Assembly (NCBI GenBank): GCA_905233415.1
Contig: CAJOEX010000003.1
Location: forward strand, 21,630 to 85,629
Source: Paludibacteraceae bacterium
GTDB lineage: Bacteria; Bacteroidota; Bacteroidia; Bacteroidales; Paludibacteraceae
DNA length: 64,000 bases
Reading direction: 5' to 3'
Shown: positions 1 to 64,000 of the stretch, one piece after another
Layout: each line of letters starts with the position of its first letter
Position numbering within the stretch: position 1 is the first letter of the stretch
Program-made: the position numbers and the translations under genes
The notes under the pieces: generated by a model
The model's database searches: none
What the model saw: only the letters and a program-made list of their open reading frames with translations
Told to the model about the DNA's origin: nothing

Positions 1-807
1 TTTCTTCAGACGGTCGGGCACTACGTTGTCAATATTCTTGATGAAGACAATGTCGGCATCCTGTTGGTTGAGGTTCTCAATCAATGCGCCGTGTCCGCCA
101 GGACGGAAGAGCAGTTTGCCGTCTGCCGTGCGGAAAGGTGTACCGTCCGGATTGGCAGCAATCGTATCTGTCGAAGGCAGTTGCTCCGAGAACGACACTT
201 CATACTTCACACCGTATTTGTCTTCGAACTTCTTCAGGTTCTCTGCGATATGCTGACGGAACAGCGGCAGGTGCTCGTGTGAGACGGTGAAGTGAATGCG
301 TGTGGCACCTGTAAGCGCACCTTCTGCCAGGTGCTCCAATGCAGGTGTGCGTGCGCCGTCACGATATTTATGGAACAGCAGCAGGCCTTTCGGCAGCTTC
401 CCGTACGCCATGGTTTCTAACAGGTAACGAACCGCTTCCTGTCTAGATTTTCCGGCAAGTTGGTCGCCAAAGGCAAACTTGTCGATGTTCGACAGAAACT
501 CCTTGATGAATGGCGTTTCTTCACCGTTTTCAAGGTACTCGAACAGGTTCTTGAACATACGGCTTGCGGCACCGGAAGCCGGCACGAACTTCAGAATCTT
601 GTGTTCGCCCTTGCAGTATTCCTCCCAAGCGGCGATATATTCTTCCTGTTCCGCCTTTTTGGGCGCAAGAATACCGTTTTTCACCGAAGCGGCGGCAACG
701 ATGTCCAGACTTGGGAAACCTGTGCGGAAGCACTCCAATTGTTTTTCGGCTTTCTCTACGGAAATGCCGCGTTGAGCCAGTTGCTCTAAATCTGCTTGTG
801 TAAACAT
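1..807 (-). CDS. DUF4301-family protein, N-terminal part (the gene runs off the left edge)
   Basis: Absent from the ORF track because it has no stop inside the window. My translation of the minus strand from the ATG (complement of 805-807) gives MFTQADLEQLAQRGISVEKAEKQLECFRTGFPSLDIVAAASVKNG...KFVPASGAASRMFKNLFEYLENGEE... and stays open to position 1. The plus-strand ORFs listed here look like shadows. The family call rests on my memory of the KFVPASGAASRMFK block. Confidence 0.7.
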   Translation of the reverse strand, partial: MFTQADLEQLAQRGISVEKAEKQLECFRTGFPSLDIVAAASVKNGILAPKKAEQEEYIAAWEEYCKGEHKILKFVPASGAASRMFKNLFEYLENGEETPFIKEFLSNIDKFAFGDQLAGKSRQEAVRYLLETMAYGKLPKGLLLFHKYRDGARTPALEHLAEGALTGATRIHFTVSHEHLPLFRQHIAENLKKFEDKYGVKYEVSFSEQLPSTDTIAANPDGTPFRTADGKLLFRPGGHGALIENLNQQDADIVFIKNIDNVVPDRLKK

Positions 808-987
808 AGTATTGATAGTATTTGGTGGTTTATATACAATTTTCGCAATTTGGCTGCAAAATTAGCAAAAATTTTTGGAATTACCAAATAAATCGGCAGA
901 AAAATTTCTCTTTTACACAAAAAATGCGGGTGTGCAAATTTTTTTTGATTTTTTGCATTAAAGTTAGCCTTTCTTGTACTGTTCCTG

Positions 988-1053
988 CAATCTATCGTCA
1001 ATCTATCGTAAATCTAACGTGAATGTTACGTAAATGTTACGTGAAAGTTTCGT
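988..1053. repeat. Degenerate tandem array, six units of exactly 11 bp
   Basis: caatctatcgt / caatctatcgt / aaatctaacgt / gaatgttacgt / aaatgttacgt / gaaagtttcgt, read directly. It lies between the DUF4301 start and the KilA-N remnant. Confidence 0.9.
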
Positions 1054-1159
1054 ATATCTTTCATAGCTAATAGCGAAAAAAGTAAAGAAAATTTTGCGTT
1101 TTATAAAGCGCAATTAGATTTTTACGAGGAAAAGTTTGCACATCTCAAAAAAAAAGCAG

Positions 1160-1167
1160 TACCTTTG
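1160..1167 (+). promoter_or_regulatory. Bacteroidetes-type -7 box TAccTTTG
   Basis: tacctttg lies about 50 nt upstream of the ATG at 1218. TAnnTTTG is the established Bacteroidetes sigma-A -7 consensus. Confidence 0.5.
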
Positions 1168-1217
1168 CAGTCACAAAGGTAATAGTGAAATTACCGCAAA
1201 CGAAAAAACACAATAAT

Positions 1218-1450
1218 ATGAGCCAAATAGTAGTTCAAAATACGCCGATTACCATAATGTCGGAGATGGGGAATGATTACACCTGTTTGACAGATATGGC
1301 AGGAGCCAAAAACGATGAGGTTCGTGCGGCAGATGTAATCAAGAACTGGCTACGCAATCGGTACACGATTGAGTTTCATGGAACATGGGAGCAAATTCAT
1401 AATCCCAATTTCAAAGTGGTCGAATTTGACCACTTTAAAATGCAAGCCCG
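1218..1450 (+). pseudogene. KilA-N domain protein, N-terminal remnant only
   Basis: MSQIVVQNTPITIMSEMGNDYTCLTDMAGAKNDEVRAADVIKNWLRNRYTIEFHGTWEQIHNPNFKVVEFDHFK resembles the N-terminus of Bacteroides KilA-N proteins, which I remember as about 250-280 aa. The resemblance stops near 1445, where the frame enters a terminator hairpin and then the antisense of the TonB-like gene. Confidence 0.5.
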
Positions 1451-1465
1451 TTTTGCAGGCTTGCA
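1435..1465 (-). terminator. Rho-independent terminator of the minus-strand TonB-like/HTH unit
   Basis: Perfect 8-bp stem tgcaagcc(1441-1448)/ggcttgca(1458-1465). On the minus strand it is followed by TTTT (complement of 1437-1440). It lies about 85 nt past the stop at 1551. Confidence 0.6.
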
Positions 1466-1550
1466 TACACCGTTCCATATTTATAAGGTAGTATTAACAA
1501 ACGGTATAAATAGATTCCTACTGTGTTTTCGCGAAACGGTGTTTGTGATA

Positions 1551-2156
1551 TTATTTCAGTTTGAAGATCACAGGAATAGTATAGTGAACATTTACCGGTT
1601 CGCCGTTTTCTTTACCCGGTTTCCAGTCCGGCATGTTATTCACAACGCGCAAGGCTTCGTTATCCAGGCTTTCCGTGCCGCTGGACTTGACCACATGCGC
1701 ATCCGTCACCTTCCCTTCTTTCGTGATCACAAACGAGCAAGCAACCCGTCCTTCTTTTTTATCCTTTTTTGCGTCTGCAGGATACTTCACATTATCCATC
1801 AGATACGTCATCATTGCAGACACACCGCCAGGGAATTCCGGCATGCTGTCCGGCGCCAGAACCGGCAGTTCTGGTTTTACATCGGCTTCAAGTGAAGAAG
1901 CGATAGTCGCTTCGCCGTCACTCTTTACTATGTACACCTTCTTCCCGTTTTCATTATCGTTCCGGGTAACAGTCACTGAGGTAGCGCGTTTTTTGCCAGA
2001 TTCGGTGGTGTTAACAACAACTACATTGTCATCTTCGACTTGGACAACTTTGGTCTGTTTTGTGGAAGCATCGCTTTTGGCAGCTTTTTTGTTCTCTGCG
2101 CACACGCTTATTGAAACGAGCAGGCAAAGTGCGCTAAATAATACTTTCGTTTTCAT
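1551..2156 (-). CDS. TonB C-terminal-domain protein (energy transducer TonB family)
   Basis: Signal/anchor MKTKVLFSALCLLVSISVCA. The C-terminus PEFPGGVSAMMTYLMDNVKYPADAKKDKKEGRVACSFVITKEGKVTDAHVVKSSGTESLDNEALRVVNNMPDWKPGKENGEPV is a typical TonB_C module. Confidence 0.8.
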   Translation of the reverse strand: MKTKVLFSALCLLVSISVCAENKKAAKSDASTKQTKVVQVEDDNVVVVNTTESGKKRATSVTVTRNDNENGKKVYIVKSDGEATIASSLEADVKPELPVLAPDSMPEFPGGVSAMMTYLMDNVKYPADAKKDKKEGRVACSFVITKEGKVTDAHVVKSSGTESLDNEALRVVNNMPDWKPGKENGEPVNVHYTIPVIFKLK

Positions 2157-3052
2157 TTTTCTTTTGTTTTGAGGGTTATACTAATTAATTGTTCGCGCAA
2201 GTTCGCAGCAATGGTACCAAGTTTCTGCGCTGTGCGTGTTTTCTTATTGCTTATACTATTCTGTGATAAGTTCATAATATCCGCGATTTCTTTGGCAGGT
2301 AAGTCCAATAGGACCAACACCAAGAAGCGAACATCTTGTTCAGAGAGTTCCGGCTGGATAGCTTGCAATTTGTCTACTGCATCATATAGGTATGCATTGG
2401 CCGTAGAGCAAAATTGTTGATAATCATCCCAATGGAGAGCAGTCTGGAGCTTTCCTTGCGACAAAACCAGTGCAATATTACGTTCCAAGTCTTCGCGTTT
2501 GACAGATTTGGTGAAGGTCATTTTGCTGCGATATATGGCATATACAGCGATTCCGGCCCCGATTACCACTAACGTCAGTAATATTATCAGGATATTGCGC
2601 TTGCGCGTGTTTGCTGTCTTCGTTTGTATCACTTCACGATGGATCGTGCGGATGGCTTGTAGCATTGTGGCGTCGCCTTCTTCGCGGTATTTGCGTTCAG
2701 CTATCAGGCTGAGTTCCAGAATGGAAAGCGGGTAATAGATGGAATCGCTGAGATATAAAAACTCATTTGCCGCTTGACTGAAACACTCGAAAGCAAGCGA
2801 ATCCTGTTCCTCCGCCAAATACGCCTTACCAAGATGATAGATCACTTTTGCTTCTTTGGCAGTCTGGCCTTTCGCGCGGAATGTTTCAGCCGCGTCTTGC
2901 AACGCTATTATATCCGCGTACGTCTGTAGCGCGTTTTCTAAGGAGTCAGCAGTCCGAAGTGTCGTTTCGGCTACCTGTTCAGTCGTTCTATCATACATTA
3001 CACACGCAGACAACGCACATAAGATAATAATGTATACTACAATTTTTCGCAT
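2153..3052 (-). CDS. Membrane-anchored putative regulator with a C-terminal helix-turn-helix
   Basis: C-terminal LSEQDVRFLVLVLLDLPAKEIADIMNLSQNSISNKKTRTAQKL looks like a LuxR/sigma region-4 HTH. There is a central TM segment ILIILLTLVVIGAGIAVYAIY. The gene overlaps the TonB-like gene by 4 nt. The ORF-track start at 3070 is TTG, and I prefer the ATG at 3052 (MRKIVVY...). Confidence 0.5.
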   Translation of the reverse strand: MRKIVVYIIILCALSACVMYDRTTEQVAETTLRTADSLENALQTYADIIALQDAAETFRAKGQTAKEAKVIYHLGKAYLAEEQDSLAFECFSQAANEFLYLSDSIYYPLSILELSLIAERKYREEGDATMLQAIRTIHREVIQTKTANTRKRNILIILLTLVVIGAGIAVYAIYRSKMTFTKSVKREDLERNIALVLSQGKLQTALHWDDYQQFCSTANAYLYDAVDKLQAIQPELSEQDVRFLVLVLLDLPAKEIADIMNLSQNSISNKKTRTAQKLGTIAANLREQLISITLKTKEK

Positions 3053-3109
3053 AACACATATAGTTTTCAATTACATTTTTTGCAACAAATTCTGTTCCAA
3101 AATCCACTG

Positions 3110-3117
3110 CAAAGGTA
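3110..3117 (-). promoter_or_regulatory. -7 box TAccTTTG for the HTH/TonB-like unit
   Basis: The plus strand reads caaaggta, which is TACCTTTG on the minus strand. It lies about 40-60 nt upstream of the start. Confidence 0.5.
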
Positions 3118-3320
3118 CTACAATTTTCAAAGCCATCCAAATTTTACAATGCGACAAATGATTTTGTAAAGTGCTGATATATAGCAATAATGCAAAAATA
3201 ATTAGCGACATACCATTTTGTAACTGCGACAAAGGCGAGCCGAAGCCCGCTTTTTTTGAATCTTACAAATATTTCTGCAAAAAAAATGCAACTAAATTTG
3301 CACGGTTGTATTTTTTTTTG

Positions 3321-3328
3321 TACCTTTG
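3321..3328 (+). promoter_or_regulatory. -7 box TAccTTTG for the EF-G paralogue
   Basis: tacctttg is preceded by a T-run and lies about 105 nt upstream of the ATG at 3434. Confidence 0.55.
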
Positions 3329-3433
3329 CACGATTTTATGTGCGTGCATGTATGCCCGCGTGTGCAACATGCGGCGTAACATGCGATAAATAAGGAAATT
3401 AGAAAAAATAATCAAAAATATTAATAACCAAGT

Positions 3434-5596
3434 ATGGCAAAAGTTTATCAAGCAAACGAAATCAAGAACATTGCCCTGATGGGTGGCAGTGGTTCAGGTA
3501 AGACTACCTTGATGGAGTCAATGCTCTTCGAGAGCGGTATTATCAAACGTCGCGGAACCGTAGAGGCACAATCAACCGTATGCGACTATTTTCCGGTAGA
3601 GAAAGAGTATGGCTACTCGGTATTCTCAACAGTATGTAACATCGAATTCGGCGGCAAGAAGCTGAACATCATCGACTGCGCCGGTAGTGACGACTTCAGC
3701 GGCGGTACAGTAACCGCTCTGCACGTAGTGGACACGGCAGCCATCGTGCTGACCTGCAACGGCGGCGTGGAAGTAGGTACACAAAACAACTTCCGTCTGG
3801 CAGAAAACGCCAAGAAACCCGTGGTGTTCGTCATCAACAAGTGCGACCACGAGAACGCCAACTTCGAGCGTACTATCGAGGCCTTGAAGGACAACTTCGG
3901 CAACAAGGTATGCCTTGTACAATACCCGGTGAACGCAGGCGGCGGCTTCAATGCCGTTATCGACGTGCTGAAAGGCAAAATGCTGGTATGGAAACCCGAA
4001 GGCGGTGCTCCTGAACTGAAAGATATTCCGGCTTCTGAAGCAGGCAAGGTAGAGGAACTGTTAGGCGCGCTGCACGAAATGGCAGCCGAGGCAGACGAGG
4101 CGCTGATGGAGAAGTTCTTCGAAGAAGGCACACTGAGCGAGGAAGACACCATCCGCGGTCTGAAAGTGGTGTTCGCAGAAGCAGGTGTATATCCGGTACT
4201 GTGCGCATGCGGCGTGAAGGATATGGGCGCCCGTCGTCTGATGGAGTTTCTCGGCGACATGGCTCCGAGCGTAGCGGAAGCACCGAAACCCGTAACGAAA
4301 GAAGGCAAGGAAGTGGCTCCTGACGCAAAGGCTCCGGCTTCGATGTTCATCTTCAAGACCAGCGTTGAACCGCACATCGGTGAGGTGAACTACTTCAAGG
4401 TAATGCAAGGAACGGTTCACGGCGCAGACGACCTGCAGAACATGGACCGCGGCAGCAAAGAACGTATTTCACAGCTCTATACGGTAGCAGGAAGCATCCG
4501 CGTACCGGTTGACGAGGTAGCCGCAGGCGACATCGCCGCCACCGTGAAACTGAAAGACACCCGCACAGGCAATACGCTGAACGCCAAGGATTGCGACAAC
4601 CAATATCCGGCAATCTCCTATCCGGAGCCGAAGTACCGTCGTGCCATCCGTCCGGTGAACGAGGCTGACGCAGAGAAACTGAGCGCACTCTTGACCCGTA
4701 TGCACGAGGAAGACCCGACATGGCTCATTGAGCAATCGAAAGAGCTGAAACAGACCATCGTAAGCGGTCAGGGCGAGTTCCACCTGCGCACACTCAAATG
4801 GCGTCTGGAGAACAACGACAAGATGATGATTGAATACGACGAGCCGAAGATTCCGTATCGCGAGACGATTACGAAGGCAGCCCGTGCAGACTACCGTCAC
4901 AAGAAACAGTCCGGCGGTAGCGGCCAGTTCGGTGAAGTACACCTGATTGTTGAGCCGTACGTAGAAGGCGAACCCGTGAAGGAAGTATATAAATTCGGTA
5001 ACCAAGAATATCGTATCTCGGTTAAGGACACGCAGGAAATTCCGTTGGAGTGGGGCGGCAAGCTCGTGCTGATCAACTCCATCGTGGGCGGTGCCATCGA
5101 TGCACGCTTCATCCCCGCCATCCTGAAAGGTATCATGGACCGTATCGAACAAGGCCCGCTGACCGGTTCGTATGCGCGTGATGTACGCGTAATCATTTAT
5201 GACGGTAAGATGCACCCGGTTGACAGTAACGAAATCTCGTTCCGTCTTGCAGGCCGTAACGCATTTGCCGAGGCATTCCGCAATGCCAACCCGAAAGTAC
5301 TGGAGCCGATTTATGAGGTAGAGGTACTTGTTCCGGGCGAAATGATGGGTGACGTGATGAGTGACATCAACGGCCGTCGCGGTATGGTGCTGGGTATGGA
5401 GGCCGAGAAGAACTTCCAACGCCTGAAAGCACTTGTTCCGCTGAAGGAGATGTCGTCGTACAGCACCACCTTGTCAAGTCTGACCGGTGGCCGTGCAACG
5501 TTCACGATGAAGTTCAAGAGCTACGAACTTGTTCCGGGTGACGTACAAGACAAGCTCATCAAGGAATACGCTGCACAACAGGCAGAGGAGGAGTAA
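3434..5596 (+). CDS. Elongation factor G paralogue (EF-G2-like, non-canonical GTPase motifs)
   Basis: 720 aa with full EF-G architecture: G domain, then ...HLRTLKWRLEN..., GGSGQFGEVHL, and C-terminal domains. G1 is GGSGSGKTT and switch II is DCAGSDDF instead of DTPGHVDF. Confidence 0.9.
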   Translation: MAKVYQANEIKNIALMGGSGSGKTTLMESMLFESGIIKRRGTVEAQSTVCDYFPVEKEYGYSVFSTVCNIEFGGKKLNIIDCAGSDDFSGGTVTALHVVDTAAIVLTCNGGVEVGTQNNFRLAENAKKPVVFVINKCDHENANFERTIEALKDNFGNKVCLVQYPVNAGGGFNAVIDVLKGKMLVWKPEGGAPELKDIPASEAGKVEELLGALHEMAAEADEALMEKFFEEGTLSEEDTIRGLKVVFAEAGVYPVLCACGVKDMGARRLMEFLGDMAPSVAEAPKPVTKEGKEVAPDAKAPASMFIFKTSVEPHIGEVNYFKVMQGTVHGADDLQNMDRGSKERISQLYTVAGSIRVPVDEVAAGDIAATVKLKDTRTGNTLNAKDCDNQYPAISYPEPKYRRAIRPVNEADAEKLSALLTRMHEEDPTWLIEQSKELKQTIVSGQGEFHLRTLKWRLENNDKMMIEYDEPKIPYRETITKAARADYRHKKQSGGSGQFGEVHLIVEPYVEGEPVKEVYKFGNQEYRISVKDTQEIPLEWGGKLVLINSIVGGAIDARFIPAILKGIMDRIEQGPLTGSYARDVRVIIYDGKMHPVDSNEISFRLAGRNAFAEAFRNANPKVLEPIYEVEVLVPGEMMGDVMSDINGRRGMVLGMEAEKNFQRLKALVPLKEMSSYSTTLSSLTGGRATFTMKFKSYELVPGDVQDKLIKEYAAQQAEEE

Positions 5597-5600
5597 TAGA

Positions 5601-5667
5601 CCGCCCTGTGGGCTGTTAGAAGCGAGACCGTCCTACGGACTGTTAGATCGCCCTACGGGCTGTTAGA
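5601..5667. repeat. Three copies of a 20-nt unit, each containing a small GC palindrome
   Basis: ccgccctgtgggctgttaga (5601-5620), ccgtcctacggactgttaga (5628-5647), tcgccctacgggctgttaga (5648-5667). They lie between the EF-G stop and the first kinase gene. Confidence 0.85.
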
Positions 5668-5677
5668 TAGAATAACG

Positions 5678-6310
5678 ATGTACATAGCGATTGCAGGAAA
5701 TATCGGTGCAGGCAAGACGACGCTGACGAAAATGTTAGCCAAGTACTACGGATGGGAGCCACGCTTCGAAAGCGTGAGCTTCAATCCGTATCTGGAAGAC
5801 TACTACAGTGATATCAAACGCTGGTCGTTCTGCCTTGAGACGTATTTCCTGAAAGAGCGGTTCAAAGACCTGTTGGCGGTGCTGCAGTCACAACATACGA
5901 TAGTGCAGGACCGCAGCATCTTTGAGGGCGTTTATGTGTTCGTGACCAACAACTACGAGCGTGGTGACCTGAGCCAGCGCGACTACGAGACCTATATGGA
6001 ACTGTTCGGGCATATGAAGCGGCTGATGCGGCTTCCGGACCTGATGATTTACCTGCGAAAGTCTGTGCCGACGCTGATAGCCCAGATTCAGAAACGCGGA
6101 CGCGATTACGAGCAGTCGATGCAGATTGATTATCTCAAAGACCTGAACGACCGGTACGAGGACTTTATCTACAACAAATACGAAGGTCGTGTGCTGGTGA
6201 TAGATTCCGACGGTATGGACTTTGAGAACAACCCTGCGGATTTCCGCAAGATAATCGACAAAATAGATGCCCAGTTATTCGGCCTGTTCTCGGAGGAGAA
6301 CTGGAAATAA
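5678..6310 (+). CDS. Deoxynucleoside kinase
   Basis: P-loop IAGNIGAGKTTL, plus the ...QDRSIFE... and LIYL/IYLR blocks typical of the dNK family. Confidence 0.85.
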   Translation: MYIAIAGNIGAGKTTLTKMLAKYYGWEPRFESVSFNPYLEDYYSDIKRWSFCLETYFLKERFKDLLAVLQSQHTIVQDRSIFEGVYVFVTNNYERGDLSQRDYETYMELFGHMKRLMRLPDLMIYLRKSVPTLIAQIQKRGRDYEQSMQIDYLKDLNDRYEDFIYNKYEGRVLVIDSDGMDFENNPADFRKIIDKIDAQLFGLFSEENWK

Positions 6311-6341
6311 TTTATAATTGACAATTTATAATTGATATTTT

Positions 6342-6992
6342 ATGCATATAGCAATAGCCGGAAATATCGGATGTGGTAAAACCACGCTGACCAATATGCT
6401 TGCCAAACACTACGGCTGGAAACCGCGCTTCGAGAGCGTGGATTTCAATCCGTACCTGTCCGATTTCTATGAGGATATGGCACGCTGGTCGTTCAACTTG
6501 CAGATTTATTTCCTCAACAAGCGTTTCCAAGATATCGTGGATATCTCCAAATCGGATGATTACATCATTCAGGACCGCACGATTTACGAGGATGCGCGTA
6601 TCTTTGCGCCCAATCTGCACGAGCAGGGTTTCATGTCCGACCGTGACTTTGACAACTATACCGACCTGTTCAATCTGATGATGTCGCTTGTGAAGATGCC
6701 CGACCTGATGATTTATATCCGCAGTACGATTCCGAATCTTGTGGCACAGATTCAGAAACGCGGCCGTGCCTACGAGGCCAGTATGCGTATCGACTACCTG
6801 CAAGGTCTGAACGACAAGTACGAGCGGTGGATAGGCGATTATAAGGGAAAACTGCTCATCATTGACGGCGATACGTGCAAGTTCGGCGACCGTCCGGAAG
6901 ACTTCCGTTGGGTGACCGATCGCATTGATGCCGAGTTGTTCGGTCTGTTCCCGTTTGAGGCTGAAAAAGGAGTGGGCAAGGAGATAAAGTAG
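6342..6992 (+). CDS. Deoxynucleoside kinase (tandem paralogue)
   Basis: IAGNIGCGKTTL. It is clearly alignable with the upstream gene along its whole length (WKPRFESVDFNPYL..., QDRTIYED..., AQIQKRGRAYE). Confidence 0.85.
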   Translation: MHIAIAGNIGCGKTTLTNMLAKHYGWKPRFESVDFNPYLSDFYEDMARWSFNLQIYFLNKRFQDIVDISKSDDYIIQDRTIYEDARIFAPNLHEQGFMSDRDFDNYTDLFNLMMSLVKMPDLMIYIRSTIPNLVAQIQKRGRAYEASMRIDYLQGLNDKYERWIGDYKGKLLIIDGDTCKFGDRPEDFRWVTDRIDAELFGLFPFEAEKGVGKEIK

Positions 6993-7012
6993 AAAGAACG
7001 CTTCGCGGGCAG

Positions 7013-7906
7013 ATGATTTCGAGGTTTCTGGAATATATAGCCATAGAGCGGAAATACTCCAACCGCACCGTGGAAGCCTATCGCGATGACTTGCGGGACT
7101 TCTGCAAGTTCATAGGTTGGGAACCGGAAGATTTCAATCCTGCCGAAGTGGATGAAAACGATATCAAGACGTGGATGATTGACCTGCTGGAAGGCGGAAA
7201 ATCGCCGCGAAGCATCAAACGCTACCTGAGCAGTCTAAGGTCTTTCTACAAGTTTATGTTGCGAACGGGTGCCGTAACCATGGACATCACGCGCAAAGTG
7301 ATAGCACCAAAGGTTGACAAGCCGTTGCCGGTGTTCTTCAAAGAATCGGAGATGAAACGCGCCATCGCTTACGAAGGGGAAGCCGATGATTTTGAAAGCA
7401 TCCGTGACTGCCTGATTATCGAGATGCTGTACCAGACCGGAGCCCGACAAGCGGAAATACTTGGTCTGACAGACAACGATATAGACCTTGTGCAAGGGCA
7501 GGTGCGGATATTCGGAAAACGGAAGAAAGAACGGATAGTGCCGATAGGAGAGAAACTGGTCAAACAGATAAAAGACTACCTTGAGTCCCGGAAGAGTCTC
7601 GGAAGCGTCCCGGCATTCTTTGTGCGGGTGAAACGTAACGGCGAAGTGGAACCGCTGAGCAAGAGCACCTTATATACTATCGTGCGCGCGCGCATGGGAG
7701 AAGTCTCGACACTCAAGAAACATAGCCCGCATGTGCTCAGGCATACGTTTGCGACCACGATGCTCAATAACGGAGCCGACATAAGGACCATTCAAAGCCT
7801 GATGGGACATGCGTCACTGGCGGCAACGCAGGTTTATACGCACACGACGTTTGAACAGGTGCGGAAAGCATACAATGAAGCCCATCCGAGGGCGAAGAAG
7901 AATTGA
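7013..7906 (+). CDS. Tyrosine recombinase, XerC/XerD family
   Basis: N-terminal SAM-like FLEYIAIERKYSNRTVEAYRDDL and a C-terminal catalytic region ...HVLRHTFATTMLNNGADIRTIQSLMGHASLAATQVYTH. Confidence 0.85.
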   Translation: MISRFLEYIAIERKYSNRTVEAYRDDLRDFCKFIGWEPEDFNPAEVDENDIKTWMIDLLEGGKSPRSIKRYLSSLRSFYKFMLRTGAVTMDITRKVIAPKVDKPLPVFFKESEMKRAIAYEGEADDFESIRDCLIIEMLYQTGARQAEILGLTDNDIDLVQGQVRIFGKRKKERIVPIGEKLVKQIKDYLESRKSLGSVPAFFVRVKRNGEVEPLSKSTLYTIVRARMGEVSTLKKHSPHVLRHTFATTMLNNGADIRTIQSLMGHASLAATQVYTHTTFEQVRKAYNEAHPRAKKN

Positions 7907-7932
7907 AAATTTGAAGATTAAATATTATAACC

Positions 7933-8223
7933 ATGAAACTGACAGTAAAAGCAATTAACTTCGAGATGGCAGAGCGTCTCGAAAAGTACATTGAGAAAAA
8001 GACAAAGCGTTACGAGAAAATCCTCAATAACGCAGGTGCAGAAATGGAGATTCGTATGTCGGTAATCAAACCCGAAACGAACCTGAACAAAGAGACCAAA
8101 GTGCGCGTCATCGGTAATGGTCCGGAGATGTTTGCAGAGAAGGTTTGCGACACTTTCGAGCAAGGTCTCGACCTCTGCCTCGAAGTTATCGACCGCCAGG
8201 TTGAGAAGCTGAAAGACAGATAA
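7933..8223 (+). CDS. hpf: Ribosome hibernation factor, short HPF/RaiA type
   Basis: 96 aa, MKLTVKAINFEMAERLEKYIEKKTKRYEKIL..., which is the size and pattern of S30AE/HPF. Confidence 0.75.
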   Translation: MKLTVKAINFEMAERLEKYIEKKTKRYEKILNNAGAEMEIRMSVIKPETNLNKETKVRVIGNGPEMFAEKVCDTFEQGLDLCLEVIDRQVEKLKDR

Positions 8224-8280
8224 AATAGCAGTTTTTTGCAAAAAAAATACATTTTATTTGTGTATATCAAATAATTGTAG

Positions 8281-8288
8281 TACTTTTG
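8281..8288 (+). promoter_or_regulatory. -7 box TActTTTG for rplS
   Basis: tacttttg lies about 120 nt upstream of the rplS ATG. Confidence 0.5.
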
Positions 8289-8409
8289 CAGCCGATTTGC
8301 GTCTATAGTCTCTGGCGATTAAGGTAGCCGAGGGAATCGGAAGATTTGAAGATTGAAGGCGAATAGTAGTGCATACTGTAGGACGCGTAACAATTAAATA
8401 TCAAACAAA

Positions 8410-8763
8410 ATGGATTTGATGAAGATTGCCGAAGAGGCATTTGCAGGCGAGAAGAAAGAGTTTCCCGCATTCGCAGCAGGTGACCAAATCACCGTAGCTT
8501 ATCGTATTAAAGAAGGTAACAAGGAGCGTGTCCAAGAGTTCCGTGGCGATGTAATCGCTATTCACGGCAGCGAAGACAAGAAACGCTTCACGGTTCGCAA
8601 AATGTCCGGCAACGTCGGCGTTGAGCGTATCTTCCCGATGGACAGCCCGTTTATTGAGAAGATTACCGTCAACAAGTATGGTAAAGTCCGCCGCGCGAAA
8701 CTGTATTACCTGCGTGACCTCACCGGTAAGAAAGCTCGTATTCCTGAAAGACGAGTTAAGTAA
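8410..8763 (+). CDS. rplS: 50S ribosomal protein L19
   Basis: FRGDVIAIHGSEDKKRFTVRKMSGNVGVERIFPMDSPFIEKITVNKYGKVRRAKLYYLRDLTGKKARI is diagnostic of L19. Confidence 0.95.
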   Translation: MDLMKIAEEAFAGEKKEFPAFAAGDQITVAYRIKEGNKERVQEFRGDVIAIHGSEDKKRFTVRKMSGNVGVERIFPMDSPFIEKITVNKYGKVRRAKLYYLRDLTGKKARIPERRVK

Positions 8764-8767
8764 GAAG

Positions 8768-8790
8768 AAAGCGGCTGAAGCCGCTTTTTT
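8768..8790 (+). terminator. Rho-independent terminator after rplS
   Basis: aaagcggc-tgaa-gccgcttt hairpin followed by a T-run. Confidence 0.8.
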
Positions 8791-8794
8791 AATT

Positions 8795-8828
8795 TACGAT
8801 TTGGCGATTTACGATTTAGCGATTTAGC
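8795..8828. repeat. Short tandem CGATTT(A/G) words
   Basis: tacgatttggcgatttacgatttagcgatttagc. It contains cgatttacgattt (8805-8817), the exact reverse complement of aaatcgtaaatcg at 42458-42470. Confidence 0.85.
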
Positions 8829-8832
8829 AGCT

Positions 8833-10866
8833 ATTTATCAATTAGAATCAACATATAAACCGACAGGAGACCAGCCGGAAGCGATAAAAGCGTTGGTGGA
8901 AGGCGTGCGGGCAGGTGCTCCGGCACAGACATTGCTCGGCGTGACCGGTAGTGGCAAGACATTCACCATTGCGAATGTCATAGCGCAATTGAACCGTCCG
9001 ACATTGATACTTTCGCACAACAAGACGTTGGCGGCACAACTGTATTCAGAAATGAAGGCGTTCTTTCCGAAGAATGCGGTTGAGTACTTTGTGTCATACT
9101 ATGATTACTATCAGCCCGAAGCGTATATCCCTTCGACAGACACGTACATCGAGAAAGACCTGAGCATCAATGAAGAAATCGACCGTTTGCGGCTGAGCGC
9201 GACGGCAGCGTTGCTGTCCGGCAGAAAGGATGTGATTGTCGTTTCGTCGGTCAGCTGTCTTTACGGTATCGGTTCGCCGCAGGACTTTTCGCAGAACTGC
9301 ATCGCTCTCAAACAGGGCGATTTGCTGCCGATGGACGAATTGCTCAAGCAGCTTGTCGGAGCACAGTATATCCGCAACGACCTTGATTTGACGCGCGGGC
9401 GCTTCCGCGTCAAGGGTGATACCATTGATATTGCCATTGCTTACGCAGACTATATTCTGCGGGTGGAGTTCTTCGGGAATGAAATAGACCGGATTTCAAC
9501 CGTTTCGCTTGCCGGGTGTACGGAGGAAGAGTTTGCGGCGTTCAACATCTATCCGGCAACGATATTCTGTACCTCGAAGGAGCGAATCGAGTCAGCGATG
9601 GCGCAAATCAAACTGGATCTGGCAAACCAAGTGGCGTATTTTCAGTCCATCGGTGAGGAGATTTATGCCAATCGTATCGAAGAGCGCGTGAAATATGACC
9701 TTGAAATGATTCAGGAGCTCGGCTACTGTTCCGGCGTGGAGAACTACAGCCGGTACTTTGACGGCCGCGAGGCGGGAATGCCGCCATATTGCCTGATTGA
9801 TTATTTCCCGAAAGACATGCTGCTTGTGGTGGATGAAAGCCATGTGACGATGCCGCAGATACACGGCATGTACGGCGGTGACAAGTCAAGGAAGGAGAAC
9901 CTGGTCAATTACGGTTTCCGTCTGCCGGCAGCAAAAGACAACCGCCCACTGACGTTTGATGAGTTTGAGCAGAAAGTGGGACTTGCAAGCAATAGCGGCG
10001 GTCAGACCATCTTTCTTTCCGCTACGCCTGCGGATTACGAATTGGAGAAGTCCGAAGGCATTGTCATAGACCAGCTTATCCGTCCGACAGGACTGCTTGA
10101 CCCCGAAATCGAAGTGCGTCCTAGTCTGCACCAAGTGGATGATTTGATGGAGGAAATACGCGTGCGGGTGCAGCGTGAAGAGCGTGTGCTGGTCACAACT
10201 CTGACCAAGCGGATGGCGGAGGAACTTGACGATTACCTGCGGCGTTACGGGGTGCGCTCGGCATATATACACTCGGATATTGATACCATTGAGCGTGTGA
10301 AAATCATGGAAGACCTGCGCAAAGGGTTGTACGATGTGCTGGTCGGCGTGAATCTGCTGCGTGAAGGACTGGATTTGCCGGAAGTGAGTCTGGTGGCAAT
10401 ATTTGATGCGGACAAGGAAGGTTTCCTGCGGGACAAACGCAGTCTGACGCAGACTGTAGGTCGTGCGGCACGGCACGTCAACGGCAAAGCGATTCTGTAT
10501 GCCGACAAGATAACACCGTCCATGCAGGCAACGATAGACGAGACCAACCGCCGTCGCGAGAAACAGATTGCCTACAACACGGCACACCATATCACGCCGA
10601 CTGCAATCAAAAAAGATATCAATACATCCGCATTGGCGGCACTGTATAAAGATGCCGAGGCAGAGAAGGCAAAAGTTGAGACCGCTATCCGCGAGAGCTG
10701 GAAGACGGCTGCCTGGCAGACGATGTCGCGCAAGGAACTGGAACGTGCCATCGAAAAGCAGCGCCGACTGATGCTGGCTGCAGCCAAGGACCTTGACTTT
10801 ACAACAGCAGCCCGTCTGCGTGACGAGCTGCTGCAGATGTCCGACAGGCTGGACACGCTGTTATAA
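8833..10866 (+). CDS. uvrB: Excinuclease ABC subunit B. Start codon uncertain, probably ATT at 8833
   Basis: ...YKPTGDQPEAIKALVEGVRAGAPAQTLLGVTGSGKTFTIANVIA..., helicase motifs, and a C-terminal UVR motif (AAKDLDFTTAARLRDELLQM). The ORF-track TTG at 8893 would remove the conserved YKPTGDQP motif, which is encoded in frame upstream. Confidence 0.9.
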   Translation: MYQLESTYKPTGDQPEAIKALVEGVRAGAPAQTLLGVTGSGKTFTIANVIAQLNRPTLILSHNKTLAAQLYSEMKAFFPKNAVEYFVSYYDYYQPEAYIPSTDTYIEKDLSINEEIDRLRLSATAALLSGRKDVIVVSSVSCLYGIGSPQDFSQNCIALKQGDLLPMDELLKQLVGAQYIRNDLDLTRGRFRVKGDTIDIAIAYADYILRVEFFGNEIDRISTVSLAGCTEEEFAAFNIYPATIFCTSKERIESAMAQIKLDLANQVAYFQSIGEEIYANRIEERVKYDLEMIQELGYCSGVENYSRYFDGREAGMPPYCLIDYFPKDMLLVVDESHVTMPQIHGMYGGDKSRKENLVNYGFRLPAAKDNRPLTFDEFEQKVGLASNSGGQTIFLSATPADYELEKSEGIVIDQLIRPTGLLDPEIEVRPSLHQVDDLMEEIRVRVQREERVLVTTLTKRMAEELDDYLRRYGVRSAYIHSDIDTIERVKIMEDLRKGLYDVLVGVNLLREGLDLPEVSLVAIFDADKEGFLRDKRSLTQTVGRAARHVNGKAILYADKITPSMQATIDETNRRREKQIAYNTAHHITPTAIKKDINTSALAALYKDAEAEKAKVETAIRESWKTAAWQTMSRKELERAIEKQRRLMLAAAKDLDFTTAARLRDELLQMSDRLDTLL

Positions 10867-11826
10867 TTATTTCTTGATTTTGTCAAATCCCTGCCCGAAT
10901 ACGCCGGAAACATTGGCATAGCTGACAAAAGCGTTCGGGTCGATAGCCTTAATCCACTTCAAAATAAGCGGACTCTCATGTTTGCGGGCAAGCACGGTAA
11001 CAACCATGATAGGCTGTTTGCTGTACCATCCTTTGCCGTCCAGCACTGTCACGCCTCGATGCACGTGCGTATTGATGGCGGTTGCGATGTCGGCGGCTTT
11101 TGTCGAGAAGATGAAGAACTGTACCGATTGGCGGATGCGGGACATAAACCAGTCCAATGCCGCGGTGTAGCACAAGGTCATGCTCATACCGTACAGGATA
11201 CGCTTGAGCTTGAATTCCGTAACGTCAGTCACTTGCGCAGCCAGCGAATCAGGAATAGGCAGGAAATAACTGGATAGCACGATAATCACATCGCAGAAGA
11301 CCATCACTTTGCCTAAAGAAATATCTCGGTAGTTATTGACAATCATGGCGATGATATCCGTTCCGCCGGATGAACCGTTGTTAAGCATTACAATGCCCAG
11401 ACAGATGCCGAAGAATGCACCGCCGATGATACATCCAAGCAAGGGCTCTTCAATAAATGGCACTTCGCGAATAGGTATCATACGATACCAAAAAGCCAAC
11501 GAGACAACGCCGAAAATGGTACGGATACAGAATCTCCAACCGATGGTGAATGCTGCAATGGCGAGCAACACCGAGTTGAAAATCAGTGTCGTCAGCCAAA
11601 TCGGGATAGCGCCATTGTATGTGGGGAACAAGTCATGGAAGAAACCTTGCGTGGCATAGTAAATAATCGAACATATACCTGTCATACCGCCACCGGCAAT
11701 GTTGTGAGGTATAAAAATCCAGTTTACGGTCAATGCGAACGGACATAGTGTCACAAAAATCAAAATATACTCCCGAATAATTTCGAGTTTGTGCTGGCGG
11801 GGAGTCGGTATAATGTGCGGATTCAT
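10867..11826 (-). CDS. YitT-family membrane protein (DUF2179 C-terminal domain)
   Basis: Multi-TM N-terminal part with NNGSSGGTDI, and C-terminal ...RGVTVLDGKGWYS...VVTVLARKHE...IKAIDPNAFVSYANVSGVFGQGF. Confidence 0.8.
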   Translation of the reverse strand: MNPHIIPTPRQHKLEIIREYILIFVTLCPFALTVNWIFIPHNIAGGGMTGICSIIYYATQGFFHDLFPTYNGAIPIWLTTLIFNSVLLAIAAFTIGWRFCIRTIFGVVSLAFWYRMIPIREVPFIEEPLLGCIIGGAFFGICLGIVMLNNGSSGGTDIIAMIVNNYRDISLGKVMVFCDVIIVLSSYFLPIPDSLAAQVTDVTEFKLKRILYGMSMTLCYTAALDWFMSRIRQSVQFFIFSTKAADIATAINTHVHRGVTVLDGKGWYSKQPIMVVTVLARKHESPLILKWIKAIDPNAFVSYANVSGVFGQGFDKIKK

Positions 11827-11851
11827 GGATAAGTGATGATTGAATTGCTGT

Positions 11852-12763
11852 TTACTGCTCTTTTATAGACTCAAAGCCTCGTCCGAATACGCCCATTGTC
11901 TGTGTCTCGGAAACAAAAGCATCAGGGTCAATAGCCCTTACAAGGCGGAAGATACGCGTTGATTCGTTTTTGCGGGCGATAACGGTAATAACCTTCATAT
12001 CCTGATTGGTGTAGCCGCCGTGCCCGTCAAGAATGGTCACACCGCGCGGAACCTGCGTCATAATCGCATGGGCAATCTGCTTGTAGTGCGCCGAGAAGAT
12101 GAAGAACTGCACCGACTGGCGCACACGGTTCATGATCCAGTCAACAGCCGTTGAGGACATGAATGTGTAGCACAGACCAAACAGCACTTTCTCGATACTA
12201 TGCACTTCCGGCAGAAAATAGGCGCCCGTGATGATAAAGATATTGCTTGCCAGCATGGCCCGTCCCATCGGCAGATGTCCGAACTTGGCAACAATAGCAG
12301 CCACGATATCCGTGCCGCCTGTCGAACCGTTATTGAGTAGCACAATCCCTAATCCTGTGCCGGAGAACAATCCGCCCAAAATAACTGCCATGAACGGGTC
12401 TGTAATAGCCGGTGTTTCGGGAATCGGAATCACTTTGAACCAAACAGTCAGGCAGGCAACACCGTACAAAGTACGTAGTGTAAACTGCCAGCCGACCAGT
12501 TTGAAAGCCGCCAGCAACAGACCGATGTTGATGACAAAGTTCGTTGCCCAAACAGGCAGCAAACCGTCCGTTGCGAAGTACAATATCTCACAAAAACCTG
12601 CCAATCCTCCACCGACAATTGCATGTGGAATAAGCAAACGGTTCACCGCAATAGCAAAAGGTGCACAGCATAAAGCAATGACAAGCAACTCTTTCGCCTC
12701 TACGAAAGGTCTCCAACGGCGGTATTGCCGCAGACGCTCTGCCAGTTTCTCCCGATTAGCCAT
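11852..12763 (-). CDS. YitT-family membrane protein (tandem paralogue)
   Basis: Same architecture: NNGSTGGTDI, RGVTILDGHGGYT, AIDPDAFVSETQTMGVFGRGF. Its start lies 1 nt after the gcvP stop. Confidence 0.8.
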   Translation of the reverse strand: MANREKLAERLRQYRRWRPFVEAKELLVIALCCAPFAIAVNRLLIPHAIVGGGLAGFCEILYFATDGLLPVWATNFVINIGLLLAAFKLVGWQFTLRTLYGVACLTVWFKVIPIPETPAITDPFMAVILGGLFSGTGLGIVLLNNGSTGGTDIVAAIVAKFGHLPMGRAMLASNIFIITGAYFLPEVHSIEKVLFGLCYTFMSSTAVDWIMNRVRQSVQFFIFSAHYKQIAHAIMTQVPRGVTILDGHGGYTNQDMKVITVIARKNESTRIFRLVRAIDPDAFVSETQTMGVFGRGFESIKEQ

Positions 12764-12764
12764 T

Positions 12765-15572
12765 TTAATATCTTGCCACTAAATTTCTGTCGCCGAAACC
12801 GTTGTCCACGCGGCAGACCGGAATCCAAAACTTGTTGTCACGCACCCAGTCGGTCGGGTAGGCGGCTTTCTCACGAGAATAGGGGTGATTCCATTCGTTC
12901 GCCACAATCTCGTATTCTGCGTGAGGCGCATTGACCAGTACATTGTCTTTCGGGTCCGCCTCGCCGCGCTCAATCTCAGCGATTTCTGCGCGAATGGTCA
13001 GCAGCGCATCAATGAAACGGTCCAATTCGGCTTTTGACTCGGACTCTGTCGGTTCCACCATCAACGTGCCATGAACAGGGAATGACAGCGTCGGCGCATG
13101 ATAGCCGAAGTCCATCAAACGCTTCGCGACATCGCTTTCGGTGATGCCGATGGCATGGAACTGCCGGCAGTCCAGAATCAACTCGTGCCCGACACGACCG
13201 TTCACGCCGGTATAAACAATTCCGTATGCGTCGCGTAGTTTGGCAGCCATATAGTTTGCACTGAGAATGGCGTTGGCAGTCGCTTCGCGAAGACTTTCAA
13301 ATCCCATCATCCGGATGTATCCATAGGCTATAAGTGCCATGTTTGCGTTTCCGAACAAGGCGGAAGATACGCGGTTCTTGTCTTCGGATGGCAGGAAAGA
13401 AATAAGGTGCTTTGCGCAGCAAACGGCTCCCACACCGGGACCGCCGCCACCATGAGGTGATGCAAAAGATTTGTGCAGGTTCAAGTGGCAGATGTCCGCC
13501 CCGATAATTCCGGGATTGGTGTAGCCTATTTGTGCGTTCATGTTGGCGCCGTCCATATAAACCTGTCCGCCGTTGGCATGAATGATGTCGCACATCTCAC
13601 GAATAGCCATTTCAAAGATACCGTGTGTGGAAGGGTAGGTAATCATGCAGCCGGCAAGGTCGTCCTTGTGCACTTCAGCCTTGGCGCGCCAGTCTGCAAG
13701 GTCGGTGTTGCCGCCTTCGTCGCACTTGACAATAACCGGAGTAAAGCCTGCTTGCGCACAAGATGCAGGATTGGTTCCGTGTGCCGATTCAGGAATCAGC
13801 AGCACGTTGCGATGTGCTTGCCCATTGGCACGGAGATATTCGCGAATTGTTACCAAACCCGTATATTCGCCTGCAGCACCTGATGTCGGCTGCAAGTTAC
13901 ATGCATCAAAGCCGGTAATAACGGTCAGTTGCTGCTCCAGTTCTTCGAGCATTTCGGCAAAACCTTCCACCTGTTCAGCCGGAGCAAGCGGATGTGCCGT
14001 TGTCCAACCGTTGGCGGTAATGGGAATCATTGCCGCTGCCGGATTAAGTTTCATTGTGCATGAACCTAACGGAATCATGGAATGCGTCAAACTGATGTCT
14101 TTGCGGTCAAGACGCTTGATATAACGCATCAGCTCTGTTTCCGTGTGATATTGCTTGAAGATGTCAGCCTGCAGGTAATCTACTTCGCGGACGCGGTTTT
14201 CGTCAATCGCCCAAAGTCCCTCAAATGCGTCTTCACTGTCTTCGTACTGCGGCAGATTGTTGCTCGCTTCGGCAAACAACTCTATCAGGTCGTTCATCGT
14301 GTCAAGTGTCACTGTTTCGTCAATTGACAAGCCAATCCAACCTTCTTCGGAATAATACAGATTGATGCCCTTTTCTTCGGCGGTTTTGCGGATGTTATCC
14401 GCGTTGGCGCGTATTTTCAATGTATCAAAGAACTCCGTATTTTCCTGCTCAAAACCATAGGCTTGCAGCATTTCATTCAAATAAACGGCTTTGCCGTGAA
14501 TACCTTCGGCAATCTCGCGAAGTCCTTCTGCACCGTGGAACACTCCGTAAAAGCCTGCCATCATCGCGCATAGTGCTTCCGCTGTGCAGATATTCGATGT
14601 TGCCTTTTCGCGTTTTATATGTTGCTCGCGCGTCTGCAAGGCCAGACGGTATGCCGGCTTGTCGTGTGTGTCTTTGCTCAAACCGATGATGCGTCCGGGC
14701 ATGTCGCGTTTATATTCTTCGCGAGTCGCCATATAGCCTGCTGTCGGACCTCCAAAGCCTACCGGCAGACCGAAACGCTGTGCCGAACCGACCATGATAT
14801 CCGCGTCCAACGGTTTGAGCAACGCTAATGCCATCGGGTCTGCGATAACTGTTATCTTCAAACCTGCGTTATGGCAATCTGCCACAAAATCTTCGTAATC
14901 CTCAATACTTCCGTCAGCATTCGGACATTGGATAAGTGCGCCGAAATAAGTATTGTCAGCCCTGTTAAACAATCTCCAGTCGCCAATCTCCAATTCAATT
15001 CCCTGTCCTGCTGCACGGGTCTTGAGTACGCTCAGTGTGTTCGGGAAAATCTTTTTGTCCACAAACACTTTGTTCACGCCGTTTTTGACTTGTTCGCGCG
15101 ACCGCAGATTCCGCATCATCGTTACTGCTTCTGCAGCAGCTGTCGCTTCGTCCAACAACGAACAGTTGGCGAGTGGCAGGCCTGTCAGGTCACTAATCAT
15201 TGTTTGGAACACGAACAACGCTTCCAAGCGTCCTTGACTAACTTCCGCTTGATATGGCGTGTAGGATGTGTACCAAACGGGATTTTCCAGTACGTTTCGC
15301 TGAATGACTGCCGGTGTAATGGTTCCATACCATCCGCGTCCGATAAGGGATTTGAAAGGCAGATTCTTTTCCGCCATGGCAGCCAGCGAGTCCAGATGTT
15401 CCTGCTCGGTCAGCGGTTCATCCAGTTCAAGCGGCTTTGGCAGCAGAATCTCTGCCGGCATCGTTTGTGCGATTAGTTGTTCGATGGATTCGGCACCGAT
15501 AGTTTTTAGCATTTCCTTGCGGTCAGCATCATTTAGACCGATGTGCCTGTTTTTAAGGTAATTGACGTTCAT
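12765..15572 (-). CDS. gcvP: Glycine dehydrogenase (aminomethyl-transferring), single-chain P protein
   Basis: 935 aa. N-terminus MNVNYLKNRHIGLNDADRKEMLKTIG, ...YTPYQAEVSQGRLEALF..., and the PLP region HLNLHKSFASPHGGGGPG. Confidence 0.95.
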   Translation of the reverse strand: MNVNYLKNRHIGLNDADRKEMLKTIGAESIEQLIAQTMPAEILLPKPLELDEPLTEQEHLDSLAAMAEKNLPFKSLIGRGWYGTITPAVIQRNVLENPVWYTSYTPYQAEVSQGRLEALFVFQTMISDLTGLPLANCSLLDEATAAAEAVTMMRNLRSREQVKNGVNKVFVDKKIFPNTLSVLKTRAAGQGIELEIGDWRLFNRADNTYFGALIQCPNADGSIEDYEDFVADCHNAGLKITVIADPMALALLKPLDADIMVGSAQRFGLPVGFGGPTAGYMATREEYKRDMPGRIIGLSKDTHDKPAYRLALQTREQHIKREKATSNICTAEALCAMMAGFYGVFHGAEGLREIAEGIHGKAVYLNEMLQAYGFEQENTEFFDTLKIRANADNIRKTAEEKGINLYYSEEGWIGLSIDETVTLDTMNDLIELFAEASNNLPQYEDSEDAFEGLWAIDENRVREVDYLQADIFKQYHTETELMRYIKRLDRKDISLTHSMIPLGSCTMKLNPAAAMIPITANGWTTAHPLAPAEQVEGFAEMLEELEQQLTVITGFDACNLQPTSGAAGEYTGLVTIREYLRANGQAHRNVLLIPESAHGTNPASCAQAGFTPVIVKCDEGGNTDLADWRAKAEVHKDDLAGCMITYPSTHGIFEMAIREMCDIIHANGGQVYMDGANMNAQIGYTNPGIIGADICHLNLHKSFASPHGGGGPGVGAVCCAKHLISFLPSEDKNRVSSALFGNANMALIAYGYIRMMGFESLREATANAILSANYMAAKLRDAYGIVYTGVNGRVGHELILDCRQFHAIGITESDVAKRLMDFGYHAPTLSFPVHGTLMVEPTESESKAELDRFIDALLTIRAEIAEIERGEADPKDNVLVNAPHAEYEIVANEWNHPYSREKAAYPTDWVRDNKFWIPVCRVDNGFGDRNLVARY

Positions 15573-15629
15573 ATTTTATTGATTTTCTGGCGGATTATAT
15601 TAATTCATGTTTGAATTCTTTACAGACTG

Positions 15630-15637
15630 CAAAAGTA
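15630..15637 (-). promoter_or_regulatory. -7 box TActTTTG for gcvP
   Basis: The plus strand reads caaaagta, about 55 nt upstream of the gcvP ATG. Confidence 0.5.
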
Positions 15638-15730
15638 CTGCTTTTTTTTGATATACGCAAATTTTTCGTAACTAAGCAAATATTATTGGAATAAATTTGA
15701 CTTTTTTTTGCACATGTGCGAATTTTGTTG

Positions 15731-15738
15731 TACTTTTG
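15731..15738 (+). promoter_or_regulatory. -7 box TActTTTG for lepA
   Basis: tacttttg ends 8 nt before the ATG at 15747, which implies a very short leader. The spacing is tight, so this is tentative. Confidence 0.4.
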
Positions 15739-15746
15739 CAGCCGAA

Positions 15747-17522
15747 ATGAAAAATATACGCAATTTTTGCATAATCGCCCATATTGACCACGGCAAGAGT
15801 ACGTTGGCGGACCGGATGCTGGAGATGACCGGCACGGTGGATATGAAGCAGATGGAGAACCAGGTGCTTGACGACATGGATTTGGAGAAGGAGCGTGGTA
15901 TCACCATCAAATCCCATGCGATTCAGATGAATTACAAGGGTTATATCCTCAACCTTATTGACACTCCGGGGCACGTGGATTTTTCATATGAGGTAAGCCG
16001 TTCGATTGCCGCCTGTGAGGGTGCGCTACTTGTAGTGGATGCCACACAGGGCGTGCAAGCACAGACGATTTCCAACCTGTATATGGCTCTGGACCATGAT
16101 TTGGAAATTATTCCTGTCATGAACAAGTGCGACATGGACTCTGCGATGCCGGATATGGTGGAGGACGAGATAATTGATTTGCTTGGCTGCAAGCGTGAGG
16201 AAATCTTGCGTTGTTCCGCCAAAACAGGTGAAGGGGTAGGGGCTGTTCTGGATGCGATTGTTGAGCGTATTCCTGCGCCGGAAGGCGATCCCGAAGCACC
16301 CTTGCAATGTCTGGTGTTTGACTCGGTATTCAATCCGTTCCGTGGCATTATAGGTTATTTCAAGGTTGTGAACGGAACGCTCAATACCGGTGACCGTGTG
16401 CGTTTCTTTAACACCGGCAAGGAATATGATGCGGATGAAGTGGGCGTGCTCAAACTTGACATGTTGCCCACAAAGTCTATTTCGGCAGGGAATGTCGGGT
16501 ATATCATCTCCGGTATAAAAACTTCTACAGAAGTGAAGGTCGGCGATACTATTACGCATGTTGCCCGTCCTTGCGAAAAAGCGATTGACGGTTTCCAAGA
16601 GGCGAAACCTATGGTGTTTGCAGGCGTTTATCCGATTGAGGCGGAGGATTATGAGGACTTGCGTAGTTCGTTGGAGAAACTGCAGCTCAATGATGCTTCG
16701 TTGAGTTTCCAGCCGGAGTCGTCGATGGCGCTCGGTTTCGGTTTCCGCTGCGGTTTCCTCGGATTGCTGCACATGGAAATTATTCAAGAGCGTCTGGACC
16801 GTGAGTTTGATATGAACGTCATCACAACCGTTCCGAACGTAAGTTACAACGTATATCTGAAAGACGGTTCGATGGTGGAGGTGCATAATCCGGCGGGAAT
16901 GCCCGATCTAACGGTGATTGACCGCATAGAGGAACCCTATATTCGAGCGTCTGTCATTACCACTTCACCATATATTGGTCCCATAATGACACTCTGCCTT
17001 GGCAAACGAGGCGAATTGGTGAAGCAGGAATATATTTCCGGCGACCGCATGGAGTTGCTGTTTGATATGCCACTTGGCGAAATCGTGATAGACTTCTATG
17101 ACAAACTCAAGTCCATATCAAAGGGCTATGCGTCATTTGACTGGCACACCAACGGTTTCCGTCCGTCGAATCTTGTGAAACTGGATATTCTACTGAACGG
17201 CGAGCAGGTGGATGCGTTGTCAACCCTCACGCATCGTGACAATGCCGTTGATTTCGGACGCCGCATGTGTGAGAAACTGAAGGAGTTGCTTCCGCGTCAG
17301 CAGTTTGATATTGCCATTCAGGCGGCAATCGGTGCGAAGATTATCGCACGCGAAACGGTTAAGCAGGTTCGCAAGGATGTGCTTGCCAAATGCTACGGTG
17401 GTGATGTAAGCCGCAAACGCAAACTGCTTGAGAAACAGAAGCGTGGTAAGAAGCGTATGAAGCAGATTGGCAATGTCGAAGTGCCTCAAAAGGCTTTCCT
17501 TGCTGTACTCAAGTTGGACTAA
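15747..17522 (+). CDS. lepA: Translation elongation factor 4
   Basis: [31 protein letters not shown], and a C-terminal LepA_C ([26 protein letters not shown]). The ORF-track TTG at 15708 adds 13 non-conserved residues, so I use the ATG at 15747. Confidence 0.95.
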
Positions 17523-17532
17523 ATAACAACAA

Positions 17533-17560
17533 AAAAGTGACTCGGATGAGCCACTTTTTT
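17533..17560. terminator. Shared (bidirectional) terminator between lepA and the minus-strand cluster
   Basis: aaaagtgactc-ggat-gagccactttt has one mismatch, with an A-run on one side and a T-run on the other. Confidence 0.6.
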
Positions 17561-17577
17561 GTTTGCAGATAAGTAGA

Positions 17578-18153
17578 TTAGTTACCGGCTGCAAGTTTGT
17601 CCATCTCAGCATCGAAGGTCTTCTTGAACTGCTCATACTCGAAATCGGTGCGCAGTTTCTCGCTGTCGGAGATAGCCTTCTTGGTGTTGTCCAGCAGAGC
17701 TTCCATCAGTTCGTTGGAAGTGAGCTCAACAGCAACATAAGCGTGGTAAACGATTCTGCCGTCTTTGTCCTCTGAACGGGTTACTTTGTCGCAAACTGCA
17801 ACAGAACCACGAAGCTTCTGGTTTACAACCATGCGGCTGAGGTCTTTGGTACGTGCGCGGAAGTCAGCAGCCTCGTCCAGATCATAGGAAGACGAGAAGT
17901 TCTCCAGAACGCGTTGCATTGAGGTCTCAATGCTGGTAGCGAGCTCACGACGAGCAGCTGCCAGAGCTTTGTCGGTCGCATTTTGCATGTTCGGAGAAAT
18001 AGCGTTAGCATTTGCGCGGAGAGTGGTCTTGTCAGTTTTGAACTCTTTGCAAGGAACAACTACTTCAACTTCACCTTTTGTCGGGGCAACTTTCTTGCCG
18101 CCACAGCTTACCATTACGAGGGTAGCTGCCAATACACATAATACTTTCTTCAT
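17578..18153 (-). CDS. Exported lipoprotein, LPP20-like (tentative), function unknown
   Basis: Lipobox MKKVLCVLAATLVMVSC. ...ISPNMQNATDKALAAARRELATSIETSMQRVLENF resembles the LPP20 helix pattern as I remember it. Confidence 0.6.
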   Translation of the reverse strand: MKKVLCVLAATLVMVSCGGKKVAPTKGEVEVVVPCKEFKTDKTTLRANANAISPNMQNATDKALAAARRELATSIETSMQRVLENFSSSYDLDEAADFRARTKDLSRMVVNQKLRGSVAVCDKVTRSEDKDGRIVYHAYVAVELTSNELMEALLDNTKKAISDSEKLRTDFEYEQFKKTFDAEMDKLAAGN

Positions 18154-18195
18154 AATTGAATGAATTTAATTGTTAATAATTGGGTTAATTAACGT

Positions 18196-19125
18196 TTATT
18201 TTACAATAAAACGGTTTTTTATTTTGTTGTTTAAAACGTTCAGTGTTACGTCCAACCAGTTCTCTTCGCCTTCGTAGCAGGCGGTCTGGAAGTCGTATTT
18301 TACAATACATTCGCCGCCGCGGGACATGTACTGCATGTCACTGAGACAGTTAGAGGACAATCTCGGTTGAATGTTTGTTGTCAAACGGTTTTCACCGAAG
18401 TAGGGAGCATAAACCAACTGCTGCTTGTTAACGGAAATCAGGCGCAGTGTGATGGATTTGATGTTGTCTGAATAGGCTTTTTCAATGTTGGCGCATGAGT
18501 TGCGACGCGGGTCGCGTTCCATCAGTGTGGACTTGAAAATACGTACCTGTTGCAGTTGCTTCATCATCTCTTCAATGGAAGAGTAGCCCGAGAAATCATC
18601 TTTTGCAAAGTCCTCAAGCTGTTGGTCCAGCTTGGCTTCACGCTCCATAAACTCATCCGACAGGCGTGTCAAATCAAAACGCGAGAACGGATATTTGATA
18701 TGGTAGCGGAAGAAATAATGGTCTTTGTCCTTCTTTATTTTCTCCCAATAGATTTCATCCACTTTCGAGATTCCCACTTCTCCGAGGAAGGGGATCAGCG
18801 CACTTTCTGTCTCTACGGCTGATTCGTAGGTCTCAATAATATCATACTTGCCGTTAACGCCTACTTCGTTGGAGTTCATTTTTGCGGAAGCACGCACATT
18901 TTCTGCGATGGAAGACATAATGTGCTTTTTGACGTTGAGCATGGCCTTTTCTTTGGCATCCTCAACGTTGGCAGCCTCTGCCGAAACAATGATGAATTCC
19001 TTTTCGGCACCGTAAATCCACTTCGGCTGTCTGCCGGAGGAATCAACCACTTTTTCACCGCCGCCGGCTTGCAAATACGCGCAACCGGTCAGTAAAGCGA
19101 ATGCGATAAATAATACTTTTCTCAT
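18196..19125 (-). CDS. Exported lipoprotein with an LPP20-like N-terminal module, function unknown
   Basis: Lipobox FALLTGC. QPKWIYGAEKEFIIVSAEAANVEDAKEKAMLNVKKHIMSSIAENV is followed by an unassigned C-terminal half of about 200 aa. Confidence 0.6.
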   Translation of the reverse strand: MRKVLFIAFALLTGCAYLQAGGGEKVVDSSGRQPKWIYGAEKEFIIVSAEAANVEDAKEKAMLNVKKHIMSSIAENVRASAKMNSNEVGVNGKYDIIETYESAVETESALIPFLGEVGISKVDEIYWEKIKKDKDHYFFRYHIKYPFSRFDLTRLSDEFMEREAKLDQQLEDFAKDDFSGYSSIEEMMKQLQQVRIFKSTLMERDPRRNSCANIEKAYSDNIKSITLRLISVNKQQLVYAPYFGENRLTTNIQPRLSSNCLSDMQYMSRGGECIVKYDFQTACYEGEENWLDVTLNVLNNKIKNRFIVK

Positions 19126-19127
19126 AA

Positions 19128-19715
19128 TTATTGCCAGTTAAAGTTGTACTCTAATGGTTGTTCACTGGAAGAAGCAGGTTCTGACGGGGCTGTTCCTTCG
19201 TTTTGTTGTTCCTGTGCGGCTCTCTCCAGCTCAATCAGCATCTTCAACTCGTCAATAATGCGTTGTTTGCCTTTGTCAAAGAACGGTTTGAAAGCACGGT
19301 CATTGGCGGAAATAGCCTTGATGGCGCTTAAATACGCTTTTTCTTCCGTATCGCCGATACCTTTGCGGTTGATGGCTGTGGAAGCATACAATGTGCCATC
19401 CACGCCGTTGCCGATAAAGAAGTGCACTTCAACCTCCACAAGCCACTTTTGCGGTACGGTACCTGTTACCTGTTTGTCAATTACATTCACCGAAGTGGTG
19501 ACAATATACGGCTGGTTGTCAATAGCGCTCAATCCGTTCTTCAATGCCGCTTGACGCATACGGTTCAGCAGTAATGCTTCCGCTTCCGGTGTCAAATTGG
19601 TTTCTGCCGAAATATACGCGGTCAGAGGAATTTCAATCTTCAGTTCTTCGGCTTCTTGAGCCTGCATAATGGTTGCGCAAGTCAGCGCAAGCATGAATAT
19701 AAATACTTTTTTCAT
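19128..19715 (-). CDS. Secreted protein, function unknown
   Basis: Signal peptide MKKVFIFMLALTCATIMQAQ. Its stop lies 2 nt from the next start. I recognise no motif. Confidence 0.6.
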   Translation of the reverse strand: MKKVFIFMLALTCATIMQAQEAEELKIEIPLTAYISAETNLTPEAEALLLNRMRQAALKNGLSAIDNQPYIVTTSVNVIDKQVTGTVPQKWLVEVEVHFFIGNGVDGTLYASTAINRKGIGDTEEKAYLSAIKAISANDRAFKPFFDKGKQRIIDELKMLIELERAAQEQQNEGTAPSEPASSSEQPLEYNFNWQ

Positions 19716-19739
19716 AATCTTGAAATCTTCAAATCTACT

Positions 19740-21143
19740 TTACTTGCTTCCAATTACAATCAGCACTTCACCCAAACCTTTGGACGAGATATTGCAATCA
19801 ATGCTGTATTCGTTCTTCAGCATGTTTTTCAACTCACGTACCCAGCGAATCGGGTCATTGTCACGACCTTTCTTGTTCACTAACGGCATTCGTGCCTGTT
19901 CAATGGTCATACGAGTACCCGAAGAACTGATATCCGGAGAACCGAATTTTCCCTTTACTGTATTGTCTTCTAACCAGTCTTCAATAATTTCATGCAACTC
20001 ATCGCCATCGTATTCCGTCATCAGATTTCCGTCAAAGTCATCCCAAACGAGGAAGCGCAGTTTAATCGCACGACCTTTAGCTGCCATGTCCTTGAAGTAT
20101 TTGATCATCGTGTCGCAGAACGGGTTGAACTGACCTTGAATAGCCGATTCAATCATGGCTGCAATATTGAACGAACTGCTGTATTCGTTTTGGCTCAAGG
20201 TTGGCGGAATACCTGCAGCTTGGAAGTCCGTGTAAGCGTCTAATGCTTCCATTGAGAAACGTAAGGTCTTTTGGCTACCGCCCTTTACGTCAATAATATC
20301 CCAGTTGATTTCAATCCATATGTCTGCTTTGGCAACGCGGCGTAATACATCAATAGGTGTTTCCTGAACGCTTGCACCGCCTTCAATGCTCTGCATTACA
20401 GATTCTTCCGCCTGCTCCGTTTTCATGGTCTGGAGTGCACGGTTCAAGTCTTTTACCTCAAAGCCACGGCTTATCAAACGGGCTTTAATGGCTGCTATAG
20501 CTTGTTGCAAATCGTTGTCCAAGAGGGCTTTCTCATAGTCAGCGATATACTCTGTTCCACCGTTATTCTTGATTTGCATGAGGCATTTGTGAGCGTTGCA
20601 GTAGTTCTTGCTCGGAACAATCATCAGCGTCGGCATTTTGCCTTCAACAACATCAGATGCAGCGGTCAGAATGCCGTCTTTTTCAAGGCGTTCACGCAAT
20701 TGGTCAACCAATACAACAACGGTAATACCAATCTTGTACTCCTTGCCTACTTTCATAATCTGGTCCGGAACGCCGTTGCGGATATACGTTACGTAACGCT
20801 GGAAGTCACCGCCTTCTTTGAAAAAGTTCTTGAAATACTCGGCATTGGCCTCTTCAACGCTTGGGTCTGCAATCATCGGGGCACGACCTACAATGCCTTG
20901 TGCGGAAGGGAAGCCCTTGAACATAATGGCATGAACCGCATTCTTGCCGGCTTGAGACGTTGCAACGGTATTGCTTTTTGAGTACGTCCATATACGTACC
21001 ATTTCCGAACCGCGTGCCGCCTGTCCGACTGCCGGTTCCACTTCATAACGCCACTGGGCGGTTTGAATGTCCGCTTTGCGTTGCTGTGCATTTACGCTTA
21101 AGATGCATAACATCGCAGCAATTAATGTGAAAATTTTCTTCAT
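19740..21143 (-). CDS. Secreted protein, 467 aa, function unknown
   Basis: Signal peptide MKKIFTLIAAMLCILSVNAQ. It is a long clean ORF, and the plus-strand ORFs across it are low-complexity shadows. Confidence 0.65.
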   Translation of the reverse strand: MKKIFTLIAAMLCILSVNAQQRKADIQTAQWRYEVEPAVGQAARGSEMVRIWTYSKSNTVATSQAGKNAVHAIMFKGFPSAQGIVGRAPMIADPSVEEANAEYFKNFFKEGGDFQRYVTYIRNGVPDQIMKVGKEYKIGITVVVLVDQLRERLEKDGILTAASDVVEGKMPTLMIVPSKNYCNAHKCLMQIKNNGGTEYIADYEKALLDNDLQQAIAAIKARLISRGFEVKDLNRALQTMKTEQAEESVMQSIEGGASVQETPIDVLRRVAKADIWIEINWDIIDVKGGSQKTLRFSMEALDAYTDFQAAGIPPTLSQNEYSSSFNIAAMIESAIQGQFNPFCDTMIKYFKDMAAKGRAIKLRFLVWDDFDGNLMTEYDGDELHEIIEDWLEDNTVKGKFGSPDISSSGTRMTIEQARMPLVNKKGRDNDPIRWVRELKNMLKNEYSIDCNISSKGLGEVLIVIGSK

Positions 21144-21178
21144 ACTTTTTTATTTTTTGTTATTCTGTATTTCTTGGC

Positions 21179-22501
21179 TTACATTTCCCGAATCAGCATT
21201 CCGGGAACAATCGTTTTGGTGGCAGTACCTTGCATTTTGAACAGGGTTCCTTCTGTCATGGCATCCACGTCATTTTCCAACAGCGCATTAAAGCGGTTGT
21301 CCCAAATTTGGTTGTTAATCGGTTTTAGTGTGGCAACGCGGTTGTAAACCACTTTGCCTTTGTTGTTCAGCTTCATCTCCAACACTTCATACGTGCGGTT
21401 TTCTGACACGCCTTCTTTCAGCCCTACAAGCGCACGGAAGCCTTTCAACTTGCCCTTGGTGTCATATTCGACAGCGGAAATAGGAGTCTTGATACGGAAA
21501 TCTTCGTATTGGCTCTGCAATTTCGCCACATTGTTATCAATCGAACGGCGTGTGATTAGTTCCAGCAAGCCGGACCGACTGTACTTGCCGATTTTCTGCG
21601 TCTTTTCATATTTTGCATCTTCCTCACCTAAATACTTGAGCTTGAATGAACTCTTGTCGGCAAGAAACGCTTTAATGCGTGAAGGATCAGGTTTTTCGGT
21701 GTAATAATTTGAATAGAACACATCAGCTATGCTATCATTCCATTCCAATTGGAAGAGGTAACTGTGTGTCCATACTTTGAATCCGGTAAAACTGTCAGCA
21801 ATATCGCCGGCCCATTGTGCCGTACGTTCACCGTAGTTTTTTCCGGTAAGCGCATCAAAGATGCCGCCTAATACGTTCAGCGTCTTTTTGGCTGCATCTG
21901 CACGATCCTCTGCGGTAATATAGGTCATATCGCTTACCAGCACAAACGAGTGACTGATTAATTCTTCCGAAATCGCTTGCAGCACATCCACGCCCGCTGC
22001 TGTATAACGTGCCATTACAGCTTCTTCGACGGTTGCGTTATAATCACTCCGGTCCTCTAATAATTTCGTTGAGAAAACGGCATCGTTGACATTTTCGCCT
22101 TTCAGGTCAAACCACTTGGCAACCATGCGTTTGCCGATTTGGGCATCATTGAGCAATTGCAGCAAAGCATCCGCATTTTTTTGCTTTTCGCCTGCTGTCA
22201 GCACCATACTTCCTCCGTACTGCATACGGTGAAAGCCGGAGTCTTTGCCTTTGACGTTCTTAACCTTTGAATTGTCAATCACACGGTAGGAAACATCGTG
22301 ATTGTCAAACTTCTCCAATGCAGGAAGAGACTTGAATATCTCATATACGTCGTAACCAAACTCGTCTTCCGCATGATAAATCATCATTTGCGCCAATGCA
22401 TTACGGTAGTAAGGCGTTACGTCATGCTTCAAGGCTTCTTGCGCCATGAGCGGTGTTGTCATCAGCAACACATATATAATATATAAGGTGTAACGTCTCA
22501 T
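21179..22501 (-). CDS. Secreted protein, 440 aa, paralogue of 26981-28399
   Basis: Signal peptide ...LLMTTPLMAQ. It shares blocks with the 472-aa protein: YLFQLEWNDSIADVFYSNYY / HLYQLNWDDEIANTFYSKYY, FRIKTPISAVEYDTKGK / FRVATPITGLTYNAKGK, QIWDNRF / QIWDNRY, PGMLIRE / PGYLIRE. Confidence 0.7.
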   Translation of the reverse strand: MRRYTLYIIYVLLMTTPLMAQEALKHDVTPYYRNALAQMMIYHAEDEFGYDVYEIFKSLPALEKFDNHDVSYRVIDNSKVKNVKGKDSGFHRMQYGGSMVLTAGEKQKNADALLQLLNDAQIGKRMVAKWFDLKGENVNDAVFSTKLLEDRSDYNATVEEAVMARYTAAGVDVLQAISEELISHSFVLVSDMTYITAEDRADAAKKTLNVLGGIFDALTGKNYGERTAQWAGDIADSFTGFKVWTHSYLFQLEWNDSIADVFYSNYYTEKPDPSRIKAFLADKSSFKLKYLGEEDAKYEKTQKIGKYSRSGLLELITRRSIDNNVAKLQSQYEDFRIKTPISAVEYDTKGKLKGFRALVGLKEGVSENRTYEVLEMKLNNKGKVVYNRVATLKPINNQIWDNRFNALLENDVDAMTEGTLFKMQGTATKTIVPGMLIREM

Positions 22502-23694
22502 TTTCCGAACATGCTTAAATAGAAACCATTGACATCCGCCACAACATACAGGAAGTCGCCGCGTTTGCCGTCTTTTCCGTTTTTGCCACGCTTACCATCA
22601 GGTGCTTTTCCTGAGCAACCGCTACCTTGTCCGTGGATACCGCCTTTACCGCCTTCTCCGCCTTGTCCGCCTTTGCCGGCTTCAATCGTGCCGGAAATAG
22701 CCTCCAAACCATATTGGTCAAGCAATATCTGGCTGACGCAGAACAAGTAGGTCGCGCCATCTGTGCCGTCACCGCCATTTCCGCCGTCCTGACCTGCTTC
22801 CGCGCAAGTGCCTTTTTTATAGTGCTCTTTTCCGTCGCTATCCGTGTACTTGACCTCGTCTTTACCGTTTTTGCCGTTTTTACCGCGCCCGCCATTGCTG
22901 CCGTCGCGTCCTGCTCCAGAGAAGTTGAAGGGCAGATGCACCACTTCCAACTGGTTGGTTTTGAGGTTGCACATCAATGCCAAATCCGGAATGGAGTCAC
23001 TGCCAAGCAGTTCAAAGCTATATGCCAAGTCCTCGCCGCTGCAATACATGCTGTTGCGATAACCAAGGGAAATATCAAAGATGTACTTTGAGTTGGACGG
23101 TTTGTGAATACAGGTCACTTTATGCTTGGACGGATAGTTACCGGCTGCAATATTAAGGGTAGGGACGATAAACTCAATCTTGTTGCCGACCATCTTAATC
23201 GCCTCGCTGTTTGTCGAGAACTCGAAATCCGACATTTTGCAGGTCTTGTTCTTATGATTGACAATAGTTATTTCGTTACCGTTTCTAAGGATTGCATACG
23301 ACATACGGTCTTTCTTGACATTGAATGATTCGTCATTGTATTCAACGTTTTCGCGACCGTGAGAGGTATTGGTGATTTTGATAATAGGTGTAGCAATTGT
23401 ATATGCATTGCCCTGTTTGAGAATGGCGCACTCGCTTTGTCCGGGACCGATATACTTCTCAACGTTTGCCAGCACTTTGGCATCTACATTGGGCAAGTAA
23501 CTGCCTTGACGTATCAGTTTTTGTTTCTTCTCTGCCTCTAATTTGGCTTTGGCTTCTGCCATTGCAGGAGGTAGGGGAGCGACTTTGCACACGGCAGCAG
23601 GAACGCTTCCCATCTGGTCGTCCAATGCTTGTGCACGGACATTCAAGCCTGCGCACAAACATAGAACGGCTATGAGCGAGATACGTATTCTCAT
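22498..23694 (-). CDS. Secreted protein with a collagen-like Gly-rich C-terminal third
   Basis: Signal peptide MRIRISLIAVLCLCAGLNVRAQA. Residues 259-380 contain GRDGSNGGRGKNGKNGKD, GQDGGNGGDGTDG, GKGGQGGEGGKGGIHGQGSG and GKRGKNGKDGKRGD. It overlaps the downstream gene by 4 nt. Confidence 0.7.
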   Translation of the reverse strand: MRIRISLIAVLCLCAGLNVRAQALDDQMGSVPAAVCKVAPLPPAMAEAKAKLEAEKKQKLIRQGSYLPNVDAKVLANVEKYIGPGQSECAILKQGNAYTIATPIIKITNTSHGRENVEYNDESFNVKKDRMSYAILRNGNEITIVNHKNKTCKMSDFEFSTNSEAIKMVGNKIEFIVPTLNIAAGNYPSKHKVTCIHKPSNSKYIFDISLGYRNSMYCSGEDLAYSFELLGSDSIPDLALMCNLKTNQLEVVHLPFNFSGAGRDGSNGGRGKNGKNGKDEVKYTDSDGKEHYKKGTCAEAGQDGGNGGDGTDGATYLFCVSQILLDQYGLEAISGTIEAGKGGQGGEGGKGGIHGQGSGCSGKAPDGKRGKNGKDGKRGDFLYVVADVNGFYLSMFGK

Positions 23695-23708
23695 CTTTTT
23701 AACAGCAA

Positions 23709-24308
23709 TTAGTCTTCAAACATTTTGCGTACATCGGGAGCCTTGTTGGCGCCTTCTTCTGCCTCGAAGTACGGTTTCTTTTGGAAGCCGAAGATAGAAG
23801 CAACGATGTTAGCCGGGAACTTGCGAATCAGGATGTTGAATTCCTTTGCAGCATCGTTGAAGGCGTTACGAGCCACCGTAATGCGGTTCTCGGTACCCTC
23901 CAATTGTGACTGGAGCTGCAGGAAGTTCTCGTTAGACTTGATTTCCGGATAGCTTTCAGCAACGGCCATGAGTCGTCCCAATGCCTGGCTGAGTTCGCCT
24001 TGTGCCTGTTGGAAAGCGGCGAGTTGTTCAGGAGTTGCATTGGACGGGTCGATTGTCATTTGCGTGGCGCGTGCACGTGCCTCCATGGTTTTTTCGTACA
24101 CTTCGGTCTCGTGCTTTGCGAACTGCTTAACTACTCCGACAAGGTTCGGAATCAGGTCAGCACGACGCTGATATTGGTTCTCTACTTGACCCCAAGCGTT
24201 TTCAACGTTTTCCTCTGCGGTCACCATGGCATTGTACTTGCCAAACATCCAAAACAGGAGTGCTGCTATCGCAGCAATCACAATAATCCAAGTTGCTCTT
24301 TTACTCAT
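23709..24308 (-). CDS. LemA family protein
   Basis: N-terminal TM WIIVIAAIAALLFWMF, then NAMVTAEENVENAWGQVENQYQRRADLIPNLV...YPEIKSNENFLQLQSQLEGTENRITVARNAFND, which is typical of LemA. Confidence 0.9.
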   Translation of the reverse strand: MSKRATWIIVIAAIAALLFWMFGKYNAMVTAEENVENAWGQVENQYQRRADLIPNLVGVVKQFAKHETEVYEKTMEARARATQMTIDPSNATPEQLAAFQQAQGELSQALGRLMAVAESYPEIKSNENFLQLQSQLEGTENRITVARNAFNDAAKEFNILIRKFPANIVASIFGFQKKPYFEAEEGANKAPDVRKMFED

Positions 24309-24348
24309 AATGATTATTAATTAAAAAATGTCAATTATCAACTGTCAA

Positions 24349-25248
24349 TTACCATCTGCCACCGGCACCGCCGCCGAATGACCGTCCGCCGCCGAAACTG
24401 CCGCCGCTGCTACGGCTGCTACCGCCGTACGAACGTCCGCCGCTGCTTGACGAAGAGGACGGAGGAGTCAGTTTGGCAATGGTATAGGGGACATCCCATT
24501 TATGTCCGCACCGGTTGCAGGTATAGTGGTGAATACCGTTTCCGGAAGCCGAATAGGTGGCACGGTTAATTATCTCGTCCTTGTGCTTGTTGTCTTTCAT
24601 CTTGCAGTTCGGACATTTGGGTTTAACCAAGTACGTGAGGTACGTGATTAACAACACAATCAAACTTATAATAGACAAGCCTTTGAAGGGCGATTCGGAA
24701 ACAGGTTCTGCTTTATAGCCCAGCAGCAGTTCCGCCTGCGCTTCGTCGGTTGTCAGTGTTTCGTAGATTGCTATAGCGCCTCGTATCAGACCGCGTTCAT
24801 AGTTGTTCTCCCGGAACTCAGGCGCCATCTCATCCCAAATGATATCGGAGCACTTCGCGTCGGGAAGCAAGCCTTCAACACCGCCGCCGGTGCGAATCTG
24901 AATATCGTGGTACTCCATCGACATGAATACCAGCACACCGCGGTTTTTCTCTTTGTCACCGATACCCCACGTATTGAACAGGTCGAGCGAGAAGTCAAAC
25001 GCATCTTCGTAGCCTATCCCGTTGAGGATGACATATACCACCTCCACACCGGTTTGCTCGTATAGCATCTGCGATATCTGCGTCAAGTTGTTAACGCAAT
25101 CGCTGCTGATGATACCATCGGGGTTGGCAACGTACGCCTCAGCATCCGTATGACGCGGATTGGGTACTGTTTCCACAGTATATTGTGCCTGCACACTTGA
25201 AATGCACAAGCACAAAAACATGGCGATATAAAGTTTCTTTTTCATCAT
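24349..25248 (-). CDS. TPM-domain (YgcG-like) protein with an embedded CxxC...CxxC zinc ribbon and a Gly/Ser-rich tail
   Basis: Signal peptide, then the TPM core ...GVEVVYVILNGIGYEDAFDFSLDLFNTWGIGDKEKNRGVLVFMSMEYHDIQIRTGGGVEGLLPD, a TM segment LSIISLIVLLITYLTYL, then CPNCKMK...CNRCGHKW, and the tail SSSSSSGGRSYGGSSRSSGGSFGGGRSFGGGAGGRW. Confidence 0.8.
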   Translation of the reverse strand: MMKKKLYIAMFLCLCISSVQAQYTVETVPNPRHTDAEAYVANPDGIISSDCVNNLTQISQMLYEQTGVEVVYVILNGIGYEDAFDFSLDLFNTWGIGDKEKNRGVLVFMSMEYHDIQIRTGGGVEGLLPDAKCSDIIWDEMAPEFRENNYERGLIRGAIAIYETLTTDEAQAELLLGYKAEPVSESPFKGLSIISLIVLLITYLTYLVKPKCPNCKMKDNKHKDEIINRATYSASGNGIHHYTCNRCGHKWDVPYTIAKLTPPSSSSSSGGRSYGGSSRSSGGSFGGGRSFGGGAGGRW

Positions 25249-25262
25249 AATTATCTACTTAT

Positions 25263-25350
25263 CGTCTCGGTAAGGTCTCGGTAACGTCTCGGTGAGCATC
25301 CGATGAGCACCCGATGAGCACCCGATGACCATCCGATGAGCACCCGATGA
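25263..25350. repeat. Tandem array, eight units of exactly 11 bp in two subfamilies
   Basis: cgtctcggtaa, ggtctcggtaa, cgtctcggtga, gcatccgatga, gcacccgatga, gcacccgatga, ccatccgatga, gcacccgatga. It fills most of the 116-nt gap between the beta-helix gene stop and the TPM gene start. Confidence 0.95.
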
Positions 25351-25364
25351 GATGCAAGGATTAA

Positions 25365-26837
25365 TTAGGGTTTTTGTGCGCCGTAGCCCGGCATAGCACC
25401 GAACAATTGCAGCGCTTTGTCAAAGTTATAGCGGTTGCCGTACATCGAAACGCGGCGGATTTCCGAACCTTGCATGTTCTGACCGGTTGCCTGACGGAAC
25501 TGGTTTGAAGCCGAATTCGGGTTGAAGTTCGACGATTGGGCGATAACCTTCAGGTTGGCAAATGCTTCCAAATAGTCCTTGTCAAATGCTTTAATCACAT
25601 CGCTGCCGGCGGGCAGTTCCTTGTTGTTTTCGGCTCTTGGCAGCGTTTTCTCATCCACCATTTCCTCAATGTCGGTACATTTTACGTTGGTCCACTTGCC
25701 ACCACCGGAAGAAGGTAATTGCAGGTCGGCTGCGTTGAGGAAGTAGTAGTTGTCATAGAGGTTGGTTACGCGTTTTGCCTCAATCGGAGCGTCGGGACCC
25801 GAGAGTTTGCGGGTACGAGCGACAGCGGCATAGTTGTTACCAACGAAGAGGTTGTGGTGTACGTCAGCGCTCACTTTGTTCATATACTCAAAGCCGTAAC
25901 CCATGTCTTCCATGAATTTGTCGCGGCACCAGCTGAAAGCAACGGTGTTGTGGTGGAAGTTGATATGCGAAGCCTCACCATCCTTGTCCCAGCCGTCAAT
26001 ACGAACACCGCTGTAGCGGTTGGAGATAATCACGCAGTTGTAGATTTCAATCTCGCCACAGCGTGTATTGAACTGGATTCCGAATTGCGAACCGTTGGCA
26101 ATCAGGCAGTTGCGGATAATCACATTTCCTGCGATAGCGCCGTCGGAGTGGAAAATCTGGTGCTCGATTTGTGGCGGAATAGCATCTTCCATACGTCCGG
26201 TCTCAAATGCTGCAGACGGGCAACCGAAGCGTTCGTCACCCGGGTTGGCGGGTTTGTAGTAGTTCTCAAGACCCATGTCGAGCATGATACCGTCAATGAT
26301 AAGTGTGCCCTGCGGCGTTTTCGATGTAACGGCATCCAAGTCACGAGTGGTTTGAATCAGACCTTTGCTGCCGTTGGTTCCGCGTTGTTCCTCTCCCGGT
26401 TGGATGCGGGTGATGTATTTCAGCGGGTCACGGTCGGTAAACGTCTCGTTCCAACCGCCTTCAAGCGTAACAAAGTTTGCGATTTCGATGTAACCTTGGT
26501 TGGTATAGCCAAGGAAGTTACCTTCGCCGATACGGATTACGGCGCCGTTTTCCTTGTTCTCTTTAATAATGTTCAGCACAGCCTGAATATCTTTCTTGGC
26601 GGTGGCAGGGCTCAATCCGTCTGCGCCACGGGCAGCGCCGTTTTTGCTTACATAATACACTTTTCCGTTGTTTTGCGGAGTGGCAGCCTGCTTGACATCT
26701 TGTTTTGCCTGCGAAGACTGCTGGGTTGTTGGCGACTGGGACGAAGCTTGTCCGCTAACCAAGTTCTTCAGGAACTGGGCATTGGCAGGCATACAAACAA
26801 CTGCTGCCAACATCAAAATGGAGAATACTTTCTTCAT
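25365..26837 (-). CDS. Secreted right-handed beta-helix (pectin-lyase-fold-like) protein
   Basis: Signal peptide MKKVFSILMLAAVVCMPANAQ, then a Q/S-rich linker, then KVYYVSKNGAARGADGLSPATAKKDIQAVLNII...GAVIRIGEGNF and repetitive NxxI/V turns (GNVIIRNCLIANGSQFGIQF..IEIYNCVIISNRYSGVRI). The 374-aa plus-strand ORF 25719-26843 is its shadow. Confidence 0.65.
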   Translation of the reverse strand: MKKVFSILMLAAVVCMPANAQFLKNLVSGQASSQSPTTQQSSQAKQDVKQAATPQNNGKVYYVSKNGAARGADGLSPATAKKDIQAVLNIIKENKENGAVIRIGEGNFLGYTNQGYIEIANFVTLEGGWNETFTDRDPLKYITRIQPGEEQRGTNGSKGLIQTTRDLDAVTSKTPQGTLIIDGIMLDMGLENYYKPANPGDERFGCPSAAFETGRMEDAIPPQIEHQIFHSDGAIAGNVIIRNCLIANGSQFGIQFNTRCGEIEIYNCVIISNRYSGVRIDGWDKDGEASHINFHHNTVAFSWCRDKFMEDMGYGFEYMNKVSADVHHNLFVGNNYAAVARTRKLSGPDAPIEAKRVTNLYDNYYFLNAADLQLPSSGGGKWTNVKCTDIEEMVDEKTLPRAENNKELPAGSDVIKAFDKDYLEAFANLKVIAQSSNFNPNSASNQFRQATGQNMQGSEIRRVSMYGNRYNFDKALQLFGAMPGYGAQKP

Positions 26838-26926
26838 GATTGAACGAATTAGAGGTTAATACTATGTTGATTGTGTAAATTAAGTGCTTTTTCCCGCCCT
26901 ACGGGCGTGTTTTTCTATTTTGGCGG

Positions 26927-26934
26927 CAAAGGTA
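26927..26934 (-). promoter_or_regulatory. Internal -7 box TAccTTTG upstream of the beta-helix gene
   Basis: The plus strand reads caaaggta, about 90 nt upstream of the ATG at 26837, in the 143-nt gap after the 472-aa gene. Confidence 0.55.
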
Positions 26935-26980
26935 CAACAAAAATCTCATATACGCAAATTTTTCTGTATTTTTTTTGTTT

Positions 26981-28399
26981 TTACTTTTCCCGTTTGTCTG
27001 TTTCGCGTATCAAATAGCCGGGCGTGAAGACTTTGGCGGTGCCGCTTTTCTTCTCAAACGTAGAGCCTTGCAAGCTTGGAACATCGATACCTTCCGCTTT
27101 GTCCTGCTCTGCAGCCTCGTAGCGGTTGTCCCAAATCTGATCCGGCGCAACAACACCCACTTTGACGTATTTGGTCCGTTGCGTTTGAGGGTCTATTTGT
27201 GTTTCCCAGACTGCGAATTTCTTCTTGGCGATTGATTCTTTTTCGCCGATGTCAGCCATAACGCCTGCCGGTTTGCCTTTGGCATTGTATGTAAGTCCGG
27301 TAATGGGCGTAGCCACACGGAATTCGGGGTATAGCGTTTGCAGTTTGCTCAACGCCGCATCCTGTGTACGGGCGCAGGTGATGCGTATCTGGTCAGATTT
27401 CTTCTGGTTGGCATAAGCGGTTGCCTTGGAGCTTTTCCACGTGCCGGACGAAGCGTTGTCTGTAACGGTCGGGTAGGAGCCGACATATCGCATTTTGAAG
27501 GTCGTGTCATTCAGAAATTTCTCATAGCGTGCAGGATTGGGCTCGTTTTCCCGATAATACTTGGAGTAAAAGGTGTTGGCGATTTCGTCATCCCAGTTCA
27601 GTTGGTACAAATGGGTATATTCCAGCACTTTGAAACCCTCAATGTCCAGCATCTCGTTCGTTGTCTTTGCCACATCCAAGACCAGAATCAGCATATCGCG
27701 CACGGAGTCCATGATGCCCTGAATAATTCCGTCAACGCCCGGAATAAGGCCCAATGTCAGCATCAGAATATCACGAATGCCGTTGCAGGTAGCAGCAATA
27801 ATGTCCTGCGACGCTTCCATAACATATTGTGCCAGTTCTTTTTGCTCATCGTGACTGATGTACGCCATTTCGTTAAAAACGACGAAACTCTTTTTAATCA
27901 GTTCGTCACCGGCATCTGCCAGCAGCGAAGATGCCCCGACTGTTGTATAGGCAGCTGCCTGTTTCTGCATTTCGGACAAGTCATAAAAACCGCGGTCAGC
28001 CAGTTTTTTGGTGTTGCAGTTGCTGTTCTTGTCCATATTGAACCAGTCCGCAATGATGCGGTGTGCCATTTTCTGCTCCGCGATGTATTCGTCGAACTTG
28101 ACATGTGCGTTCCGGTCTTTGACGGAGCGGAAATTGCATTTGTCGTCAATGCCTAAAAATTCAGTTTTTGAGAGTAGCCGTATTTTGTCATACTTGTCCG
28201 GAAACGGAATATCGACCGCCGTTTGGGCGATTTCGTTGGCAAAAGAATCCTGCATGTGAATGACAGGGAATATCCGTAACGAACTGCGGTGATAAGGCGG
28301 TATTTCGCTTTTCTCCACGCGCTGTGCAAACACTCCGCTATATGCTGCGAATATGCCAATCAGTATAAGAAAATATCTTTTGACCATAATATTGTCCAT
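26981..28399 (-). CDS. Secreted protein, 472 aa, paralogue of 21179-22501
   Basis: Signal peptide ...FLILIGIFAAYSGVFAQ. The conserved blocks are listed under 21179-22501. An extra hydrophobic insert IRDILMLTLGLIPGVDGIIQGIMDSVRDMLILVLDV is absent from the paralogue. Confidence 0.7.
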   Translation of the reverse strand: MDNIMVKRYFLILIGIFAAYSGVFAQRVEKSEIPPYHRSSLRIFPVIHMQDSFANEIAQTAVDIPFPDKYDKIRLLSKTEFLGIDDKCNFRSVKDRNAHVKFDEYIAEQKMAHRIIADWFNMDKNSNCNTKKLADRGFYDLSEMQKQAAAYTTVGASSLLADAGDELIKKSFVVFNEMAYISHDEQKELAQYVMEASQDIIAATCNGIRDILMLTLGLIPGVDGIIQGIMDSVRDMLILVLDVAKTTNEMLDIEGFKVLEYTHLYQLNWDDEIANTFYSKYYRENEPNPARYEKFLNDTTFKMRYVGSYPTVTDNASSGTWKSSKATAYANQKKSDQIRITCARTQDAALSKLQTLYPEFRVATPITGLTYNAKGKPAGVMADIGEKESIAKKKFAVWETQIDPQTQRTKYVKVGVVAPDQIWDNRYEAAEQDKAEGIDVPSLQGSTFEKKSGTAKVFTPGYLIRETDKREK

Positions 28400-29259
28400 T
28401 AAAATGTTATTCGTGCCGTCAGCCCGGGTGTATATGGGTCAAACATTGTCGGAGCAAGGTTTAGCGAATAACCTTTGAACTTGTTGTCAATCACCATTCG
28501 CCGTGCACCCGGAGCCACACCTGCATCAATAATGTTATATATCCACAACCCTGCCAACGCACCGATACATATCCAACCGCCGGTTTGCCAGTTTTGGGCG
28601 GCGGTGTGATAAGTCAGGATTTTCTTGCTGTCGTGCGTTGAACTTTCCAGACTCAGGTAACTGGCTTTATTGGCTTCGCACAGCACGATTCCGCCTGCAC
28701 ACAATACGGATGCACCCATAATCAGTCCGCCTTTGAGGTACGAACCTTTGTACATCTGTCCCGCACCCGGAATAATCGACAGTGCTACCGGTCCGAAACC
28801 GTACTTGTCTGTCAGACGGGTGTATTCAATCGCTCTTGTACCCGGACGGACTACTTGATACAGTACATAGCAGCGGTACTGGTTTTTGTAGCCCATCCGC
28901 ACCAGTTCCCAGTAGGAATCCACTTCCTTGCAGTCCATCGCTACTGCTACCGGCGAACCTTCCATCAGCACTTTGACCTCATTGCTGCCGTTACCTTTTA
29001 CCTGCCATTCGGCGAAGCGGTTAATCTCCCATGACTGCGGCATGTAGTTTGTCAGTTCCTTGAGCGATGCCTCGTGTGCGTCACTCAGTTTGTCCACATA
29101 CACTTGCACCACGCGGTAAGCCACATTCGGGTTTTCCGACTTGGGCGTGTGTTTCACCCAGCGGGGAATCATCTTGTCGGATTTCTGCAGCGTATTTCCG
29201 GCTTCCATGCCCGCAATACTGCACCCCAACAAAAATGCCAGAATGATGCATTTTTTCAT
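28399..29259 (-). CDS. Lipoprotein with an LPP20-like N-terminal module and a membrane-embedded C-terminal half
   Basis: Lipobox AFLLGCS. IPRWVKHTPKSENPNVAYRVVQVYVDKLSDAHEASLKEL is followed by Gly-rich TM segments PVALSIIPGAGQMYKGSYLKGGLIMGASVLCAGGIVLC and GGWICIGALAGLWIYNIIDA. It ends ...TARITF. Confidence 0.65.
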   Translation of the reverse strand: MKKCIILAFLLGCSIAGMEAGNTLQKSDKMIPRWVKHTPKSENPNVAYRVVQVYVDKLSDAHEASLKELTNYMPQSWEINRFAEWQVKGNGSNEVKVLMEGSPVAVAMDCKEVDSYWELVRMGYKNQYRCYVLYQVVRPGTRAIEYTRLTDKYGFGPVALSIIPGAGQMYKGSYLKGGLIMGASVLCAGGIVLCEANKASYLSLESSTHDSKKILTYHTAAQNWQTGGWICIGALAGLWIYNIIDAGVAPGARRMVIDNKFKGYSLNLAPTMFDPYTPGLTARITF

Positions 29260-29298
29260 GCCTGTAACCTTTCGCCGTTCGTCTATAGCCGTTAACCT

Positions 29299-29757
29299 TT
29301 AATTTTCCACTCTCGTCTTGACGATGAGTTTGCGGAACGGTTTGCCTTTTTCCACAATGCCGGGCTGATGGGCGTCTGTCGGGAAGAATACCACAAAGTG
29401 GCCTACCGGCACATTGAGCATCACGGTTGCCTTTTCCTTGTAGAGTTCCACGTCTTTGCCCTCATCGTATTCGGCGGTCACGTTCTGGCAGTCCTCAAGG
29501 GCTTTCCATCCCATTTGCTCGTCGGCGGTCAGAGGAATCTGGATGTCGATGTAGTCACGGTGCGCCTCAAAGGGTAGGGATTTCTCATCCTTGCCTTTGA
29601 TGTCCTGGATGTTGATAAACAGGTCGTCGCCGTCGAGTCTCACTTTGCCTGCGGCAAATTCCTCAAGGTCATTGTTGTTGAAGAAATGCATGAATTGTTC
29701 CAATCGCGGTACGGCATCATAGTACCAGTCCGCGTTTTCAAGTTTGTCGATAATCAT
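29299..29757 (-). CDS. YhcH/YjgK/YiaL-family (DUF386) protein
   Basis: 152 aa. ...GKVRLDGDDLFINIQDIKGKDEKSLPFEAHRDYIDIQIPLTADEQMGW...GHFVVFFPTDAHQPG matches the family pattern as I remember it. Confidence 0.75.
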   Translation of the reverse strand: MIIDKLENADWYYDAVPRLEQFMHFFNNNDLEEFAAGKVRLDGDDLFINIQDIKGKDEKSLPFEAHRDYIDIQIPLTADEQMGWKALEDCQNVTAEYDEGKDVELYKEKATVMLNVPVGHFVVFFPTDAHQPGIVEKGKPFRKLIVKTRVEN

Positions 29758-29762
29758 AATTA

Positions 29763-31097
29763 TTATTTGTTATAGCTGTTAAACTTCCGTTGTGCGGCGC
29801 GATAGGATATACGCGCATCCGTATAATTGTTTTGTGCCTGCAGCAGCAGTGCTTGTGACTCCAGCAGTTCGCTCATGGTCGCCAGTCCTGCCTGGTAATT
29901 CATCATTGACAGGTTGTAGTTGTCCTGCGCCATTTGCACGGCGGATTCGGACTGCGCAACCATCCGTGCCGCCTCATTAAGCTGGTTGAAAGCCTGTTCG
30001 TTCTGCAGGGTCATTTTTTCCATGAGGTCTTTTTGCATCATCTGCGCCTTGGCAATCTTCAGGTTCTGCTCCTTGATTTTATGCCCCGTTTCCCACCACT
30101 GGGTGAGCGGAATGCGTACAAACGCAAATCCGAATCCGTTCCAGCGATGACGCTCAAAGAAGTTGTTGTATCCGCCTTGGAGACCGATACCTATTTGTGG
30201 CAAGGCTTCGCCGACAAGCATTTTCTTGCGCAGCTGTTCCGCCTTGATATTCAGCGACAGCAGTTCAGCTTCCGGCCGTCCGCTGACGATAAACGAATCC
30301 ACCAGCACATACGTTTCTACGGCATTGTCTTCCGGGAACGGTTCCAACTCCAGTTCGCCCGTATAATCAATGCCGGTCAGTTGGCACAGCGCCCGTGAAG
30401 CGAGCACAATGCCGTCTTCCAGTTGCACGGATTTGGTCTCAATCTCGTTTCGCTTGAGTGCCACTTTGAGCAGGTCGTTTCGTGTTACCAGACCATTGGT
30501 AAACGCTGATTGGGCAACGGTGTCAATCGTGTCCAGCAGTTGTTTGACTTGCGACACTGTTTCCCGTTTCTCGTACAAGCCTGCTACCAGCCAATACGTA
30601 TCTTCCACCTCTTGCAGAATGTCACGCTCGCTAATCTCCACTTTCTTTTCCGAAGCTTCGATGCCCAGTTTCGCCAGTTTGTTGCCGTTCACGATGCGTC
30701 CGCCCATGAACACCGGTTGCACCAATGTTGCGCCGGCGCTGACACCCCATCGGAGCATGTTAATTTCATCGGAGATATTGGGATCCTCCTCTTTGAGCGC
30801 GTCAAGGATGGCTTTTAACGCCGCTTCGCCTTCCTCTGTCGGCATCAGTCCCGGAATATACACTCTTACCAGCGGCTCTAAGGCGTAGAACCCGAAGCCG
30901 ACAAAGTTCACTTGCGGGAAGTATTTGGTAAACACTTGTTTTTTCACCTGTTGGGATATCTGTACATCCAGCAGCGCCGATTGAATGGTGCAGTTGCGCT
31001 GACGGGCGGCATTCAGGCATGAATCCAGCGTCAGTACCTGCGATTGGGCGCTACATATGGCGCCCGCGAACATAATTATATAGAGTAGTCGTTTCAT
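29763..31097 (-). CDS. TolC-family outer-membrane efflux protein
   Basis: The true start MKRLLYIIMFAGAICSAQSQVLTLDSCLNAARQRN forms an ATGA overlap with the RND stop at 31094-31097. The 566-aa ORF-track version extends into the RND gene and is spurious. The coiled-coil/barrel repeats are typical of OEP family proteins. Confidence 0.85.
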   Translation of the reverse strand: MKRLLYIIMFAGAICSAQSQVLTLDSCLNAARQRNCTIQSALLDVQISQQVKKQVFTKYFPQVNFVGFGFYALEPLVRVYIPGLMPTEEGEAALKAILDALKEEDPNISDEINMLRWGVSAGATLVQPVFMGGRIVNGNKLAKLGIEASEKKVEISERDILQEVEDTYWLVAGLYEKRETVSQVKQLLDTIDTVAQSAFTNGLVTRNDLLKVALKRNEIETKSVQLEDGIVLASRALCQLTGIDYTGELELEPFPEDNAVETYVLVDSFIVSGRPEAELLSLNIKAEQLRKKMLVGEALPQIGIGLQGGYNNFFERHRWNGFGFAFVRIPLTQWWETGHKIKEQNLKIAKAQMMQKDLMEKMTLQNEQAFNQLNEAARMVAQSESAVQMAQDNYNLSMMNYQAGLATMSELLESQALLLQAQNNYTDARISYRAAQRKFNSYNK

Positions 31098-34000
31098 TTC
31101 TCGTAAAGTTTCCAGTAAGCGACAGGTAATATCGTAACCACCATCGGCATCGTCAGTATTGCGCCGAAACATATGACAACGCCCATCGGCATCCATAGCG
31201 AGGTGGCGGCTGTAATCATCGGAACGACGCCCAAAGCGGTAGTGGCAGTCGTCAGGAAAATCGGACGCATACGTCTCAGACCTGCCAGATAGGCAGCCTC
31301 GTGGTACGACTTGTGTTCGTTGTGTACCAGATGTTCCGCATATTCGTACATGATGATTGCGTTGCGCACGATGATACCTATCAGCGATATCAATCCTAAA
31401 ATGGCTGTCACGGAGAAATTCAAGCCGAACATCCACAGTCCGAAGTTTGCGCCGAACATGCACAGCAGACTGACAGTCAGCGATAGGATGGAGATGGAGA
31501 TACTCTTGAAGTGGTAAACCAACAGTACGAGAAGCACCAGCATCGCAGCCGCCAAGGTCATTATCAGACCCGGCAGCATCTCCTGCGTCAGTTGCGTCAG
31601 ACCGCCGTAATTGATAGACACGCCGTCCGGCAGATTCGGTTCGATGTTCGTCTTGATATACTTCATTATCGGCTTCATCATTCGAATCTGGGCTATCGTA
31701 CCGCGTATGTCTGCCGCCACGGTAATCGTGCGGATGGAGTTGCGCCGCTGAATCATTGCATGGTGGAAGTCGGGTTCAATCTCCGCCACTTGGCGCAGCG
31801 GCACCCATACATCCGGCAGCAGGGTAGGAATCATCAGATTGCCTATTTCGGCATACGACAACGTATCGGCACCTTCGCTGTAAAGCACCACCGGCGTTTT
31901 GTAACCGTCTTCCCATAGCGAGGTCATGTTCCTTCCCTTCAGTGCGCCGTTCAGGTACATGGACAGCGATGCTTGCGTGATACCCAGACGGCTCGCTTCA
32001 TCGTCACGCAGACGAATACGGATGGTCTGGACGGTCTCATCGTAGTTGGAATGCACCCACGTTAACTCCGGCAGCGACGACATGAACGTCTTCAGCGAAT
32101 CGGCTATCACTTCCAAATCACCGATGTTGGAGCCTTGTACGAACACCTCTATCGGGTTGGAAACCGATTGATAATCCAGTTGTTTGTACCGGCAAAACGC
32201 GTTCGGGAACATGTTCTCGGTCTTGGGCTGGTATTCGGCGATTACTTTGACGGTAGCCTTGTCGCTAATCGTGTTCACGATGAACTGTGCATAATTCTCG
32301 CCTGCCATCTGCGGCGCGTATGTGGCGTGGAAACGCGGACTCGCCATTCCCACAAACGCAGTCACACTCTTCACACGCGGGTCGGCATTCAGTATCTTTC
32401 CGAGGCTATCGACTACCGCTTGGGTTTGCTCCAGTGAACTGCCTTCCGTCAGGTGAATCTCCACCGCAAAGCAGTTGCGCTCCGCTTTCGGCATCAGTTG
32501 TACATCCAATTGGAAGAAGAAGAACACACCCACCGCTACTGTAAACACACTGAAGCCTATGGTCAGCCACGGGTGGCGGAAGCAAGCGTCCAGCAGCCTC
32601 TTGTAGCCGTTCTGCAGGGCGGTAAAGAATTTGGCCTGTACACGCTCTATCGCCGTCGGTTTGGCATCACGGGGTTTGGGCTTGATAAGCGCACTTGACA
32701 TATATGGTATAATCCATATTGCATATAGGATACTGCACGTCAGCGCAATGAATACCGCCCACGGGAACAGTTTCACGAAGTCCGCCATCGGACCGGTCAT
32801 CAGTTTGAGCATCGGGAAGAACATACCCGAGATGGATGTTGTTGCCAGTATCATCGGCACAAACAGTTCCCTCGTGGATACCGCTGCCGAGTACCAGCGT
32901 GAATGGCCTTTCGCCAGCAAATCGCTGTAGCCGTCTATCACAATCACCGAGTCATCGACAACCATGCCTAATACCACAATCAATGCCGCCAAAGTGACCG
33001 TATTCAACTCGATGCCGAACAGGTACATCACGCCCCACGTCACCGCAATACAAACCGGCAGGCCGGTAGAGCTCACCAAAGCAGTACGCAGCGGGAACAG
33101 TACCAGCATCACCAGGATAACGATAATCACGCTGACTACCAGGTCGCGGAGGAATGACTTTACACTCGCGTCAACCACTTTCGGCTGGTCGGTAATCTTG
33201 TAGATATGTACATCTTCGGGAAATACCTGGTGCATGTGGTCTATGATGGCGTCCACTTTCTTGCCGAATGCCACAATATTGTTGCCGGGCTGCATTTCGA
33301 TATTCAGCATCTGGCAGCTGGCCTTGCTGTCTTCGTCAAAACGCTCGATGTACTTGGTTGGTTTCTGATACCGCCGTTCGATGTTCGCAATATCTTTCAA
33401 GCGCACGGTCTGACCCGTTACGGGGTCGGAGAATACAATCTGTTCGCCCAACTCATATTCGGTCCGGTACGGCACATCCACATGCACCAATGCTGCACCC
33501 ATGTCGTTGGCTATCTCACCGGTCATGGTTCTGAAACCCTGTGTGGCGAGACGCGCCATAATCAGGTTCTGGTCCACTGCGTAGTTGGACAGCCGCTCCA
33601 CATCAATGGTAACCGCTATCTCTTCCGTTTGCTGGCCGAGCGTTTTGATACTTCCCATTTCGGGAATCTCGCGCAACCGGTCAGACAACTGGTCCGCCAT
33701 GTCTTCCAGTTCGCGCGGTGTCCGCTCGTTACTCTCCAGCGCCAGCAGCAGACTGCTCGTGTTGCCGAAATCGTCAATGATGGCGATGGCAAGCAAGCCG
33801 GTTGGCAGTTTCGTTTGCTTGAAAAGCGACACGCCGCCGCGAATCTTCGACCATGCTTCGTCTGCGTTCATTACCTTCGGCGACAGGGCGGCGAACACAT
33901 ATACAATACCGTCTTGCGACAGGCTGTACGTTTTTTTCTTGTCTATTTCCTTGAATGAGAACAGGTACTGCTCAATCGGCTTGGCTACCTGTTCTTCCAC

Positions 34001-34183
34001 TTCCTGCGCCGTCGCACCCGGATATACCGCTGCCACGACACCCATACGGATGGTCACTTCCGGAAACTCATCCTTGTTCATCTTCGGCAGCGAATAGATG
34101 CCGAATCCCACCAGACACGCCACGATGATATACACCAGCGTGTGGCTTCGCATGGCCGATTCTATGTGATTGCGTGGTCTCAT
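31094..34183 (-). CDS. RND efflux transporter permease (AcrB/HAE family)
   Basis: 1029 aa and 12-TM architecture. The conserved LAALIVVLGMVVDDSVIVIDG and ...GLISLIGIIVRNAIIMYEYAE blocks are present. Confidence 0.95.
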   Translation of the reverse strand: MRPRNHIESAMRSHTLVYIIVACLVGFGIYSLPKMNKDEFPEVTIRMGVVAAVYPGATAQEVEEQVAKPIEQYLFSFKEIDKKKTYSLSQDGIVYVFAALSPKVMNADEAWSKIRGGVSLFKQTKLPTGLLAIAIIDDFGNTSSLLLALESNERTPRELEDMADQLSDRLREIPEMGSIKTLGQQTEEIAVTIDVERLSNYAVDQNLIMARLATQGFRTMTGEIANDMGAALVHVDVPYRTEYELGEQIVFSDPVTGQTVRLKDIANIERRYQKPTKYIERFDEDSKASCQMLNIEMQPGNNIVAFGKKVDAIIDHMHQVFPEDVHIYKITDQPKVVDASVKSFLRDLVVSVIIVILVMLVLFPLRTALVSSTGLPVCIAVTWGVMYLFGIELNTVTLAALIVVLGMVVDDSVIVIDGYSDLLAKGHSRWYSAAVSTRELFVPMILATTSISGMFFPMLKLMTGPMADFVKLFPWAVFIALTCSILYAIWIIPYMSSALIKPKPRDAKPTAIERVQAKFFTALQNGYKRLLDACFRHPWLTIGFSVFTVAVGVFFFFQLDVQLMPKAERNCFAVEIHLTEGSSLEQTQAVVDSLGKILNADPRVKSVTAFVGMASPRFHATYAPQMAGENYAQFIVNTISDKATVKVIAEYQPKTENMFPNAFCRYKQLDYQSVSNPIEVFVQGSNIGDLEVIADSLKTFMSSLPELTWVHSNYDETVQTIRIRLRDDEASRLGITQASLSMYLNGALKGRNMTSLWEDGYKTPVVLYSEGADTLSYAEIGNLMIPTLLPDVWVPLRQVAEIEPDFHHAMIQRRNSIRTITVAADIRGTIAQIRMMKPIMKYIKTNIEPNLPDGVSINYGGLTQLTQEMLPGLIMTLAAAMLVLLVLLVYHFKSISISILSLTVSLLCMFGANFGLWMFGLNFSVTAILGLISLIGIIVRNAIIMYEYAEHLVHNEHKSYHEAAYLAGLRRMRPIFLTTATTALGVVPMITAATSLWMPMGVVICFGAILTMPMVVTILPVAYWKLYEK

Positions 34184-34213
34184 ACCTCTAATCTTTAGCC
34201 TCTAACCTTTCGC

Positions 34214-35233
34214 CTAAAACACCACTCTTGCACCGTGGAACATCTTCTGGTAACCTTTGCTTATTACCGTATCGCCGGCTGTAATGCCTTCCGATACCAG
34301 TACGCCGTTCTCGACAAAGTCCGCAATCTTAATCATCGCACGCTCGGCGCGTCCGTTACGGAGCACCCATACGCTGTGACCGGTCTGCTGTGTCTGTACA
34401 CAACCTGCCGAAATCACGTAACCTATTGCGAGGTGGTTGGTGACTACCGCGCGGCACACCATTCCCGGCAGCAGGTCCTTTGCAGCTGCGCTGTTTTCCA
34501 GTTCGGCGGTCACGCGGTACGTATGTGCGAGCCGCGTCGAGATGAGCGATTTCTCATCTATCTTGGCTTTGAATGTCTGACCCAAAGCAGGTAACGTAAC
34601 CGTCAGTTTGTCGCCGTGCAGAATGTGACCGATTTCGCTTTCCGGCACGGTGAACGTCGCTTTCTTGCCCGACATGTCCAGTAGTGCGCCGATTTGCTGA
34701 CCAATCATCAACTGCTGCCCCACTTCTATCTGATTGAGGTTCACTACACCCGTTTGAGGGGCGCGTAGTGTGCAGTCTTCATAGCGTTTGCGGGCGGAAA
34801 TTGCCATCGAACGGGCTTTCTGCAGGTTTGTCTCCATCTCCACCCATTTCACGTCGCTCACGCCGCCCTTTTCATGAACCGGTTTCAGACGCTCGTAACC
34901 GTCTTCTGCCTGACTGAGAAGCGCCTCTGCACTTTCCAACATGGCTTTGGCTTGGGTGTTGTCCACCGTTGCAATCACCTGGCCTTCATGCACTTTCTGA
35001 CCGCTCTTTACCTGCAGGCTTGACAACTGTCCGCCGAAAGGGAATGACAAGGGAATTTCCGTCTTTGCTGTAATCTCGCCGACGTATGTATTGGTCACTT
35101 GTCGGGCGCATTCGCCGACAATTTCTATTTCTACAGGAAGCGGCTGGTCCCGCAGGTTTTCATACTTGCTGGTACGATGACAACCAATCAACAATACACA
35201 CACCGGCACTATGCCCCAAAGTATCTTTTTCAT
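34214..35233 (-). CDS. RND efflux periplasmic adaptor (membrane fusion protein)
   Basis: Lipobox VLLIGC. It has a barrel-sandwich/lipoyl pattern (GQLSSLQVKSGQKVHEGQVIATVD, ...LRAPQTGVV). Confidence 0.9.
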   Translation of the reverse strand: MKKILWGIVPVCVLLIGCHRTSKYENLRDQPLPVEIEIVGECARQVTNTYVGEITAKTEIPLSFPFGGQLSSLQVKSGQKVHEGQVIATVDNTQAKAMLESAEALLSQAEDGYERLKPVHEKGGVSDVKWVEMETNLQKARSMAISARKRYEDCTLRAPQTGVVNLNQIEVGQQLMIGQQIGALLDMSGKKATFTVPESEIGHILHGDKLTVTLPALGQTFKAKIDEKSLISTRLAHTYRVTAELENSAAAKDLLPGMVCRAVVTNHLAIGYVISAGCVQTQQTGHSVWVLRNGRAERAMIKIADFVENGVLVSEGITAGDTVISKGYQKMFHGARVVF

Positions 35234-35255
35234 AACAGTAATTTATTTCAGCGCG

Positions 35256-35263
35256 CAAAGGTA
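35256..35263 (-). promoter_or_regulatory. -7 box TAccTTTG for the efflux operon
   Basis: The plus strand reads caaaggta, 23 nt upstream of the adaptor ATG. Confidence 0.55.
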
Positions 35264-35419
35264 CTGCTTTTTTTTTATTCAAGCAAATAAAAGTGCTATT
35301 TTATTGTTATGTTGTTGTGCTTTTATGTTATTTTTGAAAAAAAACTGCATTTGGGTGGATTAGCAAAAAAGAGGTTTGGAATATGTAAGAGAAACGCAGC
35401 CCTTCGATTTAGAGTGCAG

Positions 35420-35474
35420 TATCATTCGGTTATCATTCGGTTAACATTCGGTTAACATATGGTTATGATTGCGG
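35420..35474. repeat. Degenerate tandem array, five units of exactly 11 bp, followed by purine-rich GAAA-type repeats to about 35560
   Basis: tatcattcggt, tatcattcggt, taacattcggt, taacatatggt, tatgattgcgg, then aaaatgaaaggtaaaaaatgaaaggcgaaaaattgaaagttgaaag... Confidence 0.9.
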
Positions 35475-35632
35475 AAAATTGAAAAATGAAAGGTAAAAAA
35501 TGAAAGGCGAAAAATTGAAAGTTGAAAGAAGTTGAGAGTGGAGAATTTCGGAAAAAAATCTTTCAATTAGAAGAAAAATCGAGCGGATGATATTTTTTTA
35601 TAAAAAAATTTGCATATATGATTTTTTTGTTG

Positions 35633-35640
35633 TACCTTTG
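35633..35640 (+). promoter_or_regulatory. -7 box TAccTTTG for the glycogen cluster, which implies a leader of about 225 nt
   Basis: ttgttgtacctttgcgcg. The first ATG of the cluster is at 35873. Confidence 0.55.
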
Positions 35641-35872
35641 CGCGATTTTTGGGGAGAACACAGAACGCGCTTAAGCTAAGGCTTGTGCGACTACGGGCAA
35701 AGCCCTTGCAAAGCACTACGCCTTGCTCAACGCTCTTCCTATCGCAAACACTTCGTTAGTTCGCGTCCGGGACCCCGAGAAAAGAATGAAGAAAACTGGC
35801 AATTGGCAATAAACAAACGACAATTAATCACATCAACAAAATAACGTAACAACATAAAATCAATATCATGAT

Positions 35873-37813
35873 ATGAGTTATTTGAATTTTGACAAAGCAC
35901 TATTGGTTAATCTGGAACGGTCATTGCAGAAAGAAATGATCCGTACCAACCGCGCAGGTGTGTACAACTCTACCACACTGGTTGATTGCAACACCCGCAA
36001 GTACCACGGGCAGTTGGTGCTGCCCCTGCCTCATTTGAGTGAGGACAATTATGTGCTGCTGAGTTCACTGGACGAGACCGTCATCCAACACGGCGCAGAG
36101 TTCAACCTCGGTCTGCACAAGTATGGAGAAAACAACTTCTCACCCAACGGACACAAGTACATTCGCGAATTTGACTGCGAAGTAATCGCCAAAACAACGT
36201 ACCGCGTAGGCGGCGTTATTCTGACTAAGGAACGCCTGCTTGTCAGCTTTGAGCCGCGCGTGCTGATCCGCTACACGCTGGAGGAGTGCGGTTCGCCGAT
36301 TACGATGCGTTTCCGTCCGTTCCTCGCTTTCCGCAGCGTGAACGAGCTGACGCATGAGAATAACCGCGCGAACGCAGACATGAACGATTGCGAGAACGGT
36401 CGTTTCAACCAGATGTATCCGGAATTCCCGCAACTGTTCATGCAGTTCTCAAAGAGTGTGGAGTACCACCATCAGCCGATGTGGTACAAGAACATCGAGT
36501 ATCAGAAGGAACAGGAGCGCGGCTACGAGTTCAAGGAAGACCTGCTTGTTCCGGGTTACTTCGAACTGCCGATGAAGAAAGGCGAAAGCATTATCTTCGC
36601 CGCCGGTATCAGCGAGACACAGACCCGCAACCTGAAAACGTTGTGGAAGAAAGAGCTGGAACGCAGAAACGTGCGCGACAACCTGTTCGAGTGCCTGAAG
36701 AATTCGGCATCGCAGTTCTACAAACGTGAGGACGACAAATGCTACCTGTTAGCAGGCTATCCGTGGTTCCATGCTTCAGCACGTGAGGAGTTCTTTGCCA
36801 CGCCGAGCTGCACATTAGATATAGACCGTCCGGAATATTGGGATGCGATTATTGACCAGACGGCAGTAGGCGAAGTGCGTGCGTTTATGGCAGACAGCCG
36901 TCATCCGTCGAAGATTCATGCGATGGACGAGCCGGATGCGCTGCTGTGGTTCGTTCGCGCGCTGCAGAAATATGCACACAAATATACCGTCAAGCAGGCG
37001 GCAGACAAATACGCCCAGTTGTGCGAAGATATCATTTCCTACTATCGCAAGCAGAACCATCCGCGTGCGGTTGTTCACCAGAACGGTCTGATTTGGATGG
37101 ATGGTTCACAACAACCGGCAACCTGGATGAATGCCACCGAGAACGGTTGGCCGATTACGCCGCGTACGGGTTATGTGGTGGAAATCAATGCGTTGTGGTA
37201 CAATGCGATGCGCTTCACGGCAGAACTGATGCGCGAAGCCGGCAAGGAAGTCGGTGCTGACCTGATGGAATATCAGGCGGAAATCTGCAAGGATGCGTTC
37301 GTCAAGACGTTCTGGAACGGACTGTATCTCGATGACTACGTCATCAATGACTACCATAACAAGGAGGTTCGTCCGAATCAGGTTTGGGCAGTCGGTCTGC
37401 CGTACAGTCCGCTTGATAGAAAGCAGATGAAGGCAGTAGTGGATATCTGCACGAAGGAGCTGCTTACGCCGCGCGGACTGCGTACGCTGTCGCCGAAGAG
37501 CGGAGACTACAGACCGATTTACATCGGCGGACAGCTGGAGCGCGACCGCAACTTCCACAACGGACCGGTTTGGCCGTTCACGATTGCCGCTTACTCGCGG
37601 GCATACATGACCGTCTATAAGCAGAGCGGCGTCAGCTTCATGCAGCGTATGCTCGTCGGCTTTGAAGTGGAAATGGGCGAATTGTGTATCGGTACGCTCA
37701 ATGAGCTGTACGACGGCAATCCGCCGTACAAAGGACACGGCGGAATGAGTTATGCACCGTCCGTGGCTGCGGTAATTTCTGTCCTTGACACATTAAAGAA
37801 ATTCCAAGAATAA
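35873..37813 (+). CDS. Glycogen debranching enzyme family protein (amylo-alpha-1,6-glucosidase-like)
   Basis: 646 aa. N-terminal GDE_N-like LERSLQKEMIRTNRAGVYNSTTLVDCNTRKYHGQLV and a C-terminal (alpha/alpha)6 region ...GLRTLSPKSGDYRPIYIGGQLERDRNFHNGPVWPF. Confidence 0.85.
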   Translation: MSYLNFDKALLVNLERSLQKEMIRTNRAGVYNSTTLVDCNTRKYHGQLVLPLPHLSEDNYVLLSSLDETVIQHGAEFNLGLHKYGENNFSPNGHKYIREFDCEVIAKTTYRVGGVILTKERLLVSFEPRVLIRYTLEECGSPITMRFRPFLAFRSVNELTHENNRANADMNDCENGRFNQMYPEFPQLFMQFSKSVEYHHQPMWYKNIEYQKEQERGYEFKEDLLVPGYFELPMKKGESIIFAAGISETQTRNLKTLWKKELERRNVRDNLFECLKNSASQFYKREDDKCYLLAGYPWFHASAREEFFATPSCTLDIDRPEYWDAIIDQTAVGEVRAFMADSRHPSKIHAMDEPDALLWFVRALQKYAHKYTVKQAADKYAQLCEDIISYYRKQNHPRAVVHQNGLIWMDGSQQPATWMNATENGWPITPRTGYVVEINALWYNAMRFTAELMREAGKEVGADLMEYQAEICKDAFVKTFWNGLYLDDYVINDYHNKEVRPNQVWAVGLPYSPLDRKQMKAVVDICTKELLTPRGLRTLSPKSGDYRPIYIGGQLERDRNFHNGPVWPFTIAAYSRAYMTVYKQSGVSFMQRMLVGFEVEMGELCIGTLNELYDGNPPYKGHGGMSYAPSVAAVISVLDTLKKFQE

Positions 37814-37819
37814 TATACC

Positions 37820-39079
37820 ATGAAAGCACTAATGTTTGGATGGGAGTTTCCTCCCCATATCCTCGGCGGACTGGGAACTGCGAGTTACGGTTTGACTCGC
37901 GGCATGTCTTTGCAGGAGGATTTGCAGATTACCTTTGTTATTCCCAAACCGTGGGGCGATGAGGACCAGTCTTTCCTGAAGATTATCGGTGCCAACTCGA
38001 TACCCGTAGTTTGGAAGGACGCTGATTATGATTATGTCCGGCAGCGTATGGAAGGCCGTATGTCGCCGGAAGAGTTCTACCATTACCGTGACGGCATCCG
38101 TTACGATTACCGCCGCATCGGAACAGACGACCTCGGCTGCATCAATTTCTCGGGACGCTATCCCGACAACCTTGTTGAGGAAATCGGCAACTATGAGGCA
38201 GTGGCAAGTGTGCTGGCACACAGTCTGGACTTCGACATTATTCACAGCCACGACTGGCTGACCTATCCGGCAGGTGTATTCGCGAAACGTATCTCCGGCA
38301 AGCCGCTGGTTATTCACGTTCACGCAACGGACTTTGACCGCAGCCGTGGCAATGTCAATCCGACCGTTTATGCCATCGAGCGCCGCGGAATGGATGAGGC
38401 GGACCATATCATGTGCGTAAGTAACCTGACCCGTCAGACCGTGATTGAGAAATACGGACAGGACCCGTCGAAGGTTTCGACCGTACACAATGCGGTTGAG
38501 CCGCTGGCTAATCCGGACGAGTTTGTAAAGCACAAACGCAAGGACAAACTGGTGACGTTCCTCGGCCGTATCACGATGCAGAAAGGTCCCGAATACTTCG
38601 TGGAAGCTGCAGCACGTGTGCTGGACAAGACGGACGGCGTGCGGTTTGTAATGGCCGGTAGCGGTGATATGATGAACAAGATGATTGACCTCGTCGCCAA
38701 ACGCGGCATTGCCGACCGTTTCCACTTCCCGGGCTTCATGCGCGGCAAGCAGGTACAGGAGATTCTTGCGGATTCGGACGTATATATCATGCCGTCCGTG
38801 AGTGAGCCGTTCGGTATCTCGCCGCTGGAGGCAATGCAGGTGGGCTGTCCGAGTATCATCAGTCATCAGTCGGGCTGCGCAGAGATTCTGCAACACGCCA
38901 TCAAAACCGATTACTGGGACATTGATGCAATGGCGGACGCCATTTATGCGATTGTGAAATATCCCGCCATGTACAAGTCGCTGCATGAATTGGGCATGGA
39001 GGAAGTGAATAATATCAAGTGGTACGATGCTGGACTGAAGGTGCGTGCCATCTATGACAAAGTAATTAACCATTGGTAA
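37820..39079 (+). CDS. Glycosyltransferase family 4 (glycogen-synthase-like)
   Basis: MKALMFGWEFPPHILGGLGTASYGL..., and C-terminal ...MPSVSEPFGISPLEAMQVGCP (EX7E-type motif). The 414-aa minus-strand ORF 37829-39073 is its shadow. Confidence 0.85.
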   Translation: MKALMFGWEFPPHILGGLGTASYGLTRGMSLQEDLQITFVIPKPWGDEDQSFLKIIGANSIPVVWKDADYDYVRQRMEGRMSPEEFYHYRDGIRYDYRRIGTDDLGCINFSGRYPDNLVEEIGNYEAVASVLAHSLDFDIIHSHDWLTYPAGVFAKRISGKPLVIHVHATDFDRSRGNVNPTVYAIERRGMDEADHIMCVSNLTRQTVIEKYGQDPSKVSTVHNAVEPLANPDEFVKHKRKDKLVTFLGRITMQKGPEYFVEAAARVLDKTDGVRFVMAGSGDMMNKMIDLVAKRGIADRFHFPGFMRGKQVQEILADSDVYIMPSVSEPFGISPLEAMQVGCPSIISHQSGCAEILQHAIKTDYWDIDAMADAIYAIVKYPAMYKSLHELGMEEVNNIKWYDAGLKVRAIYDKVINHW

Positions 39080-39080
39080 T

Positions 39081-39127
39081 TACGATTTGAAGATTAGAAG
39101 ATTTGATAATTTGAAAATTTGAAGATT
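39081..39127. repeat. Word repeats built on ATTTGAAGATT, lying directly on the GH57 start codon
   Basis: tacgatttgaagattagaagatttgataatttgaaaatttgaagatt, immediately followed by ATG. Confidence 0.9.
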
Positions 39128-40417
39128 ATGAAAAATATTTGTTTTTGCATTCAAATGCACGCCCCGTACCGTCTGAAACGCTATCGTTTCTTTGATATCG
39201 GTCAAGACCATTACTACTACGACGACTCTGAAACCGAAGAGCGTATCACGTGGTTGGTAGAAAATTCGTATATGCCTCTGTGCCGCACGCTGCAGGAAAT
39301 GATTCGCCTGTCGAAAGGCAAATTCCATTGCGCGCTCGCCATCTCGGGTTCGATTCTGGAAGTGTTCCAGCAGTTTACGCCGGAAATGATTGACGTGCTG
39401 CGCGAACTGGCAGACAGCAAATGCGTCGAGTTCCTTGCAACGCCGTACGCTTATTCGCTGGTGGCTGAGTTCAACGAGAATGATTTCCGTGACCAGCTGG
39501 AGATGCAGGAGAAGGTTATCTCCGACCTGTTCGGCATGAAGCCCGCAACGGTTTGCAACGCCGAATTGCTGTATTCGGATGAAATCGCCTTCAATCTCCA
39601 GAAGTGGGGCTACAAAGTAGCCATGACCGAAGGTGCCAAGCATGTGCTTAGCTGGAAGTCACCGAACTACATGTATCAGTCGGCTGCTTCGGCAAAGATG
39701 AAAGTGCTGGTGCGCAATACTGCACTGAGTGATGAGTTGGCATTCCACTTCTCAGACCCGAACTGGGTGAACTTCCCGATGGATGCCGAGAAATATGCAA
39801 AGGCGCTGGTGGCACTTCCGGAAGATGAGGAAATCGTCAATATCTGGTTGGGTGCCGAGACCTTCGGCGGCAGACAGCGTGCTGAAACAGGAATCTTTGA
39901 GTTCCTCAAGGCGTTGCCGTATTATGCGTTGGAGAACGGTATCGGTTTCCTAACACCTGCTGAGGCTGCCAAGAAGCTGCCGGCAAAAGACGTGCTGTCT
40001 GTTCCGTATCCGCTGACATGGGCGGGTGAGGCAAAGGACCTGAGCATCTATACCGGAAACGACCTGCAACAGGAGGCTATCAATAAACTCTATAACGTGG
40101 CGGAGCGTGTACATCTGTGCTCGGACAAGCGTCTCAAACGCGACTGGCTCATGCTGCAGGATGTGAACTACCTGCACTTCATGAACCACATCGACCAAGG
40201 TGCAACGAATTACGAATCGGCTTACGACGCGTTCATCAACTACATGAACGTGCTGTCCGACTTCCTGCAGTTGGTTGACGAGCAATATCCGACCACTATT
40301 GAGAATGAGGAACTGAACTCGCTGCTCAAGACGATTAACGGTCAGGAGAAAGAGATTGCCCGCCTCGAAAAGGAACTCAAAGAGAAGAAGGCTGCCAAAG
40401 AGCCCAAGAAAAAGTAG
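39128..40417 (+). CDS. Glycoside hydrolase family 57 (alpha-amylase-type)
   Basis: MKNICFCIQMHAPYRLKRYRFFDIG...YYDD... is a GH57 N-terminal signature. The ORF-track TTG at 39119 lies inside the repeat, so I use the ATG at 39128. Confidence 0.85.
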   Translation: MKNICFCIQMHAPYRLKRYRFFDIGQDHYYYDDSETEERITWLVENSYMPLCRTLQEMIRLSKGKFHCALAISGSILEVFQQFTPEMIDVLRELADSKCVEFLATPYAYSLVAEFNENDFRDQLEMQEKVISDLFGMKPATVCNAELLYSDEIAFNLQKWGYKVAMTEGAKHVLSWKSPNYMYQSAASAKMKVLVRNTALSDELAFHFSDPNWVNFPMDAEKYAKALVALPEDEEIVNIWLGAETFGGRQRAETGIFEFLKALPYYALENGIGFLTPAEAAKKLPAKDVLSVPYPLTWAGEAKDLSIYTGNDLQQEAINKLYNVAERVHLCSDKRLKRDWLMLQDVNYLHFMNHIDQGATNYESAYDAFINYMNVLSDFLQLVDEQYPTTIENEELNSLLKTINGQEKEIARLEKELKEKKAAKEPKKK

Positions 40418-40420
40418 GAC

Positions 40421-42427
40421 GTGACGAAAAAGATTGGTGTTATAGTCTGTTTGCTGACGTTCCTCGCCGGTTCGCTTGGCGCGAAAACAAAGACTGTCAA
40501 GACGGTTATCCGTTCTTGGCAGTTGTCTGCTCCCACATACCAAGCCGACACGACAGCACTTGACACCACTTTTTTGAATCTGCCGATGCGCGACCCGCTG
40601 AACGATTACAGTATATCGAACGTTTGGAACGGTAGCTTGATTTCGCCGGTGGAGTCACGCATTTACTTCTCGCGGCTGAATACGATTGAAGATATATTCG
40701 GCAAAGCATATCAGCCGTTTGTGATTACGCCGAAGGATGTGAAGTTTTTCAACACGACGGTGCCGTACTCGAATATCGCCTACAAGAAAGGCTTTACGAC
40801 CTATCACGAGGAAAATGAGCTGGATTTTCTGTTTGCAGGCAATGTGAACAAGCGGCTGAATCTCGGTTTGCAGGCGGCATATCACAATGCGGCAGGGCAC
40901 TATCTCAATCAGGAAAACAAGCTGTTCAACGGCGCGGTGTTCGGTTCGTATAACGGCGACCATTATTCGCTGCAGGCTGCATTTACGTTTGCGACCATCA
41001 GCAACTTCGAGAACGGCGGAATAATCGATTTGGATGATTTGATGGGCACGTTGGAGCCGGAAGATATACCGGTCCGCATGAAAGGAATGTCGGGATACCG
41101 GTATCTCAGCGGCCTGCTCAACCACTACTATTCGATTACCGTTGAACGGGAACACCATGACTCGATTGAGATGAAGAATAACTTTGGCGAGAAGGAGAAG
41201 AAAGACACCGTCCGCATCGAATATGTCCCTGTCACGACCTTTGCCCATACGTTTGACCTCAATAACTCCACAAGGCGGTATATTGAGGAAGACGCGACGC
41301 AGGACTATTATACCGACACGTACCGTAACTGGTCGGAAACACGTGACTCAACCGATGTGCTGACAATTCGCAACACATTGTCCGTAACATTTGAAGAGGA
41401 GTTTAACACGTTGCTGAAATTCGGGGCGGTTGTATATGCGACCAATGAGTGCCAGCGGTTTTCTTATCCTGTGGGTGTCAGCGGCAAGGAGTTGCTGCGC
41501 TTTGACAATCCGTATGATACGCTGATGACTAATCCGTTGGTGTTCCAGGCATTGGACGCCTATCATTACCAATGGACGAACAATACGTTTGTGGGCGGTT
41601 CGATTTACAAGAATCGCGGTAAATGGGTGAAATACGGTTTTAATGGCGATGTGTGTGTATTCGGTTATAAATTAGGAGAGTTTCAGGTCAACGGTCACGT
41701 AAACGGCGATTTCAAAGTCGGCAAAGACACGATGTCGATTGCTGCATCGGCATTTTTCCGGAATGAGGCGCCGTCCTGGTACCTGAAGAATTATATCTCG
41801 AACCACTTCCGCTGGACGAATGACTTCACCAAACCGATGCGGTTCTACGTAGGCGGACACGTCGCTTATCCGACCAAGTGGGTGAAACCGAAAATCAAAG
41901 TCGGCTTTGAGAACATGACGAACCCGATTTGGTTCGATGCCACAGACGGCTTGCCGCATCAGTTTGACGGCAATGTCCAGATTATCAGTGTGGACGGACG
42001 TGTGGATTTGACGACGCCGTGGATCAATCTGGAGAATAATGTTGTTTGGCAGCACTCGACCTCGGATATCATGGCGTTGCCGATGATTACCTTATATCAT
42101 AACCTTTACTATCACGGCACGTGGTTCAAAGCGCTTGACGCCCAAATAGGTGTCGATTTGCGCTACCACACTGCCTATTATGCGCCGATACTGAATCCGG
42201 CAACCGGACAATTCTGCGCGCAAACGGAGTACAAAGTGGGAAACTATCCGGTAATGAATGTCTATATGAATTTCCATGTCCGTTCATTGCATTTGAATTT
42301 CTTTGCACATTATACGCATTTCAATCACTTGTTTATGCGCAAAAATACAGATTGCCAGATTATGCCGTTCTATCCCTATAATCCGGATGTGTTCAGGGCT
42401 GGATTGGCATGGTCGTTCTACAGATAA
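40421..42427 (+). CDS. Putative porin / outer-membrane beta-barrel protein
   Basis: GTG start 3 nt after the GH57 stop. Signal peptide IGVIVCLLTFLAGSLGA. It is aromatic-rich with alternating beta patterns and ends ...RAGLAWSFYR (terminal aromatic plus R). The family call is from memory of Bacteroidetes 'putative porin' proteins. Confidence 0.55.
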   Translation: MTKKIGVIVCLLTFLAGSLGAKTKTVKTVIRSWQLSAPTYQADTTALDTTFLNLPMRDPLNDYSISNVWNGSLISPVESRIYFSRLNTIEDIFGKAYQPFVITPKDVKFFNTTVPYSNIAYKKGFTTYHEENELDFLFAGNVNKRLNLGLQAAYHNAAGHYLNQENKLFNGAVFGSYNGDHYSLQAAFTFATISNFENGGIIDLDDLMGTLEPEDIPVRMKGMSGYRYLSGLLNHYYSITVEREHHDSIEMKNNFGEKEKKDTVRIEYVPVTTFAHTFDLNNSTRRYIEEDATQDYYTDTYRNWSETRDSTDVLTIRNTLSVTFEEEFNTLLKFGAVVYATNECQRFSYPVGVSGKELLRFDNPYDTLMTNPLVFQALDAYHYQWTNNTFVGGSIYKNRGKWVKYGFNGDVCVFGYKLGEFQVNGHVNGDFKVGKDTMSIAASAFFRNEAPSWYLKNYISNHFRWTNDFTKPMRFYVGGHVAYPTKWVKPKIKVGFENMTNPIWFDATDGLPHQFDGNVQIISVDGRVDLTTPWINLENNVVWQHSTSDIMALPMITLYHNLYYHGTWFKALDAQIGVDLRYHTAYYAPILNPATGQFCAQTEYKVGNYPVMNVYMNFHVRSLHLNFFAHYTHFNHLFMRKNTDCQIMPFYPYNPDVFRAGLAWSFYR

Positions 42428-42457
42428 ATGAGTAAATAAAATGTCAAATAAATAATA

Positions 42458-42483
42458 AAATCGTAAATCGTAAAATCGTAAAT
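42458..42483. repeat. AAATCGTA tandem words in the Clp ATPase leader
   Basis: aaatcgtaaatcgtaaaatcgtaaat ends 7 nt before the ATG at 42491. Confidence 0.85.
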
Positions 42484-42490
42484 TACATAG

Positions 42491-44743
42491 ATGCCACAAA
42501 CAGTAAGACTAAATAAGATTTTGATTTATTCCCGCGAGGAAGCGGAGCGTCTGCGCAACCCGCAAATCGAGCCCGAACATTTGTTGTTGGGCATTTTGCG
42601 CTTGCAGGAAGGCACCGCATACGACTTGCTGGTTCGTGCCGGTTGCGCGCCGACAGATGCCAAGTTGCACCTGGATATGGCAATGAGCGAAGTCAGTTCG
42701 GACCTCATTGAACCTATACGGCGAAGCGTTGAAGTGGAGCGTATTCTGCGTGTTGCGGAAGGAGAAGCGCGCCAATATAACGATGAAGCGGTTGGGTCGG
42801 TGCATTTGCTGCTGGCTATTCTGCACGAGCGAATCAATGGGGCGGCTGTCTATCTTGAATCCGCGTGGGAGATTACCTATGACCGCATAGCCGAACTGTA
42901 TCCCAAGCAGCAGACTATTCCGAGAGGCGCCAACGGTCAGTCTTCCGACGTGGAGGATGCGCCGCAGAAGCCGCAGGAACCTGAACGCAAATCACGTGAC
43001 AGAAAGTCTCCGAACGGTACTCCGTCGTTGGATAAATATGGTCGCGATTTGACCAAACAGGCTTCCGAGGGGCGTTTGGACCCTGTTATCGGTCGTGAGA
43101 TAGAGATAGAACGTGTCATGCAGATTCTTTCACGGCGCAAGAAAAACAATCCTATTCTTATCGGCGAGCCCGGCGTGGGGAAGTCGGCGATTGTGGAAGG
43201 GCTGGCGTTGCGTATCGTCAATCACGAAGCGGAAGCACTCAGCAACAAGCGCATCGTGACGCTTGACATTGCATCTATGGTGGCAGGCACCACTTACCGC
43301 GGACAGTTTGAGGAACGCATGAAGAATGTGATTTCCGAGCTGCAGAACCACCATGAGATAATTCTCTTTATTGACGAAATACACACGATTATAGGGGCGG
43401 GTAACGCACAAGGTTCACTTGATGCGGCGAATATTCTCAAACCGGCACTGGCGCGCGGAGAAGTGCAATGTATCGGCGCAACCACCACCAATGAATACCG
43501 CGTTTCCATTGAGAAAGACGGCGCATTGGAACGTCGTTTCCAAAAGATTCTGGTGCGCCCGACAACCACCGAAGAAACGCTTGAGATATTGCATAACCTG
43601 TCGGTCCGTTACTCCGATTTTCACCGTGTGGATTATACCGATGAAGCCTTGAAGGCCTGCGTAACGCTGGCGGAACGCTATATTACAGACCGTGCTTTTC
43701 CGGACAAGGCTATTGATGTGATGGACGAAGCGGGTGCGCGAAAGCATACGGATTCCGCTTCTGCCAAACGTCCTGTTGTCAACGAAGATGATATTGCCAA
43801 TGTGGTGGCAATGATGTCCGGAGTGCCTGTCCAGCGGGTACGAAAAGCCGAAACGGAACGCTTGCGGACAATGGGCGAAGCGTTGCGTAAACGCGTTATC
43901 GGTCAGGATGAGGCGGTGGAAACGGTAGTCAAGGCGATTCAGCGGTCGCGATTAGGACTGCGTGACCCGAAACGACCAATCGGGACATTCTTCTTCCTCG
44001 GCCCGACAGGAGTGGGAAAAACGCACTTGGCACAATGCCTCGCAGAGGAAATGTTCGGCAGCAAGGATGCCGTTATACGCTTTGACATGTCCGAATATAT
44101 GGAGAAACATACGGTTTCACTCCTTGTGGGTGCGCCTCCGGGATATGTAGCTCATGAAGACGGCGGCAAACTGACCGAAGCCGTTCGCCGCAAACCTTAT
44201 TCCATCGTGCTTTTTGATGAAATAGAGAAAGCGCATCCGGACATCTTCAATGTGCTTTTGCAAGTGCTGGACGAAGGTCGTCTTACCGACCGGCAAGGGC
44301 ACGTGGTGGATTTCAAGAACACGATAATAATCCTTACGTCCAATGTAGGTACACGCCAACTGAAGGACTTTGGTAGCGGAATCGGTTTTGATGCCGGCGA
44401 ACTTGACCCGAAAACGCAGAAAAGTACGCTGATGAAGGCACTGAACAAGACTTTCCCGCCTGAATTTGTGAACCGAATTGACAATGTTGTCGTTTTCTCT
44501 TCGCTGGAGAAACAAACCCTGGAGAAAATCCTTGACATTGAGATAGAAGCACTCCGCAAGCGTCTCAAAGCACAGGGACACCACTTGCAAGTGTCCGAGG
44601 AAGCAAAACAGCAAATGCTTGAAAGTGCCGACACCAAACAATACGGCGCACGACCTGTTAAACGTGCTGTGCAGACTTATTTGGAGGACAAGATAACAAC
44701 CAGGCTCCTCGCTAATCCGAAAATTAAAACCATTAAAATATAA
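42491..44743 (+). CDS. Clp-family AAA+ unfoldase (ClpA-like architecture: Clp_N, D1, D2, no middle domain)
   Basis: Clp_N repeats ([13 protein letters not shown] / [10 protein letters not shown]). Two Walker A motifs, GEPGVGKSA and GPTGVGKTH. There is an IGF loop (GSGIGFDAG), and only about 14 residues separate the end of D1 from the D2 linker. Confidence 0.85.
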
Positions 44744-44747
44744 TAGT

Positions 44748-45062
44748 ATGACTTACGAAGTAACAGACACCAACTTTGGAAACTTGTTGGCGGAGGGTAA
44801 ACCCCTTGTAGTAGATTTTTGGGCGCCGTGGTGTGGCCCGTGTAAGATGATGTTGCCCATCGTGGATGAATTGGCAGCAGAGTATAGTGGCCGCATTAAT
44901 GTCGGCAAACTCAATGTGGACGAGAACAGCGAGGTTTGCGAGCAGTACGGAATCATGAATATTCCGACGATGTTGTTCTTCAAGAACGGCGAACTTGTGG
45001 ACCGCCACGTAGGGGCCTGCCGCAAAGCAGATTTGCAGAAGCTTTTTGACGCTTTGCTGTAA
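44748..45062 (+). CDS. trxA: Thioredoxin
   Basis: 104 aa, with VVDFWAPWCGPCKM and ...IPTMLFFKNGE. Confidence 0.9.
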   Translation: MTYEVTDTNFGNLLAEGKPLVVDFWAPWCGPCKMMLPIVDELAAEYSGRINVGKLNVDENSEVCEQYGIMNIPTMLFFKNGELVDRHVGACRKADLQKLFDALL

Positions 45063-45133
45063 AGCTCAAGTGGCAGTTTTGTGAAAAAAACATTAAAAAA
45101 ACAGAATTATTTGTTTATTTGAAAAAAAAGTAG

Positions 45134-45141
45134 TAATTTTG
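45134..45141 (+). promoter_or_regulatory. -7 box TAatTTTG upstream of tRNA-Arg and rpoD
   Basis: taattttg lies about 48 nt upstream of the first tRNA nucleotide. Confidence 0.5.
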
Positions 45142-45188
45142 CGCGTTTTTTCGGTTTCGTGCCAAAAAGTGCGTGTGCCGAACGCGAT

Positions 45189-45262
45189 GGTCTGGTAGCT
45201 CAGTTGGATAGAGCAACAGCCTTCTAAGCTGTGGGTCCCGGGTTCGAATCCCGGCCGGATCA
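45189..45262 (+). tRNA. tRNA-Arg (anticodon TCT)
   Basis: Folded by hand. Acceptor GGTCTGG/CCGGATC (two G-U pairs); D arm GCTC-AGTTGGATA-GAGC; anticodon arm ACAGC-CTTCTAA-GCTGT; 5-nt variable loop; T arm CCGGG-TTCGAAT-CCCGG; discriminator A. 74 nt, with no encoded CCA. Confidence 0.9.
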
Positions 45263-45282
45263 CATAATAACATTAAAGATAC

Positions 45283-46143
45283 ATGCGTCAATTAAAGATT
45301 ACCAAATCCATTACTAACCGCGAATCTGCTTCGCTCGACAAGTACTTACAGGAAATCGGTCGTGAGGACCTTGTTACCGTTGAGGAAGAAGTGGAATTGG
45401 CGGGACGTATCCGCAACGGCGACCACGCTGCTTTGGAGAAACTGACCAAGGCAAATCTTCGTTTCGTTGTTTCTGTTGCAAAGCAGTACCAGAATCAAGG
45501 CTTGAGCCTTCCTGACCTTATCAATGAAGGAAATCTCGGACTTATCAAAGCCGCCGAGAAGTTTGATGAAACACGTGGATTCAAGTTCATCTCCTATGCC
45601 GTTTGGTGGATTCGCCAGTCTATTCTTCAGGCGTTGGCGGAGCAGTCGCGTATTGTTCGTCTGCCGCTCAACCAAGTCGGCTCCATGAACAAAATCACGA
45701 AAGCGTTCCAGCGTTTTGAGCAGGAGCACGAACGCAAACCGTCTGCCGAAGAATTGGCAGAAGTGCTGGATATTCCTGTAGAGAAGATTGCAGATACGCT
45801 CAAAATGTCGGGGCGTCACGTGTCAGTTGATGCGCCGTTTGTGGAGGGTGAAGACAACTGCCTAATTGATGTCATGGTCAATGAGGATTCTCCGAATGCG
45901 GACCGCGGCCTGATAACCGAGTCGCTCAAAACCGAGATTGACCGTGCTTTATCGACCCTGACGCCGCGTGAGGCGGATATATTGCGCAAGTTCTTCGGTA
46001 TAGGAATGCCGGACAAAACGCTTGAGGAAATAGGTGAGGACCTTAATCTTACGCGTGAGCGTGTGCGTCAAATTAAGGAGAAGGCTATCGAAAAGCTCAA
46101 AAAAGGCTCCCGTTCGCATGTGTTGCAAACCTATTTGGGTTAA
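45283..46143 (+). CDS. rpoD: Primary RNA polymerase sigma factor (short Bacteroidetes sigma-A)
   Basis: 286 aa. Region 2 is [56 protein letters not shown], and region 4 is [26 protein letters not shown]. Confidence 0.9.
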
Positions 46144-46146
46144 TCT

Positions 46147-46179
46147 GAAAATGACGTACGGTTACGTATGTCATTTTTT
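46147..46179 (+). terminator. Probable rho-independent terminator after rpoD
   Basis: The hairpin is imperfect (ATGAC-GTA..TAC-(gtat)-GTCAT) and is followed by a run of six T. Confidence 0.45.
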
Positions 46180-46208
46180 CTTTGTCCGTTTAACAAAATT
46201 TTAATCAA

Positions 46209-46976
46209 ATGAAGAAAATAGTATTTGTAGCCCTGGCGGTAAGTGTAATGCTCGGCTGTACCAAAAAGAACGCCAATTCCGATATGGCTGCGTATGAAGA
46301 GCAGGCTGCCAAGTTGGAACAATTGTATAGTGACGAAAGTATAGATGAAGAGACCTTTGAGGCGGCGTTCGACAGCATCAAGAGCGACATGTTGGCTATT
46401 GCCTTGAGAAACGAAGCGGTTGCGATGCGTTTGTTTGAGGACAGAATAGCCCGTTTCTTGTCGATGGAGCAAAAGGCACAATTGTTTGAAGTCGTTAACC
46501 TTGATTCGCTTGAAGCGCATGGATTCGGTGATGCGTATCCGCGTTTTTTAGGCGAATTGAACACGCAGGCGGGCAAGCCGATGATTGAGATTGTTTGTGC
46601 GACGCCCGAAGGCGATACCTTGCGCCTCTCGGAAGTGGTGGCAAAGCATGATTTTGTGCTTGTGGACTTTTGGGCAAGCTGGTGCCGTCCCTGCCGTGAG
46701 TTGATGCCTGAACTCACAAAGCTATATTCCGAAAACCGCAACAAATTGGAGATTGTCAGCATTTCCGTTGACAAGGATTTTGACGCGTGGAAATCGATGA
46801 TTAAGCAGTTGGATTTGCCGTGGTTGCATGGAGCCGCAAGGCAGGCACAACCCGGGACAGCACCGGCTGAGGCATACGGGGTAGGTTATATTCCGACGCT
46901 TTTCTTTATCGGACATGACGGCGTGATTATTGCCCGTGAACCCGATTTGGACTTTGTGCGAGAGAAAATGAATTGA
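46209..46976 (+). CDS. TlpA-family thiol:disulfide oxidoreductase lipoprotein
   Basis: Lipobox VSVMLGC and a thioredoxin-fold motif VLVDFWASWCRPCRELMPEL. Confidence 0.85.
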   Translation: MKKIVFVALAVSVMLGCTKKNANSDMAAYEEQAAKLEQLYSDESIDEETFEAAFDSIKSDMLAIALRNEAVAMRLFEDRIARFLSMEQKAQLFEVVNLDSLEAHGFGDAYPRFLGELNTQAGKPMIEIVCATPEGDTLRLSEVVAKHDFVLVDFWASWCRPCRELMPELTKLYSENRNKLEIVSISVDKDFDAWKSMIKQLDLPWLHGAARQAQPGTAPAEAYGVGYIPTLFFIGHDGVIIAREPDLDFVREKMN

Positions 46977-46997
46977 TTTGAAGATTTGAAGATTATA

Positions 46998-48806
46998 ATG
47001 AAAAACGTAGTAATTCGTTTTTGTGGCGACTCCGGTGATGGAATGCAGCTGACGGGTAATATGTTCTCGTCGCTGTCTGCCATTCTGGGTAATGAGATAT
47101 CCACCTTGCCGGATTTCCCGGCGGAGATTCGTGCGCCGCAAGGCACGCTTGGTGGCGTCAGCGGTTTCCAAGTAAATCTCGGTCAAGGCGTATATACGCC
47201 CGGTGACAAGGCCGATGTGATAGTCGCGATGAATGCTGCGGCTCTCAAGGTTTGTGTGCAAAACGGCTTGTTCCATGAGCACGCTGTAATCATTGTGGAC
47301 ACGGACACATTCACCAAACAGGATCTGGAAAAAGCCTTGTATAAGACCGACAATCCGTTTACCGAACTCCATATCCCGGAGTCCGTACAGATTGTTCCGG
47401 TAGCGCTGACAACGCTTACCAAAGAGTCGCTCAAAGACTCCGGTCTGGATAACAAGTCTGTCCTCAAATCCCGTAATATGTTTGCATTAGGCGTGGTTTG
47501 CTGGCTCTTTGACCGACCGATTGACAAGGCAATACATTTTCTGGAGCAGAAGTTCGCGAAAAAACCGCAACTGGTGCCACACAATGTCAAAGTGCTTACG
47601 GACGGTTTCAACTATGGCCAGAATTTGGCATTGAGTGTGAGCCAAATCAGGTTGGAGGCGAATGACGAAAGGTTAAAGGAGCATGGCAATTATACGTCCA
47701 TAGCGGGCAACAAAGCTACTGCATGGGGACTTATTGCTGCCGCCCAGAAATGCGGTAAGCAGCTCTTCCTGGGTTCGTACCCGATTACGCCGGCAACGGA
47801 TATTATGCACGAACTGGCTGCCCGAAAGGATATGGGTGTCATGGTTGTGCAGGCGGAAGATGAGATTGCCGGTGTTTGTACCGCCATTGGTGCTTCGTTT
47901 GCCGGTGATTTGGCGTGTACATCCACTTCGGGACCCGGACTCAGCCTCAAATCCGAGGCAATTGGTTTGGCTGTAATAGCCGAACTGCCGTTGGTAGTGA
48001 TTGACGTGCAACGTGGTGGACCGAGTACTGGTCTTCCCACCAAGACCGAGCAAACCGATTTGTTGCAGGCGCTGTATGGCCGTAATGGTGAGTGCCCGGC
48101 AGTCGTTTTGGCGGCTTCGACTTCAGCCAACTGCTTTGAATTTGCATATACAGCCTGCAAACTCGCGCTTGAAAACATGACGCCGGTTATTTTGCTGACG
48201 GATACATATCTTGCGAACGGAACAGCTCTGTGGCGTATTCCCAAACTCGCTGAGCTGCCCGAAATCAACCCGCAGTCGGCGCCTGAAAGCCTCAAAGGAA
48301 CGTATAATCCTGCCTTGCGGGACGAACGTGGCGTCCGTTACTGGGCATTTCCGGGAATGGAAGGCTTTGAGCACCGCAATATAGGTCTGGAGCGTGATGC
48401 CGAGAAAGGCACTATATCCACCAATCCCGAAAACCATGAGAAGATGGTGCGTCTGCGTCAGGCGAAAATAGACCAAATAGCGGATGTTATTCCTGACTTG
48501 CAAATCCATGGCAATGTGGATAGTGATACCTTGTTGGTAGGATGGGGTAGTACGGAAGGCCATTTGCGGGTTGCCGCTGAAGAATTGAACTGCGCCTTGG
48601 CGCATTTCAACTACATCAATCCGTTGCCCAAGAACACAGAACAAGTCCTCAAACGTTACAAACGGGTTATTGTGTGCGAACTTAACTCCGGTCAGTTTGC
48701 CACGTACCTCCGTTCACAGTTCGAAGGCTTGCAGTTGGAACAATATAACGAGATTAAAGGACAGCCCTTTGCTGTAGAAAGGATAGTGAATTATGCAAGC
48801 AAGTGA
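46998..48806 (+). CDS. korA: 2-oxoacid:ferredoxin oxidoreductase, alpha (fused gamma-alpha) subunit
   Basis: MKNVVIRFCGDSGDGMQLTG... is the gamma-type N-terminus, followed by the alpha domain GSYPITPATDIMHELA. I prefer the ATG at 46998 to the TTG at 46986, which lies inside the repeat. Confidence 0.85.
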   Translation: MKNVVIRFCGDSGDGMQLTGNMFSSLSAILGNEISTLPDFPAEIRAPQGTLGGVSGFQVNLGQGVYTPGDKADVIVAMNAAALKVCVQNGLFHEHAVIIVDTDTFTKQDLEKALYKTDNPFTELHIPESVQIVPVALTTLTKESLKDSGLDNKSVLKSRNMFALGVVCWLFDRPIDKAIHFLEQKFAKKPQLVPHNVKVLTDGFNYGQNLALSVSQIRLEANDERLKEHGNYTSIAGNKATAWGLIAAAQKCGKQLFLGSYPITPATDIMHELAARKDMGVMVVQAEDEIAGVCTAIGASFAGDLACTSTSGPGLSLKSEAIGLAVIAELPLVVIDVQRGGPSTGLPTKTEQTDLLQALYGRNGECPAVVLAASTSANCFEFAYTACKLALENMTPVILLTDTYLANGTALWRIPKLAELPEINPQSAPESLKGTYNPALRDERGVRYWAFPGMEGFEHRNIGLERDAEKGTISTNPENHEKMVRLRQAKIDQIADVIPDLQIHGNVDSDTLLVGWGSTEGHLRVAAEELNCALAHFNYINPLPKNTEQVLKRYKRVIVCELNSGQFATYLRSQFEGLQLEQYNEIKGQPFAVERIVNYASK

Positions 48807-49782
48807 TTTTAAATCCGACCAATATGTTCGTTTCTGCCCGGGCTGCGGAGACCATGCCATCTGCATGGCACTCCAGAAAGCAATGGCGCAAATAGGTGTT
48901 CCGCCTCATCAGATTGCCGTGATTAGCGGTATCGGCTGCTCGTCACGAATGCCGCATTACCTCAGTCCTTACGGCTTCAACACCATTCATGGCCGTGGCG
49001 GAGCCATCGCTTCCGGAGTCAAAACGTCGCACCCCGAACTGACCGTTTGGCAGATGTCCGGCGACGGCGACTGTATGGCGATTGGCGGTAACCACTTCAT
49101 TCATGAAATCCGCCGCAATGTGGACCTCAATGTCTGCGTATTCAATAACCGCATTTACGGTCTTACCAAAGGACAATATTCTCCGACCTCTCCGAAAGGC
49201 TTTGTCAGCAAGTCTTCGCCGTTCGGAACAGTTGAGCGTCCTTTTATTCCCGGGGAACTGGTGCTTGGTGCGCGCGGCACGTTCTTTGCCCGCACGTTGG
49301 ACGTTGATATGCAGACAACGGTTGATTGTATGGTCAAAGCCTATGCGCACAAAGGGGCTTCTGTGATTGAATGTCTCGTGAACTGCGTTATTTTCAATAA
49401 CGGCACCCATTCATGGATTGCGGACCGCGAAACGCGTGCCGACCATTCCATCGTGCTCCGTCACGGAGAGAAGATGGTTTTCGGCAAGGACAACGACAAG
49501 GGTTTGGCATGGAATCCTGCTGTCCTGAATTTTGAAGTCGTGCGTGCGGACGACGCACGGGTCGCGGTACACGATGCGCATTGCCAGGAAGATACGTTGC
49601 ACCACAAACTGATACAAATGGGACCTGAAAACGGGCTGCCGGTTGCTTTGGGTGTCATTCGCGATGTGGAGGAAGAGACTTACGATGCTGCCGTGAACAA
49701 GCAAATTGCTGATGTCCGTGCCGCCTCCAAAGCCCGCACGTTTGACGAATTGACCGCCACATTGGAACAATTTGAAAGATGA
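48793..49782 (+). CDS. korB: 2-oxoacid:ferredoxin oxidoreductase, beta (TPP-binding) subunit
   Basis: FCPGCGDHAI and ...GDGDCMAIGGNHFIHEIRRNVDLNVCVFNNRIYGLTKGQ. It overlaps korA by 14 nt. Confidence 0.9.
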   Translation: MQASDFKSDQYVRFCPGCGDHAICMALQKAMAQIGVPPHQIAVISGIGCSSRMPHYLSPYGFNTIHGRGGAIASGVKTSHPELTVWQMSGDGDCMAIGGNHFIHEIRRNVDLNVCVFNNRIYGLTKGQYSPTSPKGFVSKSSPFGTVERPFIPGELVLGARGTFFARTLDVDMQTTVDCMVKAYAHKGASVIECLVNCVIFNNGTHSWIADRETRADHSIVLRHGEKMVFGKDNDKGLAWNPAVLNFEVVRADDARVAVHDAHCQEDTLHHKLIQMGPENGLPVALGVIRDVEEETYDAAVNKQIADVRAASKARTFDELTATLEQFER

Positions 49783-50195
49783 TAAATTTTATCTATCAGA
49801 CAAATATCAACTTTCAACTGCCAATTGCCCACTGTCAGCGTTGGCTTCGTGCAGTTGCTGCGTCGTATGGATTTGAAACGGGCGATTTAACGTATATTTT
49901 CTGCGATGACGAGGAGATTCTGCGGGTCAATCGTCAGTTCCTCGGGCATGATTATTATACCGACGTTATCACGTTCGACTATTCCACTACAACACGCGTT
50001 TCCGGCGATATTTACATCTCGCTTGACACGGTCAAAAGCAATGCCGGGCAGCTTGGCATACCCTTTGAGGACGAACTGCTGCGCATTTTGGTGCATGGCC
50101 TTTTGCACCTCACCGGTCAGGGAGATAAAACGCCCGAAACAAAAGCGCAAATGACAGACAAGGAAAACAAGGCCCTTGCCTGCTGGTCAGTATAG
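49779..50195 (+). CDS. ybeY: rRNA maturation endoribonuclease YbeY
   Basis: 138 aa with the metal site HGLLHLTGQGD. It overlaps korB by 4 nt. Confidence 0.9.
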   Translation: MINFIYQTNINFQLPIAHCQRWLRAVAASYGFETGDLTYIFCDDEEILRVNRQFLGHDYYTDVITFDYSTTTRVSGDIYISLDTVKSNAGQLGIPFEDELLRILVHGLLHLTGQGDKTPETKAQMTDKENKALACWSV

Positions 50196-50268
50196 AATGA
50201 ATAATTGTTGCTTCGGTTTATCCGCGGGTGAAACTTCCGGGTAAGCGGCAATTTTTTGAGCCGAAAAA

Positions 50269-50297
50269 CTGTTTTATGCAAGCATAACAGATTTTTT
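50269..50297 (+). terminator. Probable terminator after ybeY, nested inside a longer inverted repeat (50256-50304)
   Basis: Inner stem ctgtt(tt)atgc / gcataacag followed by a run of six T. The outer perfect 7-bp arms are ttgagcc / ggctcaa. Confidence 0.5.
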
Positions 50298-50331
50298 GGC
50301 TCAAAAGTTTGTATATTCAAAAAAAAATGTG

Positions 50332-50339
50332 TAATTTTG
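50332..50339 (+). promoter_or_regulatory. -7 box TAatTTTG for the endonuclease gene
   Basis: taattttg lies about 58 nt upstream of the ATG at 50397. Confidence 0.5.
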
Positions 50340-50396
50340 CGCGGATTTTGTAGATTTGCGGAAATTTTTTTTATTAACAATAAAAACAATACCAAT

Positions 50397-52031
50397 ATGA
50401 AGAAGATTTTTACATTTGTTTTAGTTGCTTTGTTAAGCATGAACATCAATGCTGCTACATGGCTGGAAACCTGTGGTACGAATGTTGAAAAAAGTGGTTC
50501 ATACTGGCCGTACACAACCGATTTTACGGGATGGGACCACTACGGTGACGTAACTTACGGAGGTTGGAACGCAACCGTGCGCTATTTGGGAACATTTTCC
50601 GCCAATGGACCTCATGTGTACCTGGCTGCGAACAAGAATGCTTACCTGACCCTTGGCAATGTGCCCGGCGGCGAGGATTGCGTATTGAGCTTTGAGGCGG
50701 TTTGTTTTGTGGACGGCGGTGAGAGTTCGTACGCGGCTTCGGATGCGCTGGTGGTAACGATAAATGATGTGGAGTACAGTTTGGGCAGTCAGACAATTTC
50801 GTCAAGTGCCTTCACTCCGCTGACAGTCAGTGGAAAGGTTACGGCGGACAAATTGTCGATTTCGATTTCGAAGAAGGCATCTGATGCCAAGCAGGTTCGT
50901 TTGGATAATTTCAAAGTGACTCCTGCCGGTTCTGCAGAGACCTATTACACCTTGAACATCAGTGCCGGAGACGGCGGCACGGTGAATTCTTCCGTTAACG
51001 GTTCGTACAAGGAAGGCACTTCCGTAACGATTGAGGCAACTCCGAATGACGGCTATCGTTTCGCAAAGTGGAGCGATGATAATACGTCCGCAAAGCGTAC
51101 GATTGAAATGACGGGCAATATCACGCTCAAGGCATACTTTGAAGAGCAGGTTGCTTGCGCACACCCCGAATTGGAAGGCAAGAAAGGTAACGAAATCCTG
51201 AATGCTTTGTACGAGCAAATCAAGGATCATACGGTGTTGTCCTATGATGCTATACGTGCAGATAAAGCAGGCGTGGATATCCGCTCAAACGGAACGGTTT
51301 GGGATATGTATTCGGACTGCTCATTTACCAAATACAGCTACTGCGGATACGGATCGGACTTCCCCGAGTGCGACTGCTACAACCGCGAGCATAGTCTGCC
51401 CAAATCCTTCTGGGGCGGAAGTGATGAAGAGCCGATGTACTTTGATTTGCACCATGTTATTCCGACTGACTATGTTGCCAATACCAATCGTTCAGCTTGG
51501 CCGTATGGTGAAGTGGATGGAACGCCGACTTGGAGCAACTCATTGGGAAGCAAGCTTGGTAAGAGCTCTACATTCAACACTACCGTTTTTGAGCCGGCTG
51601 ACGAGTACAAAGGCGATCTTGCCCGTATATACTTCTATATGGCAACCTGCTATAAAGATAAGAACTTCACCCAAGGAGGAATGGGCTCAAAGGTATTCCA
51701 GAGCGGCACAGCTACCTTTACCTATTCTGCACGTACTATGCTGATGAAGTGGCATCGTGCAGACCCTGTTTCACAGAAAGAGATAGACCGAAACAATGCA
51801 GTAGCCAAGAAGCAGGGAAACCGCAATCCGTTTGTGGATTCACCCGACTTGGCTGAGTATATTTGGGGTACCAAGAAGAATGAGGCTTACAAATGCCCTG
51901 TAACGGATATTGAGGATGTTGAGTTCTTTGAACAGATTGAGCACGCGGCTAAGAAAGTCATGATAGACGGTCATATCTATATCCTGCGTGACGGCAAGGT
52001 TTATACGATTACTGGAGCAGAAGTGCGGTGA
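50397..52031 (+). CDS. Secreted endonuclease I family nuclease with N-terminal accessory domains
   Basis: The true start is MKKIFTFVLVALLSMNINA (signal peptide). A Listeria-Bacteroides-type repeat follows (YTLNISAGDGGTVNSSVNGSYKEGTSVTIEATPNDGYRFAKWSDDNT). The C-terminal nuclease core carries NREHSLPKSFWG, HHVIPTD and GNRNPFVD. Confidence 0.75.
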   Translation: MKKIFTFVLVALLSMNINAATWLETCGTNVEKSGSYWPYTTDFTGWDHYGDVTYGGWNATVRYLGTFSANGPHVYLAANKNAYLTLGNVPGGEDCVLSFEAVCFVDGGESSYAASDALVVTINDVEYSLGSQTISSSAFTPLTVSGKVTADKLSISISKKASDAKQVRLDNFKVTPAGSAETYYTLNISAGDGGTVNSSVNGSYKEGTSVTIEATPNDGYRFAKWSDDNTSAKRTIEMTGNITLKAYFEEQVACAHPELEGKKGNEILNALYEQIKDHTVLSYDAIRADKAGVDIRSNGTVWDMYSDCSFTKYSYCGYGSDFPECDCYNREHSLPKSFWGGSDEEPMYFDLHHVIPTDYVANTNRSAWPYGEVDGTPTWSNSLGSKLGKSSTFNTTVFEPADEYKGDLARIYFYMATCYKDKNFTQGGMGSKVFQSGTATFTYSARTMLMKWHRADPVSQKEIDRNNAVAKKQGNRNPFVDSPDLAEYIWGTKKNEAYKCPVTDIEDVEFFEQIEHAAKKVMIDGHIYILRDGKVYTITGAEVR

Positions 52032-52933
52032 TTTTATTAGACGGCAAATATACAGCGTCTCAGATTCGGGCGGAACTGAAGGCGAAAGTCGATGCATTTT
52101 TGGCGGCGGGGCATCGCGCGCCGTGTCTTGGCATCGTTATAGTCGGGCATAATCCGGCGAGCGAAACCTATGTGGCTAACAAGATGAAAGCCTGTGCCGA
52201 AGTTGGAATAGTAGCTCGGAAGATTGCGCTTGAAGATACAGTTGACGAAGCGGAACTTTTGTCATGTGTGACGCAGTTGAATTCGGATGCAAGCATAGAC
52301 GGTTTTATCGTTCAGTTGCCTTTGCCACCGCATATCAGTGAGCAGCGAATCCTTTCTGCCATTGACTACCGCAAGGACGTGGATGGTTTGACGGCGGAAA
52401 ATATCGGCCGTACCGTGCAGGGACTGCCGTCCATCGTAAGTGCTACGCCCCGAGGTATCAGCGAATTGCTTTGCCGCTATCATATTCCGACAGAAGGCAA
52501 ACATGTCGTGGTTATCGGCAGGTCGAATATCGTCGGAAAACCGATGGCAATACTGCTCATGCAACGGCCGTATTTATTGCTGCCGAAAATGAGTGCCGCT
52601 GCTGTCGGAAACGCTACAGTCACCATCTGTCACAGCAAAACGCAGCACTTGAAGGATATTTGCCTTACGGCGGATATCATCATCGTGGCGGCGGGCAGTC
52701 CCGGATTGCTCAAAGCTGATATGGTGCCCGAGGGAGCAACCGTTATTGATGTCGGCATAACCCGTGTGGACGACCCGGCAAGCCCCAAAGGGTATCGCTT
52801 GGCGGGAGATGTGGACTTTGAAAACGTGGCGCCCAAGTGTGCGTATATAACGCCTGTTCCGGGTGGAGTGGGGCCGATGACGATTGTCAGTCTGCTGAGC
52901 AACACCTTGCAAGCCTATGAGATACATCGGTAG
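52028..52933 (+). CDS. folD: Bifunctional methylenetetrahydrofolate dehydrogenase/cyclohydrolase
   Basis: GTG start in a GTGA overlap with the upstream stop. MILLDGKYTASQIRAELK, ...VIVGHNPASETYV..K.KAC, VVIGRSNIVGKPMA and TPVPGGVGPMT are present. Confidence 0.9.
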   Translation: MILLDGKYTASQIRAELKAKVDAFLAAGHRAPCLGIVIVGHNPASETYVANKMKACAEVGIVARKIALEDTVDEAELLSCVTQLNSDASIDGFIVQLPLPPHISEQRILSAIDYRKDVDGLTAENIGRTVQGLPSIVSATPRGISELLCRYHIPTEGKHVVVIGRSNIVGKPMAILLMQRPYLLLPKMSAAAVGNATVTICHSKTQHLKDICLTADIIIVAAGSPGLLKADMVPEGATVIDVGITRVDDPASPKGYRLAGDVDFENVAPKCAYITPVPGGVGPMTIVSLLSNTLQAYEIHR

Positions 52934-53558
52934 TATTGTCCTTGCCGTGTTATGTGCAATCAGCGCTTGGGCTGAGGATACCGAACGGCAGACAAGACGT
53001 GTGGTGGTTGATACCGTCTTTAATTGCAGTCTGGAGCGCGCCAATGCCGTAATCGATACGTTTGTGTATCAGTTGCAGACAGACATTAACGCTTTGTTCG
53101 ATTGGGCGTTTCTTGGCACAGAAAACCAGGGCGATACGAAAGGCAAGGACGCTGTGGCGATTGTTTATACCGGCAATACATACGACGAAAAAACACGGAC
53201 AGGCATACTGAAGTTCACCGTTTATGTATTGGGACTTGCATGGTTCAAGAATCGTGAATTAGGTTCCGTTTATCGTGACAGTGTAGTGAACAACACCCGC
53301 TTTGCACGACTGGATATCACCTATTCGGGTTCTCTATTGCAAAATGCCGACGGACAGTTCCATACAACAGCCATAGACGCCGACCGCACCAATGTGCATT
53401 TCGAGTTGAATGTGGTGCTCGGCAGGTTCTTTTCGGCCTTTGTGACCAACAAGACGTGGAACGAAGTGGCGGTGTGGCGCATAAAAATGATGATTGAAAA
53501 TATTAAAGAATATGCCGAAACAGGCAAAGTGGAACCCAAAAAATCCAAACAGAAATGA
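52917..53558 (+). CDS. Small exported protein, function unknown
   Basis: Signal peptide MRYIGSIVLAVLCAISAWA. It overlaps folD by 17 nt and shares an ATGA overlap with the M16 peptidase gene. I recognise no motif. Confidence 0.5.
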   Translation: MRYIGSIVLAVLCAISAWAEDTERQTRRVVVDTVFNCSLERANAVIDTFVYQLQTDINALFDWAFLGTENQGDTKGKDAVAIVYTGNTYDEKTRTGILKFTVYVLGLAWFKNRELGSVYRDSVVNNTRFARLDITYSGSLLQNADGQFHTTAIDADRTNVHFELNVVLGRFFSAFVTNKTWNEVAVWRIKMMIENIKEYAETGKVEPKKSKQK

Positions 53559-56455
53559 AAAAGTTATTAGTTATTCTTTTAACGGTAACTGCCCTTGCGG
53601 TACAGGCCAAAGAGTATGCGTACAAAACCGTTGAAGGCGACCCGATTAAGGCGCGCATTTATACCTTGGACAACGGGCTGACGGTTTATTTGAGCCAGAA
53701 TCAGGAAAAACCCGAAATCCAAACATTTATTGCTGTTCGTGCCGGTGCACAGAACGACCCGTTGGAGTCAACCGGCCTGGCACACTATCAGGAGCATATC
53801 ATGTTCAAGGGCACCAAGTCTTACGGCACAACAAACTACGAAGCCGAGCTGCCCAACCTCAATGCCATTGATTCGCTCTACGAGGTGTATGGCGCAACCA
53901 CTGACCCCGAGCAGCGCAAAGCCATTTACCACCTCATTGACTCTTTTTCCTACGAAGGTTCAAAGATTGCTATAGCCAACGAGTTTGACAAACTCTTGAA
54001 TGCCATCGGCGCTACGGGAGTCAATGCGTTTACCAGTACTGAAATGACTTGCTACCACGAGGTTATTCCTGCCGGCGAACTTACACGTTGGGCGATGATT
54101 GAATCCGACCGCTTCCAAAATCTCGTTGTTCGCGGCTTCCACACCGAACTGGAGACCGTTTATGAGGAGTTTAACCTTTACTCGACAATGGACGAAGACA
54201 AAGTTATGCTCGCGATTGACCAGTTGCTCTATCCGGATATTCCGTACCGTCAGCATAGCGTCATCGGTACGCAGGAAGACCTGAAGAATCCGAGTCTGAA
54301 GAATATCAAGAAGTTCTACCAAACCTATTATTGTCCGAATAACGTGGCGGTATGTCTGGCGGGTGATTTTGACTTTGACCACGCCATTGAAACCATTGAC
54401 AAGTACTTCGGCGCTTGGGAACCACGTGAGATTCCGCCTTTTGTACAACCCGAACAGGCAGACTTGACGACCCATAAGGATACCTTGGTTTATGGCAAGG
54501 AGTCGCCGCAGGTATGGCTTGCATGGAAGTTGCCGAACATCCGTCACGAGGATTGCGACGCACTGGAACTCATGAGCAACGTGATGGCTAACGGCAAGTG
54601 CGGACTCATTGATTTGGATATAGACCAGAAGCAGTTGTTGCTTTCTGCCGAAGACTATTTCCAGGAGGGCAATGACTTTTCCACCTACTACATGATTGGT
54701 TCACCCAAGGAAAAACAGTCGCTCGACGAGGTACGCGATATTTTGCTTGCTGAGATTGAGAAACTCAAGAAAGGTGACTTCTCTGAAGAACTCCTACAGG
54801 CGATTATCCGCAACAAGAAACGCAATGAACTCATTAAGCAGCAGAACAACACCAATCGCACCTATCAGTTTGTGATTGCGCACATTTATCAAATCCCGTA
54901 TGAGGATGTTGTGCGTACGTTGGATCGCATGGAGAAACTGACTAAAGAGGACATTATTCGCGTCGCTAACAAGTACTTCAACGATAATTATGTCTGCGTC
55001 TTCAAGCAGCCCGGTGATAACGGAGTCAACCCCGCAAAGGTCGATAAGCCCGCTATTACGCCCATTGAAATGAACCGCGACCAGCAGTCACGCTTCTGCA
55101 CCGATTTGATTGACATGCAGTCCGAACAGCTTAAACCGCAGTTCCTGGATTTCAACAAGGACCTCTCACGCAGCATCCTGCCCAATGGCGTAGAACTGCT
55201 TTATGTGCAGAATAAAGAGAACGATTTGGCGGAACTCAGCTTCGTTATTGGCAAGGGCGCAGACCAGGACCCGATGTTGGATTTCTCTACCGCCTTGTTG
55301 TCTTTCCTCGGAACCGACGAGCTTTTAGCCGAACAGTACCAGACCAAGCTTTATGGCTTGGCTGCCGAAGCGTGGGTAAGTGCCGATGCAAACGACCTTG
55401 ATTTGGGCGTATATGGCTTGCAGGAAACCTTGCCCGAAGCATTGAAACTTATGGAGAATTGGGTCTTGACCGCTGTGCCCGATGATGAAATCCTCAAGGA
55501 GATTGTCCGCGATGAAATAAAGTCGCACAACGATGCCAAAACAGACCAGCGCTTGTGCTTCCAGCATCTGATGCGCTATGGTTTTATTGGTCCCAAGGCG
55601 TTGCAGGAACGACTTTATACACCCAAACAGATGAAGAAGCTCAAGGCGCAGCTCTTGCTTGAACGGCTCCGCGCCCTGTTGCCCGCTATTGAAAGGGTGG
55701 AGTACTTCGGTCCTTTGTCCGAAAACGAAGTCAAGGAACTGCTTGCAAGCTCCAATCTCATGGCGCTGGCTGATGCCTCCAAGCGTACCGAAGCCAAACG
55801 GACTCAACCGCAGGTCGTTACCGAAAGTGAAGCCTGGATTGCGCCATATGACGCCAATAATATCTACTTTGTCGGCTATGCCAACTGGGGCGAGGTTTAT
55901 ACGCCCAAGGATGAAGCCCTTATACGCCTCTTCAATGAGTACTTCTCCGGCTCTATGGGCGCTATCGTCTTCCAGGAAATGCGCGAGGCAAGGGCGCTCT
56001 GTTATGCTTCCTTTGCAAACTACGCTACGCCTGATTACAAGGGGGAGAATAACATGTTCTATACCTATATCATCTCCCAGAACGACAAACTGCGCGATTG
56101 CATAGAGGCGTTTGATTCGATATGTAACGTCTTGCCGCGCTCACAATCGGCTTTCGAGAATGCCAAAACGATGTTGCTCAAGAATATTGAGAAACGCCGC
56201 TATGTCCGCTCCGCACCTATTTCTGCTTATGTTCATTTCCGTGAGCTTGGTTGGGGCCATGATTTGTGGGAGGACATTTACCGCGAGGCGCAGAACCTGA
56301 CCTTGGATGATATAGTTGCCTTCCATAAGGAGCATGTCGCTAATCGCACCTACCGTTATCTCATTCTTGGAAACGAGAAGGAGCTGGATATGGATTACCT
56401 CAAAACCCGCGGTGCCATCAAGAAACTGAGCATAAAAGATATCTTCGTATATTAA
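53555..56455 (+). CDS. M16-family (insulinase-like) zinc peptidase, two-lobed long form
   Basis: Signal peptide, then the inverted zinc motif HYQEH (LAHYQEHIMFKGT). 966 aa. Confidence 0.85.
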   Translation: MKKLLVILLTVTALAVQAKEYAYKTVEGDPIKARIYTLDNGLTVYLSQNQEKPEIQTFIAVRAGAQNDPLESTGLAHYQEHIMFKGTKSYGTTNYEAELPNLNAIDSLYEVYGATTDPEQRKAIYHLIDSFSYEGSKIAIANEFDKLLNAIGATGVNAFTSTEMTCYHEVIPAGELTRWAMIESDRFQNLVVRGFHTELETVYEEFNLYSTMDEDKVMLAIDQLLYPDIPYRQHSVIGTQEDLKNPSLKNIKKFYQTYYCPNNVAVCLAGDFDFDHAIETIDKYFGAWEPREIPPFVQPEQADLTTHKDTLVYGKESPQVWLAWKLPNIRHEDCDALELMSNVMANGKCGLIDLDIDQKQLLLSAEDYFQEGNDFSTYYMIGSPKEKQSLDEVRDILLAEIEKLKKGDFSEELLQAIIRNKKRNELIKQQNNTNRTYQFVIAHIYQIPYEDVVRTLDRMEKLTKEDIIRVANKYFNDNYVCVFKQPGDNGVNPAKVDKPAITPIEMNRDQQSRFCTDLIDMQSEQLKPQFLDFNKDLSRSILPNGVELLYVQNKENDLAELSFVIGKGADQDPMLDFSTALLSFLGTDELLAEQYQTKLYGLAAEAWVSADANDLDLGVYGLQETLPEALKLMENWVLTAVPDDEILKEIVRDEIKSHNDAKTDQRLCFQHLMRYGFIGPKALQERLYTPKQMKKLKAQLLLERLRALLPAIERVEYFGPLSENEVKELLASSNLMALADASKRTEAKRTQPQVVTESEAWIAPYDANNIYFVGYANWGEVYTPKDEALIRLFNEYFSGSMGAIVFQEMREARALCYASFANYATPDYKGENNMFYTYIISQNDKLRDCIEAFDSICNVLPRSQSAFENAKTMLLKNIEKRRYVRSAPISAYVHFRELGWGHDLWEDIYREAQNLTLDDIVAFHKEHVANRTYRYLILGNEKELDMDYLKTRGAIKKLSIKDIFVY

Positions 56456-57522
56456 TGGATATACTATCGAAAATAGAGGGTTTGGAGGCGAAATTCCACG
56501 AAATCAGCCTCCTCATTACCGACCCGGCGGTCATTGCCGACCAGGCGCGATATGTACGTCTCAACCGTGAATACCACGATTTGGAGCGCGTCCTTACTGC
56601 AGCTAAGAAGTACAAACAAGCCGTTGATGACCTCGATGAAGCCAAACAAATTAATTACAAGGAGGCAATTGACGAACTCGAACCGCTGATTCCGAAGTTG
56701 GAAGAGGAATTGAAGTTGATGCTTCTGCCGCAGGACCCTGAGGACGGCAAGAATGTCGTCATGGAGATTCGCGGTGGAACAGGCGGCGACGAGGCGGCGC
56801 TCTTTGCCGGAGATCTTTTCCGCATGTACACCAAGTACTTTGAGACGCATGGCTTCAAGTATTCCGTTTCTTCTTTCTCCGAAGGTGCTGTCGGTGGCTA
56901 CAAGGAAATCATTTTCAACGTCACCGGACAGAATGTCTATGGCACGCTCAAATACGAATCCGGCGTACACCGTGTTCAGCGTGTGCCAGTCACCGAAACA
57001 CAGGGACGCGTACATACTTCAGCGGCTACGGTTGCCGTTCTGCCCGAAGCCGATGAATTTGAAGTGCATATTAACGAAGGCGAAATCAAGTGGGAAACTT
57101 TCCGTTCAGGTGGTGCCGGAGGACAGAATGTCAACAAGGTCGAATCCGGAGTCCGCTTGCGCTATAACTGGCGCAACCCGAATACCGGCGAAGTGCAGGA
57201 AATACTTATCGAATGTACCGAGACGCGCGACCAGCCTAAAAATAAGGAGCGCGCGCTCTCGCGCCTGCGCACGCAGATTTATGATAAGGAGCACCAGAAG
57301 TATATCGACGATATCGCCGCAAGACGCAAGACCATGGTTTCCACAGGTGACCGTAGCGCGAAGATTCGCACCTACAACTATCCGCAGGGGCGAATCACAG
57401 ACCATCGCATCGGTTATACAGTCTATAACCTTGCTGCTTTTATGGACGGGGACATTCAAGGTGTTATTGATGCCCTTACTGTTGCCGAAAATGCCGAACG
57501 CCTCAAAGCCGCAGACCTGTAA
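56455..57522 (+). CDS. prfA: Peptide chain release factor 1
   Basis: RVPVTETQGRVHTSAATVAVLPE (PxT tripeptide region) and the GGQ motif SGGAGGQNVNKVESGVRL. It has a TAATG overlap with the upstream stop. Confidence 0.9.
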   Translation: MDILSKIEGLEAKFHEISLLITDPAVIADQARYVRLNREYHDLERVLTAAKKYKQAVDDLDEAKQINYKEAIDELEPLIPKLEEELKLMLLPQDPEDGKNVVMEIRGGTGGDEAALFAGDLFRMYTKYFETHGFKYSVSSFSEGAVGGYKEIIFNVTGQNVYGTLKYESGVHRVQRVPVTETQGRVHTSAATVAVLPEADEFEVHINEGEIKWETFRSGGAGGQNVNKVESGVRLRYNWRNPNTGEVQEILIECTETRDQPKNKERALSRLRTQIYDKEHQKYIDDIAARRKTMVSTGDRSAKIRTYNYPQGRITDHRIGYTVYNLAAFMDGDIQGVIDALTVAENAERLKAADL

Positions 57523-57541
57523 TTTGTCCGAACGCATCTCC

Positions 57542-57574
57542 GATACGTCACAGATACGTCACAGATACGTCACA
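57542..57574. repeat. Perfect tandem repeat, three units of 11 bp
   Basis: gatacgtcaca x3, about 20 nt after the prfA stop. Confidence 0.95.
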
Positions 57575-57651
57575 GAAGGGTCAGCGTACAACGAATTATA
57601 TAATAATTGAACCTTTTTATAAATAATTTATAAACTTTAATTTCTGATAGT

Positions 57652-59256
57652 ATGATTAAAAATTTCATTAACCAATTGATGCTGCTTGTTGACTGCGGCA
57701 AGCTGCTCAAATCGCCGATTAAATGGCTCTACGTCCTGATTGGCGCATTGAACTTTGTGCCGTTCTTGGCGTACATCTATCTCTTGTATAAAGAATGGAA
57801 CGAAGTGCTGGATTTCCTGCTTCCGAATTTCTGGGGTGAGTTCGTTACCATTTTTATGTTTATCTTGTTTGCATATGTCTTGCTTATTATCGGCTGGGCA
57901 CTGTTTGTCTATTGGCTTAACCGGAAAAACAATCTGGACTCCATTATTGAAACCGGCAGCAGAACAACAGCAATTCCACTTGTTACGGACATTATTCAAT
58001 GTTCAGGAGAAGCCCTCAGTCTATACGTTGTTTTGGTACCGACGTTAGGAGCTGTCCTTGCTTTTATCGCCTGTCTGCTGACCAATGGTTATGGTTTCTA
58101 TACCGAGTATAACTTCTGGTGGATGTTGCTGGCTGTGGTTGGTGTCTTTGTCGCTGTTTGCGTGGCGGGCTATATCAATCTGCTCTTTACCCGTTTTGTG
58201 GCGGAGCGCATTCGCTTGGTGGCACAAATCGGAAATGACGTGCACAAGCTCTCTATCGGTGCACCGAAAGAGGCTTCACGCGAGGCGGACCTGAAAACGG
58301 CTGGTTTCTCGATGCCTCCTGTTACTGACGGAGAAAAACTGACGGCTATTATTGCGGTTGCCGGTGCTGCTTTTGTCGCTTTTGCAGTGGCTTTAACCTT
58401 GTTCATCATCACTACTGTCATGTTCAACAAGCCCGTTTCGGAAAAACTGCCGGACAATCAGGTTAACAGGCTTTCGTATAAATATACCCATTTCCGTTCG
58501 CTGTATGAACGCACACGTTTAACATATGAATACGGCTCGGAAGAAGAAATGGCGCCGTTCAAAGGCCTTACCTACAAGCGTCTCTATACCTATTATAGCG
58601 ATTATTTCATGAACGAAGAGTTCCAGAACGGCATCAAGGAAAAGGCCAAGGTCAATTATGAAGTGGAAGTGCATCTGCCTGCCCTTGCCAAAGTAAAGGA
58701 GGAAGTCGCTAAATGGGAACAGTTCAAAGTCGATCACGACGTGAATACATATTTGATTATTGATTCGCATTTAGGGCTTGAATTAGAGAAGAAGGGTAAA
58801 AAGGAATACGAGCGTCCGAGTTATTTCTTCACTGTTGAAATGCCGCGCGGAGACATTAAGGACGCCAGTGTAACGTACCGCCCGAAGAACGATGCCGGCA
58901 AAGCCGCTCCCTCGATTGCGCCAATTACGACCGATTTGGCAGGTCTGACCAAATATAACGAATATGTTCCTGCCATGTATCGCTCTGCAAAACCCGACCT
59001 TTGGGATAATTACTCCATTTCAACTACCATCAACAGCGTTACTTTCATGGACGGAACGGTTATTCGTCCTTCTGATATCAGGCAGATTCCGAGACAGATT
59101 ACTGCCTATAATGAGAATCCGACAGAGAAGAACGAGCTGGCGGTTATCTACAACTTTGTGGATAAACACTATCCCACGGTGGATCAATTTGCAGACAAAT
59201 GTGTAGAAAAGGAATTGGAGGAAAAGGATGCCCTTTGTTTTTCCTTCCTCAAATAA
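57652..59256 (+). CDS. Polytopic membrane protein with a C-terminal soluble domain of about 270 aa, function unknown
   Basis: 534 aa with about 5 hydrophobic segments (WLYVLIGALNFVPFLAYIYLL, FVTIFMFILFAYVLLIIGWALFVYW, LSLYVVLVPTLGAVLAFIACLL, WWMLLAVVGVFVAVCVAGYINLLF, LTAIIAVAGAAFVAFAVALTLFIITTV). The remainder is a charged, Tyr-rich domain. I recognise no family. Confidence 0.6.
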   Translation: MIKNFINQLMLLVDCGKLLKSPIKWLYVLIGALNFVPFLAYIYLLYKEWNEVLDFLLPNFWGEFVTIFMFILFAYVLLIIGWALFVYWLNRKNNLDSIIETGSRTTAIPLVTDIIQCSGEALSLYVVLVPTLGAVLAFIACLLTNGYGFYTEYNFWWMLLAVVGVFVAVCVAGYINLLFTRFVAERIRLVAQIGNDVHKLSIGAPKEASREADLKTAGFSMPPVTDGEKLTAIIAVAGAAFVAFAVALTLFIITTVMFNKPVSEKLPDNQVNRLSYKYTHFRSLYERTRLTYEYGSEEEMAPFKGLTYKRLYTYYSDYFMNEEFQNGIKEKAKVNYEVEVHLPALAKVKEEVAKWEQFKVDHDVNTYLIIDSHLGLELEKKGKKEYERPSYFFTVEMPRGDIKDASVTYRPKNDAGKAAPSIAPITTDLAGLTKYNEYVPAMYRSAKPDLWDNYSISTTINSVTFMDGTVIRPSDIRQIPRQITAYNENPTEKNELAVIYNFVDKHYPTVDQFADKCVEKELEEKDALCFSFLK

Positions 59257-59281
59257 GCCGTTTACAACACTTGGTTATAAC

Positions 59282-59314
59282 AAAAAATGCCTTTTCTCAG
59301 CGAAAGGCATTTTT
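59282..59314. terminator. Bidirectional rho-independent terminator
   Basis: aaaatgccttt-tctcagcg-aaaggcatttt is flanked by A- and T-runs, between convergent genes. Confidence 0.75.
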
Positions 59315-59350
59315 GTTGTATTATAGGTTCGTTTGGACGCTTTCGGGACG

Positions 59351-60187
59351 TTACAGAAACATCCATTTCAAACCCACGCAAGGGTTGCACATAAATCCTT
59401 TCCCGCCGAAGTTGTAGGAAAACTCTATTTCTGTTCCGATACATAGTCCGGGACATTTGAACCACTGACCGATACTATACCATAATTGTGGTTCCGAAAG
59501 AAAAACAAACGACTGTTCTTTCGGGTCGGTATATGTATTATGCTTGCGGTCAAAAACGCTCTGCTTTTGTCCCCAAATATCGATGAAACCGGAGAAAGTC
59601 AGACCTTTGGCAGTACAAAAGTCCTTGCACGCCCAAACAAATGTAAACTGCAGCGGCACGACGTTGCCTTTCTGGTTTTTCCACTCGCCGTTCTCCTTGA
59701 TTCGCCACATATTGTAGTCATCGGCAATAAACTTGAAGAGCAGTTGCAGGGTAAAGGTGTTCTTGAAATCTGCTGTGTGCAGAAAATATTCAGGACCGGC
59801 TAACACAGCGTGATTGATGGGGAAACCTACAATATGGTCTGTTTTATAGGTTCCGCAGCCGCCGTCATATTCTACGTGTACCGACAGGTCTTTGGCCTTG
59901 CTCTCTTTCCAGAAGTTCAGGCTGCGCGTAATCTCCCAGTAGGCGCCGAAAGGCGTATTGGCGGGGTCGTCGCGGTTGATGCTGTAGTCCATGTCAAAGA
60001 ACAGGAACGTGCTACCCCAAGCGTCCGGGTGAAACAGTTCAACCGTCGTCGTCACGCGGTTGCTGCGCTGGTTTGCAACAGCCGTACCTTTGGAACCGAA
60101 GTCATAGAAGATTTGCAGGTTGGCATCCACAGCTAATGCCGGAATTGCCCATACAAGGACACAAAAAAGAGGAATAAAACGTTTCAT
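59351..60187 (-). CDS. Outer-membrane beta-barrel protein, Tsx-like/DUF5020-type (tentative)
   Basis: The true start is MKRFIPLFCVLVWAIPALA (signal peptide); the ORF-track start at 60235 precedes the promoter box. NLQIFYDFG...RVTTTVELFHPDAWGSTFLFFDMDY is present, with an aromatic C-terminus. The family call is from memory. Confidence 0.5.
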   Translation of the reverse strand: MKRFIPLFCVLVWAIPALAVDANLQIFYDFGSKGTAVANQRSNRVTTTVELFHPDAWGSTFLFFDMDYSINRDDPANTPFGAYWEITRSLNFWKESKAKDLSVHVEYDGGCGTYKTDHIVGFPINHAVLAGPEYFLHTADFKNTFTLQLLFKFIADDYNMWRIKENGEWKNQKGNVVPLQFTFVWACKDFCTAKGLTFSGFIDIWGQKQSVFDRKHNTYTDPKEQSFVFLSEPQLWYSIGQWFKCPGLCIGTEIEFSYNFGGKGFMCNPCVGLKWMFL

Positions 60188-60205
60188 GGTATTCAAATTT
60201 TCGGG

Positions 60206-60213
60206 CAAAGGTA
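60206..60213 (-). promoter_or_regulatory. -7 box TAccTTTG for the beta-barrel gene
   Basis: The plus strand reads caaaggta, 19 nt upstream of the ATG at 60187. Confidence 0.5.
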
Positions 60214-60275
60214 CAAAAAATATTGCAAACAGCAAAATCTATTGCAAAATATTTGCATAATTAAAACAAATTTGC

Positions 60276-60283
60276 TACCTTTG
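60276..60283 (+). promoter_or_regulatory. -7 box TAccTTTG for the mscS/gmd/fcl unit
   Basis: tacctttg lies about 58 nt upstream of the ATG at 60342. Confidence 0.5.
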
Positions 60284-60341
60284 CACGCTTTTTTGAAATA
60301 CCCGTATTATCAATCATCAATTATAAATCATAAATCATCCC

Positions 60342-61331
60342 ATGCTTCTTCAGACCATACCTATTGTAGCTAATCCACTTCCTTCCGACTCGGTCAAACA
60401 GGTAACACGCGATTTGGTTTATCAAATCCAGTCAGACCCCGAGACCTTTGTAAACGGCTTGTTGCACCGTATGCTTGATTTCGGCTTGCGCGTACTCGTC
60501 GCACTGATCCTTTATATCATTGGTATCTGGTTGATTGGCTGGGTGAAGCGCGGACTCAAGAATTATTTTGACCGCCGTAAGACCGAGCCCACACTCGCTT
60601 CCTTCGTCTCTTCCTTTGTCTCCATATCGTTGACCGTATTGCTCATTGTTATCAGTATCAGTACCGTTGGCGTCAATACGACTTCCTTGGCGGCATTGCT
60701 TGCTGCCGGAGGTATGGCGATAGGTATGGCGTTGTCTGGCACTGTGCAGAATTTCGCGGGGGGAATCATGCTGCTTGCTTTCAAACCCTTCAAGGCGGGC
60801 GATTTCATCGAAGCACAGGGCTTTAGCGGGAAAGTCATTGAGGTCAATATTACGGCAACTAAGATTCTCACAGTTGATAACCGCGTCGTTATTCTCCCGA
60901 ATGGTGCTTTGTCCAACGGTACAATCAATAATGTGACAGGACGACCATTGCGCAGGGTGGAGTGGCTCGTCAGTGTTGCCTACGGGAGTGATGCCGACCA
61001 ATTCGAAAAGACGGTCTTGGCGATGTTGGCGGAAGATGAACGGGTACTGCAGTCGGACACGGATATGGACAAACTCTATAAGGAGGTGAACATGTCCGCC
61101 TATCAGCTTACTGCGGTCAATTACCAGATTAAGGAAATTCCGGCACCCTATGTCGCGCTTAAATCACTAAACGAGTCCGATATAACATTTCTCATCCGGG
61201 TGTGGACCAAATCGGACAATTACTGGAATTTGTTCTTTGATATGCAGAAGCGTTTCTATACCGAACTTCCCCAACACGGATTCTCATTTGCCTACCCGCA
61301 TGTTGTGGTGGAACATCAAGCAGAAGCGTAA
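60342..61331 (+). CDS. Small-conductance mechanosensitive channel (MscS family)
   Basis: TM helices followed by GGIMLLAFKPFKAGDFIEAQGFSGKVIEVNITATKILTVDNRVVILPNGALSNGTINN, which is the MscS beta-domain signature. Confidence 0.85.
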   Translation: MLLQTIPIVANPLPSDSVKQVTRDLVYQIQSDPETFVNGLLHRMLDFGLRVLVALILYIIGIWLIGWVKRGLKNYFDRRKTEPTLASFVSSFVSISLTVLLIVISISTVGVNTTSLAALLAAGGMAIGMALSGTVQNFAGGIMLLAFKPFKAGDFIEAQGFSGKVIEVNITATKILTVDNRVVILPNGALSNGTINNVTGRPLRRVEWLVSVAYGSDADQFEKTVLAMLAEDERVLQSDTDMDKLYKEVNMSAYQLTAVNYQIKEIPAPYVALKSLNESDITFLIRVWTKSDNYWNLFFDMQKRFYTELPQHGFSFAYPHVVVEHQAEA

Positions 61332-61357
61332 TAGTGTAATGACATGATTTTTTATAT

Positions 61358-62446
61358 ATGAAGAAAGCATTGATTACCGGAGTGACCGGTCAGGACGGCA
61401 GTTATTTGTCAGAGTTCCTTTTGGAAAAAGGCTATGAAGTACATGGCATCATCCGACGCAGTTCAGTGGATTTCCGGGAGCGTATTGCGCATCTGGAGGG
61501 AACGCCGCATTTTCATCTGCACTACGCGGATATGAGTGACTCTATGTCGCTTGTCAAGCTCGTGGGCAAAGTGCAACCTGACGAAATCTATAACCTTGCT
61601 GCCCAGAGTCATGTGCAGGTCAGTTTTGATTCGCCGGAGTTCACGGCGGACGTGGACGCGGTAGGCGTGCTGCGTGTCCTGGAGGCTGTGCGGACCAATC
61701 ACTTGGAGAAGACATGCCGGATTTATCAGGCTTCGACTTCCGAGTTATACGGCAAAGTGGAAGAAGTGCCGCAGTCGGAGACGACACCCTTCCATCCCTA
61801 TAGCCCTTATGCCGTAGCCAAGTTGTACGGTTATTGGATAGTAAAGGAATACCGTGAAGCATATGACATGTTCTGCTGCTCGGGTATTCTGTTCAACCAT
61901 GAAAGCGAGCGCAGGGGCGAGACATTTGTAACACGCAAAATCACATTGGCGGCTGCCAGAATAGCACAAGGCAAGCAGGGTTGTCTCTATCTCGGCAACT
62001 TGGATTCGCTGCGTGACTGGGGCTATGCAAAGGATTATGTGGAATGTATGTGGTTGATTCTGCAACATGAGACGCCCGAAGATTTCGTAATCGCTACGGG
62101 TGTACAGCACTCCGTGCGGGAATTTGCTACGTTGGCATTCAAGCATGTGGGAATTGAGTTGAAATGGGAAGGTGAAGGCGTGAATGAAAAAGGTATAGAT
62201 ACCAAAACAGGCAAGGTTGTTGTGGCTGTCAGCCCGGATTTCTATCGTCCGACCGATGTGGTGAACTTGTGGGGTGACCCGAGCAAGGCTAAACGTGAAC
62301 TGGGTTGGAACCCGAGCAAGACGACGTTCGAAGAATTGGTGAAACTCATGGTGGAAGCGGATATGCGCAAAGTGCGTGAGGAAGTGATTGTGCATCACAG
62401 CCGCGTCAATTTGGCGGAATACTTGGAAAAAGGAATTGTAAAATGA
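61358..62446 (+). CDS. gmd: GDP-mannose 4,6-dehydratase
   Basis: [35 protein letters not shown], ...YASTSELYG..., [19 protein letters not shown], and [19 protein letters not shown]. Confidence 0.95.
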
Positions 62447-63387
62447 TGGAGAAGCATAGTAAAATATATGTTGCGGGGCACCGTGGAATGGTAGGAAGCG
62501 CAATCGTTCGGGAACTGCAAAGGCAGGGATATACCAATATTGTGACACGGACCCATAAGGAACTGGATTTGACGCGGCAGGGAGCTGTCGAGGCGTTCTT
62601 CGCTTCCGAAAAGCCCGAATATGTGTTTCTCGCAGCAGCAAAAGTAGGCGGAATCGTCGCCAACCAGAGTGCATTGGCGGATTTCATGTACGACAACATG
62701 ATTCTGGAAATGAATGTCATTCATGCGGCGTGGAAGAACGGGTGCAGGAAGCTGGAGTTTCTCGGCTCCAGTTGTATCTATCCGCGTCTGGCGCCACAGC
62801 CTATGACGGAAAGTTGTCTGTTGACGGGCGAATTGGAAAAAACGAATGAAGCATATGCTTTGGCGAAGATTAGCGGTTTGAAGTACTGTGAGTTTCTGAA
62901 CAGGCAATACGGCACGGATTATATTTCGGTCATGCCGACCAATCTGTATGGCCCGAACGACAATTATCACCCGGAACACAGCCATGTGCTGCCGGCGCTG
63001 ATTCGTCGTTTCCATGAAGCCAAAGAAAGTGGTGCACCAAGTGTAACCTGCTGGGGAGACGGAAGTCCCTTGCGCGAGTTTCTGTATGTGGACGATTTGG
63101 CAAACTTGTGTGTCTTCCTGATGAATCATTATTCCGGGAATGAGACTGTCAATGCCGGAACGGGTAAAGAGCTGACGATTAAGGCGTTGACGGAATTGGT
63201 GGCGAAGGTTGTCGGCTATAAAGGAAAAATAGAGTGGGATACGACCCGTCCGAACGGCACGCCGAGAAAGTTGTTGGATGTAAGTAAAGCAACGGCGCTC
63301 GGTTGGACCTATAAGACCGAATTGGAAGACGGAATCCGTTTGGCGTATGAGGATTTCCTGAATAATCCGATGCGCGCAGAGCGATAA
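62443..63387 (+). CDS. fcl: GDP-L-fucose synthase
   Basis: [19 protein letters not shown], ...LGSSCIYP..., [24 protein letters not shown]. It overlaps gmd by 4 nt. Confidence 0.95.
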
Positions 63388-63410
63388 AACGATTTACAAT
63401 AACGCGATAA

Positions 63411-64000
63411 TCAGTATCGACGGATGGAAACAAGGTGGTGCGTGTAGTCACCGCCTTTTTTTGTGGATGAAACATGCGGCTCTTGTGAAAAAATGCCGCA
63501 TTCATCGAGCTTTTCAACTTTCACGCGACCGGAACAATGGATGATTCTTGAGTTGTCAAGGATTAACCCGACGTGCGAAATCTTTCCGTCATGATGGTCA
63601 AAGAAAGCGAGGTCGCCTGCAAGCGCATCTTGTATTGATTTTACGGGCATTCCCTGTGTCGCTTGTTCGGAGGCATTCCGGAGTAGATGATGACCGAACA
63701 AGGAGTGGATTATTTGCGTAAAGCCGGAACAGTCCATGCCAAGTGCATTTTTCCCGCCCCACAAATAGGGGATATTCAGGAAGAAACGCGCCGTATTCAT
63801 CAGATTCTCGGCATTCATTTCCAATGGCTGCGGTGCAACCATGAGCGCATCAACACGGAAGTTTACACCCAGGACGGAAAAACGACCGTCTTTGTAGTCG
63901 GGAAGAACAGTACCGGCGGTTAAAGGGATGGTCTGACCGTTGTTTTCACTCAAGGCAAAGGTTACCGGCATCTTAATGCGGGCGGTTTTATCGGCTTTTG
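63411..64000 (-). CDS. C40 (NlpC/P60) family peptidase, C-terminal part (the gene continues past the right edge)
   Basis: ...IPYLWGGKNALGMDCSGFTQIIHSLFG...GDLAFFDHHDGKISHVGLILDNSRIIHCSG carries the catalytic Cys and His blocks. The frame stays open upstream of the listed Met at 63971 (…KADKTARIK-M…) to position 64000. Confidence 0.8.
   Translation of the reverse strand, partial: KADKTARIKMPVTFALSENNGQTIPLTAGTVLPDYKDGRFSVLGVNFRVDALMVAPQPLEMNAENLMNTARFFLNIPYLWGGKNALGMDCSGFTQIIHSLFGHHLLRNASEQATQGMPVKSIQDALAGDLAFFDHHDGKISHVGLILDNSRIIHCSGRVKVEKLDECGIFSQEPHVSSTKKGGDYTHHLVSIRRY

Follow-up and report, generated by a model that had tools for sequence, protein, structure and literature searches.

A co-conserved module of exported Bacteroidota proteins within a composite eleven-gene block of a Paludibacteraceae genome

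The block analyzed here consists of 11 consecutive ORFs on the minus strand, g01 through g11 (positions 17578–29259 of the window, by which we mean the whole 64,000-nucleotide stretch of Paludibacteraceae DNA under study). The ORF listing places all of them exactly where a preliminary description of this DNA had put them, and every spacing value it gave is reproduced; from g01 upward the gaps are 42, 2, 24, 35, -4, 14, 40, 116 and 143 nt, followed by a 1-nt overlap. Direct reading and a hydropathy scan find an N-terminal hydrophobic leader in 11/11 products, and export of all 11 is predicted from these leaders. The lipoboxes VSC (g01), LTGC (g02) and LLGC (g11) and the N-terminal anchor of LemA are as first described, but the accompanying tally of eight type-I signals, three lipoboxes and one anchor adds up to 12 for 11 genes, and we count 7 type-I signals. 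A function can be assigned to few of the 11 products with Pfam and NCBIfam; no NCBIfam names were found for the proteins of genes g06–g01, and DUF6175 was the sole Pfam family returned for them. To the families recognized earlier, Pfam adds DUF6175 in g04 and a marginal DUF5683 in g11. The tight same-strand run extends upstream past the block through yhcH (39-nt gap), TolC (5 nt), an RND pump and a membrane-fusion gene, so where the block begins upstream is an arbitrary choice, and since the run takes in the cytoplasmic yhcH as well as an efflux operon, spacing alone defines no system.

The sole full-consensus promoter inside the block is a Bacteroidota-type TTTG-N20-TACCTTTG element (26927–26958, minus strand) 90 nt upstream of g09, which contains the TAnnTTTG box noticed earlier; the window contains 19 occurrences of this motif versus 1.96 expected. 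A strong hairpin terminator (17528–17563, minus strand; a 16-bp stem and then a T run), common to the convergent lepA gene, ends the unit after g01. Because g09 and the TPM and LemA genes sit between this promoter and genes g06–g01, they are probably co-transcribed with the latter, in this genome only. No consensus promoter of their own was found for g10 and g11, both of which abut the upstream efflux-yhcH genes.

At least three unrelated pieces make up the composite block: g06–g01, g09 with the TPM and LemA genes, and g10 with g11. The first of these represents locally, in its "type A" form, an uncharacterized envelope module of four to six genes that recurs throughout the phylum Bacteroidota and whose core is made up of four exported families, G5, c3, DUF6175 and G3 (all gene coordinates below are on the minus strand). 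Core gene g05 (21179–22501) encodes a 440-aa G5 protein with a type-I signal peptide and an FlgT-like modelled fold. It has no match by sequence in Pfam or the PDB, and its family comprises 1107 clusters at 50% identity (E<=1e-3); long G5 relatives carry N-terminal PEGA, DUF2846 or FlgT_C domains, the last with 27.3 bits where the cut-off is 27. Gene g10 (26981–28399, 472 aa) is, as had been proposed, its diverged paralogue, with 28% identity (E 3e-53). The nearest relatives of this second G5 copy (40–42% identity) lie inside complete modules of their own elsewhere, and no g10 orthologue was found at the equivalent position in other loci. Gene g04 joins two core families; residues 1–168, signal peptide included, are a c3 domain (20640–21143), for which no Pfam family was found, and residues 169–467 are DUF6175 (19740–20639; Pfam PF19672, E 4e-80). 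In most other genomes c3 is present as one or two separate genes of ~165 aa, and split and fused forms are both seen; G4 aligns to c3 by hhalign with probability 100 (E 2.4e-44), and the Aquirufa fusion is 46% identical to c3a by BLAST. The last core gene, g03 (19128–19715), encodes a 195-aa short form of G3, most relatives of which are 310–370 aa long with an extra helical C-terminal half; its best PDB sequence match, LptE, is not significant (E 0.37). Of the two genes previously called orphans, then, g03 indeed belongs to no Pfam family, but g04 does. Full-text searches for DUF6175 or related terms returned nothing relevant.

Conservation of the module was examined in about 170 related loci. 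Among 83 G5-anchored sources (80 genome loci, two contigs of the same species, and the window), DUF6175 accompanies G5 in 74 and G3 in 67, in two recurrent architectures. The usual core order is G5-c3-DUF6175-G3, and the families are kept together despite gene-order changes, in genomes that range from rumen Paludibacteraceae to Prevotella-like, Salinivirgaceae, marine and Cytophagales (Aquirufa) bacteria. All four lie side by side in Aquirufa, a Prevotella-like MAG, Salinivirgaceae, a TARA marine contig and a PEGA-G5 long form, with G3 confirmed by hmmscan in the first four of these. The reciprocal test was anchored on DUF6175 in 80 metagenome loci, 30 of which have at least 2.5 kb of sequence upstream and at least 4.5 kb downstream; every one of these fully flanked loci (30/30) contains G5, c3 and G3, and the core is on one strand in 29/30. 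No further gene family is recurrent beside the module in the surveyed loci, no enzyme, ATPase, transporter, inner-membrane component or regulator is consistently linked to it, and it has no conserved outer-membrane β-barrel partner. We found no description in the literature of this co-conserved module, all of whose members carry export signals.

Three accessory genes complete the type A form; two of their families, G1 and G2, frequently accompany the core. Gene g01 (17578–18153) encodes a 191-aa lipoprotein of the G1 family, which adjoins the module in 15 Paludibacteraceae loci and whose alignment shows a nearly invariant Cys17. The suggestion that the lipoproteins of the block are LPP20-like fares less well, as LPP20 (PF02169) is sub-threshold in 5/10 G1 members (best E 0.007) and absent for g01 of the window itself. 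Gene g02 (18196–19125; G2 family, 309 aa), lipobox-bearing in this genome, scores above threshold for no Pfam family, and its sequence finds no relative in the PDB; G2 is found in 23 G5-anchored loci, downstream of G3 or upstream of G6. Gene g06 (22498–23694; G6 family, 398 aa, with a signal peptide) is confined to rumen type A loci and is present in 26/83 G5-anchored loci, each time directly upstream of G5. It matches no Pfam family, Collagen included, and no PDB entry, but residues ~258–380 (22555–22923) contain four blocks of 5–7 Gly-x-x triplets, in which the family alignment shows conserved cysteines and invariant glycines (including G262, 265, 268, 271, 274 and 277; G301, 304 and 310; G340–357; and G362–379). 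The 30 full environmental loci have G2 in 11/30, G1 in 5/30 and G6 in 5/30, all five of the last being rumen-type. G6 is not a universal cargo, because most module-bearing genomes lack it.

In structure prediction, the two largest proteins of the module resemble FlgT, CsgG and PelC, which form rings at the outer membrane. The AF2 model of DUF6175 (pLDDT 84.8) has the CsgG pre-pore as its nearest Foldseek match (4uv2; E 1e-4, probability 0.99), and GNA1162 (4hrv; target TM 0.53–0.55), PelC (5t0z/5t11; target TM about 0.5) and XCC0632 (2iqi) are matched as well. CsgG, PelC and TraT are ring-forming outer-membrane lipoproteins, and the titles of their PDB entries among the matches name nonameric or dodecameric and decameric assemblies; CsgG and PelC differ from G4 and G5 in that the latter have no lipid anchor themselves. 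The g05 model (pLDDT 79.7, pTM 0.78) is matched best by FlgT (3w1e; E 1.9e-5, probability 1.0, with a global TM of only 0.20/0.24) and more weakly by TraT, CsgG, PelC and LptE. FlgT and the modelled G5 are alike in architecture, both having an α/β domain and a C-terminal β-barrel, and the C-terminal β domain of G5 resembles the N-terminal β-barrel of the F1/V1-ATPase over about 102 columns at an rmsd of 4–5 Å. FlgT, FlgP and FlgO assemble a ring associated with the outer membrane (PMC7990780). The global TM-scores of the models are low (0.17–0.24 normalized to the query); these fold matches are at the domain level, and could reflect a common α/β sandwich rather than a shared function.

The module is probably an envelope assembly, and on balance we favor the reading that the composite block encodes an energy-independent ring or scaffold in the periplasm that is associated with the outer membrane. 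The gene content, the co-conservation and the resemblance of the folds are as described above, and to these we add, by inference, oligomerization, an outer-membrane location and a role. The module proteins would first be exported by Sec, and DUF6175, with its CsgG/PelC/GNA1162-like fold, and G5 would assemble into oligomeric rings or a cage at the outer membrane, on its periplasmic side, tethered there by lipidated partners, namely G1, G2 and the lipobox-bearing c3 copies of other genomes, with G3 as a putative adaptor. As the loci show no consistent linkage to an ATPase, inner-membrane component, enzyme or regulator, the assembly would be energy-independent, and it might serve as a structural scaffold or as a conduit or gate through which material passively crosses the outer membrane; in the rumen clade G6 could be a fibre or cargo.

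Since the solved folds closest to DUF6175 are those of CsgG and PelC, the module could instead be a curli- or Pel-like outer-membrane secretion channel, in which DUF6175 and/or G5 make up the pore or funnel; the exported substrate, polymerizing on the surface, would be G6 or a fibre whose gene lies elsewhere. The 4-nt overlap of G6 with G5 and its four invariant Gly-x-x blocks, which suggest a fibrous or repetitive structure, are consistent with this, and a hydrophobic insert that marks the hydropathy peak of g10 (residues 208–229, nt 27713–27778), between two β strands, could be a membrane-inserting element. We nevertheless think a channel unlikely, as G6 is missing from type B and all non-rumen loci, DUF6175 is not lipid-anchored as CsgG and PelC are, the module has no CsgE/F/A/B-like or PelB-like partner, Pfam returns no CsgG or Collagen match for the module proteins, and the transmembrane hairpins are hypothetical. 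More doubtful still is the idea that the core proteins are LpoB-, LptE- or TolB-N-like regulators or adaptors of envelope biogenesis, acting as activators of peptidoglycan synthases or as chaperones of an outer-membrane protein and building no free-standing structure. The fold superfamily does include LptE, a weak match for both G5 and G3, there is a weak LpoB match for g01 (E 0.026), and the module has no cargo or energy component; however, the LptE and LpoB matches are all non-significant, four co-conserved families with c3 often duplicated exceed the needs of the known single-protein adaptors, and PBP, Lpt and Bam genes are unlinked to the module in every locus.

The five remaining genes do not travel with the module. 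Pfam confirms the identities first given to the LemA protein (g07, 23709–24308; E 2.4e-57), whose N-terminal TM helix is uncleaved, to its paired TPM-domain protein (g08, 24349–25248; TPM_phosphatase, E 1.1e-30), which has a signal peptide, the TPM domain, a C-terminal TM helix (190–208), Zn-ribbon-like CxxC pairs and a Gly/Ser tail, and to the exported right-handed β-helix protein (g09, 25365–26837; Beta_helix, 33 bits versus a cut-off of 25.9), for which no PDB relative was found by sequence. Gene g11 (28399–29259) combines its lipoprotein-type leader with a C-terminal DUF5683 membrane domain, marginal at 28 bits versus a cut-off of 26.7, and the hydropathy scan finds additional TM helices at 178–196 and 230–248. 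The LemA-TPM pair is no more than 10 kb away from the module in only 8/82 G5-anchored loci, adjoining it on either side (L001–L004, L006, L008, L009 and L055, of which L001 and L002 are from the window's own species), and equally close in 3/92 further loci (L083–L174), again on varying sides. Homologues of g09 are present only in L001, L003 and L004 and are absent from L083–L174; g11 was not seen near the module in any locus, nor does it have a tblastn match in the roughly 170 related loci.

These distributions bear on the proposal of the preliminary description that the 11 genes together make up a single dedicated envelope assembly or envelope-stress system, which was based on the single strand, tight spacing and export signal on every product, and to which the LemA-TPM pair beside the module in several relatives could add a hint of loose association. 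That description had itself made co-conservation of all 11 genes the test of the idea, and it fails for five: most loci have no LemA-TPM within 10 kb, in L008 and L009 the pair stands apart as a unit with a terminator and promoter of its own, g09 is limited to the two nearest relatives, g11 never accompanies the module, and the tight run goes on beyond the block. Synteny has already largely refuted the one-system proposal, which we judge very improbable, and because LemA-TPM, g09, g11 and g10 are not co-conserved with the module, the LemA-TPM link to envelope stress is incidental. The parts of the proposal that stand are the co-conserved module in g06–g01, for which we found no description, and its probable nature as an envelope assembly. 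Least credible of all is a chance run of unrelated secreted proteins with no functional system; most products have no assignable function, but strict co-conservation of the four families across Bacteroidota orders (30/30 loci in the reciprocal test), c3::DUF6175 fusions and retention through gene-order changes leave this reading already refuted for the core, as judged from synteny.

The g09-g08 spacer contains the array of eight 11-bp repeats reported earlier (25263–25351), which TRF resolves at period 11 into 5.4 + 2.8 copies. No such array is present in L003 or L004, L002 and L006 have other 11-bp units, and the same-species locus L001 has 7 copies.

The eleven consecutive minus-strand genes numbered here by increasing coordinate from g01 (17578-18153) to g11 (28399-29259) lie exactly where the preliminary description had placed them, and their spacings, when recomputed, are also as it gave them (42, 2, 24, 35, -4, 14, 40, 116 and 143 nt, and a 1-nt overlap). 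All eleven products begin with a hydrophobic leader, as judged by direct reading and a hydropathy scan. The earlier tally of eight signal peptides, three lipoboxes and one LemA anchor exceeds the number of genes by one; our recount gives seven predicted type-I signal peptides (g03-g06 and g08-g10, with A/V-x-A-Q-like sites), three lipoboxes (VSC in g01, LTGC in g02 and LLGC in g11) and the anchor of LemA (g07), which reads as uncleaved. Pfam upholds the LemA, TPM (g08) and Beta_helix (g09) identities and further assigns g04 to DUF6175 and, marginally, g11 to DUF5683, and g05 and g10 are indeed paralogues (28% identity, E 3e-53). A terminator with a 16-bp stem (17528-17563) between g01 and the convergent lepA gene marks the downstream border of the block. 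No comparable terminator or border was seen upstream, where the same-strand run goes on past g11: a TolC-like gene precedes yhcH by 5 nt, yhcH precedes g11 by 39 nt, and further upstream are an RND pump and a 339-aa gene which, judged by its position only, we take to be the membrane-fusion component. The yhcH gene (29299-29757) encodes a cytoplasmic YhcH/YjgK/YiaL (DUF386) protein without a signal peptide and breaks an otherwise all-envelope gene run on this strand.

The TAnnTTTG box reported in the 143-nt spacer is present and lies within a complete Bacteroidota-type promoter, TTTG-N20-TACCTTTG (26927-26958). Shuffling predicts 1.96 copies of the motif TTTG-N17-23-TAnnTTTG for the window, which contains 19, and these give a usable transcription-start map for it. 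Most copies stand 20-100 nt upstream of ORF starts, and many share the extended form TTTGC.TATAT...AAAAAAA.(G)CAGTACCTTTG. Scans for sigma-70 promoters (16 against 15.6) and terminators (13 against 15.4) were at chance level, only the terminator after g01 being convincing. The next consensus promoter upstream is at 35256-35287, and we predict two transcription units: the 339-aa gene, RND pump, TolC, yhcH, g11 and g10; and g09, TPM, LemA and g06 through to g01. These borders follow from the terminator after g01 and the two consensus promoters; they are motif-based, and weaker internal promoters are possible. The array of eight 11-bp units described in the 116-nt spacer upstream of the TPM gene is also present (25263-25351). 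A contig of the same species carries seven copies (locus L001, about 530-630), two related loci have differing 11-bp units (L002, 1-60, and L006, about 10950-11000), and L003 and L004 have no array. Eleven base pairs correspond to roughly one turn of DNA, and phase variation, DNA bending and spacing are among the possible roles.

The whole block had been proposed to be one dedicated envelope assembly or stress module, with co-conservation in related genomes as the check named beforehand. Paludibacteraceae metagenome-assembled genomes of reindeer, deer, horse and goat origin supply the nearest genome loci (with 84% identity for g05 in L003), and there are metagenome contigs with identical proteins in unchanged gene order. 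We collected 80 genome loci around homologues of g05, placed the eleven proteins on them by tblastn and clustered all ORFs; these are the best 80 loci, and the frequencies hold for the sampled loci. Here we call the protein families of g01 to g06 G1 to G6. G5 occurs with DUF6175 in 74 and with G3 in 67 of 83 sources (82 fetched loci and the window). Two arrangements are found: type A, like the window (about 25 loci), is [G2] G6 G5 G4 G3 [G2 G1], with a G4 of about 470 aa; type B (about 55 loci) is c3 c3 DUF6175 (316 aa) G3 (312 aa) G5, in which the c3 proteins are about 165 aa long and predicted to be exported, some with apparent lipoboxes. Residues 1-168 of g04 and the c3 proteins are homologues (hhalign probability 100, E 2.4e-44), and g04 is therefore a c3::DUF6175 fusion. 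This was the only hidden paralogy in pairwise hhalign comparisons among G1-G6, c3, c4, g09 and g11, the other matches being between signal peptides, and the window has no second copy of c3, DUF6175 or G3. When distant relatives of g04 and g10 were traced to their contigs and these were scanned with family HMMs, all four core families (G5, c3, DUF6175 and G3) stood side by side in Aquirufa (Cytophagales), a Prevotella-like genome, Salinivirgaceae and a TARA marine contig, and also in a locus with a 1054-aa form that joins PEGA to G5. In the reciprocal test, anchored on DUF6175 in 80 loci from metagenomes (rumen, gut, marine, soil and others), G5, c3 and G3 were all present in each of the 30 loci with enough flank, and the core was on a single strand in 29 of them; the accessories were less regular (G2 in 11, G1 in 5 and G6 in 5 of the 30). 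No further gene family recurred with the module in the loci examined, nor is an ATPase, an inner-membrane protein, an enzyme or a regulator associated with it in the related loci. What these loci show is the strict co-inheritance of four to six protein families, all predicted to be exported.

The same comparison fails for LemA, TPM, g09, g10 and g11, so the eleven-gene system does not exist as it was framed; a conserved unit within the block does. LemA and TPM are a widespread pair of membrane-anchored proteins, and g07 and g08 are clear members of it, both above the Pfam gathering score (LemA, PF04011, 193.4 bits; TPM_phosphatase, PF04536, 106.6 bits). NCBIfam gives LemA/MamQ-like and Psb32-like (TPM) matches, each under its own cut-off, and no name for the other nine proteins tested (g11 lay outside the scan). 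The pair is a neighbour of the module and not part of it: it adjoins the module in just eight of the 82 fetched loci, lying upstream in L001-L004 and downstream of G1 in L006, L008 and L009, with L055 as the eighth; in L008 and L009 G1 and LemA-TPM are separated by a terminator and a consensus promoter, and among 92 further loci LemA is found in 2 and TPM in 3. Past its transmembrane helix g08 (24349-25248) has two CxxC pairs (CPNC...CNRC, a weak Zn-ribbon match) and a Gly/Ser/Arg-rich tail, a sequence which implies a cytoplasmic C-terminal module attached to the periplasmic TPM domain. Among the related loci, homologues of g09 are limited to the same species and its two nearest relatives; its Beta_helix match (PF13229, residues 237-339) scores 33 bits against a cut-off of 25.9, and neither NCBIfam nor the PDB sequence search gave a finer family. 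In the related loci g11 was never found and no orthologue of g10 stands at a comparable position, and a metagenome scan with g10 alone gave no matches. The nearest relatives of g10 (40-42% identity) are the G5 component of complete modules elsewhere; the L084 module consists of G1-like, G2, G5-family, c3::DUF6175 and G3 genes. Residues 208-229 of g10 (27713-27778) form a strongly hydrophobic insert, ILMLTLGLIPGVDGIIQGI (hydropathy 1.73), and the g05 model has at the corresponding segment a helical hairpin of low confidence, flanked by two beta strands; one may speculate that the insert is a membrane-contact or membrane-insertion element.

By sequence, DUF6175 is the one Pfam family among the core proteins, which have neither an NCBIfam name nor a PDB relative; searches of the PDB by sequence and profile with G5, G4, G6, G2, G1, g09, G3 and c3 gave no significant match. 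One of the closest known systems is the flagellar H-ring of Vibrio. An AlphaFold2 model of g05 (49-sequence alignment, pLDDT 79.7, pTM 0.78) consists of an alpha/beta region and, after it, a C-terminal domain made wholly of beta structure, and its sole PDB match below 1e-3 is FlgT (3w1e; Foldseek E 1.9e-5, probability 1.0); TraT, CsgG, PelC and LptE are weaker matches. No other protein here has a whole-chain structural match that is significant by score; the FlgT alignment (TM 0.20/0.24, rmsd 13.6 Å, 447 columns) suggests that the likeness of the modelled protein to FlgT is at the level of domains in a different arrangement. FlgT was reportedly described by Terashima et al. in 2013 as having a TolB-N-like domain and a beta-barrel resembling the F1-ATPase N-terminal domain. 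If so, that barrel would match the local similarity (about 102 columns) of the G5 C-terminal domain to the N-terminal beta-barrels of F1/V1-ATPase subunits. To our knowledge there are no flagellated Bacteroidota, and neither the block nor any related locus inspected contains flagellar genes. The H-ring, in which FlgT acts with FlgP and FlgO, is an outer-membrane-associated periplasmic ring (PMC7990780). Like FlgT, G5 appears to be a non-lipidated periplasmic protein encoded beside small lipoproteins, and one of these, G1, has weak signals of the LPP20 family, to which FlgP belongs; on the other hand c3, DUF6175 and G3 have no H-ring counterpart. Neither g05 nor g10 matches FlgT_N, FlgT_M or FlgT_C in Pfam at E<=0.1, and FlgT_C is reached only by a distant long-form G5 relative, P0459 (27.3 bits against a cut-off of 27). 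At 50% identity the G5 family comprises 1107 clusters in an exhaustive profile search. Many of its proteins are 600-1100 aa long with the G5 domain at the C-terminus (P0410, P0413, P0422, P0429, P0446, P0449 and P0459) and carry N-terminal extensions with PEGA, DUF2846, FlgT_C (one case), or DUF4377 and META or UVR motifs; the PEGA form (L093, 8001-11165) still lies within a complete quartet.

The comparison with CsgG, PelC and GNA1162 turns on g04, whose type-I signal peptide by direct reading ends ...SVNAQ|Q and whose residues 169-465 cover positions 1-293 of the 293-position PF19672 profile (269.5 bits against a cut-off of 23). The AlphaFold2 model of g04 (pLDDT 84.8) is nearest to the CsgG pre-pore (4uv2; Foldseek E 1e-4, probability 0.99, target TM about 0.3), and next to GNA1162/DUF799 (4hrv), XCC0632 and PelC, which have the highest target-normalised TM (0.5-0.55). 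The query-normalised global TM is about 0.2 for both the g05 and g04 models, and the similarities are therefore at the domain level. PelC (5t0z, 5t10, 5t11), by its PDB entry titles a dodecameric periplasmic ring under the outer membrane, would offer the closest analogy for the mechanism proposed below. However, PelC and GNA1162 are both small single-domain lipoproteins, and PelC acts with the PelB porin in a polysaccharide operon; g04 has no lipobox and no Pel or DUF4810/CsgG-like neighbours, genes for polysaccharide synthesis or porins are not linked to the module in the related loci, and the similarity is one of fold only. The CsgG channel (4uv2, 4uv3), the best structural match of g04, is likewise an envelope protein without its own energy source, but, as a lipoprotein, it builds a beta-barrel pore of nine subunits, and its gene lies with csgE, csgF and the curlin genes; g04 has no match to Pfam CsgG (PF03783), and no curli genes are nearby in the related loci.

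Likeness to the LPP20 and collagen families was suggested earlier for g01, g02 and g11 and for g06, respectively. The LPP20 HMM (PF02169) does not match any of these three window proteins; among family members, 5 of the 10 in G1 (best E 0.0071) and a single one of 18 in G2 (E 0.018) match below threshold, and profile searches with G1 and G2 reach no Lpp20 or FlgP structure among PDB sequences. A match of G2 to alpha-actinin (E 0.002) falls in a helical segment and is regarded as spurious. In g06 the Gly-x-x periodicity is real and invariant, but there is no Pfam Collagen match (PF01391), the blocks are short and prolines are few; we found no PDB relative. Residues about 258-380 (22555-22923) contain four blocks of 5-7 invariant Gly-x-x triplets each (alignment A5). 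The blocks are proline-poor, with conserved Cys and His (e.g. GGxGGIHGxGSGC), and might form a polyglycine-II-type bundle instead of a collagen helix. A defence or prophage origin of the block was rejected: PADLOC models gave no match below E 1e-3, and PHROG models a single weak match, for g01, to a family that has no assigned function.

Judged by the sequence and context features that define them, the module appears to lie outside the FlgT, CsgG, PelC, LPP20 and collagen families, although there is a likeness to them in fold and probably also in assembly type. The predicted folds of g05 and g04 are otherwise seen in ring proteins on the periplasmic side of the outer membrane (FlgT/FlgP/FlgO, CsgG, PelC and TraT), and CsgG, PelC and TraT are oligomers according to the titles of the PDB entries matched. 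Most likely the module would form a cage or ring that needs no energy source and is fixed to the outer membrane by its lipidated small subunits, serving as a scaffold or as a conduit for passive passage; G6 may supply the fibre or the cargo in the rumen clade. We think it improbable that the quartet, with or without G1 and G2, is an unseen ring machine under the outer membrane of non-flagellated Bacteroidota, kin to FlgT/FlgP and CsgG/PelC, that exports or anchors G6 in the rumen clade. That the module is a distinct new envelope machine seems to us doubtful to the same degree.

Bacteroidota dominate the communities of gut and rumen and are frequent in water and soil, and their envelope machinery is known mainly from type IX secretion and gliding motility, SusCD-type uptake, Bam and Lpt. 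With about 1100 G5 clusters, a strictly kept synteny that spans Bacteroidales to Cytophagales, ring-type folds and neither an enzyme nor an energy component, the module can be put forward as a concrete candidate, open to test, for an envelope structure not yet described. We found no publication on the module or on DUF6175, nothing relevant on DUF5683, and none that ties FlgT/FlgP/FlgO or CsgG/DUF799/LPP20 to a Bacteroidota cluster. If the improbable reading, the unseen ring machine, were true, a major phylum would have an envelope organelle or secretion route of a new class, and the accessory rings of flagella would have a relative outside flagella. At least one named isolate genome, that of Aquirufa sp. 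OSTEICH-129V, carries the module, and knock-outs, fractionation and cryo-ET may therefore be feasible. The target is now narrowed to g05, g04 and g03 with g01, g02 and g06; LemA-TPM, g09 and g11 can be dispensed with in experiments.

Several other genes accompany the module locally. In Paludibacteraceae a near-invariant pair, a 233-aa NifU-like protein and a GGGtGRT-family protein (E 1.8e-188), lies upstream of type B modules (e.g. L035, 4536-6260; also L028-L034, L053 and others), followed by small OMP_b-brl-like proteins ending ...RYKF. This pair, tyrS and the small OMP genes were rejected as module parts because they occur in a Paludibacteraceae subset only and are absent from distant loci. 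One rumen subclade (L010-L013, L068 and L084; e.g. L084, 2581-5936) conserves a group of genes on the same strand, located upstream of the module and comprising a Zn-ribbon protein, a protein with Band_7_1 and GYF_2 domains and two or three small GYF_2 proteins, which may reflect either a functional link or mere local synteny. Finally, Paludibacteraceae-type modules occur on contigs labelled "Dialister sp. CAG:486" (L041), "Leyella stercorea" (L063) and "Azospirillum sp. CAG:239" (L080), and these labels are probably binning or labelling errors in those assemblies.
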